Positions 1 to 64,000 of a stretch of 64,000 bases of DNA are shown in pieces; position 1 is the first letter of the stretch, and each line of letters opens with the position of its first letter. The stretch spans positions 256,001 to 320,000 of the forward strand of contig CBDDTI010000747.1 of assembly GCA_965233585.1 (NCBI GenBank), in the 5' to 3' direction. Source of the stretch: a bacterium (GTDB lineage Bacteria; SAR324; NAC60-12). The notes beneath the pieces are model-generated. The model did not search any database, was not told the origin of the DNA, and worked only from the letters and a program-made list of their open reading frames with translations. The translations under genes and the position numbers were made by a program.

Positions 1-1
1 T

Positions 2-1471
2 GCACGACAAGACACGTGGGCTCCTTTGTACAGCAACCTTGACCCAACAGATGCTGCAAGACTGGTAGAAAAACTCCAAGAGAACCAAATCAACTATATG
101 CTGGCACCCGGTGGACGTACTGTCATGGTACAGCCAAACAACGTGGATAGAGCTAGATTGATGCTTGCACGTGAGAAAGTTTTGCCCGGTAGTGGGGTTG
201 GTTTTTTAGATTTGTTCTCAAAGCCAGAGCTAGGCGCCACAGAATTTGACCAACAAGTGAAGTTCCGTGTTGCACAAGAAGGAGAGCTTGCACGGCTCAT
301 TACACGAATCAACACCATTAAAAGTGCGAGGGTTTCGCTTGCCTTACCAAAGAAAACGATTTTTAAAGACTCACAAGAACAAGCAACGGCATCAGTTTCT
401 CTTGAAACACATGGTGATTTAGATCGTTCTCAAATTGAAACAGTGATTCATCTGGTTGCCAGTGCCGTAGAGGGATTAAGACCCAATTCTGTCAGAGTCA
501 CAGACCAGTATGGAAAGTTGCTAAGCAATCAATTTTCAGAAGATGGCGGTTCAGGCAAGATTTCTGAAAATTATGCCTATAAAAGACGTTACGAAAAGGA
601 GCTTGAGCAAAAATTATTGAATCAGCTTGAACCGATTATTGGAGTAGATCGTGTCAGAGTTTTGGTTTCTGCAGAAATTGATTTTGACAGGCAAAAAATT
701 CAAGACAATCTTATTGACCCCGACCAATTAGTCACCATCAGTGAGCAGTTAGTCAATGAAAATTCTGTTGGTTCTCGCTCATTGCCAGTTGGTCCTGCAG
801 GGGTTACTTCTAATTTACCTGAAGCGACAGGAAGGGAAGCCGCTACTGTTTCTGAACATGATAAGAAAAATTCTACACGCAATTTTGAAGTCAGCCGTTC
901 GCAAGTCATCAAAGAACGTGCAATCGGACAACTCAAAAGGCTCACCGTTTCTGTCTTAGTTGACCATAAACACCCCCCATTACTTGATGATTCAGGCAAC
1001 ATCATCGGTCGTCAAAACGTCCCCTGGACTACATCAGAAAAAGACCAAATTGGAAACCTTGTTAAAGCCGCCATCGGTTTTTCAACAGAGAGAAAAGATG
1101 AGGTGGTTGTAGAAAATATCCCCTTTGGAAAACCTGTTGAAGAAGATGTGCAAGCACAAATTGAAGAGGCAGAAAGGACTCGTGCATTTATTATGAACAT
1201 TGTCCGTTATGTCTTGTTGGGCATTGCCATCTTGCTACTCATCTTGCTTGTCATTAGACCAATGGTTCAAAGATTGAGTGCCAAACCTGCTGACCTTGAT
1301 TTGCTTATGGGACTCCCTGCAACCATTGGAGAACTGGAAGGTGAAGAGTTAGAAATTCCCACAGAACGCGAGGCTGGCATTCCATCACGGGATAAAATTA
1401 TTGAGATTGCAAGGCAGGATGTTCTCAAAACCGCCACCATGGTTCGTGCGTGGCTTCGTGAAAGGAAGTAG
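2..1471 (+). CDS. fliF: Flagellar MS-ring protein FliF (5'-truncated by the window edge)
   Basis: Frame is open from position 2. It has the 'AQEGELARLI..I..IKSARVSLALPK..IF' ring motif, 'IKERAIGQLKRLTVSVLVD', a C-terminal TM helix and an 'MVRAWL' tail. Confidence 0.95.
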   Translation, partial: ARQDTWAPLYSNLDPTDAARLVEKLQENQINYMLAPGGRTVMVQPNNVDRARLMLAREKVLPGSGVGFLDLFSKPELGATEFDQQVKFRVAQEGELARLITRINTIKSARVSLALPKKTIFKDSQEQATASVSLETHGDLDRSQIETVIHLVASAVEGLRPNSVRVTDQYGKLLSNQFSEDGGSGKISENYAYKRRYEKELEQKLLNQLEPIIGVDRVRVLVSAEIDFDRQKIQDNLIDPDQLVTISEQLVNENSVGSRSLPVGPAGVTSNLPEATGREAATVSEHDKKNSTRNFEVSRSQVIKERAIGQLKRLTVSVLVDHKHPPLLDDSGNIIGRQNVPWTTSEKDQIGNLVKAAIGFSTERKDEVVVENIPFGKPVEEDVQAQIEEAERTRAFIMNIVRYVLLGIAILLLILLVIRPMVQRLSAKPADLDLLMGLPATIGELEGEELEIPTEREAGIPSRDKIIEIARQDVLKTATMVRAWLRERK

Positions 1472-1477
1472 GATTTT

Positions 1478-2488
1478 ATGCTAGATTCGCTCAATGTTAA
1501 ATCGTTTACCCCTTTAGATTTTTCTGAAGAACAGGTCGTAGAAGAAGAGAAGCCTGACATTTCTCATTTTACATTAGACCAGTTTGACCCCCACCAAGAG
1601 GTCACAGAACATGAAAAAGTGGAGCAACTCATCAAAACGTCGCAAGAGTTTACAAACGAAAAATTTATTCAGCAAGCAGACCTTTTAAGTGATGCAGCGC
1701 TTTATGCTGAAAACATTCGCAAAGGTGGTCAGCTGGAGGTAGAGAAGCTCAAAAAACAAGTGTCCATAGAACTTGAAAATGCTAAAAAAGACAGAGAACA
1801 AGCAGAAAGTATTCTTGAAAAAACCAAGCTGCAATGCGAAGCCATGCTTGAAGACGCAAGGAAAGAAGCAGAAGAAATCAGAAGCATTGCCAAAGAAGAA
1901 GGCTTTATTGAAGGAGAAGAAGCAGGTCGCCTGCAAAGCCACGAAACACTTGAAAAAGAGATTAAAAACTTTGAGAATCTTCTATTGCAATTTTCTCAAC
2001 TCAGGTCAGAAGTTTTGTTTCAAGCAGAAGAAGAATTACTACAACTTGCTATGCTTGTTGTTCGTAAAATCATGTATCAAGAAGTTTCCACTGACCCTGA
2101 AGTCGTTTTAAACATTGTCAAATCTTCTCTCCAAGAAATTGAATCTAAAGGAAGGATTGTTGTCTCCTTGCATCAAGATGATTACCAGTTTATGACACAA
2201 TACCATGACACTCTTGATAAATATCTTAAAGAAGAACAAATGATCGTCTTGCGGGAAGATGTAGATTCACAACCCGGTCAGGTGACCATTGAAACCAATG
2301 AAACTGTGGTTCATTTTGACTTCAAAGACCAGATCAATAGGATAGAAAGTAGCTTGTTCCAAAAACTCTCTCAACGAAAGCAAATGCTTCAAGACACCCT
2401 CGCTAAACAACACCATTCAGAGCAGACTCCTCAAGACACCCCTCAGACAGAAGAATCTTTAGAAACAAATGACAAACCTACTGAGTGA
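1478..2488 (+). CDS. fliH: Flagellar assembly protein FliH
   Basis: Coiled coil followed by 'AKEEGFIEGEEAG' (AxxxG/GxxxG repeats) and a C-terminal 'GQVTIETNE' motif; directly upstream of and overlapping fliI. Confidence 0.88.
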   Translation: MLDSLNVKSFTPLDFSEEQVVEEEKPDISHFTLDQFDPHQEVTEHEKVEQLIKTSQEFTNEKFIQQADLLSDAALYAENIRKGGQLEVEKLKKQVSIELENAKKDREQAESILEKTKLQCEAMLEDARKEAEEIRSIAKEEGFIEGEEAGRLQSHETLEKEIKNFENLLLQFSQLRSEVLFQAEEELLQLAMLVVRKIMYQEVSTDPEVVLNIVKSSLQEIESKGRIVVSLHQDDYQFMTQYHDTLDKYLKEEQMIVLREDVDSQPGQVTIETNETVVHFDFKDQINRIESSLFQKLSQRKQMLQDTLAKQHHSEQTPQDTPQTEESLETNDKPTE

Positions 2489-3782
2489 ATACCACACGGA
2501 AGCCAAGCGGTTCCGTGAAATTCAGGTGCAAGGTAAAATTACCCAGATGGTCGGTCAAATGATTGAAGCATACAATCCCGGTTGTGCCATTGGCAATTTG
2601 TGTAGTATTGTTGACCCCGTTGACAGCACCTCTTTTTTGGCAGAAGTCGTTGGCTTCAAAGAGGATAAGATGCTCCTCACTGCATTAGAAAATGTGCAGG
2701 GCATCAACCCCAAATGCCGTGTCATTCCGCAACACCTGCCCCCTCAAATCTGTGTTGGAGAAGAGCTTTTAGGACGTGTTTTTGACCCTCTCTATCGTCC
2801 CTTGGATCGCGCAGGAGATGTGATTGCTAACTCCAGTGTCCCCATTTACCGAGACCCTCCTAATCCTATGGAACGAGAACGCATTACATCAGCTTTGGAC
2901 GTTGGAATCCGTGCAATCAATTCCTGTTTAACATGTGGCAAAGGACAACGTGTTGGGATTTTGGCAGGGTCTGGGGTCGGTAAATCTGTCTTGATTGGCA
3001 TGATGGCACGTTATACCAGTGCTGATGTCAACGTCATTGCACTCATTGGTGAACGTGGTCGTGAGGTCAGGGATTTTATTGAACGTGACTTGGGCAAAGA
3101 AGGAATGAAAAAGACGATTGTTGTCGTCGCTACTTCTGACCAACCCCCTTTGTTGAGAATGCGAGGAGCATACGTCGCTACTGCCATCTCTGAATATTTT
3201 AGGGAACAAGGCAAAGATGTGCTGTTGGTCATGGACTCATTGACACGATTTGCGATGGCACAACGAGAAATTGGTCTGGCAGCAGGAGAACCTCCAACCA
3301 CCAAAGGCTATCCGCCTTCTGTTTTTGCATCACTACCGGGATTGCTTGAACGGGCAGGAACAGACAATCACGGTGGCTCTATTACAGGATTCTACACAGT
3401 GCTTGCAGAAGGTGATGACTCCAATGACCCGATTGTAGATTCTGTCCGTGCCATTGTAGATGGGCATATTGTGCTCAGTCGGGACATTGCCGCAAAAGGA
3501 CATTATCCTGCCATTGACATTTCTACCTCTGCCAGCCGTGTCATGTCTGATGTCGTCTCTTCTACACACCAAAAATTAGCATTAGCACTGCGAGGGTCTC
3601 TTGCCTCTTACCGAGAAGCAGAAGATTTAATCAACATCGGTGCTTATGTCAGTGGAAGCAATCCTGAAATTGACGACGCTGTTGCCAAACGTCCACAAAT
3701 CCAAAAATTCTTGCAACAAGGAATTGACGAAAAGACAAGCTATGCTGAATCCGTCGCAGGATTACAGCATATTTTTAATTGA
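2469..3782 (+). CDS. fliI: Flagellar export ATPase FliI
   Basis: Walker A 'AGSGVGKS', 'ALIGERGREV', 'DSLTRFAMAQREIGLAAGEPP', 'GHYPAID'. Confidence 0.95.
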   Translation: MTNLLSEYHTEAKRFREIQVQGKITQMVGQMIEAYNPGCAIGNLCSIVDPVDSTSFLAEVVGFKEDKMLLTALENVQGINPKCRVIPQHLPPQICVGEELLGRVFDPLYRPLDRAGDVIANSSVPIYRDPPNPMERERITSALDVGIRAINSCLTCGKGQRVGILAGSGVGKSVLIGMMARYTSADVNVIALIGERGREVRDFIERDLGKEGMKKTIVVVATSDQPPLLRMRGAYVATAISEYFREQGKDVLLVMDSLTRFAMAQREIGLAAGEPPTTKGYPPSVFASLPGLLERAGTDNHGGSITGFYTVLAEGDDSNDPIVDSVRAIVDGHIVLSRDIAAKGHYPAIDISTSASRVMSDVVSSTHQKLALALRGSLASYREAEDLINIGAYVSGSNPEIDDAVAKRPQIQKFLQQGIDEKTSYAESVAGLQHIFN

Positions 3783-3841
3783 GAATAGGAAGGGTTTGTT
3801 TTGAGGATTTAACACAACTTTTATTGCTTTTTTTGAGAGAG

Positions 3842-4091
3842 TTAGTTTTTTGCTGGGGTGCTATTGTGCCATAATTCATGTTCGCTGATGTCTATTTCCT
3901 CTCCCCACGATACTGCATAACCTCCCCTCAACTTTCACAGACTTGAATAAAACAGGGTTTTTTAATGGTTGAAACATTTCCAGTTTCAGCAAGGGCGTCA
4001 CGTCATATTTTTTAGTCTGCTGATTATCAAATTCAATTTTCAAAGTTCGCTTTCCGATTGCTTCAACCTTCTTGATTTTTGGACAATTCAT
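3842..4091 (-). pseudogene. DUF2442-family protein, frameshifted
   Basis: N-half 'IKKVEAIGKRTLKIEFDN..KKYDV..LL'. The expected C-half 'GGYAVSWGEEIDISEHELWHNS' is in another frame after the GAGGGGAGG run (~3921-3929) and ends at TAA 3842-3844. Confidence 0.75.
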
Positions 4092-5806
4092 AACCTAATT
4101 AAATTTTGTAAACGCAAAAATTTAAAAAACTCATCCAAAATTCGTTTGTTACGGTCAATGATTTCACTCTCTCCAAATTGAGGATAAGTTATGGAATTGG
4201 AGAGATTGGATATTTCATGGATTTGGCTTGCCCCCTTACTGTAAATTTCCTGCTTATCTTCAAATCTGTAATCCGATGCTTGAATATTTATACGGCGTTC
4301 AAGCAAAATTTTATTTCCCAATAACTCAAGATTGCTTTCTGCTTTTAGTCCTTTCTCTGACTTTTGACGTTTTTTAGAGTAGATATGCTCTAAATGAAAA
4401 TCTTCATTTAACTTAGGAAGTCCCTGATGTGGAAAGGTAAAAGCATACCAAGTTATTATCGAACGAGTCACAGGTTTTTGATTAGTGAAATCATAACTAT
4501 CAAAAGAAGGGCGGGCTTTGTTGACATCAAATTTGTACTTAGAAAATGTTACTTCAACACCGTTTACAATATTAACCATTTCGTCATATATGGGCGTTCG
4601 TAGTGCGTTAACTCCAGGATTGGTAATAGCATAAGCAAAAGTGAAGGCTGTTATTTTATTCAAAAATTGACAGAATTTTGAATTATCTAATGAGCCATCA
4701 GTATCTCTATTTTCTAAAAAATAGACGGATGTTATATTCTGCCACATACTGTTCGGTGAATAGTGCAGCACAAAAAGTTTCTTGAGAATACTATCACAAA
4801 ATCGGTTTTTATCTTGTACAGCTACACTCTCCCAAAATAAAGCGAGAGCCTTCAATTCATCAATTGTATGAGGCTGATTTAGATACCTATATTTATCTCG
4901 TTCGTAGAATTTTCTCAGGGCTTCTGTTGTTGATCTTTTATTACCTTCTTTTGCACGCAAATAGTACATGTAACGAGCAAATAACTCGTCCATCGGTGTA
5001 TTGTTCTGTTTGAATACTGACTTTGTTACTGCTTCTAACTCTTTCCAATCATTGATAAAATCATCTTTCTTATTTAAAGAATCATAGTACTTGTAGAATT
5101 GGGCTTTGAATATGTCCGCATCTGACAAAGGTAAACCACGATCATTGAGAGTTGAGAAAATACGAAGAGCCGTATCTTGTGATTCGGCTTCAATAGGAAG
5201 AAGAATACAGTTGCCTAGAATACGAGCAGGCAGATGGGCGGAGTAAGATGAAAAACATTGTAAAAAGTCATCAATCTTTTTCTGAAAAAATTGATAGTTT
5301 AGAACATATTGACTTTTACTTCCCTTTTTCACTTTCCCAGTACGAAGTAACTCAAGAAATTCTATTTTGTCATGGTCTGTCGCCACTGCAGAATCTATCT
5401 TGAGTATATCTTTATCGGCATTCTCAAATTCATCTACTTTCCAAATACACTTTTCAATACGAGTACGAATCTTTTGCGAGTTATCGTCCTGCATATTTGC
5501 AAACTTATCATAAAAAGCCCGTAAAATAAGCATGATTGTTGTGAGTCGCTGTTGACCATCAATCACCTCCGACTGACTATCTTCGTTTTTATAGGTGACG
5601 ATAGAGCCAAGGAAATACTCTTCATTTTTATCAAACGCTTCACAATTATCATTAGGAAATGAAAATGCAAAGATGTCATCCCACAGAGTTTGACATTGCT
5701 CTTCATCCCAAGCATAGGGTCGCTGATAGTCAGGTATAAGAAAGTCTGCTTTTTTATCTGATAAGAGATTTTCAATTGTTTTTTGATCTACATTTAGTTT
5801 TGACAT
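4088..5806 (-). CDS. GmrSD-type DUF262 + DUF1524 (HNH) modification-dependent restriction protein
   Basis: 'IPDYQRPYAW', 'YFLGSIV', 'IDGQQRLTT', 'IFSTLNDRGLPLS' (DUF262) and 'LEHIYS...LGNKILLERRIN' (DUF1524). Probable start MSKLN at 5806; the ORF extends to 5836. Confidence 0.9.
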   Translation of the reverse strand: MSKLNVDQKTIENLLSDKKADFLIPDYQRPYAWDEEQCQTLWDDIFAFSFPNDNCEAFDKNEEYFLGSIVTYKNEDSQSEVIDGQQRLTTIMLILRAFYDKFANMQDDNSQKIRTRIEKCIWKVDEFENADKDILKIDSAVATDHDKIEFLELLRTGKVKKGSKSQYVLNYQFFQKKIDDFLQCFSSYSAHLPARILGNCILLPIEAESQDTALRIFSTLNDRGLPLSDADIFKAQFYKYYDSLNKKDDFINDWKELEAVTKSVFKQNNTPMDELFARYMYYLRAKEGNKRSTTEALRKFYERDKYRYLNQPHTIDELKALALFWESVAVQDKNRFCDSILKKLFVLHYSPNSMWQNITSVYFLENRDTDGSLDNSKFCQFLNKITAFTFAYAITNPGVNALRTPIYDEMVNIVNGVEVTFSKYKFDVNKARPSFDSYDFTNQKPVTRSIITWYAFTFPHQGLPKLNEDFHLEHIYSKKRQKSEKGLKAESNLELLGNKILLERRINIQASDYRFEDKQEIYSKGASQIHEISNLSNSITYPQFGESEIIDRNKRILDEFFKFLRLQNLIRL

Positions 5807-5884
5807 TGTTTTTCCTTGTTTTTGAGAAGTTAACAATCAAAATGAATATCGGACTAAAACCAGTCCGTTGGATTTGTTAGGTTT

Positions 5885-6301
5885 TTATGATTCACTTTTA
5901 TCAATACTTCCATTCTTATTGTCTTTCATTCTGGACTCTTGGTAGTCTCCCCATGAAACTTCTTTAACTATGTTTTTGTAGGTTTTCTTAAAAACCTCAA
6001 ACACCTCAAGAACTTCATCATAGTCTTCTCTAATCATTTGTTCCAATTTGTTTTTATCCAATTCTGGACTTTGACAAAGAAAGTGTAAGTCCCTAATCTT
6101 TTTGTCTCTTGAAGACACGTCTGATGGGTATTTGATGTTATACAAGAACAATATAGCCAAGTATTCTGGGTCTACTAAATTCACTTCAACGCCTTCAACT
6201 TCCATCCTCCTAAAAGAATACCTCACAGCGTTCAATGCTTCATAAGAAGATGCGAACAAAAAGTCAATAGAATTTCCGCTTTTTTCATCCTCTATACTCA
6301 C
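5885..6301 (-). pseudogene. Probable C-terminal half of a nucleotidyltransferase (DUF6036/AbiEii-like)
   Basis: 'IDFLFA...VEGVEVNLVDPEYLAILFL...RDKKIRDL' resembles the C-terminal part of this superfamily. No N-terminal GG/DxD catalytic part is visible. Confidence 0.45.
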
Positions 6302-6569
6302 AATATATTTTTTTATTTTGATACTCCTTTACGACTAAAACCTGACGCTACATTCAAATTGTGAGCAAAGCTTTATCACTAAAGCAAGATACACACAACA
6401 CTCAATCTTGAAAAAGATGCTTTATTATGCTGCTTGATTCACAAAACATTGAAGTTTAGCAATCAACTCTTGAGCCTTTTGATTGTCTAATTGAAGGTTT
6501 TGTTTCTGATGGTTACTTTTCAATTTCCTCTTTCGTCCATTTTTGATTGTGTTTCATATTTTGGTTTAA

Positions 6570-6761
6570 TTAGATTTTATTTTGTTGAGTTGTTAAGTTT
6601 TTAAGAATTTTCTTTGCTAAATTCTCGTTAATTTCACGATGACGAGGCACAGGTTCAGAACTACCGGTATTTGGATTGTGATAAATGTCGTGCTTTGATC
6701 CATGCCGTAGCAAGACACAACCCGCTTGAGATAGCTTTTTTAAAAGCTCATGATGTTTCAT
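6570..6761 (-). CDS. hicA: HicA-family toxin
   Basis: 63 aa; 'ELLKKLSQAGCVLLRHGSKHDIY...PVPRHREINENLAKKILK'. Confidence 0.9.
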   Translation of the reverse strand: MKHHELLKKLSQAGCVLLRHGSKHDIYHNPNTGSSEPVPRHREINENLAKKILKNLTTQQNKI

Positions 6762-6952
6762 GCTATCTCAAGCTCTGCAACCCGCTTTATCCCCGGAATG
6801 TCTTCTTGAAATAAATCGTGTAGATCTGATAAATGTTCTTTCAAATCATTTAAGTCCTCACCCTGAGTCCAATGATCGGGAAATTCATTTAAATAGCCTA
6901 AATAAGTGCCATCAGGTTCTTTCCAATATGTAAACTGCTTTTTCGTCATCAT
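6758..6952 (-). CDS. hicB: HicB-like antitoxin (short, no DNA-binding domain)
   Basis: 'YLGYLNEFPDHWTQGEDLNDLKEHL'; ATGA overlap with hicA. Confidence 0.85.
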   Translation of the reverse strand: MMTKKQFTYWKEPDGTYLGYLNEFPDHWTQGEDLNDLKEHLSDLHDLFQEDIPGIKRVAELEIA

Positions 6953-7032
6953 TCTCCTCTGGATTTAAAAATAAAATACCCCAACCCCAACATCTGACTA
7001 ACGTGAGTCTGTTGAGCTTCCTCAAAAAATTT

Positions 7033-7278
7033 TTACAATTCACTTTCATCAATAGTTGCAATTTTCATAAGATGCTTTTGCAAACCTAGTTTAAACGATT
7101 GATTTTTATGCACAGGAACAGAAATGCAGGCATTGATTCCAGATTTGATACAAATATGGTGACTGCCATTGACCCGTTTTAACTCCCAACCTTTGTGTTC
7201 AGTAACCTTGCAAAAATCCTTACCACTTACAACTTCTGGTAAAAGCCAATCTGTTGGGTACTTTGCTAGGCGAATCAC
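7033..7278 (-). CDS. Second HicA-family toxin (orphan, with an atypical ~15-aa N-terminal extension)
   Basis: 'SGKDFCKV..HKGWELKRVNGSHHI...ISVPVHKNQSFKLGL'. Its GTG start overlaps the DUF2188 stop codon. Confidence 0.75.
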   Translation of the reverse strand: MIRLAKYPTDWLLPEVVSGKDFCKVTEHKGWELKRVNGSHHICIKSGINACISVPVHKNQSFKLGLQKHLMKIATIDESEL

Positions 7279-7501
7279 CCTTTAGGAGGGAATGGATCAT
7301 TGCCATGACTGTCTTTTTCGCTAATTTTTCCATTTTTATTATGGATGACCAACTCACTTTGTTGATTCTTGCTTATTTCACGGGCATGATTAATAGCCTC
7401 CTGTTTAGTGTCAAAATGACCTGATGATCGTTTTGAACCACTTTGCTTGATGTCCCAACCACTTTTTGGGAATTAGGTACCACATGTATTTGTTTTGCCA
7501 T
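7275..7501 (-). pseudogene. DUF2188-family protein, frameshifted (absent from the ORF track)
   Basis: MAKQIHVVPNSQK, then one base is missing in the A5 run, then SGWDIKQSGSKRSSGHFDTKQEAINHAREISKNQQSELVIHNKNGKISEKDSHGNDPFPPKG*. Confidence 0.8.
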
Positions 7502-7655
7502 ATTTAAAACCCTCTATTTGAATTAATAAAACTAACCATGGACAATGATTGTTGCCCAAAAATACTTTGGAATTTCTTTGTTTGAATTGTATGTTCCATA
7601 TGTCATTAACTATACCTTCCTAATTTAAGCGACAGGCAGGTTTGTTATACTCTCT

Positions 7656-8981
7656 TTAATTGCCTAGTATAAGTTTAAACATTACCTTCATACTATCATA
7701 TGGTCCCTTACTTTTGCCTACTTGATTAGGATTATAATTGTTATCCTTGATGTTATTGACAAGTAATTCAACACCTTTACTCAAGTTCTTTTCTATAAAA
7801 TCTAATGGATCAGACATTTTCCATTTTAATTTATCTCCTTCTACTTCCATCAGTTCAGACAAAGCCGCAAAAATAGGAATGATAAATCCTTCTGGATATT
7901 TAGCTCCACATTTTTTTTGATAATATTTTGTTAAAGGTGGTCTGCTTAGATAACTGGAACCTTTTTTGTTTTCGTCGTAAATTTTCACGCAATCCATTCG
8001 CCCGAACTTACCAAAATTATTGTTGTAAGCTTTAGGAAAATTTTCATAGATTATATCGTATAGTCTAGGTATCTCTCTAAGCAAAGACATTGCGGATAAA
8101 AATAATTTGTCATTTATTTTGCCTTCATTATCAGAGTACTTCTCAAAGAATAGAGAAAAAATCTCAACACACTTTGCTTTGGAACTATAAATTAAAACAG
8201 GATTAATATGAGGCAAGTTTTGGTCAAGTTTCTCTAAATTTTGTAATGCTAAGAGTGGTATTAAACTCATAGCAACAATATCCTCTCTTTTAATACGTTT
8301 TCCCGTACCATCTTTCCATTCTACATCTTCTACAATTTCTTCATCAAGTGCATTTTTTAGTATCTCATAATATCCTTTATGATCCGCTTTTGTTCCAGAG
8401 CTAAGAGGAGAATTGTTATTTCTAGCATCTGATATTTCAAATATTGCATCAGGGAATTGTACATTATATTCAGTTGTGGGATAAATGATCTCAATTGGCA
8501 TCTCAAATTCAAAAACATCTAAAACTTCTGATAAATTTTCTTTATTTTTATGCCATAGTTCTATGAAGGTATCCCAATTCTTGACTTTACTTAGCTGTTT
8601 GTTTGAATCTTCTCCAAAATATTCTTCTAAGATAAAAAGACCGACAGCAAGCATATTATGACCACCATCCAATACACCTTCATAACTTTCATCTTCAAAA
8701 GACAAGGTAAATCTCCCCCGTTCTCTTTGAATACAACTTGAAGAAGAAATTAACATGCCTTTGCTCTTAAACCTAAAGTCTTCTGGTGAAGTTTTTAGAG
8801 TCTCACAAATAGCAGTTGTGACCTTATTCTTTTTGGATTTTCTTGGGTTTGCAGTTAAACCTACAACATCTATGAGTTTTGCAAGGTTTTTGGCATTGAT
8901 TGTGGCTAAGACTTTGTTGATTCTAGCATGTTCTTGTATACAAAAACACTCAGTCTTAATTGTAACAGTTTGGTCTTTCAT
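7656..8981 (-). CDS. AIPR-like (abortive-infection-associated, ParB/DndB-like superfamily) protein
   Basis: 'ANPR...VTTAICETLKTSPEDFRFKSKGMLI', 'GVLDGGHN' and 'ISDARNNNS' parallel the AIPR motifs N(V/P)R / PE.F..NNGI / (N/D)G.(Q/H)T / I..A.N. Confidence 0.65.
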   Translation of the reverse strand: MKDQTVTIKTECFCIQEHARINKVLATINAKNLAKLIDVVGLTANPRKSKKNKVTTAICETLKTSPEDFRFKSKGMLISSSSCIQRERGRFTLSFEDESYEGVLDGGHNMLAVGLFILEEYFGEDSNKQLSKVKNWDTFIELWHKNKENLSEVLDVFEFEMPIEIIYPTTEYNVQFPDAIFEISDARNNNSPLSSGTKADHKGYYEILKNALDEEIVEDVEWKDGTGKRIKREDIVAMSLIPLLALQNLEKLDQNLPHINPVLIYSSKAKCVEIFSLFFEKYSDNEGKINDKLFLSAMSLLREIPRLYDIIYENFPKAYNNNFGKFGRMDCVKIYDENKKGSSYLSRPPLTKYYQKKCGAKYPEGFIIPIFAALSELMEVEGDKLKWKMSDPLDFIEKNLSKGVELLVNNIKDNNYNPNQVGKSKGPYDSMKVMFKLILGN

Positions 8982-9044
8982 AAAGAGTTCTCCTAATTAA
9001 ATTTAAATAAAACAACTATGGTGTGACCACAGCAAGCAATTTAA

Positions 9045-9161
9045 GAGAATCTGGCGAGGTACAAGCGGAACTTTTCAGCCTTATTTGGGATTTTGAAGTT
9101 TTTCAACTTCAAATTAGCTCTTTGGTCTTACCAGACCTCTCAGCCTTCTTTTCAGAAGACG
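9045..9161 (-). ncRNA. Candidate structured RNA or 5' leader of unknown class
   Basis: Starts just downstream of a sigma70 promoter. Hairpins GUCUUCU-GAAA-AGAAGGC, GGUCU-GGUA-AGACC and UUUGAAGUU-GAAA-AACUUCAAA; duplicated AAGGCUGA(G/A)A. Confidence 0.45.
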
Positions 9162-9167
9162 TTGAGG

Positions 9168-9196
9168 ATTATCCTACAACTCACTACTGTTGTCAA
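9168..9196 (-). promoter_or_regulatory. Sigma70-type promoter facing the defence island
   Basis: TTGACA (9191-9196), 17-nt spacer, GATAAT (9168-9173). Confidence 0.7.
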
Positions 9197-9300
9197 GAGA
9201 AATTTTTTCTCATACCTAACACCCCCAACATCTGGCAAGTGCCAGCTTGCTGGGTTGGTTTGTTGGAGAACTGAGGACGCTAACGAATTAAAGTTTGGAT

Positions 9301-9921
9301 TTAGCGGTTGGATTTTTTGATGGAGATGAGTCCGCCATTTTTACCGGGGACCGCACCTTTGACAAGAATTAAATGTTCTTGAGGTAGGATTTTGACAATT
9401 TTTAAGCCGAGCGTTGTTTGTTTGGAGTTTCCATAGCGTCCGGGCATCTTTTTACCTTTGAAGACACGTGAAGGCTGGGCGCATTGTCCAATACTTCCTG
9501 TCCCTCTGTGTCCTCTGTGTCCATGACTTGCAGGTTGTCCACCAAAGCCATGCCGTTTCATCACGCCTGAAAACCCACGACCTTTGGTTGTTCCTGTGAC
9601 CGCCACTTTGTCTCCTTCTGCAAAAAGACTGGTATCAAATACTTGTCCGACTTCAATAGCATGAGCATCTTCCACACGGAACTCTTTAAGAAAGCGGCAT
9701 AACTTTTGATCTTTGAAATGCCCTTTGAGTGCCTTGTTGACCTTGCGTTCTGCAATGTCTTCAAACCCCACTTGGACGCTTTCATAGCCTTCTTTTTCTG
9801 TGGTTTTACGTTGCACAACAGTCACAGGACCTGCTTGCAAAACAGTCACAGGAATCACTGTGCCATTTTCTTCAAAAATTTGTGTCATACCAATTTTACG
9901 ACCTAAAAGACCTTGTAACAT
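9301..9921 (-). CDS. rplC: 50S ribosomal protein L3
   Basis: 'GRKIGMTQIF..NG..IPVTV', 'GTTKGRGFSGVMKRHGFGG', 'RVFKGKKMPG', 'KGAVPG'. Confidence 0.98.
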   Translation of the reverse strand: MLQGLLGRKIGMTQIFEENGTVIPVTVLQAGPVTVVQRKTTEKEGYESVQVGFEDIAERKVNKALKGHFKDQKLCRFLKEFRVEDAHAIEVGQVFDTSLFAEGDKVAVTGTTKGRGFSGVMKRHGFGGQPASHGHRGHRGTGSIGQCAQPSRVFKGKKMPGRYGNSKQTTLGLKIVKILPQEHLILVKGAVPGKNGGLISIKKSNR

Positions 9922-9970
9922 AACTGATTTCCTCTAAAAAGTGATGAGAATTTTCAAACCAAAACCCGTC

Positions 9971-10000
9971 AGTCTATCACTAAATTGCTTGTATGTTCAA
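9971..10000 (-). promoter_or_regulatory. Putative rplC promoter
   Basis: TTGAAC, 18-nt spacer, TAGACT with an extended -10 TG (TGATAGACT). Confidence 0.55.
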
Positions 10001-10009
10001 CACTATTTT

Positions 10010-11014
10010 TTACTGACTCATGGTGCGAGTCCAGTCTTTGACCCATTTTTTATTATGTTGAGCGATGTTTTGGTAATTGAGCATCAAACTTTTTTGGGGC
10101 ATGGGAGCAATGCGAAAAGATTCGGGCAGTTCAATTTGTTTTACAGCAGGGTACATCCAGTTGGTGGTAGGAATGACACTTTGAAATGGTTTAGTCAGCA
10201 TAAAGTCAATGAATTGCTGGGCTAATTTCTCGTTTTTTGTGCCTTTGATAATTCCTGCAAATTCAATTTGACGATACAAGCCTTGCTGAAATGACATCGC
10301 CTTGTAACGTTCTGTTTGTTCGTTTTCCAAGTGATACGCAGGGCTTGTCACATAGCTTAACACAATGGGTGCCTCACCTTTCTGAAACATTCCATAAGCA
10401 GAAGACCAGCCATCTGTGACCGTCAGTAAATTGGGAGCAAGCCGACTCCAGTAGTCAAGAAATCCATCTTGACCATACACTTGAATTGTCCAATGGAGCA
10501 AAGACAATCCCGGTGAAGAAGTCTTGGCACTTGGAATCACGATTTTTCCCTTGAATTTAGGGTCTGTTAACTCTTCCAAACTTTTGGGTGGTTCAGGTAA
10601 AGTTTGAGAATCATAGACAAAAGCAATGTATCCAAAGTCATAAGGGGTGATGCGATGTTGTTTGTCTAAAAGTAAATCTTGCCTTAATTTGCCTAAATGT
10701 TTGGACTGGTACGGCTGCCAAATTTGATGCTGAAACGACAATGCCAGCTGACTGTCACTAATTCCAAGCAAAATATCTGCTTTGGGCTTGTTCTTTTCTA
10801 AAATGACACGACTTAACACAGTGCCTGCATCACCGGGAGCAACCACTTTGACTTGACAATCGCATTCCTTTTCAAAATTTTTAAAGACCACAGGACCTGG
10901 TCCCCACTTTGAATTGAATGAATCATAAGTATAAACTACCAAACTTTGTGCAAAGATGGGGGTTGTGCTGATGAAAACAGAAATGCAGGATTTTAAGAAT
11001 TTTTTGAAAGACAT
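10010..11014 (-). CDS. thiB: Thiamine ABC transporter substrate-binding protein
   Basis: 'LVVYTYDSF..WGPGP..FEKEC.C', 'TSSPGL..L.W', 'LSYVTSPAYH', 'IPTTNWMYP'; preceded by a TPP riboswitch. Probable start MSFKK at 11014. Confidence 0.93.
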   Translation of the reverse strand: MSFKKFLKSCISVFISTTPIFAQSLVVYTYDSFNSKWGPGPVVFKNFEKECDCQVKVVAPGDAGTVLSRVILEKNKPKADILLGISDSQLALSFQHQIWQPYQSKHLGKLRQDLLLDKQHRITPYDFGYIAFVYDSQTLPEPPKSLEELTDPKFKGKIVIPSAKTSSPGLSLLHWTIQVYGQDGFLDYWSRLAPNLLTVTDGWSSAYGMFQKGEAPIVLSYVTSPAYHLENEQTERYKAMSFQQGLYRQIEFAGIIKGTKNEKLAQQFIDFMLTKPFQSVIPTTNWMYPAVKQIELPESFRIAPMPQKSLMLNYQNIAQHNKKWVKDWTRTMSQ

Positions 11015-11070
11015 AATTTCTCCTTTTGAAATAAAAAATGACTTCAAAAAATGAGGGGAGGAGAGGCGTC

Positions 11071-11150
11071 AACATTTCCCTTCGCTGGTATGATCCAGAT
11101 CAGGTTCTAAGGGTATCATCTCAGGTGCCATCAGCACCACCCCCAACGTT
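11071..11150 (-). ncRNA. TPP riboswitch (THI element)
   Basis: Minus strand reads GGGGGTGGTGC...GCACCTGAGATGATACCCTTAGAACCTGATCTGGATCATACCAGCGAAGGGAA, the canonical TPP aptamer, upstream of thiB. Confidence 0.95.
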
Positions 11151-11172
11151 TTTTGAAGAAGTGAAGGAAGTC

Positions 11173-11201
11173 AGTCTATCAGTTGCTATGAAAGATAGCA
11201 A
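11173..11201 (-). promoter_or_regulatory. Putative promoter of the TPP-thiB leader
   Basis: TTGCTA, 17-nt spacer, TAGACT (TGATAGACT), located just upstream of the aptamer. Confidence 0.6.
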
Positions 11202-11209
11202 GTCATTTT

Positions 11210-13090
11210 TCATTGAAGCTCAGGTTTTAACACATCAGGAATGCACTGCTTGGAGCCAATCAAAAGGACAGATTTTTTAGCACGAGTCAATGCAGTGTAT
11301 AATGCGTTTCTTGTAAAAATAGGACTCATTTGGTCAGGTAGAATGATGGCAACATGCTCATACTCTGAACCTTGACTTTTATGGACGGTGATGGCATAAG
11401 CAAGCTCCCAACCTGACAATTCTTGCTCTTTGACCAAACGTCCCCCTTCAAATTCAAAATGCAACTCCTCATTTTTTTTGACACAAATCCCTTGGTCGCC
11501 ATTAAAAATACTATGCACATAATCATTTTTTGTGACCATGATTTTAGCACCAACAAGCGACCCCCTCGGTAAATAATGCTTTGCAAATTGCCCATTTAAA
11601 CCTTCTACACCCCATGTGCCTTCGCGATGCAACGTCAAAACTTGTGATGCAAATTGTTCTTTAGGAGATTGCTCAGACCAGAATTTTGCAAACTTCAACA
11701 ATTCATCATGGTTCAAGTCACATTCGTACAATGCCACTCCTTGCCATTGATGTTCAGTCAGTTGTTGAATCTCGTTGATTCCTTCAAACAATTCTTTTGC
11801 ATCTGATGTTTTTTTAGTCTTTGTTTCATTCCACCGACAAGCCAGTTCGTAAACAAACTTACCCTCATCTTCTTGACGATGGCTTTTGACAAGATTTTGT
11901 TGAACAAGCCCTTGAATTGCAGCACTTCCAGAATATGTCACATCTTGAAAAAGGCTTGGGTCAATTTGGCAAAACTGCTTCATCTCTTCTTGACTCAAAC
12001 TACCAGCACGCTGTAAAAGTTGCTCTAACGGTCTACCTGCACCAACGGGGGGAAGTTGGTCTGCATCACCCAGTAAAATGACTCTCGTCCCTTTTTGGCA
12101 AGCGTCTAAAAGCCTTGCCATCATTTCCAAATCAATCATAGAGACTTCGTCAATAATCAAGGTGTCAAATTTTAACGGATTCCATTGATTCTTTAAAAAA
12201 CTTGATTTTTTGACAGAATAACCTAACAAGCGATGCAAAGTGCTGGCAGGTTGCAATTCTGATTGAAGATTTTTATCATCTGCTGTGGGATTTTCAATAG
12301 AATCCAGTGACTGCCTCACTGATTCAAATAGCCTCTGCCCTGCTTTGCCAGTTGGAGTAGCAAGAGCGAACTTTCCAAGTTGTTTCAAACGTTTGAGCAA
12401 CCGCAAAAGATTCACGGCAACGGACGTTTTGCCTGTGCCTGGTCCACCTGTGATGATAGAAACAGGCATCAATAATGTTTGTGCAAGGGCTTGTTTCTGA
12501 TCTTTTGAAAAATCAATTTCTTTTTTGGAACTATGACGTACAGCATGACGTTCCAAAATATCAGACCAGACTTTTTGCACATCTTGCCAGTTTTGCCGAA
12601 TGGTCTGAGAAGCTAGCTTTTGGATAGATTCTTCAATGATTTGCTGATTTCTAAAATCTCGTTGCAAATAAATTTTGTCTGCTTTTAATACCAAAGGTTT
12701 GCCTCGTTCTCCAATCATTTCTTGGAACAAACCTTTTTTCCAATCTCTAAAAAGCAGATTGATTTCTTTTTCTGCATAAGATTTTGCAAATGCTTGAAGC
12801 TGGTCTTGACTTCGTTGAGTTTCCTGATGAATCTCCTGCTGATTTTGAAGAAGATGAGAGTCACAATAAGACTGCAATTCTTTCAAAAGAAGAGTTTGTT
12901 CAAACTCTAAATGAATTTGACCTTGCGAACGTTTGGCATAGAGTAGCAAAAGCAAAGTGCAAAAACTTCTCTCTGCATCTTTTACTTGCATCAACTTTGA
13001 AAGATGATGAGCCTGTTGATAATAAACCTTCTCTACCCCTGCACCATTCCACAGCTTGTCAAACTCTATTTGAGTGCCTAGTTTCTTCAT
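11210..13090 (-). CDS. recD: Exodeoxyribonuclease V alpha subunit RecD (SF1B helicase)
   Basis: 'ITGGPGTGKT', 'TPTGKA', 'TLHRLLG', 'IIDEVSMIDL', 'GDADQLPPV', 'YAITVHKSQGSEY', 'LYTALTRAK'. Confidence 0.92.
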   Translation of the reverse strand: MKKLGTQIEFDKLWNGAGVEKVYYQQAHHLSKLMQVKDAERSFCTLLLLLYAKRSQGQIHLEFEQTLLLKELQSYCDSHLLQNQQEIHQETQRSQDQLQAFAKSYAEKEINLLFRDWKKGLFQEMIGERGKPLVLKADKIYLQRDFRNQQIIEESIQKLASQTIRQNWQDVQKVWSDILERHAVRHSSKKEIDFSKDQKQALAQTLLMPVSIITGGPGTGKTSVAVNLLRLLKRLKQLGKFALATPTGKAGQRLFESVRQSLDSIENPTADDKNLQSELQPASTLHRLLGYSVKKSSFLKNQWNPLKFDTLIIDEVSMIDLEMMARLLDACQKGTRVILLGDADQLPPVGAGRPLEQLLQRAGSLSQEEMKQFCQIDPSLFQDVTYSGSAAIQGLVQQNLVKSHRQEDEGKFVYELACRWNETKTKKTSDAKELFEGINEIQQLTEHQWQGVALYECDLNHDELLKFAKFWSEQSPKEQFASQVLTLHREGTWGVEGLNGQFAKHYLPRGSLVGAKIMVTKNDYVHSIFNGDQGICVKKNEELHFEFEGGRLVKEQELSGWELAYAITVHKSQGSEYEHVAIILPDQMSPIFTRNALYTALTRAKKSVLLIGSKQCIPDVLKPELQ

Positions 13091-13162
13091 TAAATATTGA
13101 TTTTAAAGATAAAATTAAGGACACCTGCGACTTTTTTCAGAGCATCATCAAACGTCCAAAAT

Positions 13163-14035
13163 TTATTTTGTTTTGGGGTCAAAAGCATCACGAAGCCCAT
13201 CTCCGAGATGGTTGAAAGCAAAGATAGTGACCACTAGAAAAACAGAAGGAAAAACGAGCATCCACGGGGCAATCTCCATCATGGCAGTCCCCTCGGCAAT
13301 CAGAATCCCCCAGCTGGTTTCAGGTTCTTGCACTCCTAATCCCAAAAAGCTCAAGAATGATTCAATTAAAATGACTTTAGGAATCGTCAAGGTCATATAA
13401 ACAATGATAGGACCAATCATATTTGGAATGATGTGTCTTCTCAAAATACTCAAATGCCCAACTCCCATCGCTTGAGCAGACATGACAAACTCACGTTTTC
13501 TCAAGACCAATGCTTGCCCCCTGACAATTCTTGCCATGTCAAGCCATTCTACTAGACCCAACGCAAGATAAATCAACACAATAGAGCGTCCAAAAGCAAC
13601 AACCAACAAGATGATGACAAACATAAATGGCATGGCATAAATAATGTCCACAAGTCGCATCATCATTGCATCAGTTTTGCCCCCAACATATCCTGAAATC
13701 GCTCCATAAAGCACACCAACAATGAATGCCACCACTGTTGCAGCAAAAGCAACAGATAAACTGACTCTGCCACCAAAAAGAGTCCTCACAAATAAATCTC
13801 TACCATTTGGATCTGTACCAAAGAAAAGGGATTGTTCCAGAGTTGGAGGGGCTTGCAGATAGTCCCAGAACACAGAGTCTAAGTCATTTGGAGAAAGCCA
13901 AGGACCTAGAATTGAAATGAGGATTAAAAAGATGAGAATGACCCCACTGATGACAGCAGGGCGATTTTTAAGTAAACGTCTGATGGAGGCTTGAGTTAGA
14001 CTTTCACCTGCACGGATTGATAAGTCTTGTCTCAT
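13163..14035 (-). CDS. oppC: Oligopeptide ABC transporter permease OppC
   Basis: 'FGTDPNGRDLFVR', EAA-like loop, 'ESFLSFLGLGVQEP..SWG', 'GDGLRDAFDP'. Confidence 0.93.
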   Translation of the reverse strand: MRQDLSIRAGESLTQASIRRLLKNRPAVISGVILIFLILISILGPWLSPNDLDSVFWDYLQAPPTLEQSLFFGTDPNGRDLFVRTLFGGRVSLSVAFAATVVAFIVGVLYGAISGYVGGKTDAMMMRLVDIIYAMPFMFVIILLVVAFGRSIVLIYLALGLVEWLDMARIVRGQALVLRKREFVMSAQAMGVGHLSILRRHIIPNMIGPIIVYMTLTIPKVILIESFLSFLGLGVQEPETSWGILIAEGTAMMEIAPWMLVFPSVFLVVTIFAFNHLGDGLRDAFDPKTK

Positions 14036-14970
14036 GTCTGGGACACTCTAATTTTAGGGTCAAGCCAACCATAAGCAATGTCAACAATTAAATTGGCAAA
14101 GATGATCAAGGCGCCATAAAAAACAACTGTTCCCATGACCAATGTGTAATCTCTTGCTAATGCCGCTTGAATGAAATAGCGCCCGATGCCCGGCAGAGAA
14201 AAAATTTGTTCAATCACCAGTGAACCTGTGATAATCCCAACGGACGCAGGACCAAGATATGAAACAATCGGTAGCAAAGCAGACCGCATGGCATGCCCCC
14301 AAATGATCATAGATTCTTTCAAACCCTTTGCCCTTGCAGTGATGATGAATTGTGAGCCTAATGTTTCAATCATAGAGGCACGAAACAACCTTGCAAAATT
14401 CCCCATGTATGCCGTTCCCAAAGTCAGGACAGGCAAAAATAGGTCTTGAAAGCCTCCTTCTCCCCAGCCTCCTGCAGGAAACCAGTCATTCCAAACTGCC
14501 AAAACTAAGACAAGGATTGGTGCAAGCACAAAGTTAGGAATGGCGACGCCACTGACAGCAAAGGTCATGGCAAAGTAATCCCAAATGCTATTGCGTCTCA
14601 ATGCTGCAAGAGAACCTGCAAGGATTCCACCAACTAAAGCCACTAAGAGCGACCACAGACCCAGTTTCAAACTGTAGCCAAAACCTTGTGCAATTAATTC
14701 GTTGACTGTGAAGTCTCGGTAATGATAGGAGGGACCAAGGTCTCCTTGTATGACACCAAGCAAATAATCTAGGTATTGCTCAAACAAGGATTTATCAAGG
14801 TTGTAATAGGCTTTTAGATTTTTTTCAATTTCTGGTGGAAGAGACCTTTCTAAATCAAAAGGTCCTCCCGGCGCTTGGCGAATGAGGAAAAATGCCAACG
14901 TGATGATGAGCAACATGGTAGGTACAGCTTGCCCAACGCGGCGAAGGATAAATGACAAATAAGCGTTCAT
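14032..14970 (-). CDS. oppB: Oligopeptide ABC transporter permease OppB
   Basis: 'APGGPFD', 'GDLGPSY', 'TARAKGL', 'IEQIFSLPGIG', 'LDPKIR'. Confidence 0.93.
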   Translation of the reverse strand: MNAYLSFILRRVGQAVPTMLLIITLAFFLIRQAPGGPFDLERSLPPEIEKNLKAYYNLDKSLFEQYLDYLLGVIQGDLGPSYHYRDFTVNELIAQGFGYSLKLGLWSLLVALVGGILAGSLAALRRNSIWDYFAMTFAVSGVAIPNFVLAPILVLVLAVWNDWFPAGGWGEGGFQDLFLPVLTLGTAYMGNFARLFRASMIETLGSQFIITARAKGLKESMIIWGHAMRSALLPIVSYLGPASVGIITGSLVIEQIFSLPGIGRYFIQAALARDYTLVMGTVVFYGALIIFANLIVDIAYGWLDPKIRVSQT

Positions 14971-15018
14971 AACAAGCTATCCCGTTTCATTCACCAAATT
15001 CTGATGATGGCTTAATAG

Positions 15019-16581
15019 TTACTTCAAACTAATCCACCTTGAACGATGAATGTCCATAATGTTATCTTCATAACCTGTAACATTCGGTTTCACCAATGAT
15101 GCAGAAACATAGTAGTAGATTGGAATCGTGGCAAAGTTGCCCAAAACCATTTTTTCTGCTTCTGCCAGTTTGACTGCACGTTGATCCAGATTTGTCATCT
15201 TTTTCGCTTCAGTCATTAAGCCATTAAATTTTGCATTTTTCCAACGTCCGTAGTTGTATTGATTGTCTCCAAACAAATCCAAAAAGGTTGTTGGGTCATT
15301 GTAGTCTCCAATCCACCCTGCACGTGCGACTTCAAACTCTCCATTGGTCAAATCGGCATAATGGACTTTTGCCTCCTGATTAAAGAAAGAAACTTTGACG
15401 TGGATTTGCTTCCACATGCTAGAAATTGCCACAGCCACTTTTTTATGTGCTTCACTGGTGTTGTATTTTAACTCCATTTCAAGCGGTTTAGATTTGGAAT
15501 ACCCGGCTTGTTCCATCAACATCTTCGCACGTTTGAGACGTTCAGATTGAGACATCTTCTTAAATTCAAATTCAGGCACAGAAGAAACATAGTTGTTGAT
15601 TCCAAGAGGAACGTAACTATAAGCGGGGACTTGTCCTTCTCCCAGAATTTTATTTGAAATCACCTCACGGTTGATGGCAAGGTTCAACGCCTCCCTGACA
15701 CGGACATCTTTGATTTTTTGGGTATTGAGTGGGTAATAGTAAGTGCCTAAGTAAGGTGCCACACGGAATTGAGAGCCAAACTCTTGGCGGATTTTCTTTG
15801 CCTGCCCAGAAGGAACTTCTTTGGTAATATGAAGCTCACCTGCACGGTAACGTTTAAACTCAGCATGACGGTCTTCTGTCGGATAATAGTACACCACATC
15901 TAATTTGACATTCTTAGCATCAAAAAATTGAGGGTTACGCATCAGCTTGATATGAGATTGAGGCTCCCATTCTGCAACATTGAATGCACCACTGACCACC
16001 ATTGTCCCAGGCTTTGCCCAAGAGCTTCCATGTTTTTTGACAACATGTTCAGGCACCGCCCAAGACGTGTAATGTGTCAACTGTTCCAAAAAGAACGGAG
16101 TTACTTCTCCCAAGGTGATTCGCAGAGTTTTTGAATCAATCGCCTTGACTCCCAACGTCTCTATATCTTTCGTTCCCTTGTTAATATCCTCTGCATTTTG
16201 AATGGGGTACAAAATGAAGGCATACTTTGCTGCAGTTTCAGGCTTCAAGATACGTTTGAGTGAGAACTCAAAATCATTTGCCGTAATCTTCTTGCCATCA
16301 GACCACTTGGCATCACGAATTTTGAAGGTGTAAGTGCGACCTTCTTTTGAGATTGTCCAGCTTTTTGCAAGACCGGGAATAACTTTCCCTTTGGCATTGT
16401 AAGTCGTTAGTCCCATCATCATGTCACCAATGATGTTGTTCTCCCAAACACCACTGGCAAAGTGGGGGTCAAGGGTTGCGGGTTCTGCACCGTTACCACG
16501 ATGAAGAATCTTTTCTGCCATTGCTGCCGAGAATCCCATCGTCAAGGCAGCACCAACTGCAATCGTTTTTCTCATTTTCAT
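15019..16581 (-). CDS. oppA: Oligopeptide ABC transporter substrate-binding protein OppA
   Basis: Signal peptide, 'GNGAEPATLDP', 'AKWSDGKKITANDF', 'RAGWIGDYNDP'. Confidence 0.92.
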   Translation of the reverse strand: MKMRKTIAVGAALTMGFSAAMAEKILHRGNGAEPATLDPHFASGVWENNIIGDMMMGLTTYNAKGKVIPGLAKSWTISKEGRTYTFKIRDAKWSDGKKITANDFEFSLKRILKPETAAKYAFILYPIQNAEDINKGTKDIETLGVKAIDSKTLRITLGEVTPFFLEQLTHYTSWAVPEHVVKKHGSSWAKPGTMVVSGAFNVAEWEPQSHIKLMRNPQFFDAKNVKLDVVYYYPTEDRHAEFKRYRAGELHITKEVPSGQAKKIRQEFGSQFRVAPYLGTYYYPLNTQKIKDVRVREALNLAINREVISNKILGEGQVPAYSYVPLGINNYVSSVPEFEFKKMSQSERLKRAKMLMEQAGYSKSKPLEMELKYNTSEAHKKVAVAISSMWKQIHVKVSFFNQEAKVHYADLTNGEFEVARAGWIGDYNDPTTFLDLFGDNQYNYGRWKNAKFNGLMTEAKKMTNLDQRAVKLAEAEKMVLGNFATIPIYYYVSASLVKPNVTGYEDNIMDIHRSRWISLK

Positions 16582-16971
16582 AAAAATGAATCTCCTAAAT
16601 TAAGGTGGTTAATTAAAAAGTCAAAAATATAAAACCTCTAACCTGAAATGACAAGAGTTTTTTAACAAATTTTTCACAGAATCTCAAAAAAAGAAGCCTC
16701 ACAAAGTAATCGTGGGGAATCTTTCATACTCTTTTTGACGATGGATTCAGAATTTACGCAGGAACGTCAAAGAAGTATGATGTGGATTTTTGTTTTTAGA
16801 ATAAAAATAAATATAAATTTAAAAAACTATGCTTCACTCACAATGCCAAAGAGGCGAAACATTGACCCTGCCACATGAGCAATTTGGCATCAGTTTAGAG
16901 AAACCTCAAAATCCATGATATGATGGAACTATTCGCTAAGGGTGAACATCTTGATTTTTGTGTCCTACACC

Positions 16972-17913
16972 ATGCCTCAAAGAATTTGTTATCCGTTCTT
17001 TTCTTTTTTGATTCTTTGTTTGTCTCTTTCAGCCAGTTTATTTGCACAAGAAATTGTCTCTTTTGATGTAACACCCGAAGAGACGACTTTGGGTGCGGTT
17101 GTGAAATATGAGGCAACGATAGAGTTTACTGAAGAAGTCAGTTTGTCTGAACCAGAATGGGGGCAGATGACGTGGGCAGAGTTTGAAAGTGTTGAGAATG
17201 GAAAGCCTGTTGACCCTGACCTCTTTCAAAAAATTTGGCACATCAGCAAGATTTTCTATGTTCTTGAAGAAGGTCAGCATCAAATTCCATCATTTGAGTT
17301 GTTGGCAAAATCCCGCACAGGCAAAGAGTTTAGTGCCAAACTGCCTCAAAAACAGCTCACAGTCAAAACTCTCTGGAGTCAGCAAGAACCTCCCCAACTG
17401 AAGCCTTTTAAAGTCATTCCCATTATTGAAGATTCGTCACAAAAACTTTGGTTGACAGGGGGGGCTATTGGCTTGGTAATTTTGCTAATTGCAGTGTTTG
17501 TGTTTTGGAAAAATCGCCAAAAAAGCTCAAACACAGAACCAGTCCGTTCTGCCAGAGACATCTTGCTCCAAAGTCTCAACGCACTACAAGTTGAAGATAC
17601 CCAACAACCCTTAGAACACTCCCAGTATGCCGCAAGACTCTATGGCGTGGTCAAACAAGCACTGGCTGTCAAAACTGCATCGCAAGTGGAATCTATGACC
17701 CAACAGGAAATCAAGGAATTGCTTCCCCGTTTTTTTGATCAAGAACAGATTCAACGGGTTTCAAAAATTCTCAATTTTCTTGAATCCATTCAGTATGCTA
17801 GAATAGACCTCAGCCTTTCAGAAAAAGACCAAATGACTCAACAAACTGCGGAGTGGATTCGTTTATGCACCCAGCCATCAGATGACAACATCAATGCCCC
17901 TCAAACATTATGA
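16972..17913 (+). CDS. BatD-like/Bat-cluster membrane protein
   Basis: Signal peptide, Ig-like beta region, single TM helix and a helical C-terminus. Coupled to the VWA gene, as in MoxR-DUF58-VWA clusters. The ORF begins at 16942. Confidence 0.55.
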   Translation: MPQRICYPFFSFLILCLSLSASLFAQEIVSFDVTPEETTLGAVVKYEATIEFTEEVSLSEPEWGQMTWAEFESVENGKPVDPDLFQKIWHISKIFYVLEEGQHQIPSFELLAKSRTGKEFSAKLPQKQLTVKTLWSQQEPPQLKPFKVIPIIEDSSQKLWLTGGAIGLVILLIAVFVFWKNRQKSSNTEPVRSARDILLQSLNALQVEDTQQPLEHSQYAARLYGVVKQALAVKTASQVESMTQQEIKELLPRFFDQEQIQRVSKILNFLESIQYARIDLSLSEKDQMTQQTAEWIRLCTQPSDDNINAPQTL

Positions 17914-18887
17914 GATTTGAAAGCCCTTGGTTCTTAGTGTTGATTGCTTTGATTCCCTTGCTCAAGTTTCTCCAAATCCAATATTCCAAAACTTCCTATA
18001 TTTTATATTCTAGTACAAAACTCATAGAAGCCCATCAAGTCAGGCAATGGTATCGTTGGCTTCCTTTACGCGAATTGGCTTTGCTTTTTCTCATCTTGGC
18101 ACTGGCTCGCCCACAAAGTGGACGTTCATTGATAGAGGTTGTTTCAGAAGGAGTTGACATCATGCTGGCAGTAGATACTTCAGGCAGTATGCAGGCACTA
18201 GATTTAAAGGTTGATGGGGAACGAGTTACACGTCTTGATGCAGTCAAAGTGGCAGTAGAAGTCTTTATCAACAACCGTACTCATGACAGACTGGGACTAG
18301 CAGTTTTTGGGGAAGAAGCATTCACTCATGCCCCTCTAACCAGAGACCATAACGTTTTAAAAGAGTTGCTCAAACAAGCCTTTATTGGCATGGCAGGTCA
18401 AAAGACAGCGATTGGTTCTGCCATTGTTATTTCTGCTAAAAGGTTAAAAGACCTTGATGCGAAGGAACGCGTCATGATTTTGCTCACAGATGGAGAAAAC
18501 ACAGCAGGTCAGGTGACTCCGTTACAAGCGGCAAAAGCGGCAAAAGAATTGGGAATACGGATTTACACGATTGGAATTGGTTCAGAAGGCAGGGCGCCTA
18601 TCAAAGTCCCGGGCTTATTTGGTGAAGAAATACGTTACGTCAACGTCCGTCTTGATGAAAAATTATTGTATGACATCGCCCAAGAAACAGGGGGGCAGTA
18701 CTTCCGTGTCAACAGCACAGAGGAGCTTAACAAGGTGTATCTTGCCATTGATGAGCTTGAAAAAACAGAAGCTAAAACCCGAGAATATCACGAATATCAA
18801 GAGCAATTTCATGTCTTTTTATGGGTTGCACTAGCTTTTTTTGTCTTGGAAGTCTTACTTGTTCTGTATCGCAGAAAAATTTATTGA
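17910..18887 (+). CDS. BatA-like VWA-domain protein
   Basis: 'MRFESPWFL', 'ALARPQ', MIDAS 'DTSGSM', 'LLTDGEN', 'IYTIGIG'. Confidence 0.9.
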   Translation: MRFESPWFLVLIALIPLLKFLQIQYSKTSYILYSSTKLIEAHQVRQWYRWLPLRELALLFLILALARPQSGRSLIEVVSEGVDIMLAVDTSGSMQALDLKVDGERVTRLDAVKVAVEVFINNRTHDRLGLAVFGEEAFTHAPLTRDHNVLKELLKQAFIGMAGQKTAIGSAIVISAKRLKDLDAKERVMILLTDGENTAGQVTPLQAAKAAKELGIRIYTIGIGSEGRAPIKVPGLFGEEIRYVNVRLDEKLLYDIAQETGGQYFRVNSTEELNKVYLAIDELEKTEAKTREYHEYQEQFHVFLWVALAFFVLEVLLVLYRRKIY

Positions 18888-18891
18888 TCCT

Positions 18892-21438
18892 ATGACCTCA
18901 TTGAAAAACTTGACCCTTGTTTTGTTGCTGATACTGCTTTTACCAAGTATCAGCTATTCAGAATCCAGCGGGCAAAGGCTCAAACGCATTCTCAAATCTT
19001 TTGAAATCTACCCAACACACTGGCTGCCTCATATCCAACTTGCTCGCTTTTATCTTGAGCAAGGCTCATTGTCTCTGGCAATCAAAACTTTGCAAGACTC
19101 CGCTGCCAAATTTCCTGACCACATTCCAATCAAGCAAGAGATGGCAAGACTTTATCAGCAAATTGGCTCAAGTCAAGAAGCACTGAAAATTTACCAAGAT
19201 TTGCAACAACGTTTCCCAAAGGATCAAGACATTTTCTTGCAATACATTAAATTACTTATCAGCATGAACAGAGTCAGGCAAGCAGAAAGTCAATTAGTGC
19301 AATTTCTTGATGAGAAGCCAAACTCTTTCCAAGCCTTACTGTTGATGGGGACGTTGAAGTATCGGCAAAAGAGGAATCAAGAAGCATTAGCTTACCTCTT
19401 GCGTTCAGCAACACTTCGCAGTAGTAGTGAAACGTGGCGTTGGTTAAGTCTGGTTTGGTATCAACTTCGGCAAGTAGATTCTGCCATTAAAGCTGCTGAG
19501 GAGTCTCTGCGTTTGAATCCGACAGAAGCTGTTACAGTTGAGCTTTACACCGAATATCTGTACGTTGCCAAAAAGTTTGACAAACTTGGAAAAATCCTTG
19601 TTCAATCCCAAGAACGTTTCGGTCAGGAAACTTGGTTTCTCATCGCAAAAGGCTCTTATGCTTTTGAAGTTGGTCAATTTGCAGAAGCTGAAGAAGCCTT
19701 TGCCAAGGCTTATCGTCTTGAGCCAACAGAGTTAAAAGTCGTCTTAGCATTAAGCACTTTTTATATTAAACAAAAGCAACTTGATGAAAACATTACCATC
19801 TTACAAAAAAGTTTAACGCATCACCGAAATAGCGAAATTTACCGCAGAATTGCAACAAGCTACAAATTGCTTGGGCAATTCAAAAATGCTAATCGCTATT
19901 ATGAGCTGTTGGTCAACACCGAAAGAAGCCATGCACAAGATTTTTTAAATGCCGCACAACTGGCATGGGTGACAAAAGATTTTTTAAATGCAGAATTTTA
20001 CTTGATGCAGGGAACTCTCAAGTTTCCTCAATCCCTTCCTCTAGGACTTGAACTGGCAAGGTTTTACATCTTAGAACAAAGACCTGATGACGCACGCCCT
20101 GTCTTTGAACAACTTAAAACCAAGCATTCGCAAAATCCACTGGTCTTGGCACTTTTTGGACTATTTGAAAAATCGCAAAAACAACTTGAATCCAGTGCAA
20201 CTTTATTTCAAAGTGCATCTCTTTGGGACCCTAAACTGCTTTGGGTGAGGGGTGAGTATATCTCAGTTTTGTTGGACTTAAAAAAGACCAAAGAAGCCAT
20301 CAAAGAGCTGAAAAGTTTGATTCGTGATGTGCCAAAAAATGTTTGGGCATATCACCGATTGCACCAGTTGTATTTAGAACAGAATCAAGACTTTCAAGCC
20401 AAGTCATTACAAGAACAAGCCAGTCTTTTTTTGGGAGATGGTCATGTTGTGACGCTAGAACTTCAAGCAAACTTTGCCTTCTCACAAAAAAAATATGCTG
20501 AGGCTCTTGAACTCTATCAGTTGATTTTGTGGCAAGAACCGACGAATCAAGGTGTGATGAGGCACATTGGATTTTCACAATTTCACCTTGGCGAACTGGA
20601 AAAAGCCCAAGAATTTTTGAAGGCAGGGCTTGAGTTTAGAAGCATTAATACAGAATACTGGCTTTATTGGGGGGCAATCCAAGAAGACCAAAATTGGCTC
20701 AACGCTCAACAACAAAAACGACTCAGAAATCTGTTACAAACGACATCTTTTCAAGAAAGGCTAGCTATTTTTGAAAAGATGCCATTCCCTGACACAGACT
20801 CTCAAACGGCGTGGAGCGAGGTGTTTCATGGTCTCATGGCTCAACAAGAAGACGACTTACAAACAGCTAGAAAACACTATCAAAATGCTAACAAACTCTT
20901 GCCAAACCAAGCTATTGTTCTTGCACTTCTTGGAATTGTTGCAGACCAATCTGAAAAGCCACTTGAGGCGATTCAATACTACAAAGATGCAAGCATTGCC
21001 GATGATTTGTGGTTGAAGACAAGGCTTGCTATGTTACTGGGAGAAGTTGGTGAATTTGAAGAAGGGATTGAGATTTTTCAAAGTTTGTTGCAGGGTCATC
21101 CGCAGGAAGCCTCTTTGCTCAACAACATTGCATGGCTTCAGATTACCCGACCAGATGTTTCTGACCAAACACGTAAAGAAGCCCTGAAGTTGGCGACGCA
21201 AGCTGTCAAACTTGTGCCTTCTCCTGAATATTTAGACACATTGGCAGAAGCCTACTTTCAGCTAGGAGACATAGAAAAAGCGCTTGAACTGATTGAGCAA
21301 GCTCAAAAGCAAAGTTTCCGTGAAACTGAACAATATTTTTACATGTTAAGACAGTCTTACAGATTTTTAAAATCCACTCCCGCTCAACCGCCTTCTAACC
21401 CAACCTACCAAAATTTTAAAAAAGAAACTGATGATTGA
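18892..21438 (+). CDS. Large exported TPR-repeat protein
   Basis: Signal peptide after Met 18892, tandem TPR helices, C-terminal 'LNNIAW...YLDTLAEAYF'. Confidence 0.85.
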   Translation: MTSLKNLTLVLLLILLLPSISYSESSGQRLKRILKSFEIYPTHWLPHIQLARFYLEQGSLSLAIKTLQDSAAKFPDHIPIKQEMARLYQQIGSSQEALKIYQDLQQRFPKDQDIFLQYIKLLISMNRVRQAESQLVQFLDEKPNSFQALLLMGTLKYRQKRNQEALAYLLRSATLRSSSETWRWLSLVWYQLRQVDSAIKAAEESLRLNPTEAVTVELYTEYLYVAKKFDKLGKILVQSQERFGQETWFLIAKGSYAFEVGQFAEAEEAFAKAYRLEPTELKVVLALSTFYIKQKQLDENITILQKSLTHHRNSEIYRRIATSYKLLGQFKNANRYYELLVNTERSHAQDFLNAAQLAWVTKDFLNAEFYLMQGTLKFPQSLPLGLELARFYILEQRPDDARPVFEQLKTKHSQNPLVLALFGLFEKSQKQLESSATLFQSASLWDPKLLWVRGEYISVLLDLKKTKEAIKELKSLIRDVPKNVWAYHRLHQLYLEQNQDFQAKSLQEQASLFLGDGHVVTLELQANFAFSQKKYAEALELYQLILWQEPTNQGVMRHIGFSQFHLGELEKAQEFLKAGLEFRSINTEYWLYWGAIQEDQNWLNAQQQKRLRNLLQTTSFQERLAIFEKMPFPDTDSQTAWSEVFHGLMAQQEDDLQTARKHYQNANKLLPNQAIVLALLGIVADQSEKPLEAIQYYKDASIADDLWLKTRLAMLLGEVGEFEEGIEIFQSLLQGHPQEASLLNNIAWLQITRPDVSDQTRKEALKLATQAVKLVPSPEYLDTLAEAYFQLGDIEKALELIEQAQKQSFRETEQYFYMLRQSYRFLKSTPAQPPSNPTYQNFKKETDD

Positions 21439-22282
21439 CCCAGCTCTTTTACAACAAGCCAGACAGATTCAATGGACTGCAAGGCACATTGCAACTGCAC
21501 AGTTGCAAGGGAATTATCATAGTTTTTTTAAGGGAACAGGAATGGAATTTTCTCAATCCCGTGAATACATTGAAGGAGACGATGCTCGTCATTTGGATTG
21601 GAACGTGACAGCTAGAATGGGCAAACCGTTTGTCAAACAATACCAAGAAGAGCGGGAGATTGTCCTCATGCTTGCCATTGACGTGAGCAGAAGCAATCAG
21701 TTTGGGACAAAATCACGTTTCAAAAATGAACTCATCGCAGAATTTGCCGCTGTGATTGCTTATGCTGCGATGGATAATGGAGATAAAGTGGGTTTGATTG
21801 CATTTTCTGACCAAATTGAGGCTTATCTGAAACCTTGTCGCGGAAGTGTTGCTGTTTGGCAAGTCATTCGCACCATTTTACAAATTCAACCTCAACAACA
21901 TGCCGCAGATTTAAATGTAGGTCTTAACTTTTTACATACCTCTTTAAAATCTCATACAAATTTATTTCTCATTTCAGATTTTTTAGCAACAGATTTTGAG
22001 AAAAACCTATCTGCTTTGAGACAAAGGCATCATATCACAGCTATTATGGCATCAGATTCGGCAGAACAATCTTTGCCTAACATTGGAGAATTGACCTTTA
22101 AAGACCAAGAAACAGGGCATCTGGTTTCTGTTGCAACAGGAGCTTTTTTGAAAAGCCGTCACAATTCTATCCAACAGTTGCAACAGTTTTTTAAATCGTA
22201 CAAAATTGATTTTTTGCAGATCTACCCAGACCAACCCTACATGAATGACTTGCTCAAACTTTTTCATTCAAAGGCTAGCTAG
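21431..22282 (+). CDS. DUF58 protein (MoxR/VWA-associated)
   Basis: 'FKGTGMEFSQSREY..GDDARHLDWNVTAR', 'LISDF'. Confidence 0.92.
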   Translation: MIDPALLQQARQIQWTARHIATAQLQGNYHSFFKGTGMEFSQSREYIEGDDARHLDWNVTARMGKPFVKQYQEEREIVLMLAIDVSRSNQFGTKSRFKNELIAEFAAVIAYAAMDNGDKVGLIAFSDQIEAYLKPCRGSVAVWQVIRTILQIQPQQHAADLNVGLNFLHTSLKSHTNLFLISDFLATDFEKNLSALRQRHHITAIMASDSAEQSLPNIGELTFKDQETGHLVSVATGAFLKSRHNSIQQLQQFFKSYKIDFLQIYPDQPYMNDLLKLFHSKAS

Positions 22283-22335
22283 GTCAAAAAACACAATCAA
22301 GCACAATAAACTTGAAAAATCTAAGTTGCTAGGCA

Positions 22336-23184
22336 ATGAACCAATTAAATCAGAATCAATATCATAATAAAATTATTCATGGAGATACTTTAGAGATAAT
22401 ACAAAATATTGCTGATGATTCTATAAATTTAATTCTAACCAGTCCTCCTTATTTTGGCGCAAGAGTCTATGGTAATGAAACATTGGGCAGAGAAGAAAAC
22501 CCAAGAGACTACATTGAAAATTTATTAAAATTCACTTTAGAGTTTAAAAGAGTTCTACACAGAGAAGGTTCTTTTTATCTCAATATAGGAGATATGTATT
22601 TTGGTACAAAAGGTTTTGTCAGAAACAAGGGAAAATACGCAAGAAAAACAGATAAGCATTATAAAGAACATAAAATCATAAAGCCTGATGGAAAATATTT
22701 GCAAAATAAACAGTTATTGATGTTGCCTGAAAGGGTAGCAATAGGTATGCAAGAACAAGGCTGGATTTTAAGAAATAAAATTATATGGGAAAAACCTAAT
22801 CCTGTTCCAAGTTATTCTCCAGATAGACGCTACCCTGTGTATGAGCATTTTTTTCATTTTGTTAAATCAAGGAAATATTACTTTGATTTGAATAAAGCAA
22901 AAGAATTAAACCATCATAGAGATGTGATCAGAAATGGGATAGAACCTTTTAAAAAACATCAAGCAACTTTCCCTTTGTCTTTAATAAAACCTTTCATCTT
23001 AATCACTTCCAAAAAAAGTGATTTGGTGTTGGATCCTTTCATGGGGAGTGGCACTACAGCATTGGCTTGTGTAGAATTAGAAAGAAATTACTTAGGTTTT
23101 GAGATAAATAAAGAATATTGTCAGTATTCCATAGAACAAATCAAAAATGCTGTGGAAAGTAAAGAAAATCAACTCTTTAAATAG
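22336..23184 (+). CDS. Beta-class amino DNA methyltransferase (probably N4-cytosine)
   Basis: Catalytic 'TSPPY' near the N-terminus, 'HQATFP', SAM-binding 'DPFMGSGTT' near the C-terminus; more AT-rich than the flanks. Confidence 0.9.
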   Translation: MNQLNQNQYHNKIIHGDTLEIIQNIADDSINLILTSPPYFGARVYGNETLGREENPRDYIENLLKFTLEFKRVLHREGSFYLNIGDMYFGTKGFVRNKGKYARKTDKHYKEHKIIKPDGKYLQNKQLLMLPERVAIGMQEQGWILRNKIIWEKPNPVPSYSPDRRYPVYEHFFHFVKSRKYYFDLNKAKELNHHRDVIRNGIEPFKKHQATFPLSLIKPFILITSKKSDLVLDPFMGSGTTALACVELERNYLGFEINKEYCQYSIEQIKNAVESKENQLFK

Positions 23185-23185
23185 T

Positions 23186-24319
23186 ATGATTATCCATTCT
23201 TTTAGTGAGACACAAGTCAATTTGTATGTTAAATATATTCAATGTATTGCTTCATTGTCAGGCTTATTTAGTGAAAGTAAAACTCCATTTTTGCATTATA
23301 GAACAGCAGAGAATATTTTTTGTAAATCGTTTAATGCAGAGAATTTATCAAGAATGGATACTGCGTATGATGCAAAATTAGATTCAATAGGAATCGGATT
23401 AAAAACATTTCATTTTTCCAGCAATAAAAGTAGAGAAAAAATAGCTGAATTTAATACACATAGCCACGATTTGAGAAAACTTAATAACGATGATTTAGTT
23501 AAAAATCTGGCATATTTAAGAAACGAAAGAATTTCTTTTGCGAATAGAACATACGGAATTAAAGAATCTATTTATCATTGTTTAGGAAGACAAGAAAACT
23601 CTATCAAGATATTTGAAACTGAATACAAAAAAATAGATATAAATACTATAAAAAACATAAAAAGAGAAAAATCAAGTTTATTTTTTGAAGATAGTGAAAA
23701 TGAATACTCTTATAATTTTTCCAAAAGTACACTTTATCGCAAATTTTACTCTCAACCTGACTCAATAGATGTTCCTATACACATTATCAAAGACCCCTAT
23801 GATTTGATATTAAAACTACTTGACAATTATACAGAAAAGCAAGCGAGGTTAGAAAATGTCATTCTACCGCTATACGCCACTAGAAATACAAGAGAAAAAA
23901 AAGTACAAGAGAAAAGTGCCTTAAACCATTGGAATGCTGGAGGAAGAAAACGAAATTTTGGAGAAGTCTATATTCCTATCCCCAGAAAAATATATCAATT
24001 TTATCCTAATTTTTTCCCAACCCTAGATAGCACATTTAATCTTATTTTACCTGATAAAAATGAACTAAGTTGCAAAGTCTGTCAAGAAGGAGGCAAGGCT
24101 TTAATGTCCAATCCCAATCATGCACTATCCGAATGGCTTTTGAGAAAAGTATTGCTGCTTAAAGAAGGGGAGTTATTGACTTATGAACACCTTAGAAAAA
24201 TAGGAATAGACAGCGTTAAAATCACAAAAATAAATGAAAAAAACTTTAAAATTGACTTTGCTAAAATAGGTAGTTATGAAAATTTTATTTTAAACCCAAG
24301 TGGCTGGGCATTGTTTTGA
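23186..24319 (+). CDS. Restriction endonuclease, NgoFVII-family C-terminal domain with a PD-(D/E)xK-like N-terminus
   Basis: 'ENIFCKSFNAENLSR.D.AYDAK...GIGLKTF' and 'LPLY...EKSALNHWNAGGRKR..GEVYIPIP...CQEGGKALMSNPN'; begins 1 nt after the MTase stop. Confidence 0.75.
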   Translation: MIIHSFSETQVNLYVKYIQCIASLSGLFSESKTPFLHYRTAENIFCKSFNAENLSRMDTAYDAKLDSIGIGLKTFHFSSNKSREKIAEFNTHSHDLRKLNNDDLVKNLAYLRNERISFANRTYGIKESIYHCLGRQENSIKIFETEYKKIDINTIKNIKREKSSLFFEDSENEYSYNFSKSTLYRKFYSQPDSIDVPIHIIKDPYDLILKLLDNYTEKQARLENVILPLYATRNTREKKVQEKSALNHWNAGGRKRNFGEVYIPIPRKIYQFYPNFFPTLDSTFNLILPDKNELSCKVCQEGGKALMSNPNHALSEWLLRKVLLLKEGELLTYEHLRKIGIDSVKITKINEKNFKIDFAKIGSYENFILNPSGWALF

Positions 24320-24411
24320 GAATGTTGACTTAAAGAGTGATACCAGAACATGACAACAACAAGAACCAAATCAATTATCAATAATCAAATCACTTACTTA
24401 AAAGGAGTTTT

Positions 24412-25440
24412 ATGGACAATCTGATGCAATCCTTAGTGAATGGGCACAACCTAGCACCCAAAGAGGTGCGTCAAATACTCAATCTGATGATGGAAGGGAA
24501 ACTCAACCCAATCAAAGCTGGGGCGTATCTTGCGCTGTTAGAAGCCAAAGGAGTTACAACTGAAGAGCTACAACATGCCATCTCTGCAATCTTGGAAAAA
24601 GCAGTCGCATTCAAAAAATTGCGTCCTGAAGCCATTGACACAGCAGGGACAGGGGGCAGTGGAATCAGTACCTTTAATATTTCAACATGTGCGGCGATTG
24701 CAGCAGCAGCCGCAGGGTTGCCAATCATCAAACATGGTAATCATAGTAACACTCGTGTCAGTGGCAGTGCCGATGTTCTCAAAACATTAGGAGTGAACAT
24801 TGATTTGACAGTGGAACAGGTAGAACAATGCTTTGACAAATTGAGCCTCTGTTTTTGCTATGCCATGAAACATCATCTTGCTATGGCAAATTGTGCAACA
24901 GTCCGCAAAGAGTTAGAAATCAACACCATTTTTAATTTGATTGGACCTTTGGCAAATCCTGCAGGGTCTAAAAATCAATTAATTGGTGTCTGCCACGCCT
25001 CAACAGCAAGTAAAATCATTCATGCGTTAACCAATCTTGGACACGAAAGAGTCATGGTCGTCAGCAATGATGACGGCTTGTGTGAGCTGACAACCACTTC
25101 ACTCAATGAACTTTTAATCTTGGAAGAAGGCACTATCTCTTCACGTAGGATTGATGCCAACGTTTTGGGACTTGGAGGGGGGAGTTTGCAAGAATGCTGT
25201 GTTTCTTCCCCCGCAGAGAGTGCCAAGATGATTTTGCGTATTTTTGAAGGTCAAGACACAGGCACTCCTTTTAAAATCGCATTGCTTAATATTGCCGCAA
25301 CTCTTGTTTTAGGAAAAAAAGTAGAGGATTTTGCAGACGGGATAGACCTTGCTAGAGACCTCATTAAAAATGGTCATGCTATGCAAAAACTACAAGATTT
25401 GATTCGCTACACAACCGAGATTGGGGACTCAAACTGTTGA
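24412..25440 (+). CDS. trpD: Anthranilate phosphoribosyltransferase
   Basis: 'DTAGTGG..TFNIST', 'KHGN..SGSADVL', 'TIFNLIGPLANPA'. Confidence 0.95.
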   Translation: MDNLMQSLVNGHNLAPKEVRQILNLMMEGKLNPIKAGAYLALLEAKGVTTEELQHAISAILEKAVAFKKLRPEAIDTAGTGGSGISTFNISTCAAIAAAAAGLPIIKHGNHSNTRVSGSADVLKTLGVNIDLTVEQVEQCFDKLSLCFCYAMKHHLAMANCATVRKELEINTIFNLIGPLANPAGSKNQLIGVCHASTASKIIHALTNLGHERVMVVSNDDGLCELTTTSLNELLILEEGTISSRRIDANVLGLGGGSLQECCVSSPAESAKMILRIFEGQDTGTPFKIALLNIAATLVLGKKVEDFADGIDLARDLIKNGHAMQKLQDLIRYTTEIGDSNC

Positions 25441-25818
25441 TGGTGAGTAAATCATTGCATAAGCAATGAAAACCCATGAGACAATGAAGCACAACCCGCC
25501 AATCGGAGTGATTGCCCCCAATATCTTGACTCCACTGATGGCTAGAATATACAAACTGCCTGAAAAGACCATGATACCTGAAAACATGAGCCAACCTGAC
25601 ACACGCAACAGGCTCAATTCAGGGCGAAGCATCAACAATACCCCAACCAATGCTAAGCCGAAGGTGTAATAGAATTGATATTGATTTGCAATTTGAAAAA
25701 CAGACATGGCATAGTCTGAAAGCCTACCTTTCAAAGCATGTGAACCAAAAGCCCCCAAACCTGTTGCCAATAGACCATTCAGCGATGCTAAGACTAAAAA
25801 AAGACGATAACTCTCCAT
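25429..25818 (-). CDS. DUF423 (YgdD/TMEM256) membrane protein
   Basis: 'LGAFGSHALK', 'YQFY', 'FSGSLY', 'LGAITPIGG'. Confidence 0.9.
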   Translation of the reverse strand: MESYRLFLVLASLNGLLATGLGAFGSHALKGRLSDYAMSVFQIANQYQFYYTFGLALVGVLLMLRPELSLLRVSGWLMFSGIMVFSGSLYILAISGVKILGAITPIGGLCFIVSWVFIAYAMIYSPSTV

Positions 25819-25822
25819 GACT

Positions 25823-26392
25823 TTACGCTCTAATGGCGACACCTTTAGGTTGTGGTTGACTGACAATGTTGACCGTATCAAGCATGCCAAACATCAGCTT
25901 CTCTTCTCCGTGACGCTTCATCATGTCTGCAAAAGAAAGATGCACTGCTTCTGTGGATTCCATCAGTTCTGCAAATTTGTTGTTTTTTAACAAATCCAAG
26001 ACAGCATCACTGGTTTCAGGTTCTGCAAGCATGTCAGGCAACTCTTCGCCAAGTTCTCCAATACTTGAAAGCCCTAGCTTCTCAAATTCAGGAAGTTGCT
26101 CAAGCTGTTGAATGGCACTATGATTCAGCTCACTCAAACGTGTTTCAATGGCTTTGGAAAGTTGATTGGCAGCCGCATCTGGTAGCTCATCATTTTTAAT
26201 CACGTTTTCATAGCTTGAAATGATGAGTGCATACGTGCGTGGCATAATCACCGATGGCACTTTTGCAGGCAGAGTGACAGCTTGTTTGGTTGGGGTTGTT
26301 TGAGATTTGGTTGGCAAATTTTGCCGTTTTGCCGTAAGATTGGAAACCTGCGGTTGTTCAGGTTTGGGTTGTCCATATTGGGGAAGTTTCAT
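25823..26392 (-). CDS. Hypothetical protein
   Basis: 189-aa ORF with a P/Q-rich N-terminus and a GGAG RBS upstream; no family recognised. Confidence 0.65.
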   Translation of the reverse strand: MKLPQYGQPKPEQPQVSNLTAKRQNLPTKSQTTPTKQAVTLPAKVPSVIMPRTYALIISSYENVIKNDELPDAAANQLSKAIETRLSELNHSAIQQLEQLPEFEKLGLSSIGELGEELPDMLAEPETSDAVLDLLKNNKFAELMESTEAVHLSFADMMKRHGEEKLMFGMLDTVNIVSQPQPKGVAIRA

Positions 26393-26502
26393 AATTGACT
26401 CCGATTAAGATTAACCTGAATCTCTTAAATGCAAAGCATTGACCAAAAGCTCAAGTTTTTGCTTCAAATTCCGAAAACTCACTTACAACACAATCAGCAT
26501 TC

Positions 26503-26964
26503 ATGGATTTTTCAAAACTATTTATCTTTCAGCAAAAAACGACACTCACTTCAGGACGATTTTATTGGATTCAAATCAAGCTGTACAGCTATCAGATTAA
26601 TGAAGTAGAGCGATTTAGGAAAAACAGGACACTCCATATTTTAGGCTATCTTGATGACCATGCTACTGTGCATTATTTTCATGGTCTTCAAAATGAGTTT
26701 TCAGCTCATTCTTCTTTGGCTGAATTGGCAACGATTGCAGGATTTTATGATTGGGAGTTTCAAGAATTAGATCATCACTTCGCCTTGCAAATCGCAGGAG
26801 AACGAATGACTAAACCAAACGAAAAACTCTTCCAAAAGTTGATAGTGGAGTTTTTACCCTCTTCACAGTCAGCTACTGGAAAAGAATACTGTCTTGAAGA
26901 GTTGTTGATTGATTATCACAAAATGGTCAATTATGCAGAGCTTCAAGCCCATCATTCTTCTTGA
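26503..26964 (+). CDS. Hypothetical protein
   Basis: 153-aa ORF filling the gap; no family recognised. Confidence 0.55.
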   Translation: MDFSKLFIFQQKTTLTSGRFYWIQIKLYSYQINEVERFRKNRTLHILGYLDDHATVHYFHGLQNEFSAHSSLAELATIAGFYDWEFQELDHHFALQIAGERMTKPNEKLFQKLIVEFLPSSQSATGKEYCLEELLIDYHKMVNYAELQAHHSS

Positions 26965-27338
26965 GGTTCAAGCACTCTGCCAAAGGTGATGCGATAACGC
27001 ATGCCTTTGTTGGAGACGTTTCTTGCACGGGAACGTTCTATGGCTTGTTGGTCTCGTTCTTTTTGACGTTGCCTGACTTGAGAATAGATTGCTTCTTTTT
27101 TTTCTCGTTCCCTCCGTGCAGGATTGTTCCATTTCGTCTTAGGTTTTACTTCATTGACACGTTGTGAATCGTATTCATATTTACGCATGAAGCAAACATA
27201 GTTTTTTTTGGGAATCAATCCAAATTGCCTGTCGCATGGTTCAGGTTTTGGCAGGTTTGGGTCAGCCGCTTCCTGTGCGAAGGCACGAAAAAATGAAATA
27301 TCAAGAAAAATCAAAACAATGCTAAAATATCTCAACAT
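26952..27338 (-). CDS. Hypothetical exported protein
   Basis: Signal-peptide-like 'MLRYFSIVLIFL...AFA/QE' and a charged helical body. Confidence 0.5.
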   Translation of the reverse strand: MLRYFSIVLIFLDISFFRAFAQEAADPNLPKPEPCDRQFGLIPKKNYVCFMRKYEYDSQRVNEVKPKTKWNNPARREREKKEAIYSQVRQRQKERDQQAIERSRARNVSNKGMRYRITFGRVLEPQEE

Positions 27339-27747
27339 CTTTTTGAAACTGTGGATTTTGGTGATTTTTAATTTAGGCTCGTCTGTTTTGGCTCAACAAG
27401 AGGCTATGCAAGAACCCCGCCCTTTAACCTATGCAGAACTCAAAGCCTTGTCTCTTCAACAAGAAGCTGTCCGTTCAAGAGATGTGAAAAACTTCATTGA
27501 AACCATGCTGCAACAAGACGGAGACGCCATTCAAGCCGCACGTCAAAGACAACTCAAAAAATTTGCTGAAACCATTGAACAAATTGACGCAGAAAAGCAA
27601 AACGCCAAGCAACAAGAAAATCAACAAATTCAAGAACGTTACCTAAATTTTTTTAAAAGAGTCACCCAAAATCTGCCCCAGAAAGGAAAGCATCAAGATT
27701 ATTCATCATACAATCAACAATTCCGCAAACCAATCCAAAGACGTTAA
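27319..27747 (+). CDS. Hypothetical exported coiled-coil protein
   Basis: Signal-peptide-like start (ATG 27319 or TTG 27343) '...SVLA/QQE'; ends 10 nt before mnmA. Confidence 0.6.
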   Translation: MLKYLNIFLKLWILVIFNLGSSVLAQQEAMQEPRPLTYAELKALSLQQEAVRSRDVKNFIETMLQQDGDAIQAARQRQLKKFAETIEQIDAEKQNAKQQENQQIQERYLNFFKRVTQNLPQKGKHQDYSSYNQQFRKPIQRR

Positions 27748-27757
27748 TCCTAACATT

Positions 27758-28816
27758 ATGACACGTGTTGCTGTTGCTATGAGTGGCGGAGTAGATTCTG
27801 CTGTCTGTGCGGCATTGCTCAAAGAACAGGGCTATGACCTCATCGGACTGCATATGAAACTTTACGACATGCCCAACCAGACCAAGCAAGTCAAAAGTTG
27901 CTGTTCTCTTGATGAAGCCCTTGATGCACGAGCCATTTGCGACCAGCTAGAAATCCCGTTCTATGTCCTCAATTTTCAAGAATCCTTTCAAACACAAGTG
28001 ATTGATTATTTCATCAGCGGTTATGAGTCAGGCTTGACCCCAAACCCTTGTGTCATGTGCAATCGTCAAATCAAAAGCCAGTTATTGTTAGAAAGGGTCA
28101 ATGAGCTGGATTGCGATTATCTGGCAACGGGGCATTATGCTAAAATTACCCGCAGTGAAAAGCACCACATTCAACTTTGTCGTCCCAAAGACCGCCAAAA
28201 AGACCAAACCTATTTTCTGCATGGCATCACCTCCAAAGAACTTGCTCAATTCATGTTCCCTCTGGAAAACTTAGAAAAATCACAAGTACGAGACATCGCA
28301 TCAAAATATGGATTTGTTTCTGCACAAAAACCTGAAAGTCAAGAAATTTGCTTCGTGCCAAAAGATTATCGTGATTTTCTGAAAAAAAGACTGCCAAAGA
28401 TTAAAGAAGGCTCTTTTGTAGATACATCAGGACAGGTTTTAGGCACACATCGTGGATTGCCTTTTTACACGATTGGGCAACGCAAAGGGTTGGGGATTAG
28501 CGCCTCTGCTCCTTACTATGTTGTCAAACTTGATGCCAAACGCAATGAAGTTGTGCTTGGAAGACGTGAAGACACGGCATCGCAAAAGCTCAAAGTGGCA
28601 GGCGTCAACTGGCTTTCTATTGATGCCATCACTGAACCCATTCATGCCACTGTCAAACTTCGTTATGCACATCAAGGAGAACAAGCAACGATTACACCAA
28701 TCGGACGACATCGTGTTGCGATTGAGTTAGACAATCCTGTGCATGCCATCTCACCCGGGCAAGCCGCTGTTTTTTATCAAGATGAAATCGTTCTTGGAGG
28801 AGGTTGGATTTGTTGA
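27758..28816 (+). CDS. mnmA: tRNA-specific 2-thiouridylase MnmA
   Basis: 'AMSGGVDS', 'TPNPCVMCN', 'ATGHYA', 'KDQTYFL', 'ESQEICF', 'TIGQRKGLGI', 'PGQAAVFY'. Confidence 0.97.
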   Translation: MTRVAVAMSGGVDSAVCAALLKEQGYDLIGLHMKLYDMPNQTKQVKSCCSLDEALDARAICDQLEIPFYVLNFQESFQTQVIDYFISGYESGLTPNPCVMCNRQIKSQLLLERVNELDCDYLATGHYAKITRSEKHHIQLCRPKDRQKDQTYFLHGITSKELAQFMFPLENLEKSQVRDIASKYGFVSAQKPESQEICFVPKDYRDFLKKRLPKIKEGSFVDTSGQVLGTHRGLPFYTIGQRKGLGISASAPYYVVKLDAKRNEVVLGRREDTASQKLKVAGVNWLSIDAITEPIHATVKLRYAHQGEQATITPIGRHRVAIELDNPVHAISPGQAAVFYQDEIVLGGGWIC

Positions 28817-28947
28817 ATTTTGAAAGACAGTTTTTTTAAAATGAAAGTTTGCCTTTGGGCTTTAATCGCTAGAATCACTCATCAACAATGCTCCCTTAGG
28901 GGAGGAGTCAATTCAAGGCTATCAAATATACAATCTAGTCAAGCATT

Positions 28948-29445
28948 ATGAATATCATCATTATTGGTCCTATGGGCTGTGGAAAGACAAAAGTTGGGCG
29001 GGCTCTTGCCAAAAGTTTGGGATATGGATTTGTAGATTTAGACAAATACATTGAATCAACAGAGGGTCAGACCATCTCTGAAATTTTTAAGGAACATGGT
29101 GAAAACCACTTCCGACAATGTGAGACCCAAGCACTCTACGACTGTCAGCAGCTGCAAAACACTGTCATCGCAACAGGGGGAGGAATTGTAACACGAAAAG
29201 AGAACATGAAGCTGATGCAAAAAATTGGAACAACTCTTTATCTCAATGTGAAGTGGGAGATTCTGGCTGAACGAATCTTGAAAAAGGACAACCGTCCTTT
29301 GCTTAATGTGGAAAATCCAGAACAACGTGCCTTAGAAATCTTTCAAAACAGAAAAGAAAAATATGAATCTGCAGACACCACGATAACCATTGAACAGGAG
29401 CAACCTGTTGCTGAAACTGTCTCAATGGTCATAGCGAGTCTTTAG
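28948..29445 (+). CDS. aroK: Shikimate kinase
   Basis: 'GPMGCGKT', 'GENHFRQCE', 'IATGGG', 'RPLL'. Confidence 0.95.
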   Translation: MNIIIIGPMGCGKTKVGRALAKSLGYGFVDLDKYIESTEGQTISEIFKEHGENHFRQCETQALYDCQQLQNTVIATGGGIVTRKENMKLMQKIGTTLYLNVKWEILAERILKKDNRPLLNVENPEQRALEIFQNRKEKYESADTTITIEQEQPVAETVSMVIASL

Positions 29446-29484
29446 TTGATATTTGACCCCAATCCGTCAAAGTGAGGGAGGAGT

Positions 29485-30714
29485 TTAAGACATCTTAGCC
29501 TCAAGATTTTTAGCAAGAGTGTCAAGAAAGTCTTGCGTATTGACGTAAGAGTCAGGGGCAACGTTTAAAGTTTCTTGCACAGCAACAGCAAGGTCTTTGG
29601 TCATCACCCCTCCTTCTACTGTCTCAATACAAACTTGCTCCAAGTTTTCAGCAAATTGGATTAAATCATCATTGCCGTCTAGTTTTCCACGATGTTTTAA
29701 CCCAGTTGTCCAAGCAAAAATACTTGCAATGGGGTTCGTGCTAGTTTGACGACCTTGTTGATGCTGACGATAATGCCTTGTCACCGTACCATGAGCGGCT
29801 TCTGCTTCAATCGTTTTGCCATCAGAACAAACCAGCGTGGACGTCATCAATCCCAATGAACCAAATCCTTGGGCAACAATATCTGACTGCACATCACCAT
29901 CGTAATTTTTACACGCCCAAATGAAGCCCCCCTCCCACTTCAACGCTTGAGCCACAAGGTCATCAATCAAACGATGCTCATAAGTGAGTCCAAGTTCTTC
30001 AAACTTTTGACGATAATCTGCCTCAAAAATCTCTGCAAAAAGGTCACGAAAGCGTCCGTCATAGGTTTTTAGAATCGTGTTTTTGGTACTTAAATAAAGT
30101 GGATACTTCAGTTGCAAGGCATAGTTCATACAGGAGTGAGCAAAATTTTTAATAGATTCATCAGTATTAAACATGCTCAACGCCACACCTTCACTTTCAA
30201 ATTGATTCACTTCCCACTCTTGCGACACACTGCCATCTGCAGGCGTAAAAGTCATTTTCAACGTCCCTTTCCCTGAAATTCGGACATCGGTTGCTTTGTA
30301 TTGGTCTGCATGGGCATGACGACCAATCACGATAGGCTTAGACCATGCTTTCACAAGACGAGGAATGTTTTGACAGACTATCGGAGAGCGAAACACCGTG
30401 CCTCCAAGATAGTTGCGAATTGTGCCATTTGGACTTTTCCACATCTTTTTTAAATTGAACTCCTTCACACGGTCTTCATCAGGTGTGATGGTCGCACACT
30501 TAATCCCAACATGATGTTCCCGAATGGCTTGAGCCGCATCAAGTGTCACTTGGTCATCTGTGGCATCACGATTCTGGATGGAAAGGTCGTAATATTTAAT
30601 GTCAATGTCAAGGTAGGGCAGAATGAGGCTTGTTTTGATTTTGTCCCAAATGATTCGGGTCATCTCATCACCATCTAACTCAACAACAGGATTAGAAACT
30701 TGGATTTTACTCAT
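29485..30714 (-). CDS. icd: NADP-dependent isocitrate dehydrogenase (eukaryote-like subfamily)
   Basis: '[10 protein letters not shown]', '[12 protein letters not shown]', 'SPNGTIRN', '[10 protein letters not shown]', '[11 protein letters not shown]'. Confidence 0.97.
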
Positions 30715-30749
30715 GGTTTTTCACTTGAAAGAATGTTGAAAAAGACCCA

Positions 30750-30778
30750 AGTCTATCAATAAATTTTGATTTTAGCAA
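30750..30778 (-). promoter_or_regulatory. Putative icd promoter
   Basis: TTGCTA, 17-nt spacer, TAGACT (TGATAGACT); same hexamers as the thiB promoter. Confidence 0.6.
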
Positions 30779-30821
30779 ACCCGCGAAACTTCAAAATTCA
30801 TTCAAAATGGATTCTTTGCAT

Positions 30822-30836
30822 TGACAATCATTGTCA
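30822..30836. promoter_or_regulatory. 7-1-7 palindromic operator, Fur-box-like
   Basis: TGACAAT-C-ATTGTCA, a perfect inverted repeat between the divergent icd and pentapeptide genes. Confidence 0.45.
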
Positions 30837-30906
30837 GCCAAAAACATGAACACCATAAAAAATCAACATCTTTCATGTTAGAATACGAGTTTTTAATCTT
30901 GGAGGC

Positions 30907-32247
30907 ATGATGAAAATAGGCACATCAAAACTAGGCGAAAAAATCATCATTATCACTGGAAAAGATGGACAGCCGACAGAGTGTGAAATTGAAGACAGTC
31001 AAAGGTTTGGAATCTTGCAAAGGTTCTTTGTCTATCAACAACACCAACATGACTTGATTGAAAACCAAGACCAAATTGATGCAAGGCTGTCACAAGACAA
31101 TTTTTCAAGGTGTCTTTTTTTAATCAATGCAGATTTTAGTTCTGTTGCTTTTCCAAGCAATTCAAGTTTTAAAAATGCTACGTTCACGAAAAGTGCATCT
31201 TTTATAAGAAAAAGTTTTTCAGGGTCTGATTTTAGTGATGCTACTTTTTTAGGACGTGCGGATTTTAGAGAGGTAAATTTTCAGCATGGGGCGGATTTTA
31301 GAAATGCTGAGTTCACGAAAATTGCATTTTTTATAAAAGCAAATTTTTCAGGAGGTGCAGATTTTAGTGATGCTACTTTTTTAGGACGTGCATGTTTTAG
31401 TGATGCTCTTTTTGAACAAACAATTCACTTTAGTCGCGTTACTTTTGAAAAAGAAGTTCGGTTTTGTCAAAAAAAAGAAAAAGAAACTTCAGAAAATTCA
31501 TTTGATTATCCAGCAAAATTTAAGGGCAATGTTTGGTTTGATAAATCGCAATTTAAAGGAGATGCCCATTTCAATATGGTTTCTTTTGGAGCAGATGCAG
31601 GATTTAGAGATTGTCAATGGCATAAAAAAATAGATTTTCAAATGGCGAATGTCAAAGATAAATTTATTTTTGCTAATGTTAAAAACAAAGGCGAAATGAA
31701 ACTTGATTTAAAGAGCTTTAACTTTTCCTACATAGACTATACAGATTCCGAAATCAATATTAACCAATCTGAAAATAGAGAAACATTTCAAATTTTGAAA
31801 CACTCTGCAATCCAACAAAATGACCAAGTCAAGGCTTTAGAGTTTCATGTCAAAGAGATGGAGAAGCACAGGAACAGTGTGGGAAGGAAAAAGTTTGATT
31901 GGTGGCTTTTATTTTTTGAGAAGTTTGCTAGTTATTATGGAACAAAGCCTTGGCTCCCTTTATTTTGGATTTTTGTTTTGCAAGGTTTCATGGTATTTCT
32001 GATTGCATATTCAGGTACTCATAACGATATGAAAATATTAGATTATCTTGCCAAAGGGTTGAATTATAAGTTTTGGTCTCATGACTTTTTGGCTAACCTT
32101 CAAAGTACCAAATGTTGTAGTAGATATGCCTTGGATTGTTTAAGTATAGGGTGGCTTAAAGTCATCAATAGCATCAAGAACATTTTTATCGCAGTGTTGC
32201 TTTATGAGCTGATTAAATCATTTAGAAAGTTTTCAAGAAAATTTTAA
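30907..32247 (+). CDS. Pentapeptide-repeat protein with a C-terminal membrane region
   Basis: 'ADFSDATFLGRADF'-type repeats with a DNA-level duplication at ~31228 and ~31360, then 'SYYGTKPWLP' and TM helices. Confidence 0.85.
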   Translation: MMKIGTSKLGEKIIIITGKDGQPTECEIEDSQRFGILQRFFVYQQHQHDLIENQDQIDARLSQDNFSRCLFLINADFSSVAFPSNSSFKNATFTKSASFIRKSFSGSDFSDATFLGRADFREVNFQHGADFRNAEFTKIAFFIKANFSGGADFSDATFLGRACFSDALFEQTIHFSRVTFEKEVRFCQKKEKETSENSFDYPAKFKGNVWFDKSQFKGDAHFNMVSFGADAGFRDCQWHKKIDFQMANVKDKFIFANVKNKGEMKLDLKSFNFSYIDYTDSEININQSENRETFQILKHSAIQQNDQVKALEFHVKEMEKHRNSVGRKKFDWWLLFFEKFASYYGTKPWLPLFWIFVLQGFMVFLIAYSGTHNDMKILDYLAKGLNYKFWSHDFLANLQSTKCCSRYALDCLSIGWLKVINSIKNIFIAVLLYELIKSFRKFSRKF

Positions 32248-32305
32248 TCACCCCCCTCTTCTCTTTTTTTCAATTTCTTCAACTTTCTCATTCCCCTCAG
32301 TTTCC

Positions 32306-33215
32306 CCGTCATTCGGAGCGAAAGCAGGAATCCAGTCACGTTAGGAATCCATACTTCATTTGGTGATAGATTCTGTGTCAAGCACGGAATGACAGGAGGA
32401 TTTTGCTCACTTTGAAAACCGTCATTGCGGGCTTGACCCGCAATCTCTTCTTTTTCCCATTCCTTCGTCATTGCTGACCTTGAGTGAGCAATCTCTCTAC
32501 TGCCGTCACTCCTGCGAAAGCAGGAATCCATGCGATGTTGACGATGGATTCCGTGTCAGGGACTCAAGTGACAGAAAAAAAGAGAGGGGAATTGAAACAC
32601 TTTGCCTTTCGTCATTGCTGATCTTAAAAAAAGTCATTGCGGGCTTGACCCGCAATCTCTCTTTTTTCCCAAACTACCGCGTCATTGCTGACCTTGACCC
32701 GCAATCTCTCTACTGCCGTCATTCGTAGCGAAAGAACGTCCACCTGTGAAAACAGGGGCAGGAATCCATGCCTTGTTTAGGGTAGATTCCGCATCAAGTG
32801 CGGAATGACGGAGAGGTTTGCTGGCTTTCCTTCACTTTTGACAACTAACCCGTCATTGCGGGCTTGACCCGCAATCTCCCTTGTCTTTTTGCCAACAACG
32901 CCTTTTTTGAGATTCCGCATCAAGTGCGGAATGACAAAGAGAGATACGGAATGACTGAGAGGTTTTGTAGGCGTGTCTTTTCGTCATGGCTCACTTTGAA
33001 AACTGTCATTGTGGGCTTGAACCGCAATCTCCTCTTTTTCTCCTAATTTTTTCATTTTGCCAAACGACTTTTGTTTTTTGAGATTCCGCATCAAGCACAG
33101 AATGACGTGAGTGTTGCAGTCTTATCTTTTCGTCAATGTTCACTTTGACCCGCAATCTCCTCTTTTTCATTGTGTTGACATTCTTTTTTTGAGATTCCGC
33201 ATCAAGTACGGAATT
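32306..33215. repeat. Array of ~17 CGTC-type palindromic (REP/BIME-like) units
   Basis: GTCATTGCGGGCTTGACCCGCAATCTC (32421, 32633, 32852, 33005 variant), inverted GAGATTCCGCATCAAGTGCGGAATGAC-type units (~32784, ~32909, ~33081, ~33191) and GTCAYTCCTGCGAAAGCAGGAATCCA variants. Confidence 0.88.
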
Positions 33216-33371
33216 TTGTTTGCTTACGTTAACGAAGTACGAAATGCGTTACCTTTTTATGACAGATAACACTTGCCTCTTTCTCTTGATTTGTCTATAA
33301 TTTGGGGTTTGTTTAGTTTGCTATTTGTGTCAAATAGTATTTTTTATTAACTTAGTTACAAAGGTCGTGCT

Positions 33372-33968
33372 ATGAAAAACTTTGTTGGTTTGTTCGCATC
33401 ATTGGTGGTTGTTGGGTCTCTTCACGCAAATGTAAGAGGAGACTATGAGGTGTTGGGAGATGTTCCTGAAAAAGGAAGTAAAAAAGTGGTTAAGTTTGAG
33501 GAGTTTCTTAACTTTGGTTGTCCACATTGCAATAACCTACACAACCTCTCTAAAAACTTCCGTAAAAGTTACAAAAAGAAAGTAGAGTTTATTGATGTTC
33601 CTATCACATTTTCAGGTCAAAGCGATGCCCCCATTCGTTTGTATTATGTTGCAAAGTCTAAAGGTAGGGCAGACGAAGTCAAAAATGCACTATTTGACAC
33701 ACATCATAAATTTGGTGTGAATGTGTTTGACCCTGGCACAGTGAACTATCTTGCGAGGACTCTTGGGCTGGCTGATGCTTATCGTCAAGAGGCTAATGCT
33801 GCGTGGATTGATGAGCAAATTGCCAAAAACAATGCTCTTGCTAATGAATATGGAGTCAGGGGGACGCCGACTGTCATCATTGAAGGTTCACTTAAAATGA
33901 ACATTAGATCCATGGCAAGTTTTGTGAGGCTACTCCCTAACACCATTGAAGATTTGTTAGAAAGATAG
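33372..33968 (+). CDS. dsbA: DsbA-family thiol:disulfide oxidoreductase
   Basis: Signal peptide, 'FGCPHC', cis-Pro loop 'VRGTPT'. Confidence 0.85.
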   Translation: MKNFVGLFASLVVVGSLHANVRGDYEVLGDVPEKGSKKVVKFEEFLNFGCPHCNNLHNLSKNFRKSYKKKVEFIDVPITFSGQSDAPIRLYYVAKSKGRADEVKNALFDTHHKFGVNVFDPGTVNYLARTLGLADAYRQEANAAWIDEQIAKNNALANEYGVRGTPTVIIEGSLKMNIRSMASFVRLLPNTIEDLLER

Positions 33969-33972
33969 CAGA

Positions 33973-34770
33973 TTACCAAGCAAGCCTTGATGAAAGGTTT
34001 GTGAAGAAGTAGTGGCGGTTGAGAAAAAGCAGTTTTGCACGCAATTCTGATTCTTTGATCGTCACTTTGTCTCCAACATTGAGAGGAATTTGCTCTCTGC
34101 CGTCTGCAGTCAGATAGATTTCATTTTCTCGTGTGGATTCATCAATCTTGATTTCTACTTCAACATCATGCCTTAAAATGATGTTTCGGGAGCTGAAGTT
34201 ATACTCATTTAATCCTGCTAGAATCAAGCAACGTGCCTCAGGCATCACAATAGGAGCGCCAGCAGAAAGCAGATAGGCAGTACTACCTGTTGGAGTTCCG
34301 ACAATCACGCCATCACCGCGGATCCTGCGGATCAGCCTGTGATCCACAGAGCAGTCTAGTTCAAGCATACGATGCTTATTTTTGATAGCCACTTCATTCA
34401 GAACATGCAAGCTCCCTTTGGGGTGATGACATTGGAGTAAAACCCTTTCGCTTAAAAAACAATTCCCTTGAATTAATGCCATCAATAGTTTTTCAAGGTC
34501 ATCTTCATTGCCAGCAGTCAAAAATCCGATAGTGCCATAGTTGACAGCTAATGCAGGTGTATCAGGAAAATGCTTGACCACGAAAAGTAACGCACCATCG
34601 CCCCCCAATGAGATAATGGCGTCAAACTGTGGTAAATTGGAAGTGTCAGTTTTCCACGTAAAAGTCTCTGACTCAATATGATGCTGGTTGAGCCAAGATT
34701 GAGTTTGTGCAGCAATATGCTGGCATTTGAGGTTGCCAATAAAAAGACCAATTCGTTTGAGATGAACCAT
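33973..34770 (-). CDS. nadK: NAD(+) kinase
   Basis: 'LGGDG', 'GTIGFL', 'LNEV', 'GDGVIVGTPTGSTAYLLSAG'. Confidence 0.92.
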   Translation of the reverse strand: MVHLKRIGLFIGNLKCQHIAAQTQSWLNQHHIESETFTWKTDTSNLPQFDAIISLGGDGALLFVVKHFPDTPALAVNYGTIGFLTAGNEDDLEKLLMALIQGNCFLSERVLLQCHHPKGSLHVLNEVAIKNKHRMLELDCSVDHRLIRRIRGDGVIVGTPTGSTAYLLSAGAPIVMPEARCLILAGLNEYNFSSRNIILRHDVEVEIKIDESTRENEIYLTADGREQIPLNVGDKVTIKESELRAKLLFLNRHYFFTNLSSRLAW

Positions 34771-35401
34771 GATTTTAAAAAAAATTAAACAGCTAAGCCT
34801 TTTCTTAATGCTTGGGGCATGTGCATCGCCATCGTTCCAAAGACAGCCTTTGATTGAACCTCACCTTGACAAATCTGTTGCCATCTTTCATGCGTTTCCG
34901 ATTGAACCTTTGCCCCCCAAAATCATACAACCCATTTTACAAAGACAGGAAAATCAAATTGGACAAATGTCAATTTTCAAAGATGTTGTTTTAAGTCAAG
35001 CAGCAAAGGAACGCATTGCCTCTGACCCAAAATTGCGAAGAAAACTTGAAATGTATTTGGAGACGTTGACATTGACAAATATCTCAAACATGGACATTTC
35101 AAGAAGTGTAGCGAAAATGCTGAATGTGGAACAATTCCTTATTATACACTATGAATTGTTTCCATGCACGGAGTGTGATTCCAAAAACTCTCTTTGGATC
35201 AAATTTCAGCTCATTGATGCTTATGACTCAACGATTGTCTGGAGTGGAGTCTGGAGTGAAGACCTAGAGGCTGAAGAGTTTGAAAATCTGGCACAAACCA
35301 CCAACAAGATGTCAGCTGACATTGTCAATGCCTTACCTCAACAAATCAAACAGCCATGGCACAGAAAACGTTACGTTCAGTTAAGCCAACTTGCGGATTG
35401 A
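34769..35401 (+). CDS. Hypothetical lipoprotein
   Basis: Basic N-terminus, hydrophobic core and lipobox LGA/C; CxxC; the C-terminal 'LID....IVWS' strand pattern resembles LpoB/CsgG-like folds. Confidence 0.7.
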   Translation: MILKKIKQLSLFLMLGACASPSFQRQPLIEPHLDKSVAIFHAFPIEPLPPKIIQPILQRQENQIGQMSIFKDVVLSQAAKERIASDPKLRRKLEMYLETLTLTNISNMDISRSVAKMLNVEQFLIIHYELFPCTECDSKNSLWIKFQLIDAYDSTIVWSGVWSEDLEAEEFENLAQTTNKMSADIVNALPQQIKQPWHRKRYVQLSQLAD

Positions 35402-35402
35402 G

Positions 35403-36257
35403 TCAAATTTGATAAAGCTGTGGATATTTGCGACGCGCCACCTGAAGCATCGCCAAAAAGCGAGGCACGTATTCATAAGGCTCCTGCCTTAATTTCAACT
35501 TCCAATAGTTTCTAGTCTTCTGTTGTTTTATCTGCCTAGCAACATAGTTCGGTCCTCCATTATAAGAAGCAAGAACAAGCTCCCAGTCTCCACGATAACG
35601 TTTCTTTAATTGCACAAGATACAAAGCTGCCGCATGTGTCGCTTTTTTCCAATCATACCTCTCGTCCCGCAGCCAACCCACCTTTAACCCCTGTTCTTTT
35701 GCAGTAGAAGTGATGAACTGCCACAACCCTCTTGCACCTGTTGGAGAAACCGCATCAGTTTTGAAGGCAGACTCTAGCATCGGCAAATAAGCAAGCTCTA
35801 AAGGAAGTTTATGTTTTTTGAAGGTTTTGATGATATAAGGCATATATTTTTCAGAACGTTGCAAAGACACCCGAACAATAGAACTTTTGCTTGAACTATA
35901 ATATTTCCTGAATTTTGAAATGCGAGGATTGTCTTGAGACCAAATGTTCCCTCCAGACTGTTTTTTGTATTGATAAGAACGACTGCTTTTTTTCCCAGAC
36001 CATGCTTCTTCAAGCCAACGCCCCCCTGCAAGTAATGGATGTTGTTTGGCACGTTTCTTTTTGGGTTTAGCAACAGATGCTGTTTTTTGCCTTGACTCCT
36101 TAGGTGTTGACTTCTTGCCGTCCCACGCATTTTGAAGCCACTGACCTCCTGAAAAGGTAGAACTACATGCACCCAGAGTGATGATGAAAACCATCAATGA
36201 CCACTTTTTTAAAAATCTTTGAACCCATTCAAGTTTAGCTTTCATGTTCTTCTCCAA
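35403..36257 (-). CDS. Lytic transglycosylase (SLT, MltD-like) lipoprotein
   Basis: 'LPMLESAF...SPTGARGLWQF', 'LASYNGG', 'YVPRFLA'; lipobox LGAC. Confidence 0.9.
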   Translation of the reverse strand: MEKNMKAKLEWVQRFLKKWSLMVFIITLGACSSTFSGGQWLQNAWDGKKSTPKESRQKTASVAKPKKKRAKQHPLLAGGRWLEEAWSGKKSSRSYQYKKQSGGNIWSQDNPRISKFRKYYSSSKSSIVRVSLQRSEKYMPYIIKTFKKHKLPLELAYLPMLESAFKTDAVSPTGARGLWQFITSTAKEQGLKVGWLRDERYDWKKATHAAALYLVQLKKRYRGDWELVLASYNGGPNYVARQIKQQKTRNYWKLKLRQEPYEYVPRFLAMLQVARRKYPQLYQI

Positions 36258-37096
36258 TAATGATGATATGTCAATGTCTGTGTAGAAAAAAGCATTCCAA
36301 ATTTTTGCTTTTGTAAAATTTTGAAAGCAGTATCTCGTTTTTGATACGATTCAAACACACCAAAAACTGCAGAACCACTCCCACTGACTAATGCACCAGC
36401 AGTGCCAAGCCTTTTTAGAAACTGACAAATTTCTTTGAGTTTAGGATAATCTTGAAACAACGTCTTTTCAAAATCATTGATGAAACACTCTTGAAAATCT
36501 TGAAGATTATAAGGAGAAGGGAACTTGGAAGGATTCGCATCAGGCAAGCAATTTTGATAAGCGTCTTGGGTAGAAATCGCAAAATGGGGCTTTATCACAA
36601 TCATTGGAAATTCAGGAACATCATGTAACACTTCAAGACGTTCCCCAGTGCCACGAACACGACAAGGAAACCTTGAGAGAAAAAATGGAACATCTGAACC
36701 TAAATTTTGTGCTAATCGTAACAAAGTTTTTGACGAAAGGGGGTATCCATGCCAGCGGTTTAGGGCAATCAATGTTCCTGCCGCATTACCGCTTCCTCCG
36801 CCTAAACCTGCCTGATGAGGAATTTGTTTGTGAAGTTTGATTTTCAAGCAAACGTGCTGACCAAGCTCTTGCTCAAACAAACGCAAGGCACGCACGACCA
36901 AGTTGCTTTCTTGGGCTTCTTGAAAATTGACAGAACACTCAAAGTGCAAGCAATGATGACTGCTCAATTCTAAGCAATCAAATAATGCAACGGGAATGAG
37001 TTGTGTGTCTATTTCATGGAATCCATCATCTCGTTTGAATAAAATTTTGAGGGGTGCATTCAGCTTGGCAGGAGTCCAAATTTTAAGCTGTTTCAT
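36242..37096 (-). CDS. ispE: 4-diphosphocytidyl-2-C-methyl-D-erythritol kinase
   Basis: 'PAKLN', 'DGFHEI', 'KQIPHQAGLGGGSGNAA', 'GSDVPFF', 'SGSGSAVF'. Confidence 0.95.
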   Translation of the reverse strand: MKQLKIWTPAKLNAPLKILFKRDDGFHEIDTQLIPVALFDCLELSSHHCLHFECSVNFQEAQESNLVVRALRLFEQELGQHVCLKIKLHKQIPHQAGLGGGSGNAAGTLIALNRWHGYPLSSKTLLRLAQNLGSDVPFFLSRFPCRVRGTGERLEVLHDVPEFPMIVIKPHFAISTQDAYQNCLPDANPSKFPSPYNLQDFQECFINDFEKTLFQDYPKLKEICQFLKRLGTAGALVSGSGSAVFGVFESYQKRDTAFKILQKQKFGMLFSTQTLTYHHYWRRT

Positions 37097-38384
37097 GCTT
37101 CAGTACTTCACAAGCACGTTCGTATTGGTTAGCTTCACAATAAATGTAGCATCTATTTCTTTCAGCAGATTCGTATTTGAGCGAACGAAGGGCATCAACT
37201 AGTGGCGTCTCTTTGAGTGTGCCATAAACTTTTTTTTGCAAAAAAATTACCTCTTGGATACGGTGTTTTTCTAGTCTTGAAAAGTAACTTGATGCCGTCA
37301 AAAGTAGAGGCTCAATGTTGACCTGCTTGAGAGTCTCTAAAGTGTGAGAACTTTCATCAGGAGACACCTGAACTAAAAACTTCATGGTCTGCCTCCTGAC
37401 AATCCGACCTGCCCAATATTGATTCCGATTTCTCCAAAGCTCAGCGTTCAAACAATCTTCACGAGCATTGAGAAAATTCTCTAAACTGCCATCAATGGAA
37501 AATGTGGTTTCCTGCTCTTGCAGACAACGTATCAAGTAATGGTCAAATGGTAAGGTTGTCTTATGCAAATAAACCTGCAAAAACATGTGCCACCTTGCAA
37601 ACAGAAAATTCTCGTAAGCATGCAAACCTTTGTCTAGCAATGCCAAGTTAATGACGCCCTCAGACTGCACACAAGACAGCGAACGCAACAACCTTTCCAG
37701 ATCAAACTTGCCATAACTCACACCGCAATAATAGGCGTCACGCAAAAGATAGTCCATGCGGTCGCAGTCTATTTCTCCGCTAATCAGATTTTTCAGCAAA
37801 GGGAAGATGTCAGGTTGTTCCTGATTTTGTGGAACTAAAGAATGCAGGTTGAGAAACTGCCTTCCCCCAATCAAAGCACAGATGTCGTAGGCTTCTTGCT
37901 CAGAAAGTGGTGCATCTTTGCCTTGAGTCATTGCACAGACTGCCATCATTGAAAAATCTTCATGTGATGCTTGCCCTTTTTGATTTGAAAATTTGAGCTT
38001 GGCAGGAAAGTCCAAATGTTCAAATGCAGGAAGCACAGACTCTGCAGAATGCGAAAAAGGAGGGTGTCCCAAGTCATGGGTCAATGCCGCCAATCTTAAA
38101 ATATGGCGAAAATAAGCAAGTTGTTTTGTTGAAAAAGCATCACGCACCCAAGTTGCCTGATTGAGTATCTGGTCAAACAAGCGAGACGCAAGGTGCATCG
38201 CTCCAATGCTGTGACTAAAACGAGAATGCGTGGCACCGGGATACACATAATAAGCAAATCCTAGTTGTGAAACATAACGAAGTCTTTGAAAAAGGGGGTG
38301 GTCAATGATCGCTTTCTCATGGCTTGTCAACTCTATGGTTTGATGAATGGGGCAACGCACTTCATAGGATTTTGTCAAAGACAT
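37083..38384 (-). CDS. HD-domain phosphohydrolase (SAMHD1/dGTPase-like)
   Basis: 'FQRLRYVSQLG', 'HSRFSHSIG', 'HDLGHPPFSH', 'DCDRMDYLLRD', 'VYLHKT'. Confidence 0.9.
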   Translation of the reverse strand: MSLTKSYEVRCPIHQTIELTSHEKAIIDHPLFQRLRYVSQLGFAYYVYPGATHSRFSHSIGAMHLASRLFDQILNQATWVRDAFSTKQLAYFRHILRLAALTHDLGHPPFSHSAESVLPAFEHLDFPAKLKFSNQKGQASHEDFSMMAVCAMTQGKDAPLSEQEAYDICALIGGRQFLNLHSLVPQNQEQPDIFPLLKNLISGEIDCDRMDYLLRDAYYCGVSYGKFDLERLLRSLSCVQSEGVINLALLDKGLHAYENFLFARWHMFLQVYLHKTTLPFDHYLIRCLQEQETTFSIDGSLENFLNAREDCLNAELWRNRNQYWAGRIVRRQTMKFLVQVSPDESSHTLETLKQVNIEPLLLTASSYFSRLEKHRIQEVIFLQKKVYGTLKETPLVDALRSLKYESAERNRCYIYCEANQYERACEVLKHETA

Positions 38385-38385
38385 G

Positions 38386-39270
38386 TTACCAATTTTTTTC
38401 AGGGGGGGCTTGGTTGCCTAATTGTTGTTGTAACATTCTACGGACAAATCCTTTGCGGTTTTCTTGCACAGCATTCAAGGCTTGCTCTACTTGAAGTTTT
38501 GACAAAGAAAAAGGCGTTTGTTCATCGTCAGAGGTCTCTTGGGATAACCCTGATTCTTGCAAGCTATCAGATTCAGAATCTTGAGAGTCTTCTTGCTGGT
38601 CTTGCTTGGAATCTTGTTGCTGATTTGAATTTTGTGCTTGATTTTGCTGTTGCTGGTCTTGATTGTCTGAGTTTTGTGAGTCTTGTTGATTGTTCTGATT
38701 GTCTTGATTTTGTTGTTGCTGGTTGTCTGAGTTTTGTGAGTCTTCTTGCTGGTCTTGTTTAGAATCTTGTTGTTGATTTTGATTGTCTTGATTTTGTTGA
38801 TTATTCTGATTTTGTTGCTGGTCTTGCTTTTTCATAAAGTGGGCTAAAGCAAGATTATACTTGGTGTCAAAATCATCAGGATTTTGTTTGAGTGCATTGC
38901 GATAACTGGCGATGGCTTCATCAAGATTTTGATTGCATACATTTAAATTCCCCACATTGTAAAGCACTTTTGAGTTGAATTGAGAATCATCAGACCACGC
39001 CAACGCCTGATAAAATGATTGTTTTGCTTGTTCTATCTGATTGAGTTGTTGATAAACAAGCCCCATTTCATAATGAATTTGTGGAGAACGTGGCAAACTT
39101 TGCAGCTGTTTTTGGAGTTGTAACAATTCGTTTTGAACCGCCTCTTGTTCGCCGGGGTCATTCTGGCAAATTGCAAGAACTTCTTGGGCTTGATTCTGAG
39201 CAAAAAGTTTGAAAGGGATTAAGAACCAAACAACAATGACGCTTCTCAAAAAACGACTGATTTCTATCAT
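38386..39270 (-). CDS. BatC-like TPR protein with a Q/N/D/S-rich linker
   Basis: 'YNVGN', 'ALKQNPDDFDTKYNL', low-complexity repeats (QQQDSKQDQQEDSQ twice) and a C-terminal 'EKNW'. Confidence 0.8.
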   Translation of the reverse strand: MIEISRFLRSVIVVWFLIPFKLFAQNQAQEVLAICQNDPGEQEAVQNELLQLQKQLQSLPRSPQIHYEMGLVYQQLNQIEQAKQSFYQALAWSDDSQFNSKVLYNVGNLNVCNQNLDEAIASYRNALKQNPDDFDTKYNLALAHFMKKQDQQQNQNNQQNQDNQNQQQDSKQDQQEDSQNSDNQQQQNQDNQNNQQDSQNSDNQDQQQQNQAQNSNQQQDSKQDQQEDSQDSESDSLQESGLSQETSDDEQTPFSLSKLQVEQALNAVQENRKGFVRRMLQQQLGNQAPPEKNW

Positions 39271-39293
39271 TTTACAAACTGGTTTTTGTCATT

Positions 39294-40196
39294 TTACAAA
39301 TTGACAGCATGTTGCCTGATTTTTTTAGCAATATAAAATTCTGCCGCACGGTAAGAGCTACGAACAAGAGGACCTGATGCCACGTAGCCAAATCCTAGAT
39401 TCTCTCCAATCTTTTGTAACTCTTGAAATTCTTCAGGTGTGACGTAACGAAAGACTTCAAGCCTAGAATTACTGGGACGCAAATATTGTCCAAGTGTTAA
39501 AAAATCCACACGTGCTTGACGCAAATCCTTCATGGCTTGGATCACTTCTGCTCTCGTCTCCCCAAGTCCAAGCATCAAAGAAGACTTAGTGTAAGTTTGA
39601 GAATTTTTTCTTTTGACGTATGCCAGCACGTCAAGAGATTGTTGATAGGTAGCACGTGGATCTCGGACTGTTGGCGTGAGGCGTTCCACTGTCTCTAAAT
39701 TATGAGCCAACACATGGGGCTTGGAGTCCACCACTCTATCCAAACATGACTCTTGACCTTGAAAATCTGGGATTAACATTTCTACCAACAGTTGCGGATT
39801 TTTAAGACGCACGGCACGGATTGAGGCAAAAATATGCCCCGCACCTTGGTCAGCTAGCTCATCACGATTGACACTTGTCAAGACAACATAATCTAATTTC
39901 ATGTGTGCAATGGTTTCTGCCAGTTTACGTGGCTCTTCCAAATCAAGAGCTTCAGGTCGTTTGGACGTCTTGACTGCACAAAAACGGCAACCTCGTGTGC
40001 AAGTGTCTCCCATCATCATAAAAGTCGCAGTGCCTCCATTCCAACATTCACCAATATTGGGGCATTGTGCTTCTTGACAAACAGTACTTAACTGCAGTTT
40101 TTTGGATTGTTCACTAATCCAGTGGTATCTTTCTCCACCGGGAAACGGGACTTTCAGCCAAGAAGGCTTACGTTCTTTTTGGATTTTATTCATCAT
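39294..40196 (-). CDS. lipA: Lipoyl synthase
   Basis: 'TVCQEAQCPNIGECW', 'CTRGCRFC', 'GQYLRP', 'VRSSYRA'. Confidence 0.97.
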   Translation of the reverse strand: MMNKIQKERKPSWLKVPFPGGERYHWISEQSKKLQLSTVCQEAQCPNIGECWNGGTATFMMMGDTCTRGCRFCAVKTSKRPEALDLEEPRKLAETIAHMKLDYVVLTSVNRDELADQGAGHIFASIRAVRLKNPQLLVEMLIPDFQGQESCLDRVVDSKPHVLAHNLETVERLTPTVRDPRATYQQSLDVLAYVKRKNSQTYTKSSLMLGLGETRAEVIQAMKDLRQARVDFLTLGQYLRPSNSRLEVFRYVTPEEFQELQKIGENLGFGYVASGPLVRSSYRAAEFYIAKKIRQHAVNL

Positions 40197-40318
40197 TTAG
40201 CTTAAAACGTCTAAAACAGGGAATGATTTTGGGCGTCGTTTTCTTGTTAACTATTTAATACATTCAAAGGGAAAACTGTCACGCTTTGAAGGTTTTGATT
40301 ATAATTCTGCTTCAAATG

Positions 40319-41464
40319 TTATTCAAGTGTTGCCAGTAAACGCATGAACAAAAGGCATCGTTCTTTGAGGTTGTGTAGGTGTGCATATTCATTGAGTGTG
40401 TGCATGCCTCCACCATCAATGCCCAGTCCATCAAGGGTTGGACAACCTGCATTCATAGTAAAGTTTGCATCAGAACCTCCTCCTGTATGGATTCCTACTA
40501 AATCAATTCCTTGTTGTGATGCTAGTTGTTTGGCAGTTTGGAAAAGCTGTTTGGATTCTTCTGTTTCACTCATAGCAGGGCGATTCATGCCTCCTTCCAC
40601 TTGCCACTTGACAGAAGAATCCCGTGCAATGAGTTCGTGAACAGCATCAACAACCTTTTGCCCATCTTGATCTTGTTCAAATCGCAAATCAAGCCATGCT
40701 TCACAATGTTCAGGCACAACATTAGTGGCAGTTCCTCCATGAAACAATCCCATGTTGACAGTCAGCCCTTTTGAGTGGTCTGTTAATTTTTCAGCATCAA
40801 GCGTCAAACGAGCCATGGCACTAATTGCACTTCTTCCATCTTTTGGATTGATGCCTGCATGTGCCGCAACACCATGTGCTTTGATTTGAAAATGACCTGT
40901 GCCTTTGCGAGCTACGACAATTTGACCATCGTTGCGAGCTGCTTCTGTTACAAGACAATAAGCATGGTCTTTTGCCAGTTGGTGCAACAAGTCTTGTGTA
41001 GAATGAGAGCCAATTTCTTCATCAGGAGACGAAAAAAAAGTGATAGGCAGGTGTTGGATTCCAAGTTTTTTAAGTTGTTTACATGCGTAAAGTGCCATAT
41101 ATGCACCGCCTTTCATATCTGCAACGCCGGGTCCGTAAATTTTTTGATTTGCCACACGAAAAGGTATTTTTGCCAGTGTGCCAATAGGGTGAACAGTGTC
41201 CACATGGCAAGCAATCAAAATGCCTTTTTGAGACTTGACGTCGCCAAGAGTCCCAATGACTGTGTCAGCAGTGTCTTGAAAGTCTGGGTTAGAGATGCGT
41301 TGCACGTCAAGCCCTGCCTCTTTTGCATCTTGCACCACCTGATCTTGCATTAAGTTCACAGCTTGCTTGTCAGACGATGGCGATTCAATTTCAACCCACT
41401 TTTGGATTCCTGCTAGTAATTCATGTTCATCAAAAGATTGTCTCAATGTTTCAAGTGTATCCAT
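40319..41464 (-). CDS. M20-family metallopeptidase (carboxypeptidase G2-like)
   Basis: 'HVDTV', 'GPGVADMKGG', 'DEEIGS', 'HAG', 'GGGSDAN'. Confidence 0.9.
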   Translation of the reverse strand: MDTLETLRQSFDEHELLAGIQKWVEIESPSSDKQAVNLMQDQVVQDAKEAGLDVQRISNPDFQDTADTVIGTLGDVKSQKGILIACHVDTVHPIGTLAKIPFRVANQKIYGPGVADMKGGAYMALYACKQLKKLGIQHLPITFFSSPDEEIGSHSTQDLLHQLAKDHAYCLVTEAARNDGQIVVARKGTGHFQIKAHGVAAHAGINPKDGRSAISAMARLTLDAEKLTDHSKGLTVNMGLFHGGTATNVVPEHCEAWLDLRFEQDQDGQKVVDAVHELIARDSSVKWQVEGGMNRPAMSETEESKQLFQTAKQLASQQGIDLVGIHTGGGSDANFTMNAGCPTLDGLGIDGGGMHTLNEYAHLHNLKERCLLFMRLLATLE

Positions 41465-41469
41465 ATTTT

Positions 41470-42804
41470 TTAGAGTCTTTGAAAGTTGTAAATTGGTCCT
41501 AGTTTGAGGATTTGAGTGAGTTCATCAAGTGCGGTCTGTGATTCTTGCATGAGCTTTGGGTCTTTCAAGTCATCTGCTGAAAGTCTATCTCGGTAGTGAT
41601 GATCTACCCATTGATTGAGTCGCGCAAAAGAAGTCTCGTTGAGCCAAACATGAGGATTGACAGCTTTTTCCTCTTTTTGATTCAACACAACCCGCAACCT
41701 CAAACAGGCAGGACCTCCCCCATTTTTCATGCTTTCTCTCAAGTTAAAAGTTTTTACACAAGAAATCGGGTTGTCATCTTCAACCAACTCAACCAAATAA
41801 TCTTTGACAGATTCTACTTCATGGCATTCACTAGGTGCGACAAAAACCATCTTGCCATCTGGCAAGGTTACAATTTGACTGTTGAACAGATAGGAATTGA
41901 CAGCATCGCCAAGTGAGACCTGTTTTTCAGACACAGAAATCACATAAAAATCACCTTCTAACTTCGTTTTTAGTCTTTCTTGCACTTCATGGAAGTTGAG
42001 AAATGCAGTTTCATGGCAAAGATGGACATTCTGATTGCCAACAGCAATGACATCATTATGAAAGACACCAGAATCAATGACGTTTGGGTGATGCTGTGCA
42101 AAGACCACTTGTTGGGGATCTAGTCCATGTTGTCTGACAATAGCTTGAGAGGCTTCATAAGTTTGCCTTGCAGGAAAGCGAGAAGGAGTAATGCCATTTT
42201 GCAGGGAATAGCAACCAAAGGTCAAAAAATGCACCCCTTTTTGACTGTGGTCTTGACAAAAACGGGTATGATTTGCCGCACCTTCGTCCCCAAATTGTGC
42301 ATGTTCAGGCAAGGCATCGTGAATCACAAAGTGCTGGTCATTTTGGAAAATAGATTGAAACACCTTTTGGGTCGTTCTCCATTCCAAAGAACGATGAAAC
42401 TGATTCACCAGATTAGCAGGCGTGAAATGGACTTTGCCATCAGCAGTGTCTGTTGAAGGGGACACAGTGGCGGTATTAGCAACCCACATAGACGAGGCAC
42501 TATAAACAGCATTCAGCACTTCAGGGGCTTCTTTGCCTGCCTTTTCTAGCATTTGCGAGGCATTTCCTGTGAATCCAAGACGTTGTAAAACGTCAAGTCG
42601 GGGTCTTTCATGTGGAGGCAAAACTCCTTGCAACAAGCCCATGTCTGCTAATGCTTTCATCTTCAGCAAACCTTGTTTTGCTGCTTGTTTAGGATTGGAA
42701 ATTTGAGCCTTGTTCTTCAATGATGCAATGTTGCCTTTTGAAAGTCCTGCGTAGTTATGCGTCATGCCAACCAGTCCGTCAAAATTCGCTTCACTTGTTT
42801 TCAT
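41470..42804 (-). CDS. astB: N-succinylarginine dihydrolase
   Basis: 'EANFDGLVG.THNYAGLS.GN', 'GDEGAANH', 'GVFHNDVIAV', 'SMKNGGGPACLRLRV'. Confidence 0.97.
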   Translation of the reverse strand: MKTSEANFDGLVGMTHNYAGLSKGNIASLKNKAQISNPKQAAKQGLLKMKALADMGLLQGVLPPHERPRLDVLQRLGFTGNASQMLEKAGKEAPEVLNAVYSASSMWVANTATVSPSTDTADGKVHFTPANLVNQFHRSLEWRTTQKVFQSIFQNDQHFVIHDALPEHAQFGDEGAANHTRFCQDHSQKGVHFLTFGCYSLQNGITPSRFPARQTYEASQAIVRQHGLDPQQVVFAQHHPNVIDSGVFHNDVIAVGNQNVHLCHETAFLNFHEVQERLKTKLEGDFYVISVSEKQVSLGDAVNSYLFNSQIVTLPDGKMVFVAPSECHEVESVKDYLVELVEDDNPISCVKTFNLRESMKNGGGPACLRLRVVLNQKEEKAVNPHVWLNETSFARLNQWVDHHYRDRLSADDLKDPKLMQESQTALDELTQILKLGPIYNFQRL

Positions 42805-43086
42805 AGGTCAAAGTTTGAGTTTTTCAATGGAAATGAAGGTTTTGGATCTAGGAACTCAATAACAGACCTAGAAAAAGATTTGGATTCCTAACCCCGAATC
42901 AAGTCTATTTGGAAAAAATGAAAAGCGAGAAGAAAATTGCATTTATTACTTGAATCTTGCCTGTTTACTGACCTAGGGACAAAGAAAGTTTTGGTTTTGT
43001 TCTTTTTCTGGCAGTCACTGAACGAAGTTGAGGTACAAGGGGAAAAAATGAACGAGGAAAATTTATTTGAAGAATTTACCAAGATG

Positions 43087-43314
43087 CTAGAACTGTTTTG
43101 TTTTTTTAAAATTAAAAAAGCCCTCAAAGCTCAAATCTTCATCTATACTAGACCAGTGTATTCCAAATGGTGAAACTTCAAAACTTTCTCGTTGTTTTGT
43201 TGTCGCATTTTGGAGTTTAGGAAACCATTTTAAAGGTATTGATTTTTGGATACCTTTGTCTGTTTTTATAAAAATACTATTGTTGTCAAACCAGATATTA
43301 GATACATTCATCAT
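43087..43314 (-). CDS. DUF2442-family putative antitoxin
   Basis: 'IPLKWFPKLQNAT..QRE...GIHW..IDEDLSFEG'. Confidence 0.85.
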   Translation of the reverse strand: MMNVSNIWFDNNSIFIKTDKGIQKSIPLKWFPKLQNATTKQRESFEVSPFGIHWSSIDEDLSFEGFFNFKKTKQF

Positions 43315-43315
43315 T

Positions 43316-43549
43316 TTATTGTTTGAAATAATTATACCAAGCATTAATAATCAAATCTTTATTTTATTCTATTAAAGATTCAGAAAGCTTTAAATCTTTG
43401 TTTTTTAACCCTTTATTGTCAACCCAAGTCATACTTTCTATATCAAACCTAGCCTCTCCATCTGCATTTTTTACGTGGATATGAATTGGGAGGTGTTCGT
43501 TGGAATAAAAGAAAAACCTTAACCCAAAAGCTCTGAATAACGTTGGCAT
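43316..43549 (-). pseudogene. DUF4160-family putative toxin with a premature stop
   Basis: 'MPT...GLRFFFYSNEHLPIHIHV'. In-frame TAA at 43364-43366, then NKDLIINAWYNYFKQ* continues to 43316. Confidence 0.8.
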
Positions 43550-43582
43550 AAATGACTACTTTGACTTAGGCATTTTTAAAAT

Positions 43583-43772
43583 TTATAAATCCTTTACAAA
43601 TTCAATAATCTTCTCTTTTCGTTTTTGAATTAAATCACGTGTCCAAGTCTCTCCTTCAGTTATCATGCTCTGAATTTCTCTTTGCTGTGCTAAATATGTG
43701 TAATCATCACGCTTGACTTTAAATGGCTTATTACCAATGGAGCAATTATGTGATTTTGATAGCAATAATCTA
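43583..43772 (-). pseudogene. C-terminal remnant of a DUF1524/HNH (GmrSD-like) gene
   Basis: 'LLLSKSHNCSIGNKPFKVKR..Y...WTRDLIQKRKEKII' matches the DUF1524 tail; the upstream part of the called ORF is an alternative frame over astD and the intergenic DNA. Confidence 0.65.
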
Positions 43773-43913
43773 AAAACACGTGGATTTTGCGACAAACGGC
43801 AACTGATTTGCCAGAAAATAAATTTTTGAACAGACGCCATTTTTCTCTGATAAGTCAGTGGGTGAGAGATGATAAATTGGATAATTTTGAAGAGTTGAAT
43901 GATTTGACGCATT

Positions 43914-45356
43914 TTAAAAAGAAAGACCGGGTGAAAGGGTCTTGGGCATTTGAAGTGCTTGACATTCAATGCTTGCCACAGGGAATGAGCAATAATCTGC
44001 CGCATAATAAGCACTGGGACGAAAATTGCCTGATGCCCCAATTCCTCCAAATGGAGCCGCAGAACTTGCCCCCGTGATTTGACGATTCCAGTTGACAATT
44101 CCTGCACGAATCCTTGGCAAAAAATAGTCAAACGCCACCTGAGAGTCAGACAACAATCCTGCTGAAAGTCCATATTGAGTGGCATTGGCTTGTTCTATCG
44201 CCTCATCAAAATCTTGGTAGCGAATCACTTGCAGTAAAGGACCAAAATGCTCATCATCAGTTGGCTGCAAAACTTGGCTGACATCTAAAATGGCAGGAGA
44301 GACAAAAGCATGTTCTATGTGTTTCATTTGCAACAATGGTTCTGCTCCTTGTGCAAGGAAATTCTGTTGTGCATGGACTAAAAGCTGTGCGGCATCTTCA
44401 GAAATGACAGGACCCATGAAAGGTTCAGGCTGCTGTGCGTAATGTCCTATCTGTAACGAAGAAGAGACTTTGATAAGTTTTTGAAGAATGGCATCACCTG
44501 TTGAACCTTGTTGAAGAAACAATCGTCTGGCACAAACGCAACGTTGCCCTGATGTGATGAATGCCGATTGAATGACTTCATAAACAACTGCATCAATGTT
44601 TTGTGCTTCATAGACCACAAGCGGATTGTTTCCCCCCATTTCAAGTGCCAACATTTTTTCAGGACGCACAGACTGCATCAATGCCAGACCTGTTTGATGA
44701 GACCCTGTAAAAAGCACCCCGTCAATGTCAGGGTTGGTTGCCAGTGCCACTCCGACTTCCTTTGCCCCTTGAACAAGATTGATGACTCCTTGGGGAATGC
44801 CTGATTTTTCCCATGCTTGCGTCATCGCTTGTGCTACTTGGGGCGTCAGCTCACTTGGCTTAAAAACAACAGTGTTGCCCGCAATTAAAGCAGGCATGAT
44901 GTGTCCATTCGGAAGGTGAGCAGGGAAGTTATAAGGTCCAAAGACTGCCAACACTCCATGAGGACGATGCCTTAAAACAGATTTTCCAACAGGCAATGAT
45001 GCTTCACGAGACCCTGTGCGTTCTTGATAGGCTTGGATTGAAATGTCAAGCTTTCCCAAAACAGCTGACACTTCTGTTTTGGACTCCCAAAGTGGTTTGC
45101 CTGTCTCCTGTGCGATGAGTGTGGCAAGGTCTTCATTTTTCAAGCATGCCACAAAATTTCTGCAGTATTCAATGCGTTGTGCTACATCAAGCAAAGACCA
45201 CTCAAGCCATGCTTCCTTTGCAGAATGGACTGCTTGTGCCACTTGTCTTTGACTGGCTTGGCAATGCCTCCATAACACCTGACTTGTTGCAGGGTTGATT
45301 GAGACCAGCTCTTGCCCCTCGCCTTCTATCCACTTGCCATTGATGAACAAACTCAT
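43914..45356 (-). CDS. astD: Succinylglutamate-semialdehyde dehydrogenase
   Basis: 'ETGKPLWE', 'FGPYNFPAHLPNGHI', 'LEMGGNNPL', 'TSGQRC', 'RPSAYYAADYC'. Confidence 0.95.
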   Translation of the reverse strand: MSLFINGKWIEGEGQELVSINPATSQVLWRHCQASQRQVAQAVHSAKEAWLEWSLLDVAQRIEYCRNFVACLKNEDLATLIAQETGKPLWESKTEVSAVLGKLDISIQAYQERTGSREASLPVGKSVLRHRPHGVLAVFGPYNFPAHLPNGHIMPALIAGNTVVFKPSELTPQVAQAMTQAWEKSGIPQGVINLVQGAKEVGVALATNPDIDGVLFTGSHQTGLALMQSVRPEKMLALEMGGNNPLVVYEAQNIDAVVYEVIQSAFITSGQRCVCARRLFLQQGSTGDAILQKLIKVSSSLQIGHYAQQPEPFMGPVISEDAAQLLVHAQQNFLAQGAEPLLQMKHIEHAFVSPAILDVSQVLQPTDDEHFGPLLQVIRYQDFDEAIEQANATQYGLSAGLLSDSQVAFDYFLPRIRAGIVNWNRQITGASSAAPFGGIGASGNFRPSAYYAADYCSFPVASIECQALQMPKTLSPGLSF

Positions 45357-45380
45357 AGACTCCGTTGATGAAAAATTTTT

Positions 45381-46140
45381 GGCATTGTTAAGTAATAAGT
45401 GATAGTTGATTATTCCGTTTTGCCATGAACAAAAGAACAGAATATTGTAATGCTTTAAGAGACTTGCTGTAACATTTGGTTTTCCTTCTCATTCTTGCCA
45501 AGAAATGTCTCAAGAGAGAATTATACCCTTCTATCGTGTATGTTTCTGCCTTGGAACATGTATGAATTTCTTTGGGAATGACTTGTTTGTAAGCCTTGCA
45601 GTGATCAGTCATCACCTGAAGAGGTTTTGTTTCCTTGACCTTGTCCCATAAATGCCTACAGGCTTTTGAGTCTCTGTTTCCAAGCACATAATTGATAAAT
45701 TGCTTCCCACGTCTATCAACAGCAATCCAGAGCCAGCAGTAGTTTTTTTTGACTGGATGTAGGTGTGCATTTCATCAATTTCCATAATTTCAATGTCTGT
45801 GTCCTTTCTTAATGCCTTGAGCTGTTCGCCAAAACTACAGACCCAATTATAAACTGAAACATGAGAACAATTCAGCAAACGACCGATTGACCTGAAACCA
45901 AGACCCTCCAAATACAACTCTAATGCTCTTCTTTTGATCTGTGGTGAGATTTGACCACGATAGGACTTGGTATATTGATAGTTGCAGGCATTGCAACGCC
46001 TCCTCGGTTTACCATATAAGAAACCATTCTTAACCGTCTTCTCACTTTCACATCTAGGACACGACTTCATTGCTACACCATGACTATCAATTCAATTAAA
46101 TGAACTTAATATCGCATATCACTTATAGTTTAACAATACC
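45381..46140 (-). mobile_element. IS1-family insertion sequence (760 bp), copy A1
   Basis: Terminal IRs GGTATTGTTAAACTATAAGTGATA / GGCATTGTTAAGTAATAAGTGATA; InsA-like Zn ribbon + HTH (45612-46070) and DDE part (45388-45687) joined by a -1 shift at A8C. Confidence 0.93.
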
Positions 46141-46287
46141 GAAAAAAAGAGAGAGATTGCGGAACAAGGTGAACAATGACCAAAAAAACAAGACTGCAAT
46201 AACGAAAAGGAAGGGAAAACAAAAACGTTTAAGTACGTTCTGAAATCTTTTCACCACTCTTTAAGTCAATACTCTCATAAAACCTTC

Positions 46288-47046
46288 CTACCCCAAACTT
46301 TGTTTCACAAGTGTAGATAACTCTGATGTTTGATGCTTGTTTAGCACAGAGTGGACTTGAAACCCCGTTCTGTCCAAGATTTGTTGGGCATCAACTTCCA
46401 AGGCAGTGACTACAAAAACAGGCATGACATATTGAGCTTGTTTGAGTTGAGACAATAGCATAAACCCTGAATGATAACGATTACATAAATCCAAGATTAA
46501 AAAGTCCACATGCCTTGCTTTAGGATTCATCAACTCATGTAATGCAATGTAACCATTACATGTAGAATACAAATGATAATTTTGCTTCATCAAAGGTTTT
46601 TCGCAAAGCATTTGGTCTTGATAGGAGTCATTCAAAATCAAGACATACCTCATTTTTCCCAAGACAGATTTCACGAGAGTGATGAGCATTTTGAGGTTTC
46701 CATTAAAAAACTCATCTGTATTCGTTGCCAATGGGTATGAATAGAACACTCCCCTTTGCACGGTCACAGGAGATGATTTTGAAGACGTGAGTGCAATAAT
46801 AGACAAAAATTCATCACTTTGGAGAGAATCTAATAACGTTTGCAGACCAGCTTGACCTTGACTGTGTTGTGTATCGTAAATGACCAGATCAATCGCAATG
46901 GTGTCAAGTATCTGCAAAGCCTCCTCAATGTTGGCAGTGCAGTACACCTCAAAACCCATAAACTCTAAATATTCATGGTAATACTGGCACATCTGAGACG
47001 GCAATTTGATGAGTAAAATACGTTCTTGATGCCGCAACGTGTTCAT
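46288..47046 (-). CDS. Tandem receiver-like (response regulator) domain protein
   Basis: Two REC-like units 'GFEVY..EEALQIL...IDLVIYD' and 'VDFLILDL..SGFMLL..MPVFVVTA'; no output domain; start uncertain (47046 or 47088). Confidence 0.65.
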   Translation of the reverse strand: MNTLRHQERILLIKLPSQMCQYYHEYLEFMGFEVYCTANIEEALQILDTIAIDLVIYDTQHSQGQAGLQTLLDSLQSDEFLSIIALTSSKSSPVTVQRGVFYSYPLATNTDEFFNGNLKMLITLVKSVLGKMRYVLILNDSYQDQMLCEKPLMKQNYHLYSTCNGYIALHELMNPKARHVDFLILDLCNRYHSGFMLLSQLKQAQYVMPVFVVTALEVDAQQILDRTGFQVHSVLNKHQTSELSTLVKQSLG

Positions 47047-47150
47047 GTTGGCAGACCTAGCAACTTGAGAAAAAGCAGATTCTTTCATGCAATGAACGAA
47101 ACTTTGAAGATTTGAAGAACAGAATTTTGGTTGTGAAGCTAACGAAGCGG

Positions 47151-48140
47151 CTAGGCAATCCCCAAGAACACAGCAACAACTGCCATGACCAGTAAAAATA
47201 AAGTCTCCCAAAGCACTAGAAAAAGATGCCGTTTGCTTAATCCTGCAAAAACTGTCAGGGAAGTTTTCACCCCCAGGGCAGAAATAGCAATGACGAGAAA
47301 AACACGGGAAGCCGTTTTTAAAAATTCTAAAAGAGGCAAGGGAATCAGCTGAAGACTAGACAACACCATCAGTATTATAAAACCGAGCAAGAAGGTTGGT
47401 ATTTGAATCCTAGATTTGCCAGATTTTTGACTTTGGGAAGCAATGGTCAATAGAGTTAGCAAGACGAGAGGCAAAGCACTGACTCTTAATAATTTGACCA
47501 AAGTGGCAGTGTCTCCAGATTCTACTGAAATAGAATACCCTGCACCAATGACTTGAGCGACATCATGGATTGTTGCACCAATCAAGAAACCCTTTTGTTG
47601 GTCATTTAAACCAAACCATGCAAACAAAATCGGATACGCTACCATTGCCACAGTAGAAAGCATTGTCACAGATGCCACAGTGAACAGAGTATCTCGTTCA
47701 TCGTTTTGACCCTTTGGTAAAATAGAAGTCAATGCCAGTGCAGCAGATGCTCCACAGATGGCAACTGACCCACCTGTTAACACTCCAAAACGCCAGTCTT
47801 TCATCAAATACTTCCCTACTAAAAAACCTATCAAAATGGTGCAGACCAAAAAAACGAAGATTGCTAAAATGGCAGGCATTCCTAATGCAAGAATGCTGTC
47901 AAAAGTAATTCTTGCCCCCAACAATGCCACCCCTATTCTCAACAAACCTTTGGAAGCAAAAGTAATTCCTTGCTCAAAACGTTCATCTTTTGCCAGAGAA
48001 TGAAAAACCATTCCCAGCAAGAGGGCAAAAAGCATCATCGGTGCGGCATAATGTTCACTTAAAAATGCAGCAGCCGCCCCAATTAATGCAGCCAAGAAAA
48101 TCCCACGTCCGTAAGTCTGGTAAAGATTTTTAACTCTCAT
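47151..48140 (-). CDS. YeiH/UPF0324 putative sulfate-exporter-family membrane protein
   Basis: 'LLRIGVALLG', 'AICGASAA', 'GATIHDVAQV', 'VKLLRV'. Confidence 0.9.
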   Translation of the reverse strand: MRVKNLYQTYGRGIFLAALIGAAAAFLSEHYAAPMMLFALLLGMVFHSLAKDERFEQGITFASKGLLRIGVALLGARITFDSILALGMPAILAIFVFLVCTILIGFLVGKYLMKDWRFGVLTGGSVAICGASAALALTSILPKGQNDERDTLFTVASVTMLSTVAMVAYPILFAWFGLNDQQKGFLIGATIHDVAQVIGAGYSISVESGDTATLVKLLRVSALPLVLLTLLTIASQSQKSGKSRIQIPTFLLGFIILMVLSSLQLIPLPLLEFLKTASRVFLVIAISALGVKTSLTVFAGLSKRHLFLVLWETLFLLVMAVVAVFLGIA

Positions 48141-48152
48141 GCTTTCAGCACA

Positions 48153-50273
48153 CTAAAATCCGATTTTAGCTTTAGCATCTTGTTGCATTTTGACTTCTTC
48201 TTGCAGTCTCTTGATGAAGTCATCAATGTCCTGAATGGGTCTAAAGCGATGTTGTCTTAACACAGTGGCAAAATTCCCCGGCGTCATCTGATGCAAAAGG
48301 CGAGCAACTTTTTTTTGTGAAGCAGCCGTGATTTTTAGGTTTGCAGACTGACCATAAACTTTGAAAATTTCCCAAATCTGTTTAGGATTGAGCTGTTTAA
48401 ATTCTGCTTTAATGTCAAAACGTCTGATGCTGGCTTTGTCTAAATTGTCAACAAGATTGGTCGTTGCGATAAAAATACCATCAAAATTTTCCATTTGCTG
48501 AAGCATTTCATTGACTTGCGTCACTTCCCAAGTCCGTTGTGCTTGTTCTCTTGATTGTAAAAAGCTGTCCACTTCATCAAAGACAAGCACCCCGTCTTGC
48601 CTCTTGGCTTCTTCAAAAGCAGAGGCGATGTTTTTTTCTGACTCACCAATCCACATACTCAACAAATCGCTCCCTTTTTTTAAGATGAAAGGCTTGCCTA
48701 AGATCTCAGCCACATATTTGGCAAAAGCACTTTTGCCTGTACCTGGCACACCATAAAGGCAGATTCTTGCATTGGGATTGGCTTCTAAATCTTGCGTGAG
48801 TTGTTGTAGGTTGATTTGACAATTCACAAAGTTTGGATTGTATTCAGCGGGCATGCTGTCAGCAAAATTAATGGCTGGATAGCCTTGTGCTTTCAAAATA
48901 GAGTTGAGATTTTGGACAAAGGCTTGGTCGCTATTTTTGACTTTAGCAGTGCGAATCACCTCAGCAGTATTAGTAATCAATGATGGTGCAACTTTGCCGT
49001 GGGAGGCGATCGCTTTGATGCTTTTTTCACTCAAGAGGTTTTTGGCTTGTTTGCGGATCAATGCCATCGTTTTTTCTTGGGGCAGAATAGGCATTTCAAT
49101 CACAATGTTAAACCGTCTTAAAGTGGCGCTGTCCATCATCTGAACATTGTTGGTCAGCCAAAGTGTTGGAATCGCATTGGTTTCTAGGTCTTGGTTGAGG
49201 TGTGCTTTATCGCCCAAGATGCCTGTCCAAAAATTGATGACAAACACATCTTCTGCCTCGTCATAAAGAAGGAGTGTTTTTTTGGAGGTTAAAAAAGACT
49301 GTGCAAAACGATATTGTCCGATTCGTGAAGACATTTTTTCATTGCGGATTTGTGGTAGCTCGGTGTTGATATGGAACAGTTTGATTTTTAAAGATTCTGC
49401 CAAAGTCTTAACCAACTCGGTTTTACCTGTACCAGGCTTGCCATGAATCAGAATGTTGACACCTTTTTGGCGGGACAAAATCGTTTGTTTGAGGTAAGGA
49501 ATCAGAACATCAAGTTCTTTTTGAATGTGCGTGTAGTCTTGTAGTTTCAATTGAGCAGGCTGGGTGGGGGTAATGTACCGACCCAAAAGCTCTTCAATCT
49601 GATAATGACAAACTTCTTGTGCAAAGTCATTGGTCATAAATTCTATTTCTTCTCCGTCTCCGTGACGACCGGGTACGATGTTCATCAGTTTAGAATCATA
49701 CAAATGAGAACCAGACCTGAAGGCATTGATGACCTGATGTTCTTTGACATCAACCATGATGGCTAACAATTTTTTGATGGGCAAAATTTCATGGTCAAAG
49801 TAATCACTTTCAATTAAATCAATCATGTTTTTGAGTAAATAGACACTTTCCATTAAAATCGCACATTCCAAAATTTCTACTTCTTTTGGATTCAGGTTCA
49901 TCATGTCTTGAAGTGTTGCCAGATTTTTGGCAAGGATTGGGTAGGTTTTGAGAGGTTTTTTGCGTTCCAGTTTGAGACGTTTTTGAGCAACTTGAATTTT
50001 CAGTTCTTGGACAGACTCCTTGACCACTGAGGGAGGAATGATGTCCATCTCTTCGTCTTCACTTTCACTGATAGATGGCAGCCCTACCAATTTATTGATA
50101 ATTCTGACCTTTTCTGATTCGTATTTGTGAACGAAGAAGTCATACATGTCCAAACCTTCAATGAGACGAAGGCAAAAAAGAGAGGCTTTGTCTGCAATCT
50201 TTTTGTCCAAAAGCCATTCATTTCTGAGCTGAACGTCAGTGCCAGTAGAAAACTTACGTCTGTATCTTCTCAT
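48153..50273 (-). CDS. Dual-AAA+ ATPase
   Basis: Walker A 'GKPGTGKT' and 'GVPGTGKS'; Walker B 'LLLYDEAE' and 'VLVFDEVD'; SRH 'LDKASIRRFD'; C-terminal 'IGF'. Confidence 0.9.
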   Translation of the reverse strand: MRRYRRKFSTGTDVQLRNEWLLDKKIADKASLFCLRLIEGLDMYDFFVHKYESEKVRIINKLVGLPSISESEDEEMDIIPPSVVKESVQELKIQVAQKRLKLERKKPLKTYPILAKNLATLQDMMNLNPKEVEILECAILMESVYLLKNMIDLIESDYFDHEILPIKKLLAIMVDVKEHQVINAFRSGSHLYDSKLMNIVPGRHGDGEEIEFMTNDFAQEVCHYQIEELLGRYITPTQPAQLKLQDYTHIQKELDVLIPYLKQTILSRQKGVNILIHGKPGTGKTELVKTLAESLKIKLFHINTELPQIRNEKMSSRIGQYRFAQSFLTSKKTLLLYDEAEDVFVINFWTGILGDKAHLNQDLETNAIPTLWLTNNVQMMDSATLRRFNIVIEMPILPQEKTMALIRKQAKNLLSEKSIKAIASHGKVAPSLITNTAEVIRTAKVKNSDQAFVQNLNSILKAQGYPAINFADSMPAEYNPNFVNCQINLQQLTQDLEANPNARICLYGVPGTGKSAFAKYVAEILGKPFILKKGSDLLSMWIGESEKNIASAFEEAKRQDGVLVFDEVDSFLQSREQAQRTWEVTQVNEMLQQMENFDGIFIATTNLVDNLDKASIRRFDIKAEFKQLNPKQIWEIFKVYGQSANLKITAASQKKVARLLHQMTPGNFATVLRQHRFRPIQDIDDFIKRLQEEVKMQQDAKAKIGF

Positions 50274-50518
50274 AGAAACCTCCTTAAAAAATGTGTTAGT
50301 TTGAAGTGGTGGGTAAGATGTGAAAGAAACTCAGGATACCAACACTCTTTGCAAAAAGAAAGACCTGTCAGAAGGGATTTTGTCAATAGAAGTGGCTCAT
50401 TTTATTTTTTATCATAAAAATAAATTTCAGGTTCAGAGGAATCCATTGTCAATGATTTAGGGATTGCATGTGTGGAGAGATTCCCTTACGATGACAGGTT
50501 CTTTTGCAAAAAATATTT

Positions 50519-51278
50519 GGTATTGTTAAACTATAAGTGATATGCGATATTAAGTTCATTTAATTGAATTGATAGTCATGGTGTAGCAATGAAGTTGTGT
50601 CCTAGATGTGAAAGTGAGAAGACGGTTAAGAATGGTTTCTTATATGGTAAACCGAGGAGGCGTTGCAATGCCTGCAACTATCAATATACCAAGTCCTATC
50701 GTGGTCAAATCTCACCACAGATCAAAAGAAGAGCATTAGAGTTGTATTTGGAGGGTCTTGGTTTCAGGTCAATCGGTCGTTTGCTGAATTGTTCTCATGT
50801 TTCAGTTTATAATTGGGTCTGTAGTTTTGGCGAACAGCTCAAGGCATTAAGAAAGGACACAGACATTGAAATTATGGAAATTGATGAAATGCACACCTAC
50901 ATCCAGTCAAAAAAAACTACTGCTGGCTCTGGATTGCTGTTGATAGATGTGGGAAGCAATTTATCAATTGTGTGCTTGGAAACAGAGACTCAAAAGCCTG
51001 TAGGCATTTATGGGACAAGGTCAAGGAAACAAAACCTCTTCAGGTGATGACTGATCACTGCAAGGCTTACAAACAAGTCATTCCCAAAGAAATTCATACA
51101 TGTTCCAAGGCAGAAACATACACGATAGAAGGGTATAATTCTCTCTTGAGACATTTCTTGGCAAGAATGAGAAGGAAAACCAAATGTTACAGCAAGTCTC
51201 TTAAAGCATTACAATATTCTGTTCTTTTGTTCATGGCAAAACGGAATAATCAGCTATCACTTATTACTTAACAATGCC
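50519..51278 (+). mobile_element. IS1-family insertion sequence (760 bp), copy A2
   Basis: Near-identical inverted copy of 45381-46140 with a few substitutions (e.g. MKSC versus MKLC). Confidence 0.93.
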
Positions 51279-51412
51279 CTTGAGACATTTCTTGGCAAGA
51301 ATGAGAAGGAAAACCAAATGTTACAGCAAGTCTCTTAAAGCATTACAATATTCTGTTCTTTCGTTCATGGCAAAACGGAACAATCAGCTATCACTTATTA
51401 CTTAACAATGCC
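51279..51412 (+). mobile_element. Duplicated 134-bp right end of the same IS1
   Basis: Direct repeat of 51145-51278 with 2 substitutions, ending in the terminal IR ...CTTAACAATGCC. Confidence 0.9.
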
Positions 51413-51446
51413 TATATTTTTCATTACAAAACTATCGCCATATACC

Positions 51447-51473
51447 AAAGCCACCTTATAATAAGGTGGCTTT
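51447..51473. terminator. Intrinsic terminator-like hairpin
   Basis: AAAGCCACCTTA-TAA-TAAGGTGGCTTT, downstream of the minus-strand AhpD-like gene. Confidence 0.7.
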
Positions 51474-51507
51474 ATTTTACAAAAAATTATCTGTCGTCTG
51501 GATGTGT

Positions 51508-52044
51508 CTAGGCGTATTGTTCCACCACTTCATTCAGGCGGGTGTTGGCAAGGGCATTGGTGAAATTCGAAATGGTCTTGGCGGCAATTCCCACCAATAC
51601 TTCCAATGCTTGGCGTTTGGTGTATCCAGCATCTAAGAATGCTTGTAAACCGTCTTCGCCAATCCGTCCACGGGTTTGGATAATCGCCTTGGTATATGTG
51701 CGTAATGCTTCTAATTTTGTATCACTTAATGGGGTGCCCTCCCGTAATGCCTCGATAATATCATCGGATATTTTTTGCATTTTCATCAATATGGTATGCC
51801 CTGGTATACAGTAATGACACCTGTTTTCAAAATTCATGGTCATAAACACGACTTGTTGCTCAGTGGCATCAAAAGTACTTTTTTTGCCAAATAATTCCAT
51901 AGTCGTTAAATACGCCTCATATGCGGCGGGGGCTTCGGCTAAGATTTTGTGCATATCAGGGACTCTGCCAAAACTTGCCGCAGATTTTTCCATTAAGGCT
52001 TTTGATTCTTCTGGTGCCGTATCGATTTCATGGTATGTAAACAT
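51508..52044 (-). CDS. Carboxymuconolactone decarboxylase/AhpD-like protein
   Basis: 'ENRCHYCIPGH', 'FLDAGYT', 'KTISNFTN'. Confidence 0.88.
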   Translation of the reverse strand: MFTYHEIDTAPEESKALMEKSAASFGRVPDMHKILAEAPAAYEAYLTTMELFGKKSTFDATEQQVVFMTMNFENRCHYCIPGHTILMKMQKISDDIIEALREGTPLSDTKLEALRTYTKAIIQTRGRIGEDGLQAFLDAGYTKRQALEVLVGIAAKTISNFTNALANTRLNEVVEQYA

Positions 52045-52183
52045 AGGATTTTCCTTTCTTTATCTCTATGAGGATTATTATTGTGATGTATATTATATTA
52101 TATAAATGTATGTGTGTCAATATTTGATATATGAAATAAAATAGTATATATTCATATCAGAAATATGTAAAACGTATAAGACA

Positions 52184-52906
52184 ATGCGATATGCAACAAA
52201 AAATATAGCTATTATTGGTGCCAATGGGGCGTTGGGACATGCGTTTATATACGCATATGCCCAGCAGAACCATACCATATATGCGTTTAGCCGTGCCCCT
52301 GTTCAAAATCCCGTCGATGGTGTCATATATCACATGATGGATTATTTGGACGAAACATCCATTGCCCATGCTGTACAACACAGTACCAAAGCAGGAATGC
52401 TGGATATGGTTATTGTAGCGACAGGGCTTTTACATATGGATACGATATTACCAGAAAAATCCATTAAGCATATATCCGCCCACAATATGCAATCGTTGTT
52501 TATGGCAAATACAGTGGTTCCATCGTTGTTGGCAAAACACTTTTTACCATATCTAAGACGACACAGCAGGGCGATATTTACCGCCTTATCCGCACGAGTC
52601 GGCAGTATATCCGACAACCGCTTGGGCGGGTGGTATGCGTATCGCACTTCTAAGGCGGGGCTAAATATGATGATAAAAGGGCTTAGCATTGAAATGAGCC
52701 GTACCCACCCCCAGGCTATTGTTGTGGGATTGCACCCCGGTACAGTGGACAGCAATTTGTCAAAACCATTTCAAGCCAATGTGCCCATGGGAAAATTATT
52801 CACCCCATCCCAATCCGCACAGTATTTAATATCCGTTCTGGATGGTTTAAACCCCATCGATACAGGGCGATGTTTTGCTTGGGATGGTACAGAAGTATAT
52901 CCATAA
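52184..52906 (+). CDS. Short-chain dehydrogenase/reductase (C-factor/CsgA-like)
   Basis: 'IIGANGALG', 'LSARVGSISDNRLGGWYAYRTSKAGLN', 'LHPGTVDS.LSKPF'. Confidence 0.92.
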   Translation: MRYATKNIAIIGANGALGHAFIYAYAQQNHTIYAFSRAPVQNPVDGVIYHMMDYLDETSIAHAVQHSTKAGMLDMVIVATGLLHMDTILPEKSIKHISAHNMQSLFMANTVVPSLLAKHFLPYLRRHSRAIFTALSARVGSISDNRLGGWYAYRTSKAGLNMMIKGLSIEMSRTHPQAIVVGLHPGTVDSNLSKPFQANVPMGKLFTPSQSAQYLISVLDGLNPIDTGRCFAWDGTEVYP

Positions 52907-52935
52907 TGTAAGATGTATTATAAGGAATATCACAT

Positions 52936-54342
52936 ATGGCACATATCGTTTGGTTTCGTCAAGATTTACGGTTGCAGGATAATCCTGCCTTGTATCATGC
53001 GTGTAAAATGGGCGACATATTGCCAATTTATATACACGATACATATAATCCAAACGATACTGAATCCATGGGAGGTGCAAGTAAGGTTTGGCTACACCAT
53101 GCCCTACAAGCATTAAATAAAAGTTTACATGGCAGCCTGTCTGTATTTGCAGGCAATCCACAACAGATATTATCCGATTTAACAAACAAATATTCTGTGC
53201 AATCGATACATTGGAATCGATGTTATGAACCCTGGCAAATCCAACGCGACACATATTTAAAAAGCATTTTACCTGTTCAGGTAGCCAGTTACAATGGCAC
53301 ATTGTTATGGGAACCTTGGCAAATTACCAAAGCGGATGGTACGCCCTATTTAGTGTTTACACCATTTTATAAACGGGGGTGCTTAAACGCATCGCCCCCA
53401 ACGATGCCCTTACCTGTGCCAAAAAATATATCCATATTCCCACATAAAGAACATACGCATATTGAAGATTTACGGTTATTACCGACCCATCCTGCGTGGC
53501 ATACAAATACCATTATGCAGTATTGGAAAATGGGGGAAACGCAAGCACACAAAGCATTTAAAATATTTTTACAATCTGCTTTACCTGTATATAAACAAGG
53601 GCGGGATATACCATCGGTGAATCAAACTTCCCGCTTGGCACCGCATATTCATTTTGGGGAAATATCAGTGCGATATTTATGGCACATGGTATCGCAACAG
53701 CCCGAAAGTGAACACAAAGATACATTTTTATCTGAGCTGGGATGGCGGGAATTTGCGTATAACCAATTGTATTATAATCCCGATTTACCGATAAAAAATA
53801 TTAAGCCAAAATTCGACCACTTTCCATGGGGGGCGAATACAGAATATATTCGACCATGGCAACAGGGGATGACTGGTATTCCCATGGTGGATGCGGGTAT
53901 GCGCCAATTGTGGCAAACGGGATATATGCACAACCGTGTGCGTATGATAGTGGGATCATTTTTGGTTAAAAATTTGATGACCCATTGGCATCATGGGGAA
54001 CGATGGTTTTGGGATTGCTTGTGCGATGCGGATATGGCAAGCAATTCTGCCAGCTGGCAATGGGTGGCGGGCTGTGGTTTGGATGCCAGTCCGTTTTTCC
54101 GTATTTTTAACCCCATAACACAAGGGCAGAAATTCGACCCCGATGGTACATATATTCGTACCTTTATTCCCGAACTGTCCGCATTAAGTAACGATTATAT
54201 CCACGCCCCATATACGGCCCCGCCGATGGTATTACAATCGGCGGGGATTACACTGGGCAAAACATACCCTTATCCAATCGTCGATATAAAACAATCCAGA
54301 TTGCAAGCATTAAATGGATTACACCATATAAAAAACATGTAG
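52936..54342 (+). CDS. phrB: Class I CPD photolyase
   Basis: 'WFRQDLRLQDNPAL', 'SRLAPHIHFGEIS', 'ELGWREF', 'TGYMHNRVRMIVGSFL', 'WQWVAGCG', 'RIFNP'. Confidence 0.93.
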   Translation: MAHIVWFRQDLRLQDNPALYHACKMGDILPIYIHDTYNPNDTESMGGASKVWLHHALQALNKSLHGSLSVFAGNPQQILSDLTNKYSVQSIHWNRCYEPWQIQRDTYLKSILPVQVASYNGTLLWEPWQITKADGTPYLVFTPFYKRGCLNASPPTMPLPVPKNISIFPHKEHTHIEDLRLLPTHPAWHTNTIMQYWKMGETQAHKAFKIFLQSALPVYKQGRDIPSVNQTSRLAPHIHFGEISVRYLWHMVSQQPESEHKDTFLSELGWREFAYNQLYYNPDLPIKNIKPKFDHFPWGANTEYIRPWQQGMTGIPMVDAGMRQLWQTGYMHNRVRMIVGSFLVKNLMTHWHHGERWFWDCLCDADMASNSASWQWVAGCGLDASPFFRIFNPITQGQKFDPDGTYIRTFIPELSALSNDYIHAPYTAPPMVLQSAGITLGKTYPYPIVDIKQSRLQALNGLHHIKNM

Positions 54343-54611
54343 ATTAGAGGATTTATATACTAGACTCTGTATTTATTTTTTGGGCTAACCCAGATTATGC
54401 AAACCAATTATCTAGCTCAAAATTAAAAGACATTAGATTTCAAGATTAATGACCTATAAAAAAGTAGTTGCTAATCATGTAGGCGGCGGTGTAAACTTGA
54501 CCCACAATAAAGCTAATAGCTATTGATGACAACCAAACACATGATTTTTTAGCTTAAAGTTTTCTACGAAAGTTATTAATTTTTTGCAACTACCTAATTT
54601 GAGGAATCCCA

Positions 54612-56004
54612 ATGAACTTACAAACTTTGATTAGCACGTCTGTTGTGGCAACTGGATTGTCTTTTGTTCTCTTTGCTTGTAACAAAGGTTTGAAAGAAGA
54701 TAAAAAAGACAATGAGCCTAACACAACACCACCTACTTTGCCAAGCTCTCTTGCCGCAAGCAATATCACAAACAGCAGAATAGACTTTTCATGGACAGCC
54801 TCAGAAGATGTTGACCAAGATGAAATCAGTTACCTAGTCTCTTACAAAAAGCAAAATGATTCATGGAGCGAAGAAATTTCTACTAACCAAAACAAATATA
54901 CTCTGAAGAATTTAGAGAGAGGTGCAAGCTATTTATTCCGAGTGAGAGCAAAAGACAGTCAAGGAGACCATAGTCAATATGCCACAAGTCCATTGATTCA
55001 AACTTCATTAGAAATCGTGTTAGGTGGAAAGTATGGCGAACGAGCTGACCACATGATACAAACAAGGGACAAAGGCTATGTCATTACAGGGTCTAAAAGG
55101 AGAGCGTTACCCCCCAGTGCTACAAGAGATGCTTATATTCTCAAATTAGATTCCGCTTTCAATCTTGAGTGGGAAAAGATTCTCATGTATTCCTACGAGG
55201 GGCTGTCCGTTATCCAAAAAACTAATAGCCACTACGTGATTGGAACTGACACTAATGCGCTTTGGGAATTGAATCCATCAGGAAAGCAAGTATCCAAGAA
55301 AGATTTTACAGCAGGAAGATTATTTGCTGCCAAACAGCTCATTCAAACTAGCGACAACGGCTATGCTTTCTTAGGAGCTTCAGCAACTTTGATAGGGGGG
55401 TGGTGCAGTCAGAAGAAAAAGATATGATTCAACAATTTTAAAAATTAAGGCAGACGAGACAAGACAATGGGTTGCAAATGTAGCAAACATCTCGCCTTCT
55501 TTCTTCATACAAAGCAATGATTCTCATTATGTTTTGGCAGGTACAGAAAATAGAAGATCAGCAGTCGTGTTGAAACTAAATTCCACTAGTCAAACCACCA
55601 TCTGGAGAAAAAGTTTTTCTGCTAGATATGCTGATTTTGTGATTCAAACTAATGATTCTCACTATGTTGTAGCAGGCAGGAAAAATGATAATGCTTGGGT
55701 CGCAAAGTTCAAGTCAACAGACCAAACAATCATCTGGGAAAAGACATTTAATCATCTTGATAGAGCATATACCATTATTCAGACAAGTGATGGGGGCTAT
55801 TTGGTCATAGCTAATGATGATTGGATTTTAAAACTAGATAGTTCAGGGAACAAAATTTGGGATAAAGCTTTTGGTGGTATAGGTTTGACTATGACTGAAA
55901 CAGACGATGGTCATTACATTGTTGCAGGTTTCACGACTGACAAAGGTGCAGGTCAAGAAGATATATGGATTGTAAAATTAGACACTCAAGGAAATTTGAA
56001 GTAG
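54612..56004 (+). pseudogene. FN3 + propeller-like repeat lipoprotein, copy 1 (frameshift in a G6 run)
   Basis: Lipobox LFA/C, FN3 domain and 'IQTxDxGY...LKLDSSG..IWDK.FGG' repeats. Removing one G from GGGGGG (55395-55400) joins ORFs 54612-55427 and 55534-56004. Confidence 0.85.
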
Positions 56005-56047
56005 ATAGAGTTTTTTTACAGAGAACTTGGCAGAATAGAAACGATTT

Positions 56048-56180
56048 TTTGGATTGTATGTATCGTGTATATAAATCGGCAATATGTCGCCCATTTTACA
56101 TGCATGATATGAGGCGGGATTATCCTGCAACCGTAAATCTTGACGAAACCAAACAATATGTGCCATACGTGATATTCCTT
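56048..56180 (-). pseudogene. Inverted 5' fragment of the photolyase gene
   Basis: Reverse complement of ~52922-53054 with about 8 substitutions; encodes MAHIVWFRQDLRLQDNPA... Confidence 0.9.
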
Positions 56181-56337
56181 TAAAAATAGTTGCTAATAAC
56201 GCAGACAGTTGGGATAATACTGAGCTAGACAAGCTGAGAATTATTGATGTCAAATATGGCAAACACATGATTTTTTAGCTTAAAGTTTTCTACGAAAGTT
56301 ATTAATTTTTTGCAACTACCTAATTTGAGGAATCCCA

Positions 56338-57726
56338 ATGAACTTACAAACTTTGATTAGCACGTCTGTTGTGGCAACTGGATTGTCTTTTGTTCTCTTT
56401 GCTTGTAACAAAGGTTTGAAAGAAGATAAAAAAGACAATGAGCCTAACACAACACCACCTACTTTGCCAAGCTCTCTTACCGCAAGCAATATCACAAATA
56501 GCAGAATAGACTTTTCATGGACAGCATCAGAAGACGCTGACCAAGATGAAATCAGCTACCTAGTCTCTTACAAAAAGCAAAATGACTCATGGAACAAAGA
56601 AATTTCTACTAACCAAAACAAATATACTCTGAAGAATTTAGAGAGAGGTGCAAGCTATTTATTCCGGGTGAGAGCAAAAGATAGCCAAGGAGACCATAGT
56701 CAATATGCCACAAGTCCATTGATTCAAACTTCATTAGAAATCGTATTAGGTGGAAAGACTGGAGAGAGGGCTGACCACATGATACAAACGAATGACAAAG
56801 GCTATGTCATTACAGGATATAAGAAAAGATACTTGCCCCCCAGTACTATAAGAGATATTTATGTTGTCAAATTAGATTCTGCTTTCAATCTTGAGTGGGA
56901 AAAGGTTTCCATGTATGGGGACGATAGTCTGTCCGTTATCCAAAAAGCTAATGGTCATTATATGATCGGAACTGACGAAATGACACTTGTAGAGTTGAGT
57001 CCATCAGGAAAGCAAATATCCAGGAAAAATTTTACAGCAGGAAGATTCTTTTTTGTTAAACAGTTCACTCAAACTAGCGATAATGGCTATGCCTTTTTGG
57101 GTGGTACAGTAACTTTGGTCGGAGATGCCAAAAGATATGATTCAGGAATTTTAAAAGTTAAATCAGACGAGACAAAAGAATGGGTTGCAAATGTGGCGAA
57201 TATCATACCTTCTTCCTTCATACAAAGCAATGATTCTCATTATGTGATAGCAGGTACAGAAAATAGAAGATCAGCAGTCGTGTTGAAACTAAATTCCACT
57301 AGTCAAACCACCATCTGGAGAAAAAGTTTTTCTGCTAGATATGCTGATTTTGTGATCCAAACTAATGATTCTCACTATGTTGTAGCAGGCAGGAAAAACG
57401 ATGACGCTTGGGTCGCAAAGTTCAAGTCAACAGACCGAACAATCATCTGGGAAAAGACATTTGATCAGGAGGGCGATACTGATAGCGTACATTCCATTAT
57501 TCAGACAAGTGATGGCGGCTATGTGGTTCTAGCTAACGATGCTTGGATTTTAAAACTAGATAGTTCAGGGAACAAAGTTTGGGATAAAAACTTTGGAGGA
57601 GAAGGTTTGACTCTCACTGAAACAGACGATGGTCATTACATTGTTGCAGGTTTCACGACTGACAAAGGAGCAGGTCAAGAAGATATATGGATTGTAAAAT
57701 TAGACACTCAAGGAAATTTGAAGTAG
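56338..57726 (+). CDS. FN3 + propeller-like repeat lipoprotein, copy 2 (intact)
   Basis: 462 aa; paralog of copy 1. The duplicated unit is about 54534-56048 versus 56260-57768. Confidence 0.88.
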   Translation: MNLQTLISTSVVATGLSFVLFACNKGLKEDKKDNEPNTTPPTLPSSLTASNITNSRIDFSWTASEDADQDEISYLVSYKKQNDSWNKEISTNQNKYTLKNLERGASYLFRVRAKDSQGDHSQYATSPLIQTSLEIVLGGKTGERADHMIQTNDKGYVITGYKKRYLPPSTIRDIYVVKLDSAFNLEWEKVSMYGDDSLSVIQKANGHYMIGTDEMTLVELSPSGKQISRKNFTAGRFFFVKQFTQTSDNGYAFLGGTVTLVGDAKRYDSGILKVKSDETKEWVANVANIIPSSFIQSNDSHYVIAGTENRRSAVVLKLNSTSQTTIWRKSFSARYADFVIQTNDSHYVVAGRKNDDAWVAKFKSTDRTIIWEKTFDQEGDTDSVHSIIQTSDGGYVVLANDAWILKLDSSGNKVWDKNFGGEGLTLTETDDGHYIVAGFTTDKGAGQEDIWIVKLDTQGNLK

Positions 57727-57736
57727 ATAGAGTTTT

Positions 57737-59839
57737 TTACAGAGAATTTGGCAGAATAGAAACGATTTGAGGAAAGAGGATTAAAAGTGCAATGGTTGCA
57801 ACATCTGCGATAAAGAACGGGAAACACCCCCTAAACACTTGTTGTACAGGAATATCAGGACGCACTGAAGAGACAACGAAGCAATTCAAGCCAATCGGAG
57901 GAGTGATGAGGCAAAGCTCTACCATCTTGACAACGATGATGCCAAACCAGATTGGGTCAAATCCCAATGCCACTACGCTAGGATAAACGATTGGAAGGGT
58001 CAACAATAACATTCCTATTGCATCCATGAACATACCAAGCACTCCATACACCGACAAGATGCAAATCAAAATGACCATTGGAGAATAATCTAAAGACACA
58101 ATCCATCTCTCCAAACTCTCTGGAACACCAGAAAATCCTAAAAATCTGACATAAATCAAAATTCCCCAAATCAAAGTGAAGATCATCACAGTCAATCGTG
58201 AAGTCTCAAGTAAGACTTCTTTGAACTGCTTCCATCTCATTTTATTTTTGTACGCATAAAAGAAGACCAGCAATGCCCCCAAAGCCCCGTCCCTTTGGGG
58301 GCAGTGTTCACTTGATATTGGCATGATATTTTTCAAACCTTTTATAGTCAAAGAAGAGTTGTAGAGAGTGTTCCAGCATGTCAAAAGTTTTGGAATGTCG
58401 TTTAGATTTTCTCATCAAGCGAGCTAGGTTATCTCTGATGGAAGAATTAGAAGATTCAATGAGATGAGTGTTGTCCTTGCCTATCTGATGCTTTTGTGGA
58501 ATTTGGAGTTGTGCAAATGCCACTTGATAGCATGAGTTGGCATCTGTATAAATCGTTTCAATTCTAGCTCGTTGTGCTTTGACTAGTGCATACAGCTGCT
58601 TTGCTGCTGCTAATCCTTTGCCTATCACAAAGGCAATCACACATTGTTCTTGACGAGAATAGGCTGTCCAAACAGCTACTCTTTGGCTTTTTTTTGAACA
58701 AAAGTGTAGATCTCATCCATCTCTATACTATCTACTTGTGCATGGAAACTTGGTGCGTCTTTTGGAAGTTGAGACACTCTAGCTTTTTTGATCCAGTTGA
58801 CAATTGAAGCGGGAGACACCTGCAAAAAACGAGCGATCTTTCTGATGCCTACACTATTGACATACATCTCTAAGGCTTGACGCTTGGTCTCTAGTGGGAT
58901 TCTCAACCCATTTGAGGTGAATGCTCTCTGACATGACTTGCAACGATACCTCTGAACCCCTTTGTAACTTCCATTCTTGATATAAGTCTGACTCCCACAA
59001 TGATGACAACTTCTCATTTCCATTCCTCAAATTCACTCTCACATGCAATGACAATACCAACTAAACACCGCCGCCTCTGTGGGTGACGCTAGCCCAAAAT
59101 AAATCCCTCCAAAAATAAACAAAATGACTAGAAAAATAGGTAAGACGCCCGGAAGAGATTGAAACCTCTGTAACCATGTGAAACCTGTGATGTGGGGGAC
59201 TTGCTGAGGCTTGGCTAATCCAATTCCGACAATCAACAACACATAAATCAAAGCAGAAAAGAGACCGGGTAAAAACCCTGCAAGCAAGAGCTTGCCGACA
59301 GACTGTTCTACAATCACAGCATAAATCACCAGCATCGCACTGGGTGGAATCAAAGTGGCAAGAGTCCCCCCTGCCGCAACGACTCCAGCCGCCAATCGCT
59401 TATCGTAGCCAACTTGCAAGAGTTCTGGGATTGCAATGCGTGAAAAGACAGCAGCTGTGGCAATGCTAGCTCCTGACACTGCAGAAAACCCTGCAGTTGC
59501 AAAAATTGTTGCCACGCCAAGACCACCGGGAAGCCAGCCCAGCCATCGTTTTGCTGCATCAAAAACAGCTCTGGTCAGACCTGCATGATAGGCAAGGTAT
59601 CCAATCAAAATAAAAGCAGGCAAGACGCTCAACGCATAAGTCACCACTTTGGAATGAGGCACGGTGCCAGCCATTTGAATCGCCACCCAAACGCCTTTTT
59701 CAAATCCTAACTTCTGCGAAAAAATAGCAACAAGACCTAGCAATCCAATAGAAGCTGTGGCAAAAGCAACTCTCATTCCCATCACAACAAGCACAAGCAA
59801 TGCAAGGGTGAACACAACACCTAAGGTGAGGGCGTCCAT
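57737..59839 (-). pseudogene. dctM: TRAP transporter large permease DctM, interrupted by IS1
   Basis: N-half to 'GLASPTEA' (~59068-59839); C-half from 'GALGALL' to 'LITPPIGLNCFVV' (57737-~58288). Confidence 0.9.
58300..59058 (-). mobile_element. IS1-family insertion sequence, second type (~759 bp)
   Basis: Ends GGTATTGT... / GGCAGTGT...; InsA-like 'CHHCGS...KNG..QRYRCKSC' (58676-59023) and DDE ORF (58308-58640) joined by a -1 shift at an A8G slippery run. Confidence 0.88.
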
Positions 59840-60469
59840 TTATTCAGACTCCTTTGTCTCTTGGTGTGCCTGTTCCGCTTTTTCCTCCACACTCAAAATG
59901 ACAGGAACAGCAGTGGGCGTTTTGGTAGGGTCAATGGCAAGTCTCACATATCCGAAAAATTGAATCAAAACCCTTAAAAACAAGAGTCCAAACATCAAAG
60001 GAATTAACAATTTACTGGGCCAGACGACAAGACCGATGTTAATCGTCGTGTCTCCGTTAGTCCAAGCCCTAAAAAAATGCTGGTATGTTCCTAAAATGAG
60101 AAGAAAAAACAAAGAATTAGCAAGTAAAGTAGTGAGGCTTTCTATACCCCAAAGTAACCTTCCTTTGAGCCTTTCTAAAACCATCTCCATACGGATATGA
60201 CCATCGGTTCGCTGACAATGTGCAATGCCTAGAAAAGCAAACACGACCATCGCTTGCTCCACTAAGTCAATATAACCGGGAATGGGTTGGTTGAAAAAGA
60301 AACGACTGATGACCTGACTTGCACCTAAAATTGTCAATAAAAAAATGGTCAGTCCTCCTAAAAAACTTAATCCATTCTCCAAGTGAGACAAGTAGCTGTG
60401 ACACTTGCAAATGAACTTTGCCAAAGCATCATCAGGTTGTTGGGTCGTCAAAGATTCTTGATACTGCAT
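59840..60469 (-). CDS. dctQ: TRAP transporter small permease DctQ
   Basis: Four TM helices, 'RFFFNQPIPGYID', 'GHIRME'. Confidence 0.9.
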   Translation of the reverse strand: MQYQESLTTQQPDDALAKFICKCHSYLSHLENGLSFLGGLTIFLLTILGASQVISRFFFNQPIPGYIDLVEQAMVVFAFLGIAHCQRTDGHIRMEMVLERLKGRLLWGIESLTTLLANSLFFLLILGTYQHFFRAWTNGDTTINIGLVVWPSKLLIPLMFGLLFLRVLIQFFGYVRLAIDPTKTPTAVPVILSVEEKAEQAHQETKESE

Positions 60470-60485
60470 GAAAGAGACCTTTAGG

Positions 60486-61229
60486 TCATTTGCGTTTCAT
60501 AAAGACATTGTATCTAAATTGAGAATTGCTATAGCCTTCTACTTGCTGAGTTTCAATTTCCATATCAAAGGAATTCTTTTGAGCAAACTCGGCAAAAAAA
60601 TCCTTGCTATAAAAAAGATGACGCAAATTTTGATAGAGTTGGTTGTATTTCTTTTGACCTAAAACATCAATGCGAGATTGGATATAATCCTTCTCATAAT
60701 CTAAATCATTGACATCTAATATAAACATCAGCCCACTATCATTCAAATAGGTAGCCATGCTTTTCAGAACACTTAAAGCATAATCCTGATTTGGGAAATA
60801 ATGAAAAACAGAATGACTGATAGCTAAATCCACCCTCACATTATTCAGTTTTTGATTCGCTTCTTGGCAAAAAAGCCTTGCATTAGGCATCAGTTTTTGA
60901 GCAATTTTGATAAATCCTTGAGAATAATCACAACCCAATGTTTGATAACCTTGACTGTAAAAAAAATTTAATAGCAACCCTGCTCCACAACCAATTTCTA
61001 GAACACTCTGACAATTCCAATCATTTGCTTTTTGAATGATATGACTTGCATATTCTATGTAAACTTCTTTAGAAATATAGCCACCAGCTTGATGATTAAA
61101 ACCTCCTAATTCAATAAGTTTCTCCAGACTTAACTCTGTTGTAACATCAACATTAGATTTTTTATCCCAAATGTTTTTCCAATCTTTGAGAGTTGAGTTG
61201 TTTTCAATAGTTTGTTTCAGAGAAGTCAT
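60486..61229 (-). CDS. Class I SAM-dependent methyltransferase
   Basis: 'VLEIGCGAG', 'GCDYS', 'HSVFHYFP'; AT-rich; ATGA overlap with the dctP stop. Confidence 0.85.
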   Translation of the reverse strand: MTSLKQTIENNSTLKDWKNIWDKKSNVDVTTELSLEKLIELGGFNHQAGGYISKEVYIEYASHIIQKANDWNCQSVLEIGCGAGLLLNFFYSQGYQTLGCDYSQGFIKIAQKLMPNARLFCQEANQKLNNVRVDLAISHSVFHYFPNQDYALSVLKSMATYLNDSGLMFILDVNDLDYEKDYIQSRIDVLGQKKYNQLYQNLRHLFYSKDFFAEFAQKNSFDMEIETQQVEGYSNSQFRYNVFMKRK

Positions 61230-62241
61230 TTCACAGCATTCAAAGCTGTCTCCAACAGCTCCCTTGCAGGAACTCCTTGAGCTTCTTTTTCTTCAATCCA
61301 CTGGTCCCAAATGGTGGAAGCCTTAGAGCGAATCAACTTTAAGTCAGCAGGAGAGTAGGTGATTTTCTTCATTTTGCGTTGTTCAGCCGCTTCCTCAAAT
61401 CTTGTGTAATATTGACCATACTGGCTCACGTAATGGTCTAATGCCTCATCAACAGAACCAAGTAAAACCTTCTGATATTTTTGAGAAAGGTCATCAAACG
61501 CTTGCTGATTGACAACCACAGGGCAGTCCACAGTCCCGGGATTGAGGTTGGTTGTGTAATACTCACCAAGTTCTACCATCTTAAACGCCAAATGAGCATG
61601 AGGGGCAAACCCAGCGGCATCTAACGCACCTGTGTCTAGTGCTGTATAAGTTTCTGATGCTGTAAACAAGGTTGGAATGGCACCAAGTTCTTTCACTAAT
61701 TTTCCTGCTCCTCCACCTAAACGGATGCGCATACCTTTCAAATCTTTCACTGTCATAGGGGGTTTACCACGACCAACCAAATTGTATTGGGGCAATGGCG
61801 TTGGCATCAGTAACATGGCATTCCAACACCTGATGTCTTTTTTGACTGCAGGATGTTGATAGACCGCTTGGTTGATTTGAATTTGTTCGTTCAGGTTGTC
61901 AGCAGGTAGAAAAGGCAAAGACCCGACAGTCAAAGCAGGGGTTTTTTCAGGGTGATAAATCACACAAAATTGAGCCATTTCAAATGCTCCAATAGAAATT
62001 CCATCAAGGTTTTCTCTGGATTTAGAAAGGACCCCCCATAATGAAGTTTAATTTGAAACTTGCCGTTTGTCTTTTGAGATACCACTTCAGACAATTTTTC
62101 TACATTCTCTGTAAACCCTCTCCGTTTACCCCACAAAGACACATTCCATTTCACTTGCTCTGCAAGAATTTCTGACGTTCCAAAAGCTGTTAAAGCCAGC
62201 CCGAAACCTAATTTGACGATTGTTTTCATATTCATAAACAT
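61226..62241 (-). pseudogene. dctP: TRAP substrate-binding protein DctP (frameshift in a G6 run)
   Basis: Adding one G to the minus-strand G6 (~62032-62037) gives HYGGVLSKSRENLDGISIGAFEMAQFC and joins ORFs 61960-62241 and 61226-61978. Confidence 0.85.
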
Positions 62242-62247
62242 TTTTAT

Positions 62248-62321
62248 AAAGTTAAATCAAAAAGTTAAATCAAGATGATAAAAAACAGATTGAGTGTAAA
62301 GACACCTTTCTATGGTGTCAA
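62248..62321 (-). promoter_or_regulatory. TRAP operon promoter with candidate operators
   Basis: TTGACA (62316-62321), 17-nt spacer, TACACT (62293-62298); palindrome GACACC-N7-GGTGTC over the -35/spacer; tandem 13-mer AAAGTTAAATCAA twice (62248-62273). Confidence 0.6.
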
Positions 62322-62367
62322 GAGAATTTTTGACGGCATTTAGTTGAGTTTAGAGCAAATTCATTTT

Positions 62368-63351
62368 TCATTTCTTCATCGTTTCAAAGTCTTCATAATT
62401 CACAGCCTTGTAGAGAAGTGGCTTTTGAGCATAGACTTGTTTTAAATTCGCTATGGCATTTGCGATGGTGCGGGGTCTGCTTTCTTTAGAAGGAGCAGCA
62501 TGAGGGGTGAGAATCACACGACTTTGTTGCAAGAGGTTAGAATCTTTAGCAAGGGGTTCAGACTCAAAAACATCAAGACAGGCACCTTGAATGACTTCTG
62601 TTTGTAAGGCATGGCAAAGGTCTTGTTCGTGGACAACAGCACCACGCGAGGTATTCACTAAAAGGGCATCAGACCGCATCTGTGCTAAAGTTTCTTTGCA
62701 AATCATTTTGGCAGTTTGTGAAGTCAGAGGAACGTGCAACGTCACCACTTCTGAACGTTTTAAAAGCTCTTGAAAACTCACAAACTGCAACGAGGTTTGT
62801 TTTTTTACAATGTCATAATAGAGGCATGTCATGCCAAAAGCCTCAGCAAGCCTTGCCACTGCTTGACCAACAAATCCCAATCCAACAATCCCAAGAGTCT
62901 TGCCAAAAAGTTCCTGATTCGTTTCTTTGAGAGCTGACCATTCTTTGAGGCTTGAACATTGACATTGCCTGACTTGACGTTGTTGAGCCTCTAGTTGACG
63001 AAACCATGCAAGAAGCATCAAAAAAACATGTTCTGCAACAGCTCTGGCATTTGCACCTCCGTTATTACCGACTAACACACCAAATTGCTTGGCAAGCGGA
63101 AGGTTGACTTGGTCATAACCTGCACGAATGGTTTGAATGACCTGCAGACGTTTGGCAACTTTGTGATGGTGAGGCTGTAATGAAGGTTCTCCTAAAATAG
63201 CATGAGCTTCAGCAAGAGATTGCTCAAAATCATCAGGAGTGTTTTGGAAGTCAATGCGTTGAAATGCGAAGGCTTCAGGGGCATATTGGGTCAAATAATC
63301 ATAAAACTGATCATAAATGTATGGCTCAACCAGAACATGAAAAGGTGGCAT
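62368..63351 (-). CDS. D-isomer-specific 2-hydroxyacid dehydrogenase
   Basis: 'AVAEH', 'GIVGLGFVG', 'LHVPLT', 'NTSRGAVV', 'LDVFESEP', 'LTPHAA'. Confidence 0.92.
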   Translation of the reverse strand: MPPFHVLVEPYIYDQFYDYLTQYAPEAFAFQRIDFQNTPDDFEQSLAEAHAILGEPSLQPHHHKVAKRLQVIQTIRAGYDQVNLPLAKQFGVLVGNNGGANARAVAEHVFLMLLAWFRQLEAQQRQVRQCQCSSLKEWSALKETNQELFGKTLGIVGLGFVGQAVARLAEAFGMTCLYYDIVKKQTSLQFVSFQELLKRSEVVTLHVPLTSQTAKMICKETLAQMRSDALLVNTSRGAVVHEQDLCHALQTEVIQGACLDVFESEPLAKDSNLLQQSRVILTPHAAPSKESRPRTIANAIANLKQVYAQKPLLYKAVNYEDFETMKK

Positions 63352-63409
63352 CTTTTAATTTAAGGTTTCTTTTTCAATCTTAAGGATTTGTCTTTTTAAA
63401 ATTCATCTT

Positions 63410-64000
63410 TTAGTGATGAAAGACAGAAGTCTGCCAACCTTTATCCAAATCTCCATAGCCATCAATCAAGAGTTCAATCAAAGTGGGTAGCACTGCCTGT
63501 GCTTTGTCTGAAAGTTCTTGAAAACTTCTACCAGAAGGCAGATTTGGGCGGTTTTTCATCATTTTGCAAAGTGCTTGATACACTTGGACAAGGTGCAAGA
63601 CATCATTTGCCGCATACTGTAATTGCTTCTGACTCAAATGTTCTGAAGACCAATCAGTTTGCTGTGACTGCTTTTCAAGATGCTCTCCGATAAATTCTTC
63701 TACCAAATGCCTTAAACCATGAGAGTCCGTGTAGGTTCTAATGACCTTACTCATCACTTTCGTACAGCAAAAAGGCTGAACGTCAATTCCGAGTGAGGTT
63801 TTAAAAAAAGCAACATCAGTCAGTGCAAAATGAAAAAGTTTAAGAGTGTCTTGAGACTCAAGCAGTTGTTTTAATCTTGTCAAAGGCACATCAGGTTTGG
63901 GACGAATGAGGCAGACGTTAGATTGAGCATCGCAAAGTTGTACAAGGCAGATATGGTCCCGACCCAGCTTCAAACCGTGTAATTCTGTGTCCACTGCAAG
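63410..64000 (-). CDS. RNase D-like DEDDy 3'-5' exonuclease (5'-truncated by the window edge)
   Basis: 'AVDTE.HGL...RD..CLVQL', 'KLFHFA..D', 'FCCTK', 'SQQTDWS', 'YAANDV'. Confidence 0.9.
   Translation of the reverse strand, partial: LAVDTELHGLKLGRDHICLVQLCDAQSNVCLIRPKPDVPLTRLKQLLESQDTLKLFHFALTDVAFFKTSLGIDVQPFCCTKVMSKVIRTYTDSHGLRHLVEEFIGEHLEKQSQQTDWSSEHLSQKQLQYAANDVLHLVQVYQALCKMMKNRPNLPSGRSFQELSDKAQAVLPTLIELLIDGYGDLDKGWQTSVFHH

Follow-up and report, generated by a model that had tools for sequence, protein, structure and literature searches.

A conserved structured leader RNA in front of an AIPR-like gene in a SAR324 bacterium and its putative role as a cis-acting switch

The window, i.e. the whole stretch of 64,000 nucleotides that was analysed, carries on its minus strand a short AIPR-like gene which is preceded by a consensus-like promoter and by a region predicted to fold into an RNA with several hairpins. 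The following features were assigned in the order of the predicted transcript:

9168..9196, minus strand: sigma-70-type promoter, TTGACA (9196-9191), 17 nt, GATAAT (9173-9168), 11 of 12 consensus matches
9143..9160, minus strand: hairpin H1, GUCUUCU-GAAA-AGAAGGC, 7 bp, GAAA loop closed by U-A (C-UGAAAA-G)
9130..9142, minus strand: Shine-Dalgarno (SD)-like sequence UGAGAGGUCUGGU, 5' strand of the long-range helix P1', overlapping the 5' arm of H2
9124..9137, minus strand: hairpin H2, GGUCU-GGUA-AGACC
9092..9113, minus strand: hairpin H3, 9 bp, GAAA loop, arms 100% complementary
9069..9080, minus strand: weak hairpin H4, GGC-UGAAAA-GUU, the second copy of a GGCUGA(G/A)A box
9042..9055, minus strand: distal strand GCCAGAUUCUCUUA, 3' strand of P1'
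9005..9033, minus strand: terminator-like hairpin GCUGUGGU-CAC-ACCAUAGU (9033-9015), followed by UGUUUUAUUU
8990..8994, minus strand: Shine-Dalgarno sequence AGGAG of the AIPR-like gene
7656..8981, minus strand: AIPR-like gene, 441 aa

The promoter had already been recognised as TTGACA-17-GATAAT in a sequence-only reading of the same DNA, and we confirmed it. The transcript is predicted to start near 9161-9162 on the minus strand, which puts H1 at its very 5' end. A similar layout (TTGACA-17-GAAAAT) was found in front of the homologous leader of a metagenome-assembled genome of the Gammaproteobacteria (locus L045, see below). Across the family, a promoter-like site ending 0-20 nt before the first hairpin was present in 23 of 71 loci, while 3.7 were expected from shuffled sequences, and 22 of these 23 sites ended 5-10 nt ahead of the hairpin. 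A leader peptide was rejected since the RNA does not contain any ORF having a ribosome-binding site. The plus-strand ORFs 9023-9274 and 9093-9320 were likewise rejected as mechanical, with nothing backing them.

The element is located 105-260 nt downstream of rplC. Ribosomal proteins can bind the structured leader of their own message and thereby close its ribosome-binding site, and a stranded ribosomal-operon leader had been one of the explanations offered earlier. The idea of autoregulation is similar but no homology to such leaders exists. The lone rplC gene turned out to be a lineage-wide trait among the relatives compared, and the stretches that follow rplC in 29 of them were unrelated. 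A DNA search of 60 relatives' genomes with a 301-nt region as query yielded a single match of 46 nt (E 8.7e-4), and a copy of the leader RNA was present in none of these genomes. The bacterium's own genome did not contain a second copy either, the best other match comprising 23 nt. Judged by these comparisons, the closeness to rplC is a coincidence. We give hardly any credence to the element being a ribosomal leftover, the terminator region of rplC or a palindromic operator in the DNA to which a ParB-like protein would bind, and as far as sequence comparison reaches, this group of explanations is refuted. The operator, which was suggested by the ParB-like N-terminal domain of the protein, was ruled out because varied stems, conserved loops and G-U pairs, all of which we found in the family, are the opposite of what characterises an operator.

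Blastn aligned positions 1328-2796 of L045 with positions 9155-7677 of the window in one piece of 1493 columns (74% identity). When the RNA by itself served as query, the L045 match (E 1.3e-7) was the only one in the entire 64-kb window that fell under E 0.1. Homology begins inside the RNA and ceases no more than approximately 20 nt from where the AIPR-like gene ends. Since it spans the RNA to the end of this gene, only this gene belongs with the RNA, and the former notion that the RNA heads an island had to be abandoned. A covariance model constructed from the window RNA and L045 (R1) was run over 77 sources comprising 311,589 nt; of the 474 metagenome candidates for this family, the analysis covered 80. 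It identified a third leader, L049, with 53 bits (E 6.7e-8). The next eight matches (L054, L046, L057, L050, L069, L053, L048 and L058; E 0.015 to 1.9) all had sense orientation and immediately preceded AIPR-like genes, and the first off-target match followed at E 2.8. The module was also detected on a plasmid of Roseomonas (Alphaproteobacteria), and the RNA accompanies the gene into other phyla. The proposed tie between the RNA and the AIPR-like gene was upheld in that homologous genes elsewhere are preceded by the same RNA with compensatory changes. The RNA is thus, on this comparative evidence, the 5' leader of a mobile module consisting of promoter, RNA and gene, whose linkage as sequences is established.

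The three hairpins already described from about +1 on the minus strand (H1 to H3) were reproduced. In L045, the counterpart of H2 is AGUCU-GGUUA-AGACU, its outer pair being changed from G-C to A-U, and H4 corresponds to GGGC-UGAAAA-GCCU. The fold of the 126-nt RNA reached -37.9 kcal/mol compared to -23.6 +/- 3.5 kcal/mol for 200 dinucleotide shuffles (z -4.1), none of which folded as well. The duplication of the GGCUGA(G/A)A box also held up, as 17 nt at 9151-9135 and 9086-9070 are 82% identical. This dispersed box with a spacing of 65 nt was the only repeat found; TRF (8900-9320, minimum score 30) did not report any tandem array. A closing helix GAGCU/AGUUC had been suspected, but in the predicted fold GAGC is paired with GCUU, and L045 shows CAGAGA paired with UUUCUG at this position. 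The complementarity GAGGU/ACCUC is present as claimed. The loops of the window RNA are UGAAAA (three times), UGAGAG and UGGUAA.

Compensatory changes were determined in two alignments. In A5, which comprises eight leaders, 92.6% of the cells were paired (71.5% for shuffles, 38-57% when the partners were slid), and 21 of 30 pairs were changed on both sides (shuffled mean 10.3; 0 of 500 shuffles reached 21); these pairing figures are inflated because A5 was fitted to the model, and only the window, L045 and L049 are confidently homologous over the whole length. Both-sided changes affected six of the seven pairs of H1, in which 98% of the cells were paired, six of the seven modelled pairs of H3 and seven of the 13 pairs of P1', the latter with 87% of the cells paired. 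The covariation of H1, H3 and the long helix is established. Alignment A6, a structure-free alignment of 20 leaders with GGAU-type loops, gave 92.5% paired cells versus 76.0%, and all 12 pairs were changed on both sides.

Throughout the family, it is the stems that vary and the loops that are conserved; G-U pairs are also present. Among 75 non-identical loci, hairpins with a Y-GNNN-R loop occurred at a rate of 2.59 per 260-nt upstream region, and 61 loci possessed at least two of them. The rates in the controls were 0.57 (reverse strand), 0.74 (shuffles) and 0.65 (coding sequence). The most frequent loops were UGGAUA (42) and CGGAUG (35), UGAAAA being found in the clade of the window. The loop type follows the clade of the gene and not the host, and the number and order of the hairpins differ between clades. 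At E <= 10, the window RNA escaped a second covariance model built on the GGAU-type leaders (R2); what holds the family together is thus the common architecture and the gene and not a single alignment. The common plan that can be deduced comprises a hairpin at the extreme 5' end of the predicted transcript, two to five hairpins of varied stems displaying a conserved C-Y-GNNN-R-G loop, and a pyrimidine-rich strand that would be able to sequester the ribosome-binding site. Within the loci compared, the leaders thus represent a widespread, uncatalogued family accompanying this family of AIPR-like genes. The earlier statement that the RNA does not fit any known class agrees with the covariance-model search of Rfam 15, which includes abiF, CsrB/Rsm, riboswitch and ribosomal leader families. 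At gathering thresholds, the whole window only contained a TPP element (11060-11154). In the region 8850-9400, just two chance matches on the other strand were obtained at E <= 10, and 20 homologous loci disclosed nothing on the leaders at E <= 0.1. We also did not find a description of an RNA element with AIPR/AbiU genes in the literature covered, which took in few of the subscription journals.

The dominant long-range pairing of the leader, which the sequence-only reading had missed, is a 13-bp helix (P1') formed by UGAGAGGUCUGGU (9142-9130) and GCCAGAUUCUCUUA (9055-9042). P1' is part of the minimum free energy (MFE) structure of both the window RNA and its L045 homologue. It excludes H2, which is absent from the MFE structure. 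The SD-like UGAGAGGUCUGGU is the best partner of the distal strand (-14.9 versus -8.6 kcal/mol in shuffles; one of 40 shuffles equalled it). The ribosome-binding region UUAGGAGAA finds a complement in the distal strand as well, namely UUCUCUUAA, which is thus a possible anti-SD sequence; in the window, the duplex of the distal strand with the SD region amounted to -9.5 compared to -7.6 kcal/mol, three of 40 shuffles being as good. The complementarities as such are established, and the distal strand is conserved in L045, L049 and L046. In the window, the predicted probability of the SD sequence being unpaired was 0.15, compared to 0.33 when the upstream sequence was shuffled. Family-wide, the mean accessibility was 0.298 versus 0.379 with shuffled upstream sequence, and it was lower in 55 of 77 loci, a modest effect obtained with eight shuffles on loci that are related to one another, so that its statistical significance is overstated. 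In the subgroup of L118, L119, L124, L131 and L139, the SD sequence was predicted to be more open than in shuffles. An anti-SD sequence beating at least 38 of 40 shuffles was found in 25 of 77 loci, an SD-like partner of this quality in only 11 (approximately 5.6 expected). The three-strand layout of SD-like, anti-SD and SD sequences is not universal in the family.

With its multi-branch domain, its covarying long-range closing helix and the adjacent platform for termination and SD sequestration, the leader is reminiscent of a riboswitch, the junction closed by the 13-bp helix serving as aptamer for a small molecule, e.g. a nucleotide signalling infection. Yet no conserved nucleotides were seen in the junction or internal loops, conservation being confined to hairpin loops and SD-like strands. 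Moreover, no known class was matched and the changing number and order of the hairpins is unlike an aptamer. We regard a riboswitch as very improbable.

The terminator-like hairpin resides between the leader RNA and the AGGAG sequence of the AIPR-like gene, and in L045 the corresponding position is occupied by a terminator that differs in sequence. Promoter, RNA, terminator and effector gene are thus arranged in these two loci as in type III toxin-antitoxin systems (ToxIN, CptIN and TenpIN; PMC5086642), whose role in abortive infection is a further likeness. By this analogy most transcripts would stop at 9033-9005 to yield an antitoxin RNA of about 150 nt, which would neutralise the AIPR-like protein in trans until a shut-off of transcription by a phage allowed the labile RNA to decay and the effector to be freed. 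The repeated loop motifs could hold several protomers, and besides the ToxIN type, the RCd22-AbiF pair (PMC12373285) may be regarded as a precedent. However, only 12 of 77 leaders contain a terminator-like site, and it is missing even from L049 and L046, both of the window's own type. Tandem direct repeats are absent, no ToxN/AbiQ-like endoribonuclease or other RNase fold was among the structural matches of the protein, and the conserved complementarity between anti-SD and SD sequences is better explained by control in cis. An antitoxin acting in trans, including its release step, therefore appears unlikely to us.

The conserved loops led us to consider two kinds of trans-acting factors. Regulators of the CsrA/Rsm type bind GGA in hairpin loops and at ribosome-binding sites. 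Like CsrA/Rsm targets and sponge RNAs, most family members possess GGA within their loops and at the ribosome-binding site (AGGAG), and the genome of the window encodes a CsrA homologue (85.5 bits). In contrast, none of the window's own loops contains GGA, the loop type tracks the clade of the gene instead of the host, and matches to the CsrB/Rsm families of Rfam were not obtained. The CsrA family was found in only three of 14 control genomes and not in Caulobacter, the control for the alphaproteobacterial lineage to which the plasmid-borne module of Roseomonas belongs. There is, in our opinion, only a slight chance that such a global host regulator controls the leader.

The second candidate is a phage factor. 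Lambda boxB is a stem ending in C-U, followed by GAAAA and A-G, which the C-U-GAAA-A-G hairpins of the window resemble, and UCUCUUAA has CUCUUA in common with boxA. A terminator is located downstream in the window and in L045. The hairpins might mimic RNA sites of phages (boxB-like GNRA-type loops, as read by N-type antiterminators, or hairpins of late-gene leaders), so that a phage regulator, by opening the switch or by reading through the terminator, would turn on the abortive-infection gene. A phage protein reportedly activates translation of the lactococcal abiD1 message (PMC2661086); there too, an abortive-infection gene is held back at translation and freed by a trans factor, but gene and leader are unrelated to ours and the activator is a known phage protein. 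The boxB loop is a GNRA-like pentaloop, whereas the window has tetraloops closed by U-A, and in the majority of the family the loops are GGAU and a terminator is missing. Two degenerate RNA patterns gave 15 and 11 matches on viral contigs and did not reveal such a leader before other genes. When these matches were scored with R2 and R1, only L145, the contig of the known AIPR locus L128, proved to be real; the remaining ones (<=20.7 bits with R2 or E >= 0.88 with R1) were treated as chance. The scaffold gene of P22 has no leader in front of it, the genes abutting each other, and tblastn of the AIPR-like protein versus phage records did not result in a match. We consider it improbable that the leader is a molecular decoy which copies phage RNA sites and lets a phage RNA-binding regulator license translation of the effector. 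If this were true, infection would be sensed at the RNA level by a leader whose loops diversify with the phages sensed.

The AIPR-like protein matched Pfam AIPR (PF10592) with 33.9 bits (cut-off 25), residues 44-108 alone being aligned, and 27 of 40 relatives showed the match at E <= 0.01. At least 620 homologues exist, and in 40 sequences the motif LDGGHN of the N-terminal domain, to be compared with the DGxH-type motif of the DndB-like DGQHR (ParB/Srx) fold, was invariant. PADLOC and NCBIfam gave 0 matches each. An AF2 model was obtained with a pLDDT of 93, whose N-terminal domain was compared using VIA-align. The best matches of residues 15-192 were ParB/Srx-like (Z 6.1-4.4), namely PadC (Z 6.1), SspE (Z 5.7), ParB-N (Z 4.7), sulfiredoxin (Z 4.6) and KorB (Z 4.5); the scores are middling and the top matches are all of one fold. 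This fold is known for NTP and DNA work. The helical C-terminal domain is of no known fold and produced no match above Z 3.6. Foldseek versus the PDB revealed nothing at E <= 0.001, and the PDB sequence profile had 0 matches. DndB's N-terminal domain has been linked to the AbiU1/AIPR family (PMC3506569), while for lactococcal AbiU only a delay of phage transcription and a nuclease-like look are stated (PMC13064643).

Taking the data together, we on balance favour a joint reading, in which the RNA is the leader of a self-contained, horizontally mobile defence module and works as a cis-acting switch that is set by a factor bound to its loops. The sequence-only reading, a regulatory leader or an antitoxin RNA, was of the right kind, neither of the two being singled out. 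The module would consist of its own strong promoter, an RNA of approximately 120 nt with multiple hairpins, whose transcription and end are predicted, and the short AIPR-family gene. Its pyrimidine-rich distal strand CCAGAUUCUCUUAA would choose between two partners. Pairing with the SD-like UGAGAGGUCUGGU after H1 would create the 13-bp helix, dissolve H2 and leave the ribosome-binding site free, while pairing with the real UUAGGAGAA would block it. The weak terminator might act as a second brake, so that the switch would be translational and, in the window, would also affect termination. In this way the amount of a potentially harmful effector could be set in cis. The MFE structure of the window RNA corresponds to the 'on' form, and the default state of the switch is therefore uncertain.

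The setting of the switch is probably brought about by a factor which binds to the conserved loops, stabilises the form containing all hairpins and thus would determine the balance. By analogy with AbiF and RCd22, this factor may most likely be the AIPR-like protein itself. Binding to its own leader would result in negative feedback or an antitoxin-like buffering. Against the assumed RNA binding counts that the only recognisable fold of the protein is ParB/Srx-like. In Clostridioides difficile, abiF is preceded by the RNA RCd22, which binds AbiF directly and thereby represses and neutralises it, acting in cis as well as in trans (PMC12373285). The abiF motif and our leader have in common that a non-coding RNA with repeated conserved hairpin motifs immediately precedes one single abortive-infection gene; negative control and protein binding, demonstrated there, are proposed here. 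They differ in the protein family (Abi_2/AbiD/F in C. difficile as opposed to our short AIPR protein, whose fold is ParB/Srx-like), in RNA sequence and architecture, in the arrangement of SD-like, anti-SD and SD sequences, which is particular to our leader, and in that the present system is known from sequence alone.

AIPR/AbiU-type genes are common in defence islands. The conserved structured leader accompanies these genes and would, if it governs them as we suppose, provide the first regulatory handle on this family. With it, the mobile unit can be delimited to promoter, RNA and gene, and a concrete candidate switch that is open to mutation is at hand. With some hundreds of members, it adds an RNA family to those outside Rfam, and a putative sequence-specific RNA binder is suggested by the conserved loops, C-Y-GGAU-R-G and C-U-GAAA-A-G. 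After the abiF motif, this is a second example of a single-gene abortive-infection system paired with a dedicated RNA, which would govern the gene.

The gap of 320 nt between rplC and the 441-aa AIPR-like ORF, read on the minus strand, contains a promoter and an RNA. The features are as follows.

Features of the rplC/AIPR-like gene region
9921-9301, minus strand: rplC
9196-9168, minus strand: promoter TTGACA-17 nt-GATAAT, near consensus (11/12 matches)
9160-9143, minus strand: hairpin H1, 7 bp, GAAA loop, starting 7 bases past the promoter
9137-9124, minus strand: hairpin H2, 5 bp, GGUCU-GGUA-AGACC
9113-9092, minus strand: hairpin H3, 9 bp, GAAA loop, arm complementarity 100%
9080-9069, minus strand: weak hairpin H4, GGC-UGAAAA-GUU
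9033-9005, minus strand: terminator-like hairpin and U-run, 3' of the RNA
8994-8990, minus strand: AGGAG, followed by the ATG of the AIPR-like gene
8981-7656, minus strand: AIPR-like ORF, 441 aa

The RNA (126 nt) folded with -37.9 kcal/mol compared to -23.6 +/- 3.5 kcal/mol in shuffles (z -4.1), and none of 200 shuffles folded as well. It carries two copies of the box (A)AGGCUGA(G/A)A (17 nt, 82% identical) at a spacing of 65 nt. The predicted fold also includes a 13-bp long-range helix of UGAGAGGUCUGGU (9142-9130) with GCCAGAUUCUCUUA (9055-9042), which has H3 and H4 inside it and is incompatible with H2. The promoter and hairpins described in the sequence-only reading were thus confirmed; the long helix was missing there and is added here.

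Among species-representative genomes one relative was found, a Gammaproteobacteria MAG locus (L045) whose protein is 69% identical. Its promoter is TTGACA-17-GAAAAT, followed by H1 (GCUCCCU-GAAA-AGGGGGC), a UGAGA box, an H2 with an outer A-U pair where the window has G-C, a rebuilt H3 (AAAAGUU-GCAA-AACUUUU), GGGC-UGAAAA-GCCU and then CCAGAUUUCUCUUAA, and a terminator unlike that of the window in sequence. Window positions 9155-7677 and L045 form one blastn alignment (74% over 1493 columns), and thus the homology starts in the RNA and stops approximately 20 nt short of the stop codon. When the L045 RNA by itself was searched against the 64-kb window, 9155-9096 was the sole match below E 0.1 (E 1.3e-7). 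The same arrangement in L045 and the single alignment from RNA to gene tie the RNA to the AIPR-like gene, as had been supposed.

The sequence-only reading had also considered a leader stranded from a ribosomal operon. The genome possesses a single rplC; the tuf-rpsJ-rplD-rplW-rplB-rpsS cluster, which has no rplC between rpsJ and rplD, was located on a different contig (L003, contig C295). The rplC genes of 29 relatives from the same family and order also stand without rpsJ or rplD inside 1.5 kb, and the regions downstream of them showed no kinship to the window sequence. A 301-nt query against 60 relatives gave no match except one of 46 nt (E 8.7e-4). Thus rplC has long stood alone, and the window RNA does not belong to its locus; a ribosomal leader was rejected on these grounds, and this reading, or that of a DNA operator, is highly improbable. 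The distribution of rplC itself (window 9301-9921, minus strand), together with the separate cluster and the 29 relatives, looks like a break-up of the S10 operon across the lineage. A TPP riboswitch (11060-11154, minus strand; 76.5 bits, gathering score 54.3) immediately precedes a solute-binding protein gene (10010-11047), presumably for a thiamine transporter component, which is an ordinary arrangement. Three relatives (L017, L020, L021) have in common a conserved stretch within the first ~120 nt past the rplC stop, after the rplC terminator, in the order CTAAAGTTT..., CCGATAA(G/C)G(A/T)AC and GGATT(G/A)CTTTC. It precedes an ORF of ~140-150 aa, has no relation to the window RNA and may be another leader.

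A covariance model (R1) with H1, the long helix, H3 and H4 was built from the window RNA and L045 and searched against the window and 76 loci (311,589 nt). L049, a locus outside the seed, scored 53.2 bits (E 6.7e-8). Each of the next eight leaders (L054, L046, L057, L050, L069, L053, L048, L058; E 0.015 to 1.9) maps to the sense strand directly 5' of an AIPR-like gene, ahead of the first off-target match at E 2.8. Covariation, proposed along with the sequence-only reading as a check of the structure, was found in a model-fitted alignment (A5) of eight matches with E <= 0.3: in this alignment, whose secure full-length rows are the first three only, 92.6% of the cells were paired (shuffles, 71.5 +/- 2.1%; slid partners, 38-57%), and 21 of 30 pairs changed on both sides (shuffled mean 10.3; 0/500 shuffles reached 21), namely 6/7 in H1, 7/13 in the long helix (87% paired), 6/7 in H3 and 2/3 in H4.

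For the AIPR-like protein, at least 620 homologues exist, 424-466 aa in length. An alignment of 40 of them (A1) served to fetch further sequences: the top 80 among 474 confirmed metagenome candidates, 12 viral loci and two plasmid loci (one from Roseomonas mucosa, one from Subdoligranulum variabile). After three partial viral matches (L135-L137) had been left out, from the remaining 91 sequences (90 loci and the window) five with <200 nt upstream and 11 duplicates (last 200 nt identical) were dropped. In the 260-nt upstream regions of the resulting 75 loci, hairpins of >=4 bp presenting Y-GNNN-R numbered 2.59 per locus on the sense strand, compared to 0.57 on the reverse strand, 0.74 in dinucleotide shuffles and 0.65 in coding sequence; 61 loci had two or more. 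The most frequent loops were UGGAUA (42), CGGAUG (35) and UGAAAA (18), with the next pair outward mostly C-G (CUGGAUAG 23, CCGGAUGG 21, CUGAAAAG 9). In 23/71 loci (3.7 expected) the first loop hairpin was preceded by a promoter-like site ending 0-20 nt away, 22 of these at 5-10 nt, and therefore the RNA is predicted to begin with a hairpin. In a MAFFT alignment of 20 GGAU-type 5' cores made without regard to structure (A6), all 12 pairs of the two loop hairpins changed on both sides, 92.5% of the cells were paired (76.0% shuffled), and the covariation score was 0.67 versus 0.33, a value reached by 0/500 shuffles. The model R2, built from these cores, gave 38 consecutive sense-upstream matches in 37 loci, 17 outside the seed, before the first off-target match at E 1.6. 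The window RNA was not among its matches at E <= 10; therefore, the window clade and the GGAU clades are linked by gene and plan, not by one alignment. A third leader type, ~200 nt upstream of the gene, was seen in soil metagenomes (L071-L088). It has an additional 5' hairpin (GCUCC-GGUUA-GGAGC) whose 3' arm AGGAGUC mimics a ribosome-binding site, near-invariant GUCGGCUGG and CCGACUCCUU, and one hairpin directly 5' of the ribosome-binding site; R1 missed it and R2 caught it weakly.

None of the leaders tested matched Rfam 15. This search, likewise suggested beforehand, left the window RNA without a known family at gathering thresholds and its region without a match at E <= 10, and the leaders of 20 other loci were unmatched at E <= 0.1. 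The leader is apparently undescribed, and we regard a riboswitch as very improbable. Beside two of the loci, as context only, Rfam matched a serC leader (L101 895-946, minus strand; 67.5 bits) and, near threshold, a tRNA-Sec (L078 499-586, plus strand; 46.5 bits vs 47).

The Pfam AIPR match of the protein is weak (33.9 bits vs cut-off 25) and covers residues 44-108 only. Its AlphaFold2 model is confident (pLDDT 93.1, pTM 0.84). Foldseek gave no match at E <= 0.001; in a wide VIA-align search with residues 15-192 the top rows were all ParB/Srx-fold proteins, with middling scores (Z: PadC 6.1, SspE 5.7, ParB-N 4.7, sulfiredoxin 4.6, KorB 4.5, BrxU 3.9). The best matches of the C-terminal helical half reached Z 3.6 at most, and no RNase fold was found in these structure searches. 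LDGGHN and ARNNN are invariant across the 40 sequences of A1. A relationship of the DndB N-terminal domain to the AbiU1/AIPR family is noted in PMC3506569. For AbiU, the available text of PMC13064643 reports that it delays phage transcription and resembles a nuclease, nothing further, and mentions no RNA partner. The 5 kb downstream (about 4000-9000) have a G+C content of 0.31-0.38 (about 0.42 in the flanks) and contain, besides the AIPR-like gene, a GmrSD enzyme and two HicA-like ORFs. The GmrSD-type enzyme (4088-5836, minus strand; Pfam GmrSD_N 144.7 bits; best PADLOC match HEC-06) has a ParB-like N-terminal domain, as the AIPR-like protein seems to have. The HicA-like ORFs lie at 7033-7278 and 6570-6761. 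Two more ORFs, of 138 aa (5885-6301) and 64 aa (6758-6952), matched no family (all minus strand). Gene neighbours differ among the window, L045 and the Roseomonas plasmid. Because of this, and because the L045 homology stops at the gene, a second conserved gene seems to be absent from the module.

The distal strand of the long helix, CCAGAUUCUCUUAA, has two candidate partners, UGAGAGGUCUGGU and the ribosome-binding region. Over its full length it is predicted to pair with UGAGAGGUCUGGU in the window; the L045 helix has an extra A on one side and an extra U opposite, and the pairing was also recognized by eye in L049 and L046. Its part UUCUCUUAA is complementary to the ribosome-binding region UUAGGAGAA. 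Compared with 40 shuffles, the window duplex of anti-SD and Shine-Dalgarno sequence (SD) had -9.5 vs -7.6 kcal/mol (equalled by 3/40), and that of the distal strand with an SD-like partner -14.9 vs -8.6 kcal/mol (1/40). At least 38/40 shuffles were beaten by the anti-SD in 25/77 loci (about 5.6 expected) and by the SD-like third strand in only 11/77. The predicted unpaired probability of the SD averaged 0.298, against 0.379 with shuffled upstream sequence, and was lower in 55/77 loci (window 0.15 vs 0.33; Wilcoxon p 4e-4, a generous value because the loci are related). Terminator-like sites occurred in 12/77 leaders (3 on the reverse strand, 4.2 expected); this makes the terminator an accessory feature of certain clades, that of the window among them. 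In a further clade (L139, L131, L118, L119, L124; Subdoligranulum plasmid, gut or viral contigs), GGUUCUGGAAA and UUUCCAGAGCC form a pairing that spans a strong terminator, and the prediction gives a ribosome-binding site more open than that in shuffles; termination instead of SD masking may be the output in these loci.

As a reasoned proposal, we infer a switch acting in cis: H2 and the long helix would be alternatives, and the distal strand would determine if the ribosome-binding site is accessible. Loops that stay conserved while their stems vary freely resemble sites read by a sequence-specific binder, which would favour the all-hairpin form. Since the module seems to lack a second conserved gene, the AIPR-like protein itself would be the simplest candidate. 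RCd22, the RNA upstream of abiF in Clostridioides difficile, is described in PMC12373285 as repressing and neutralising AbiF through direct binding, a parallel to the binding proposed here. That the leader acts in trans as an antitoxin RNA is unlikely in our judgement. Still more doubtful is a sensor of a phage RNA-binding factor, as pattern scans of viral contigs gave chance matches only, apart from a known AIPR contig. Phage P22 lacks a leader of this type before its scaffold gene. A CsrA-type target could be served by the CsrA homologue encoded in the genome itself (C746:77970-78125, L140; 85.5 bits), but the window loops lack GGA, and we give this explanation very little credence.

We conclude that the window RNA is a real, conserved structured leader dedicated to a short AIPR-family defence gene. 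Abortive-infection genes paired with a dedicated RNA were known already; new here are the leader architecture and the protein partner.
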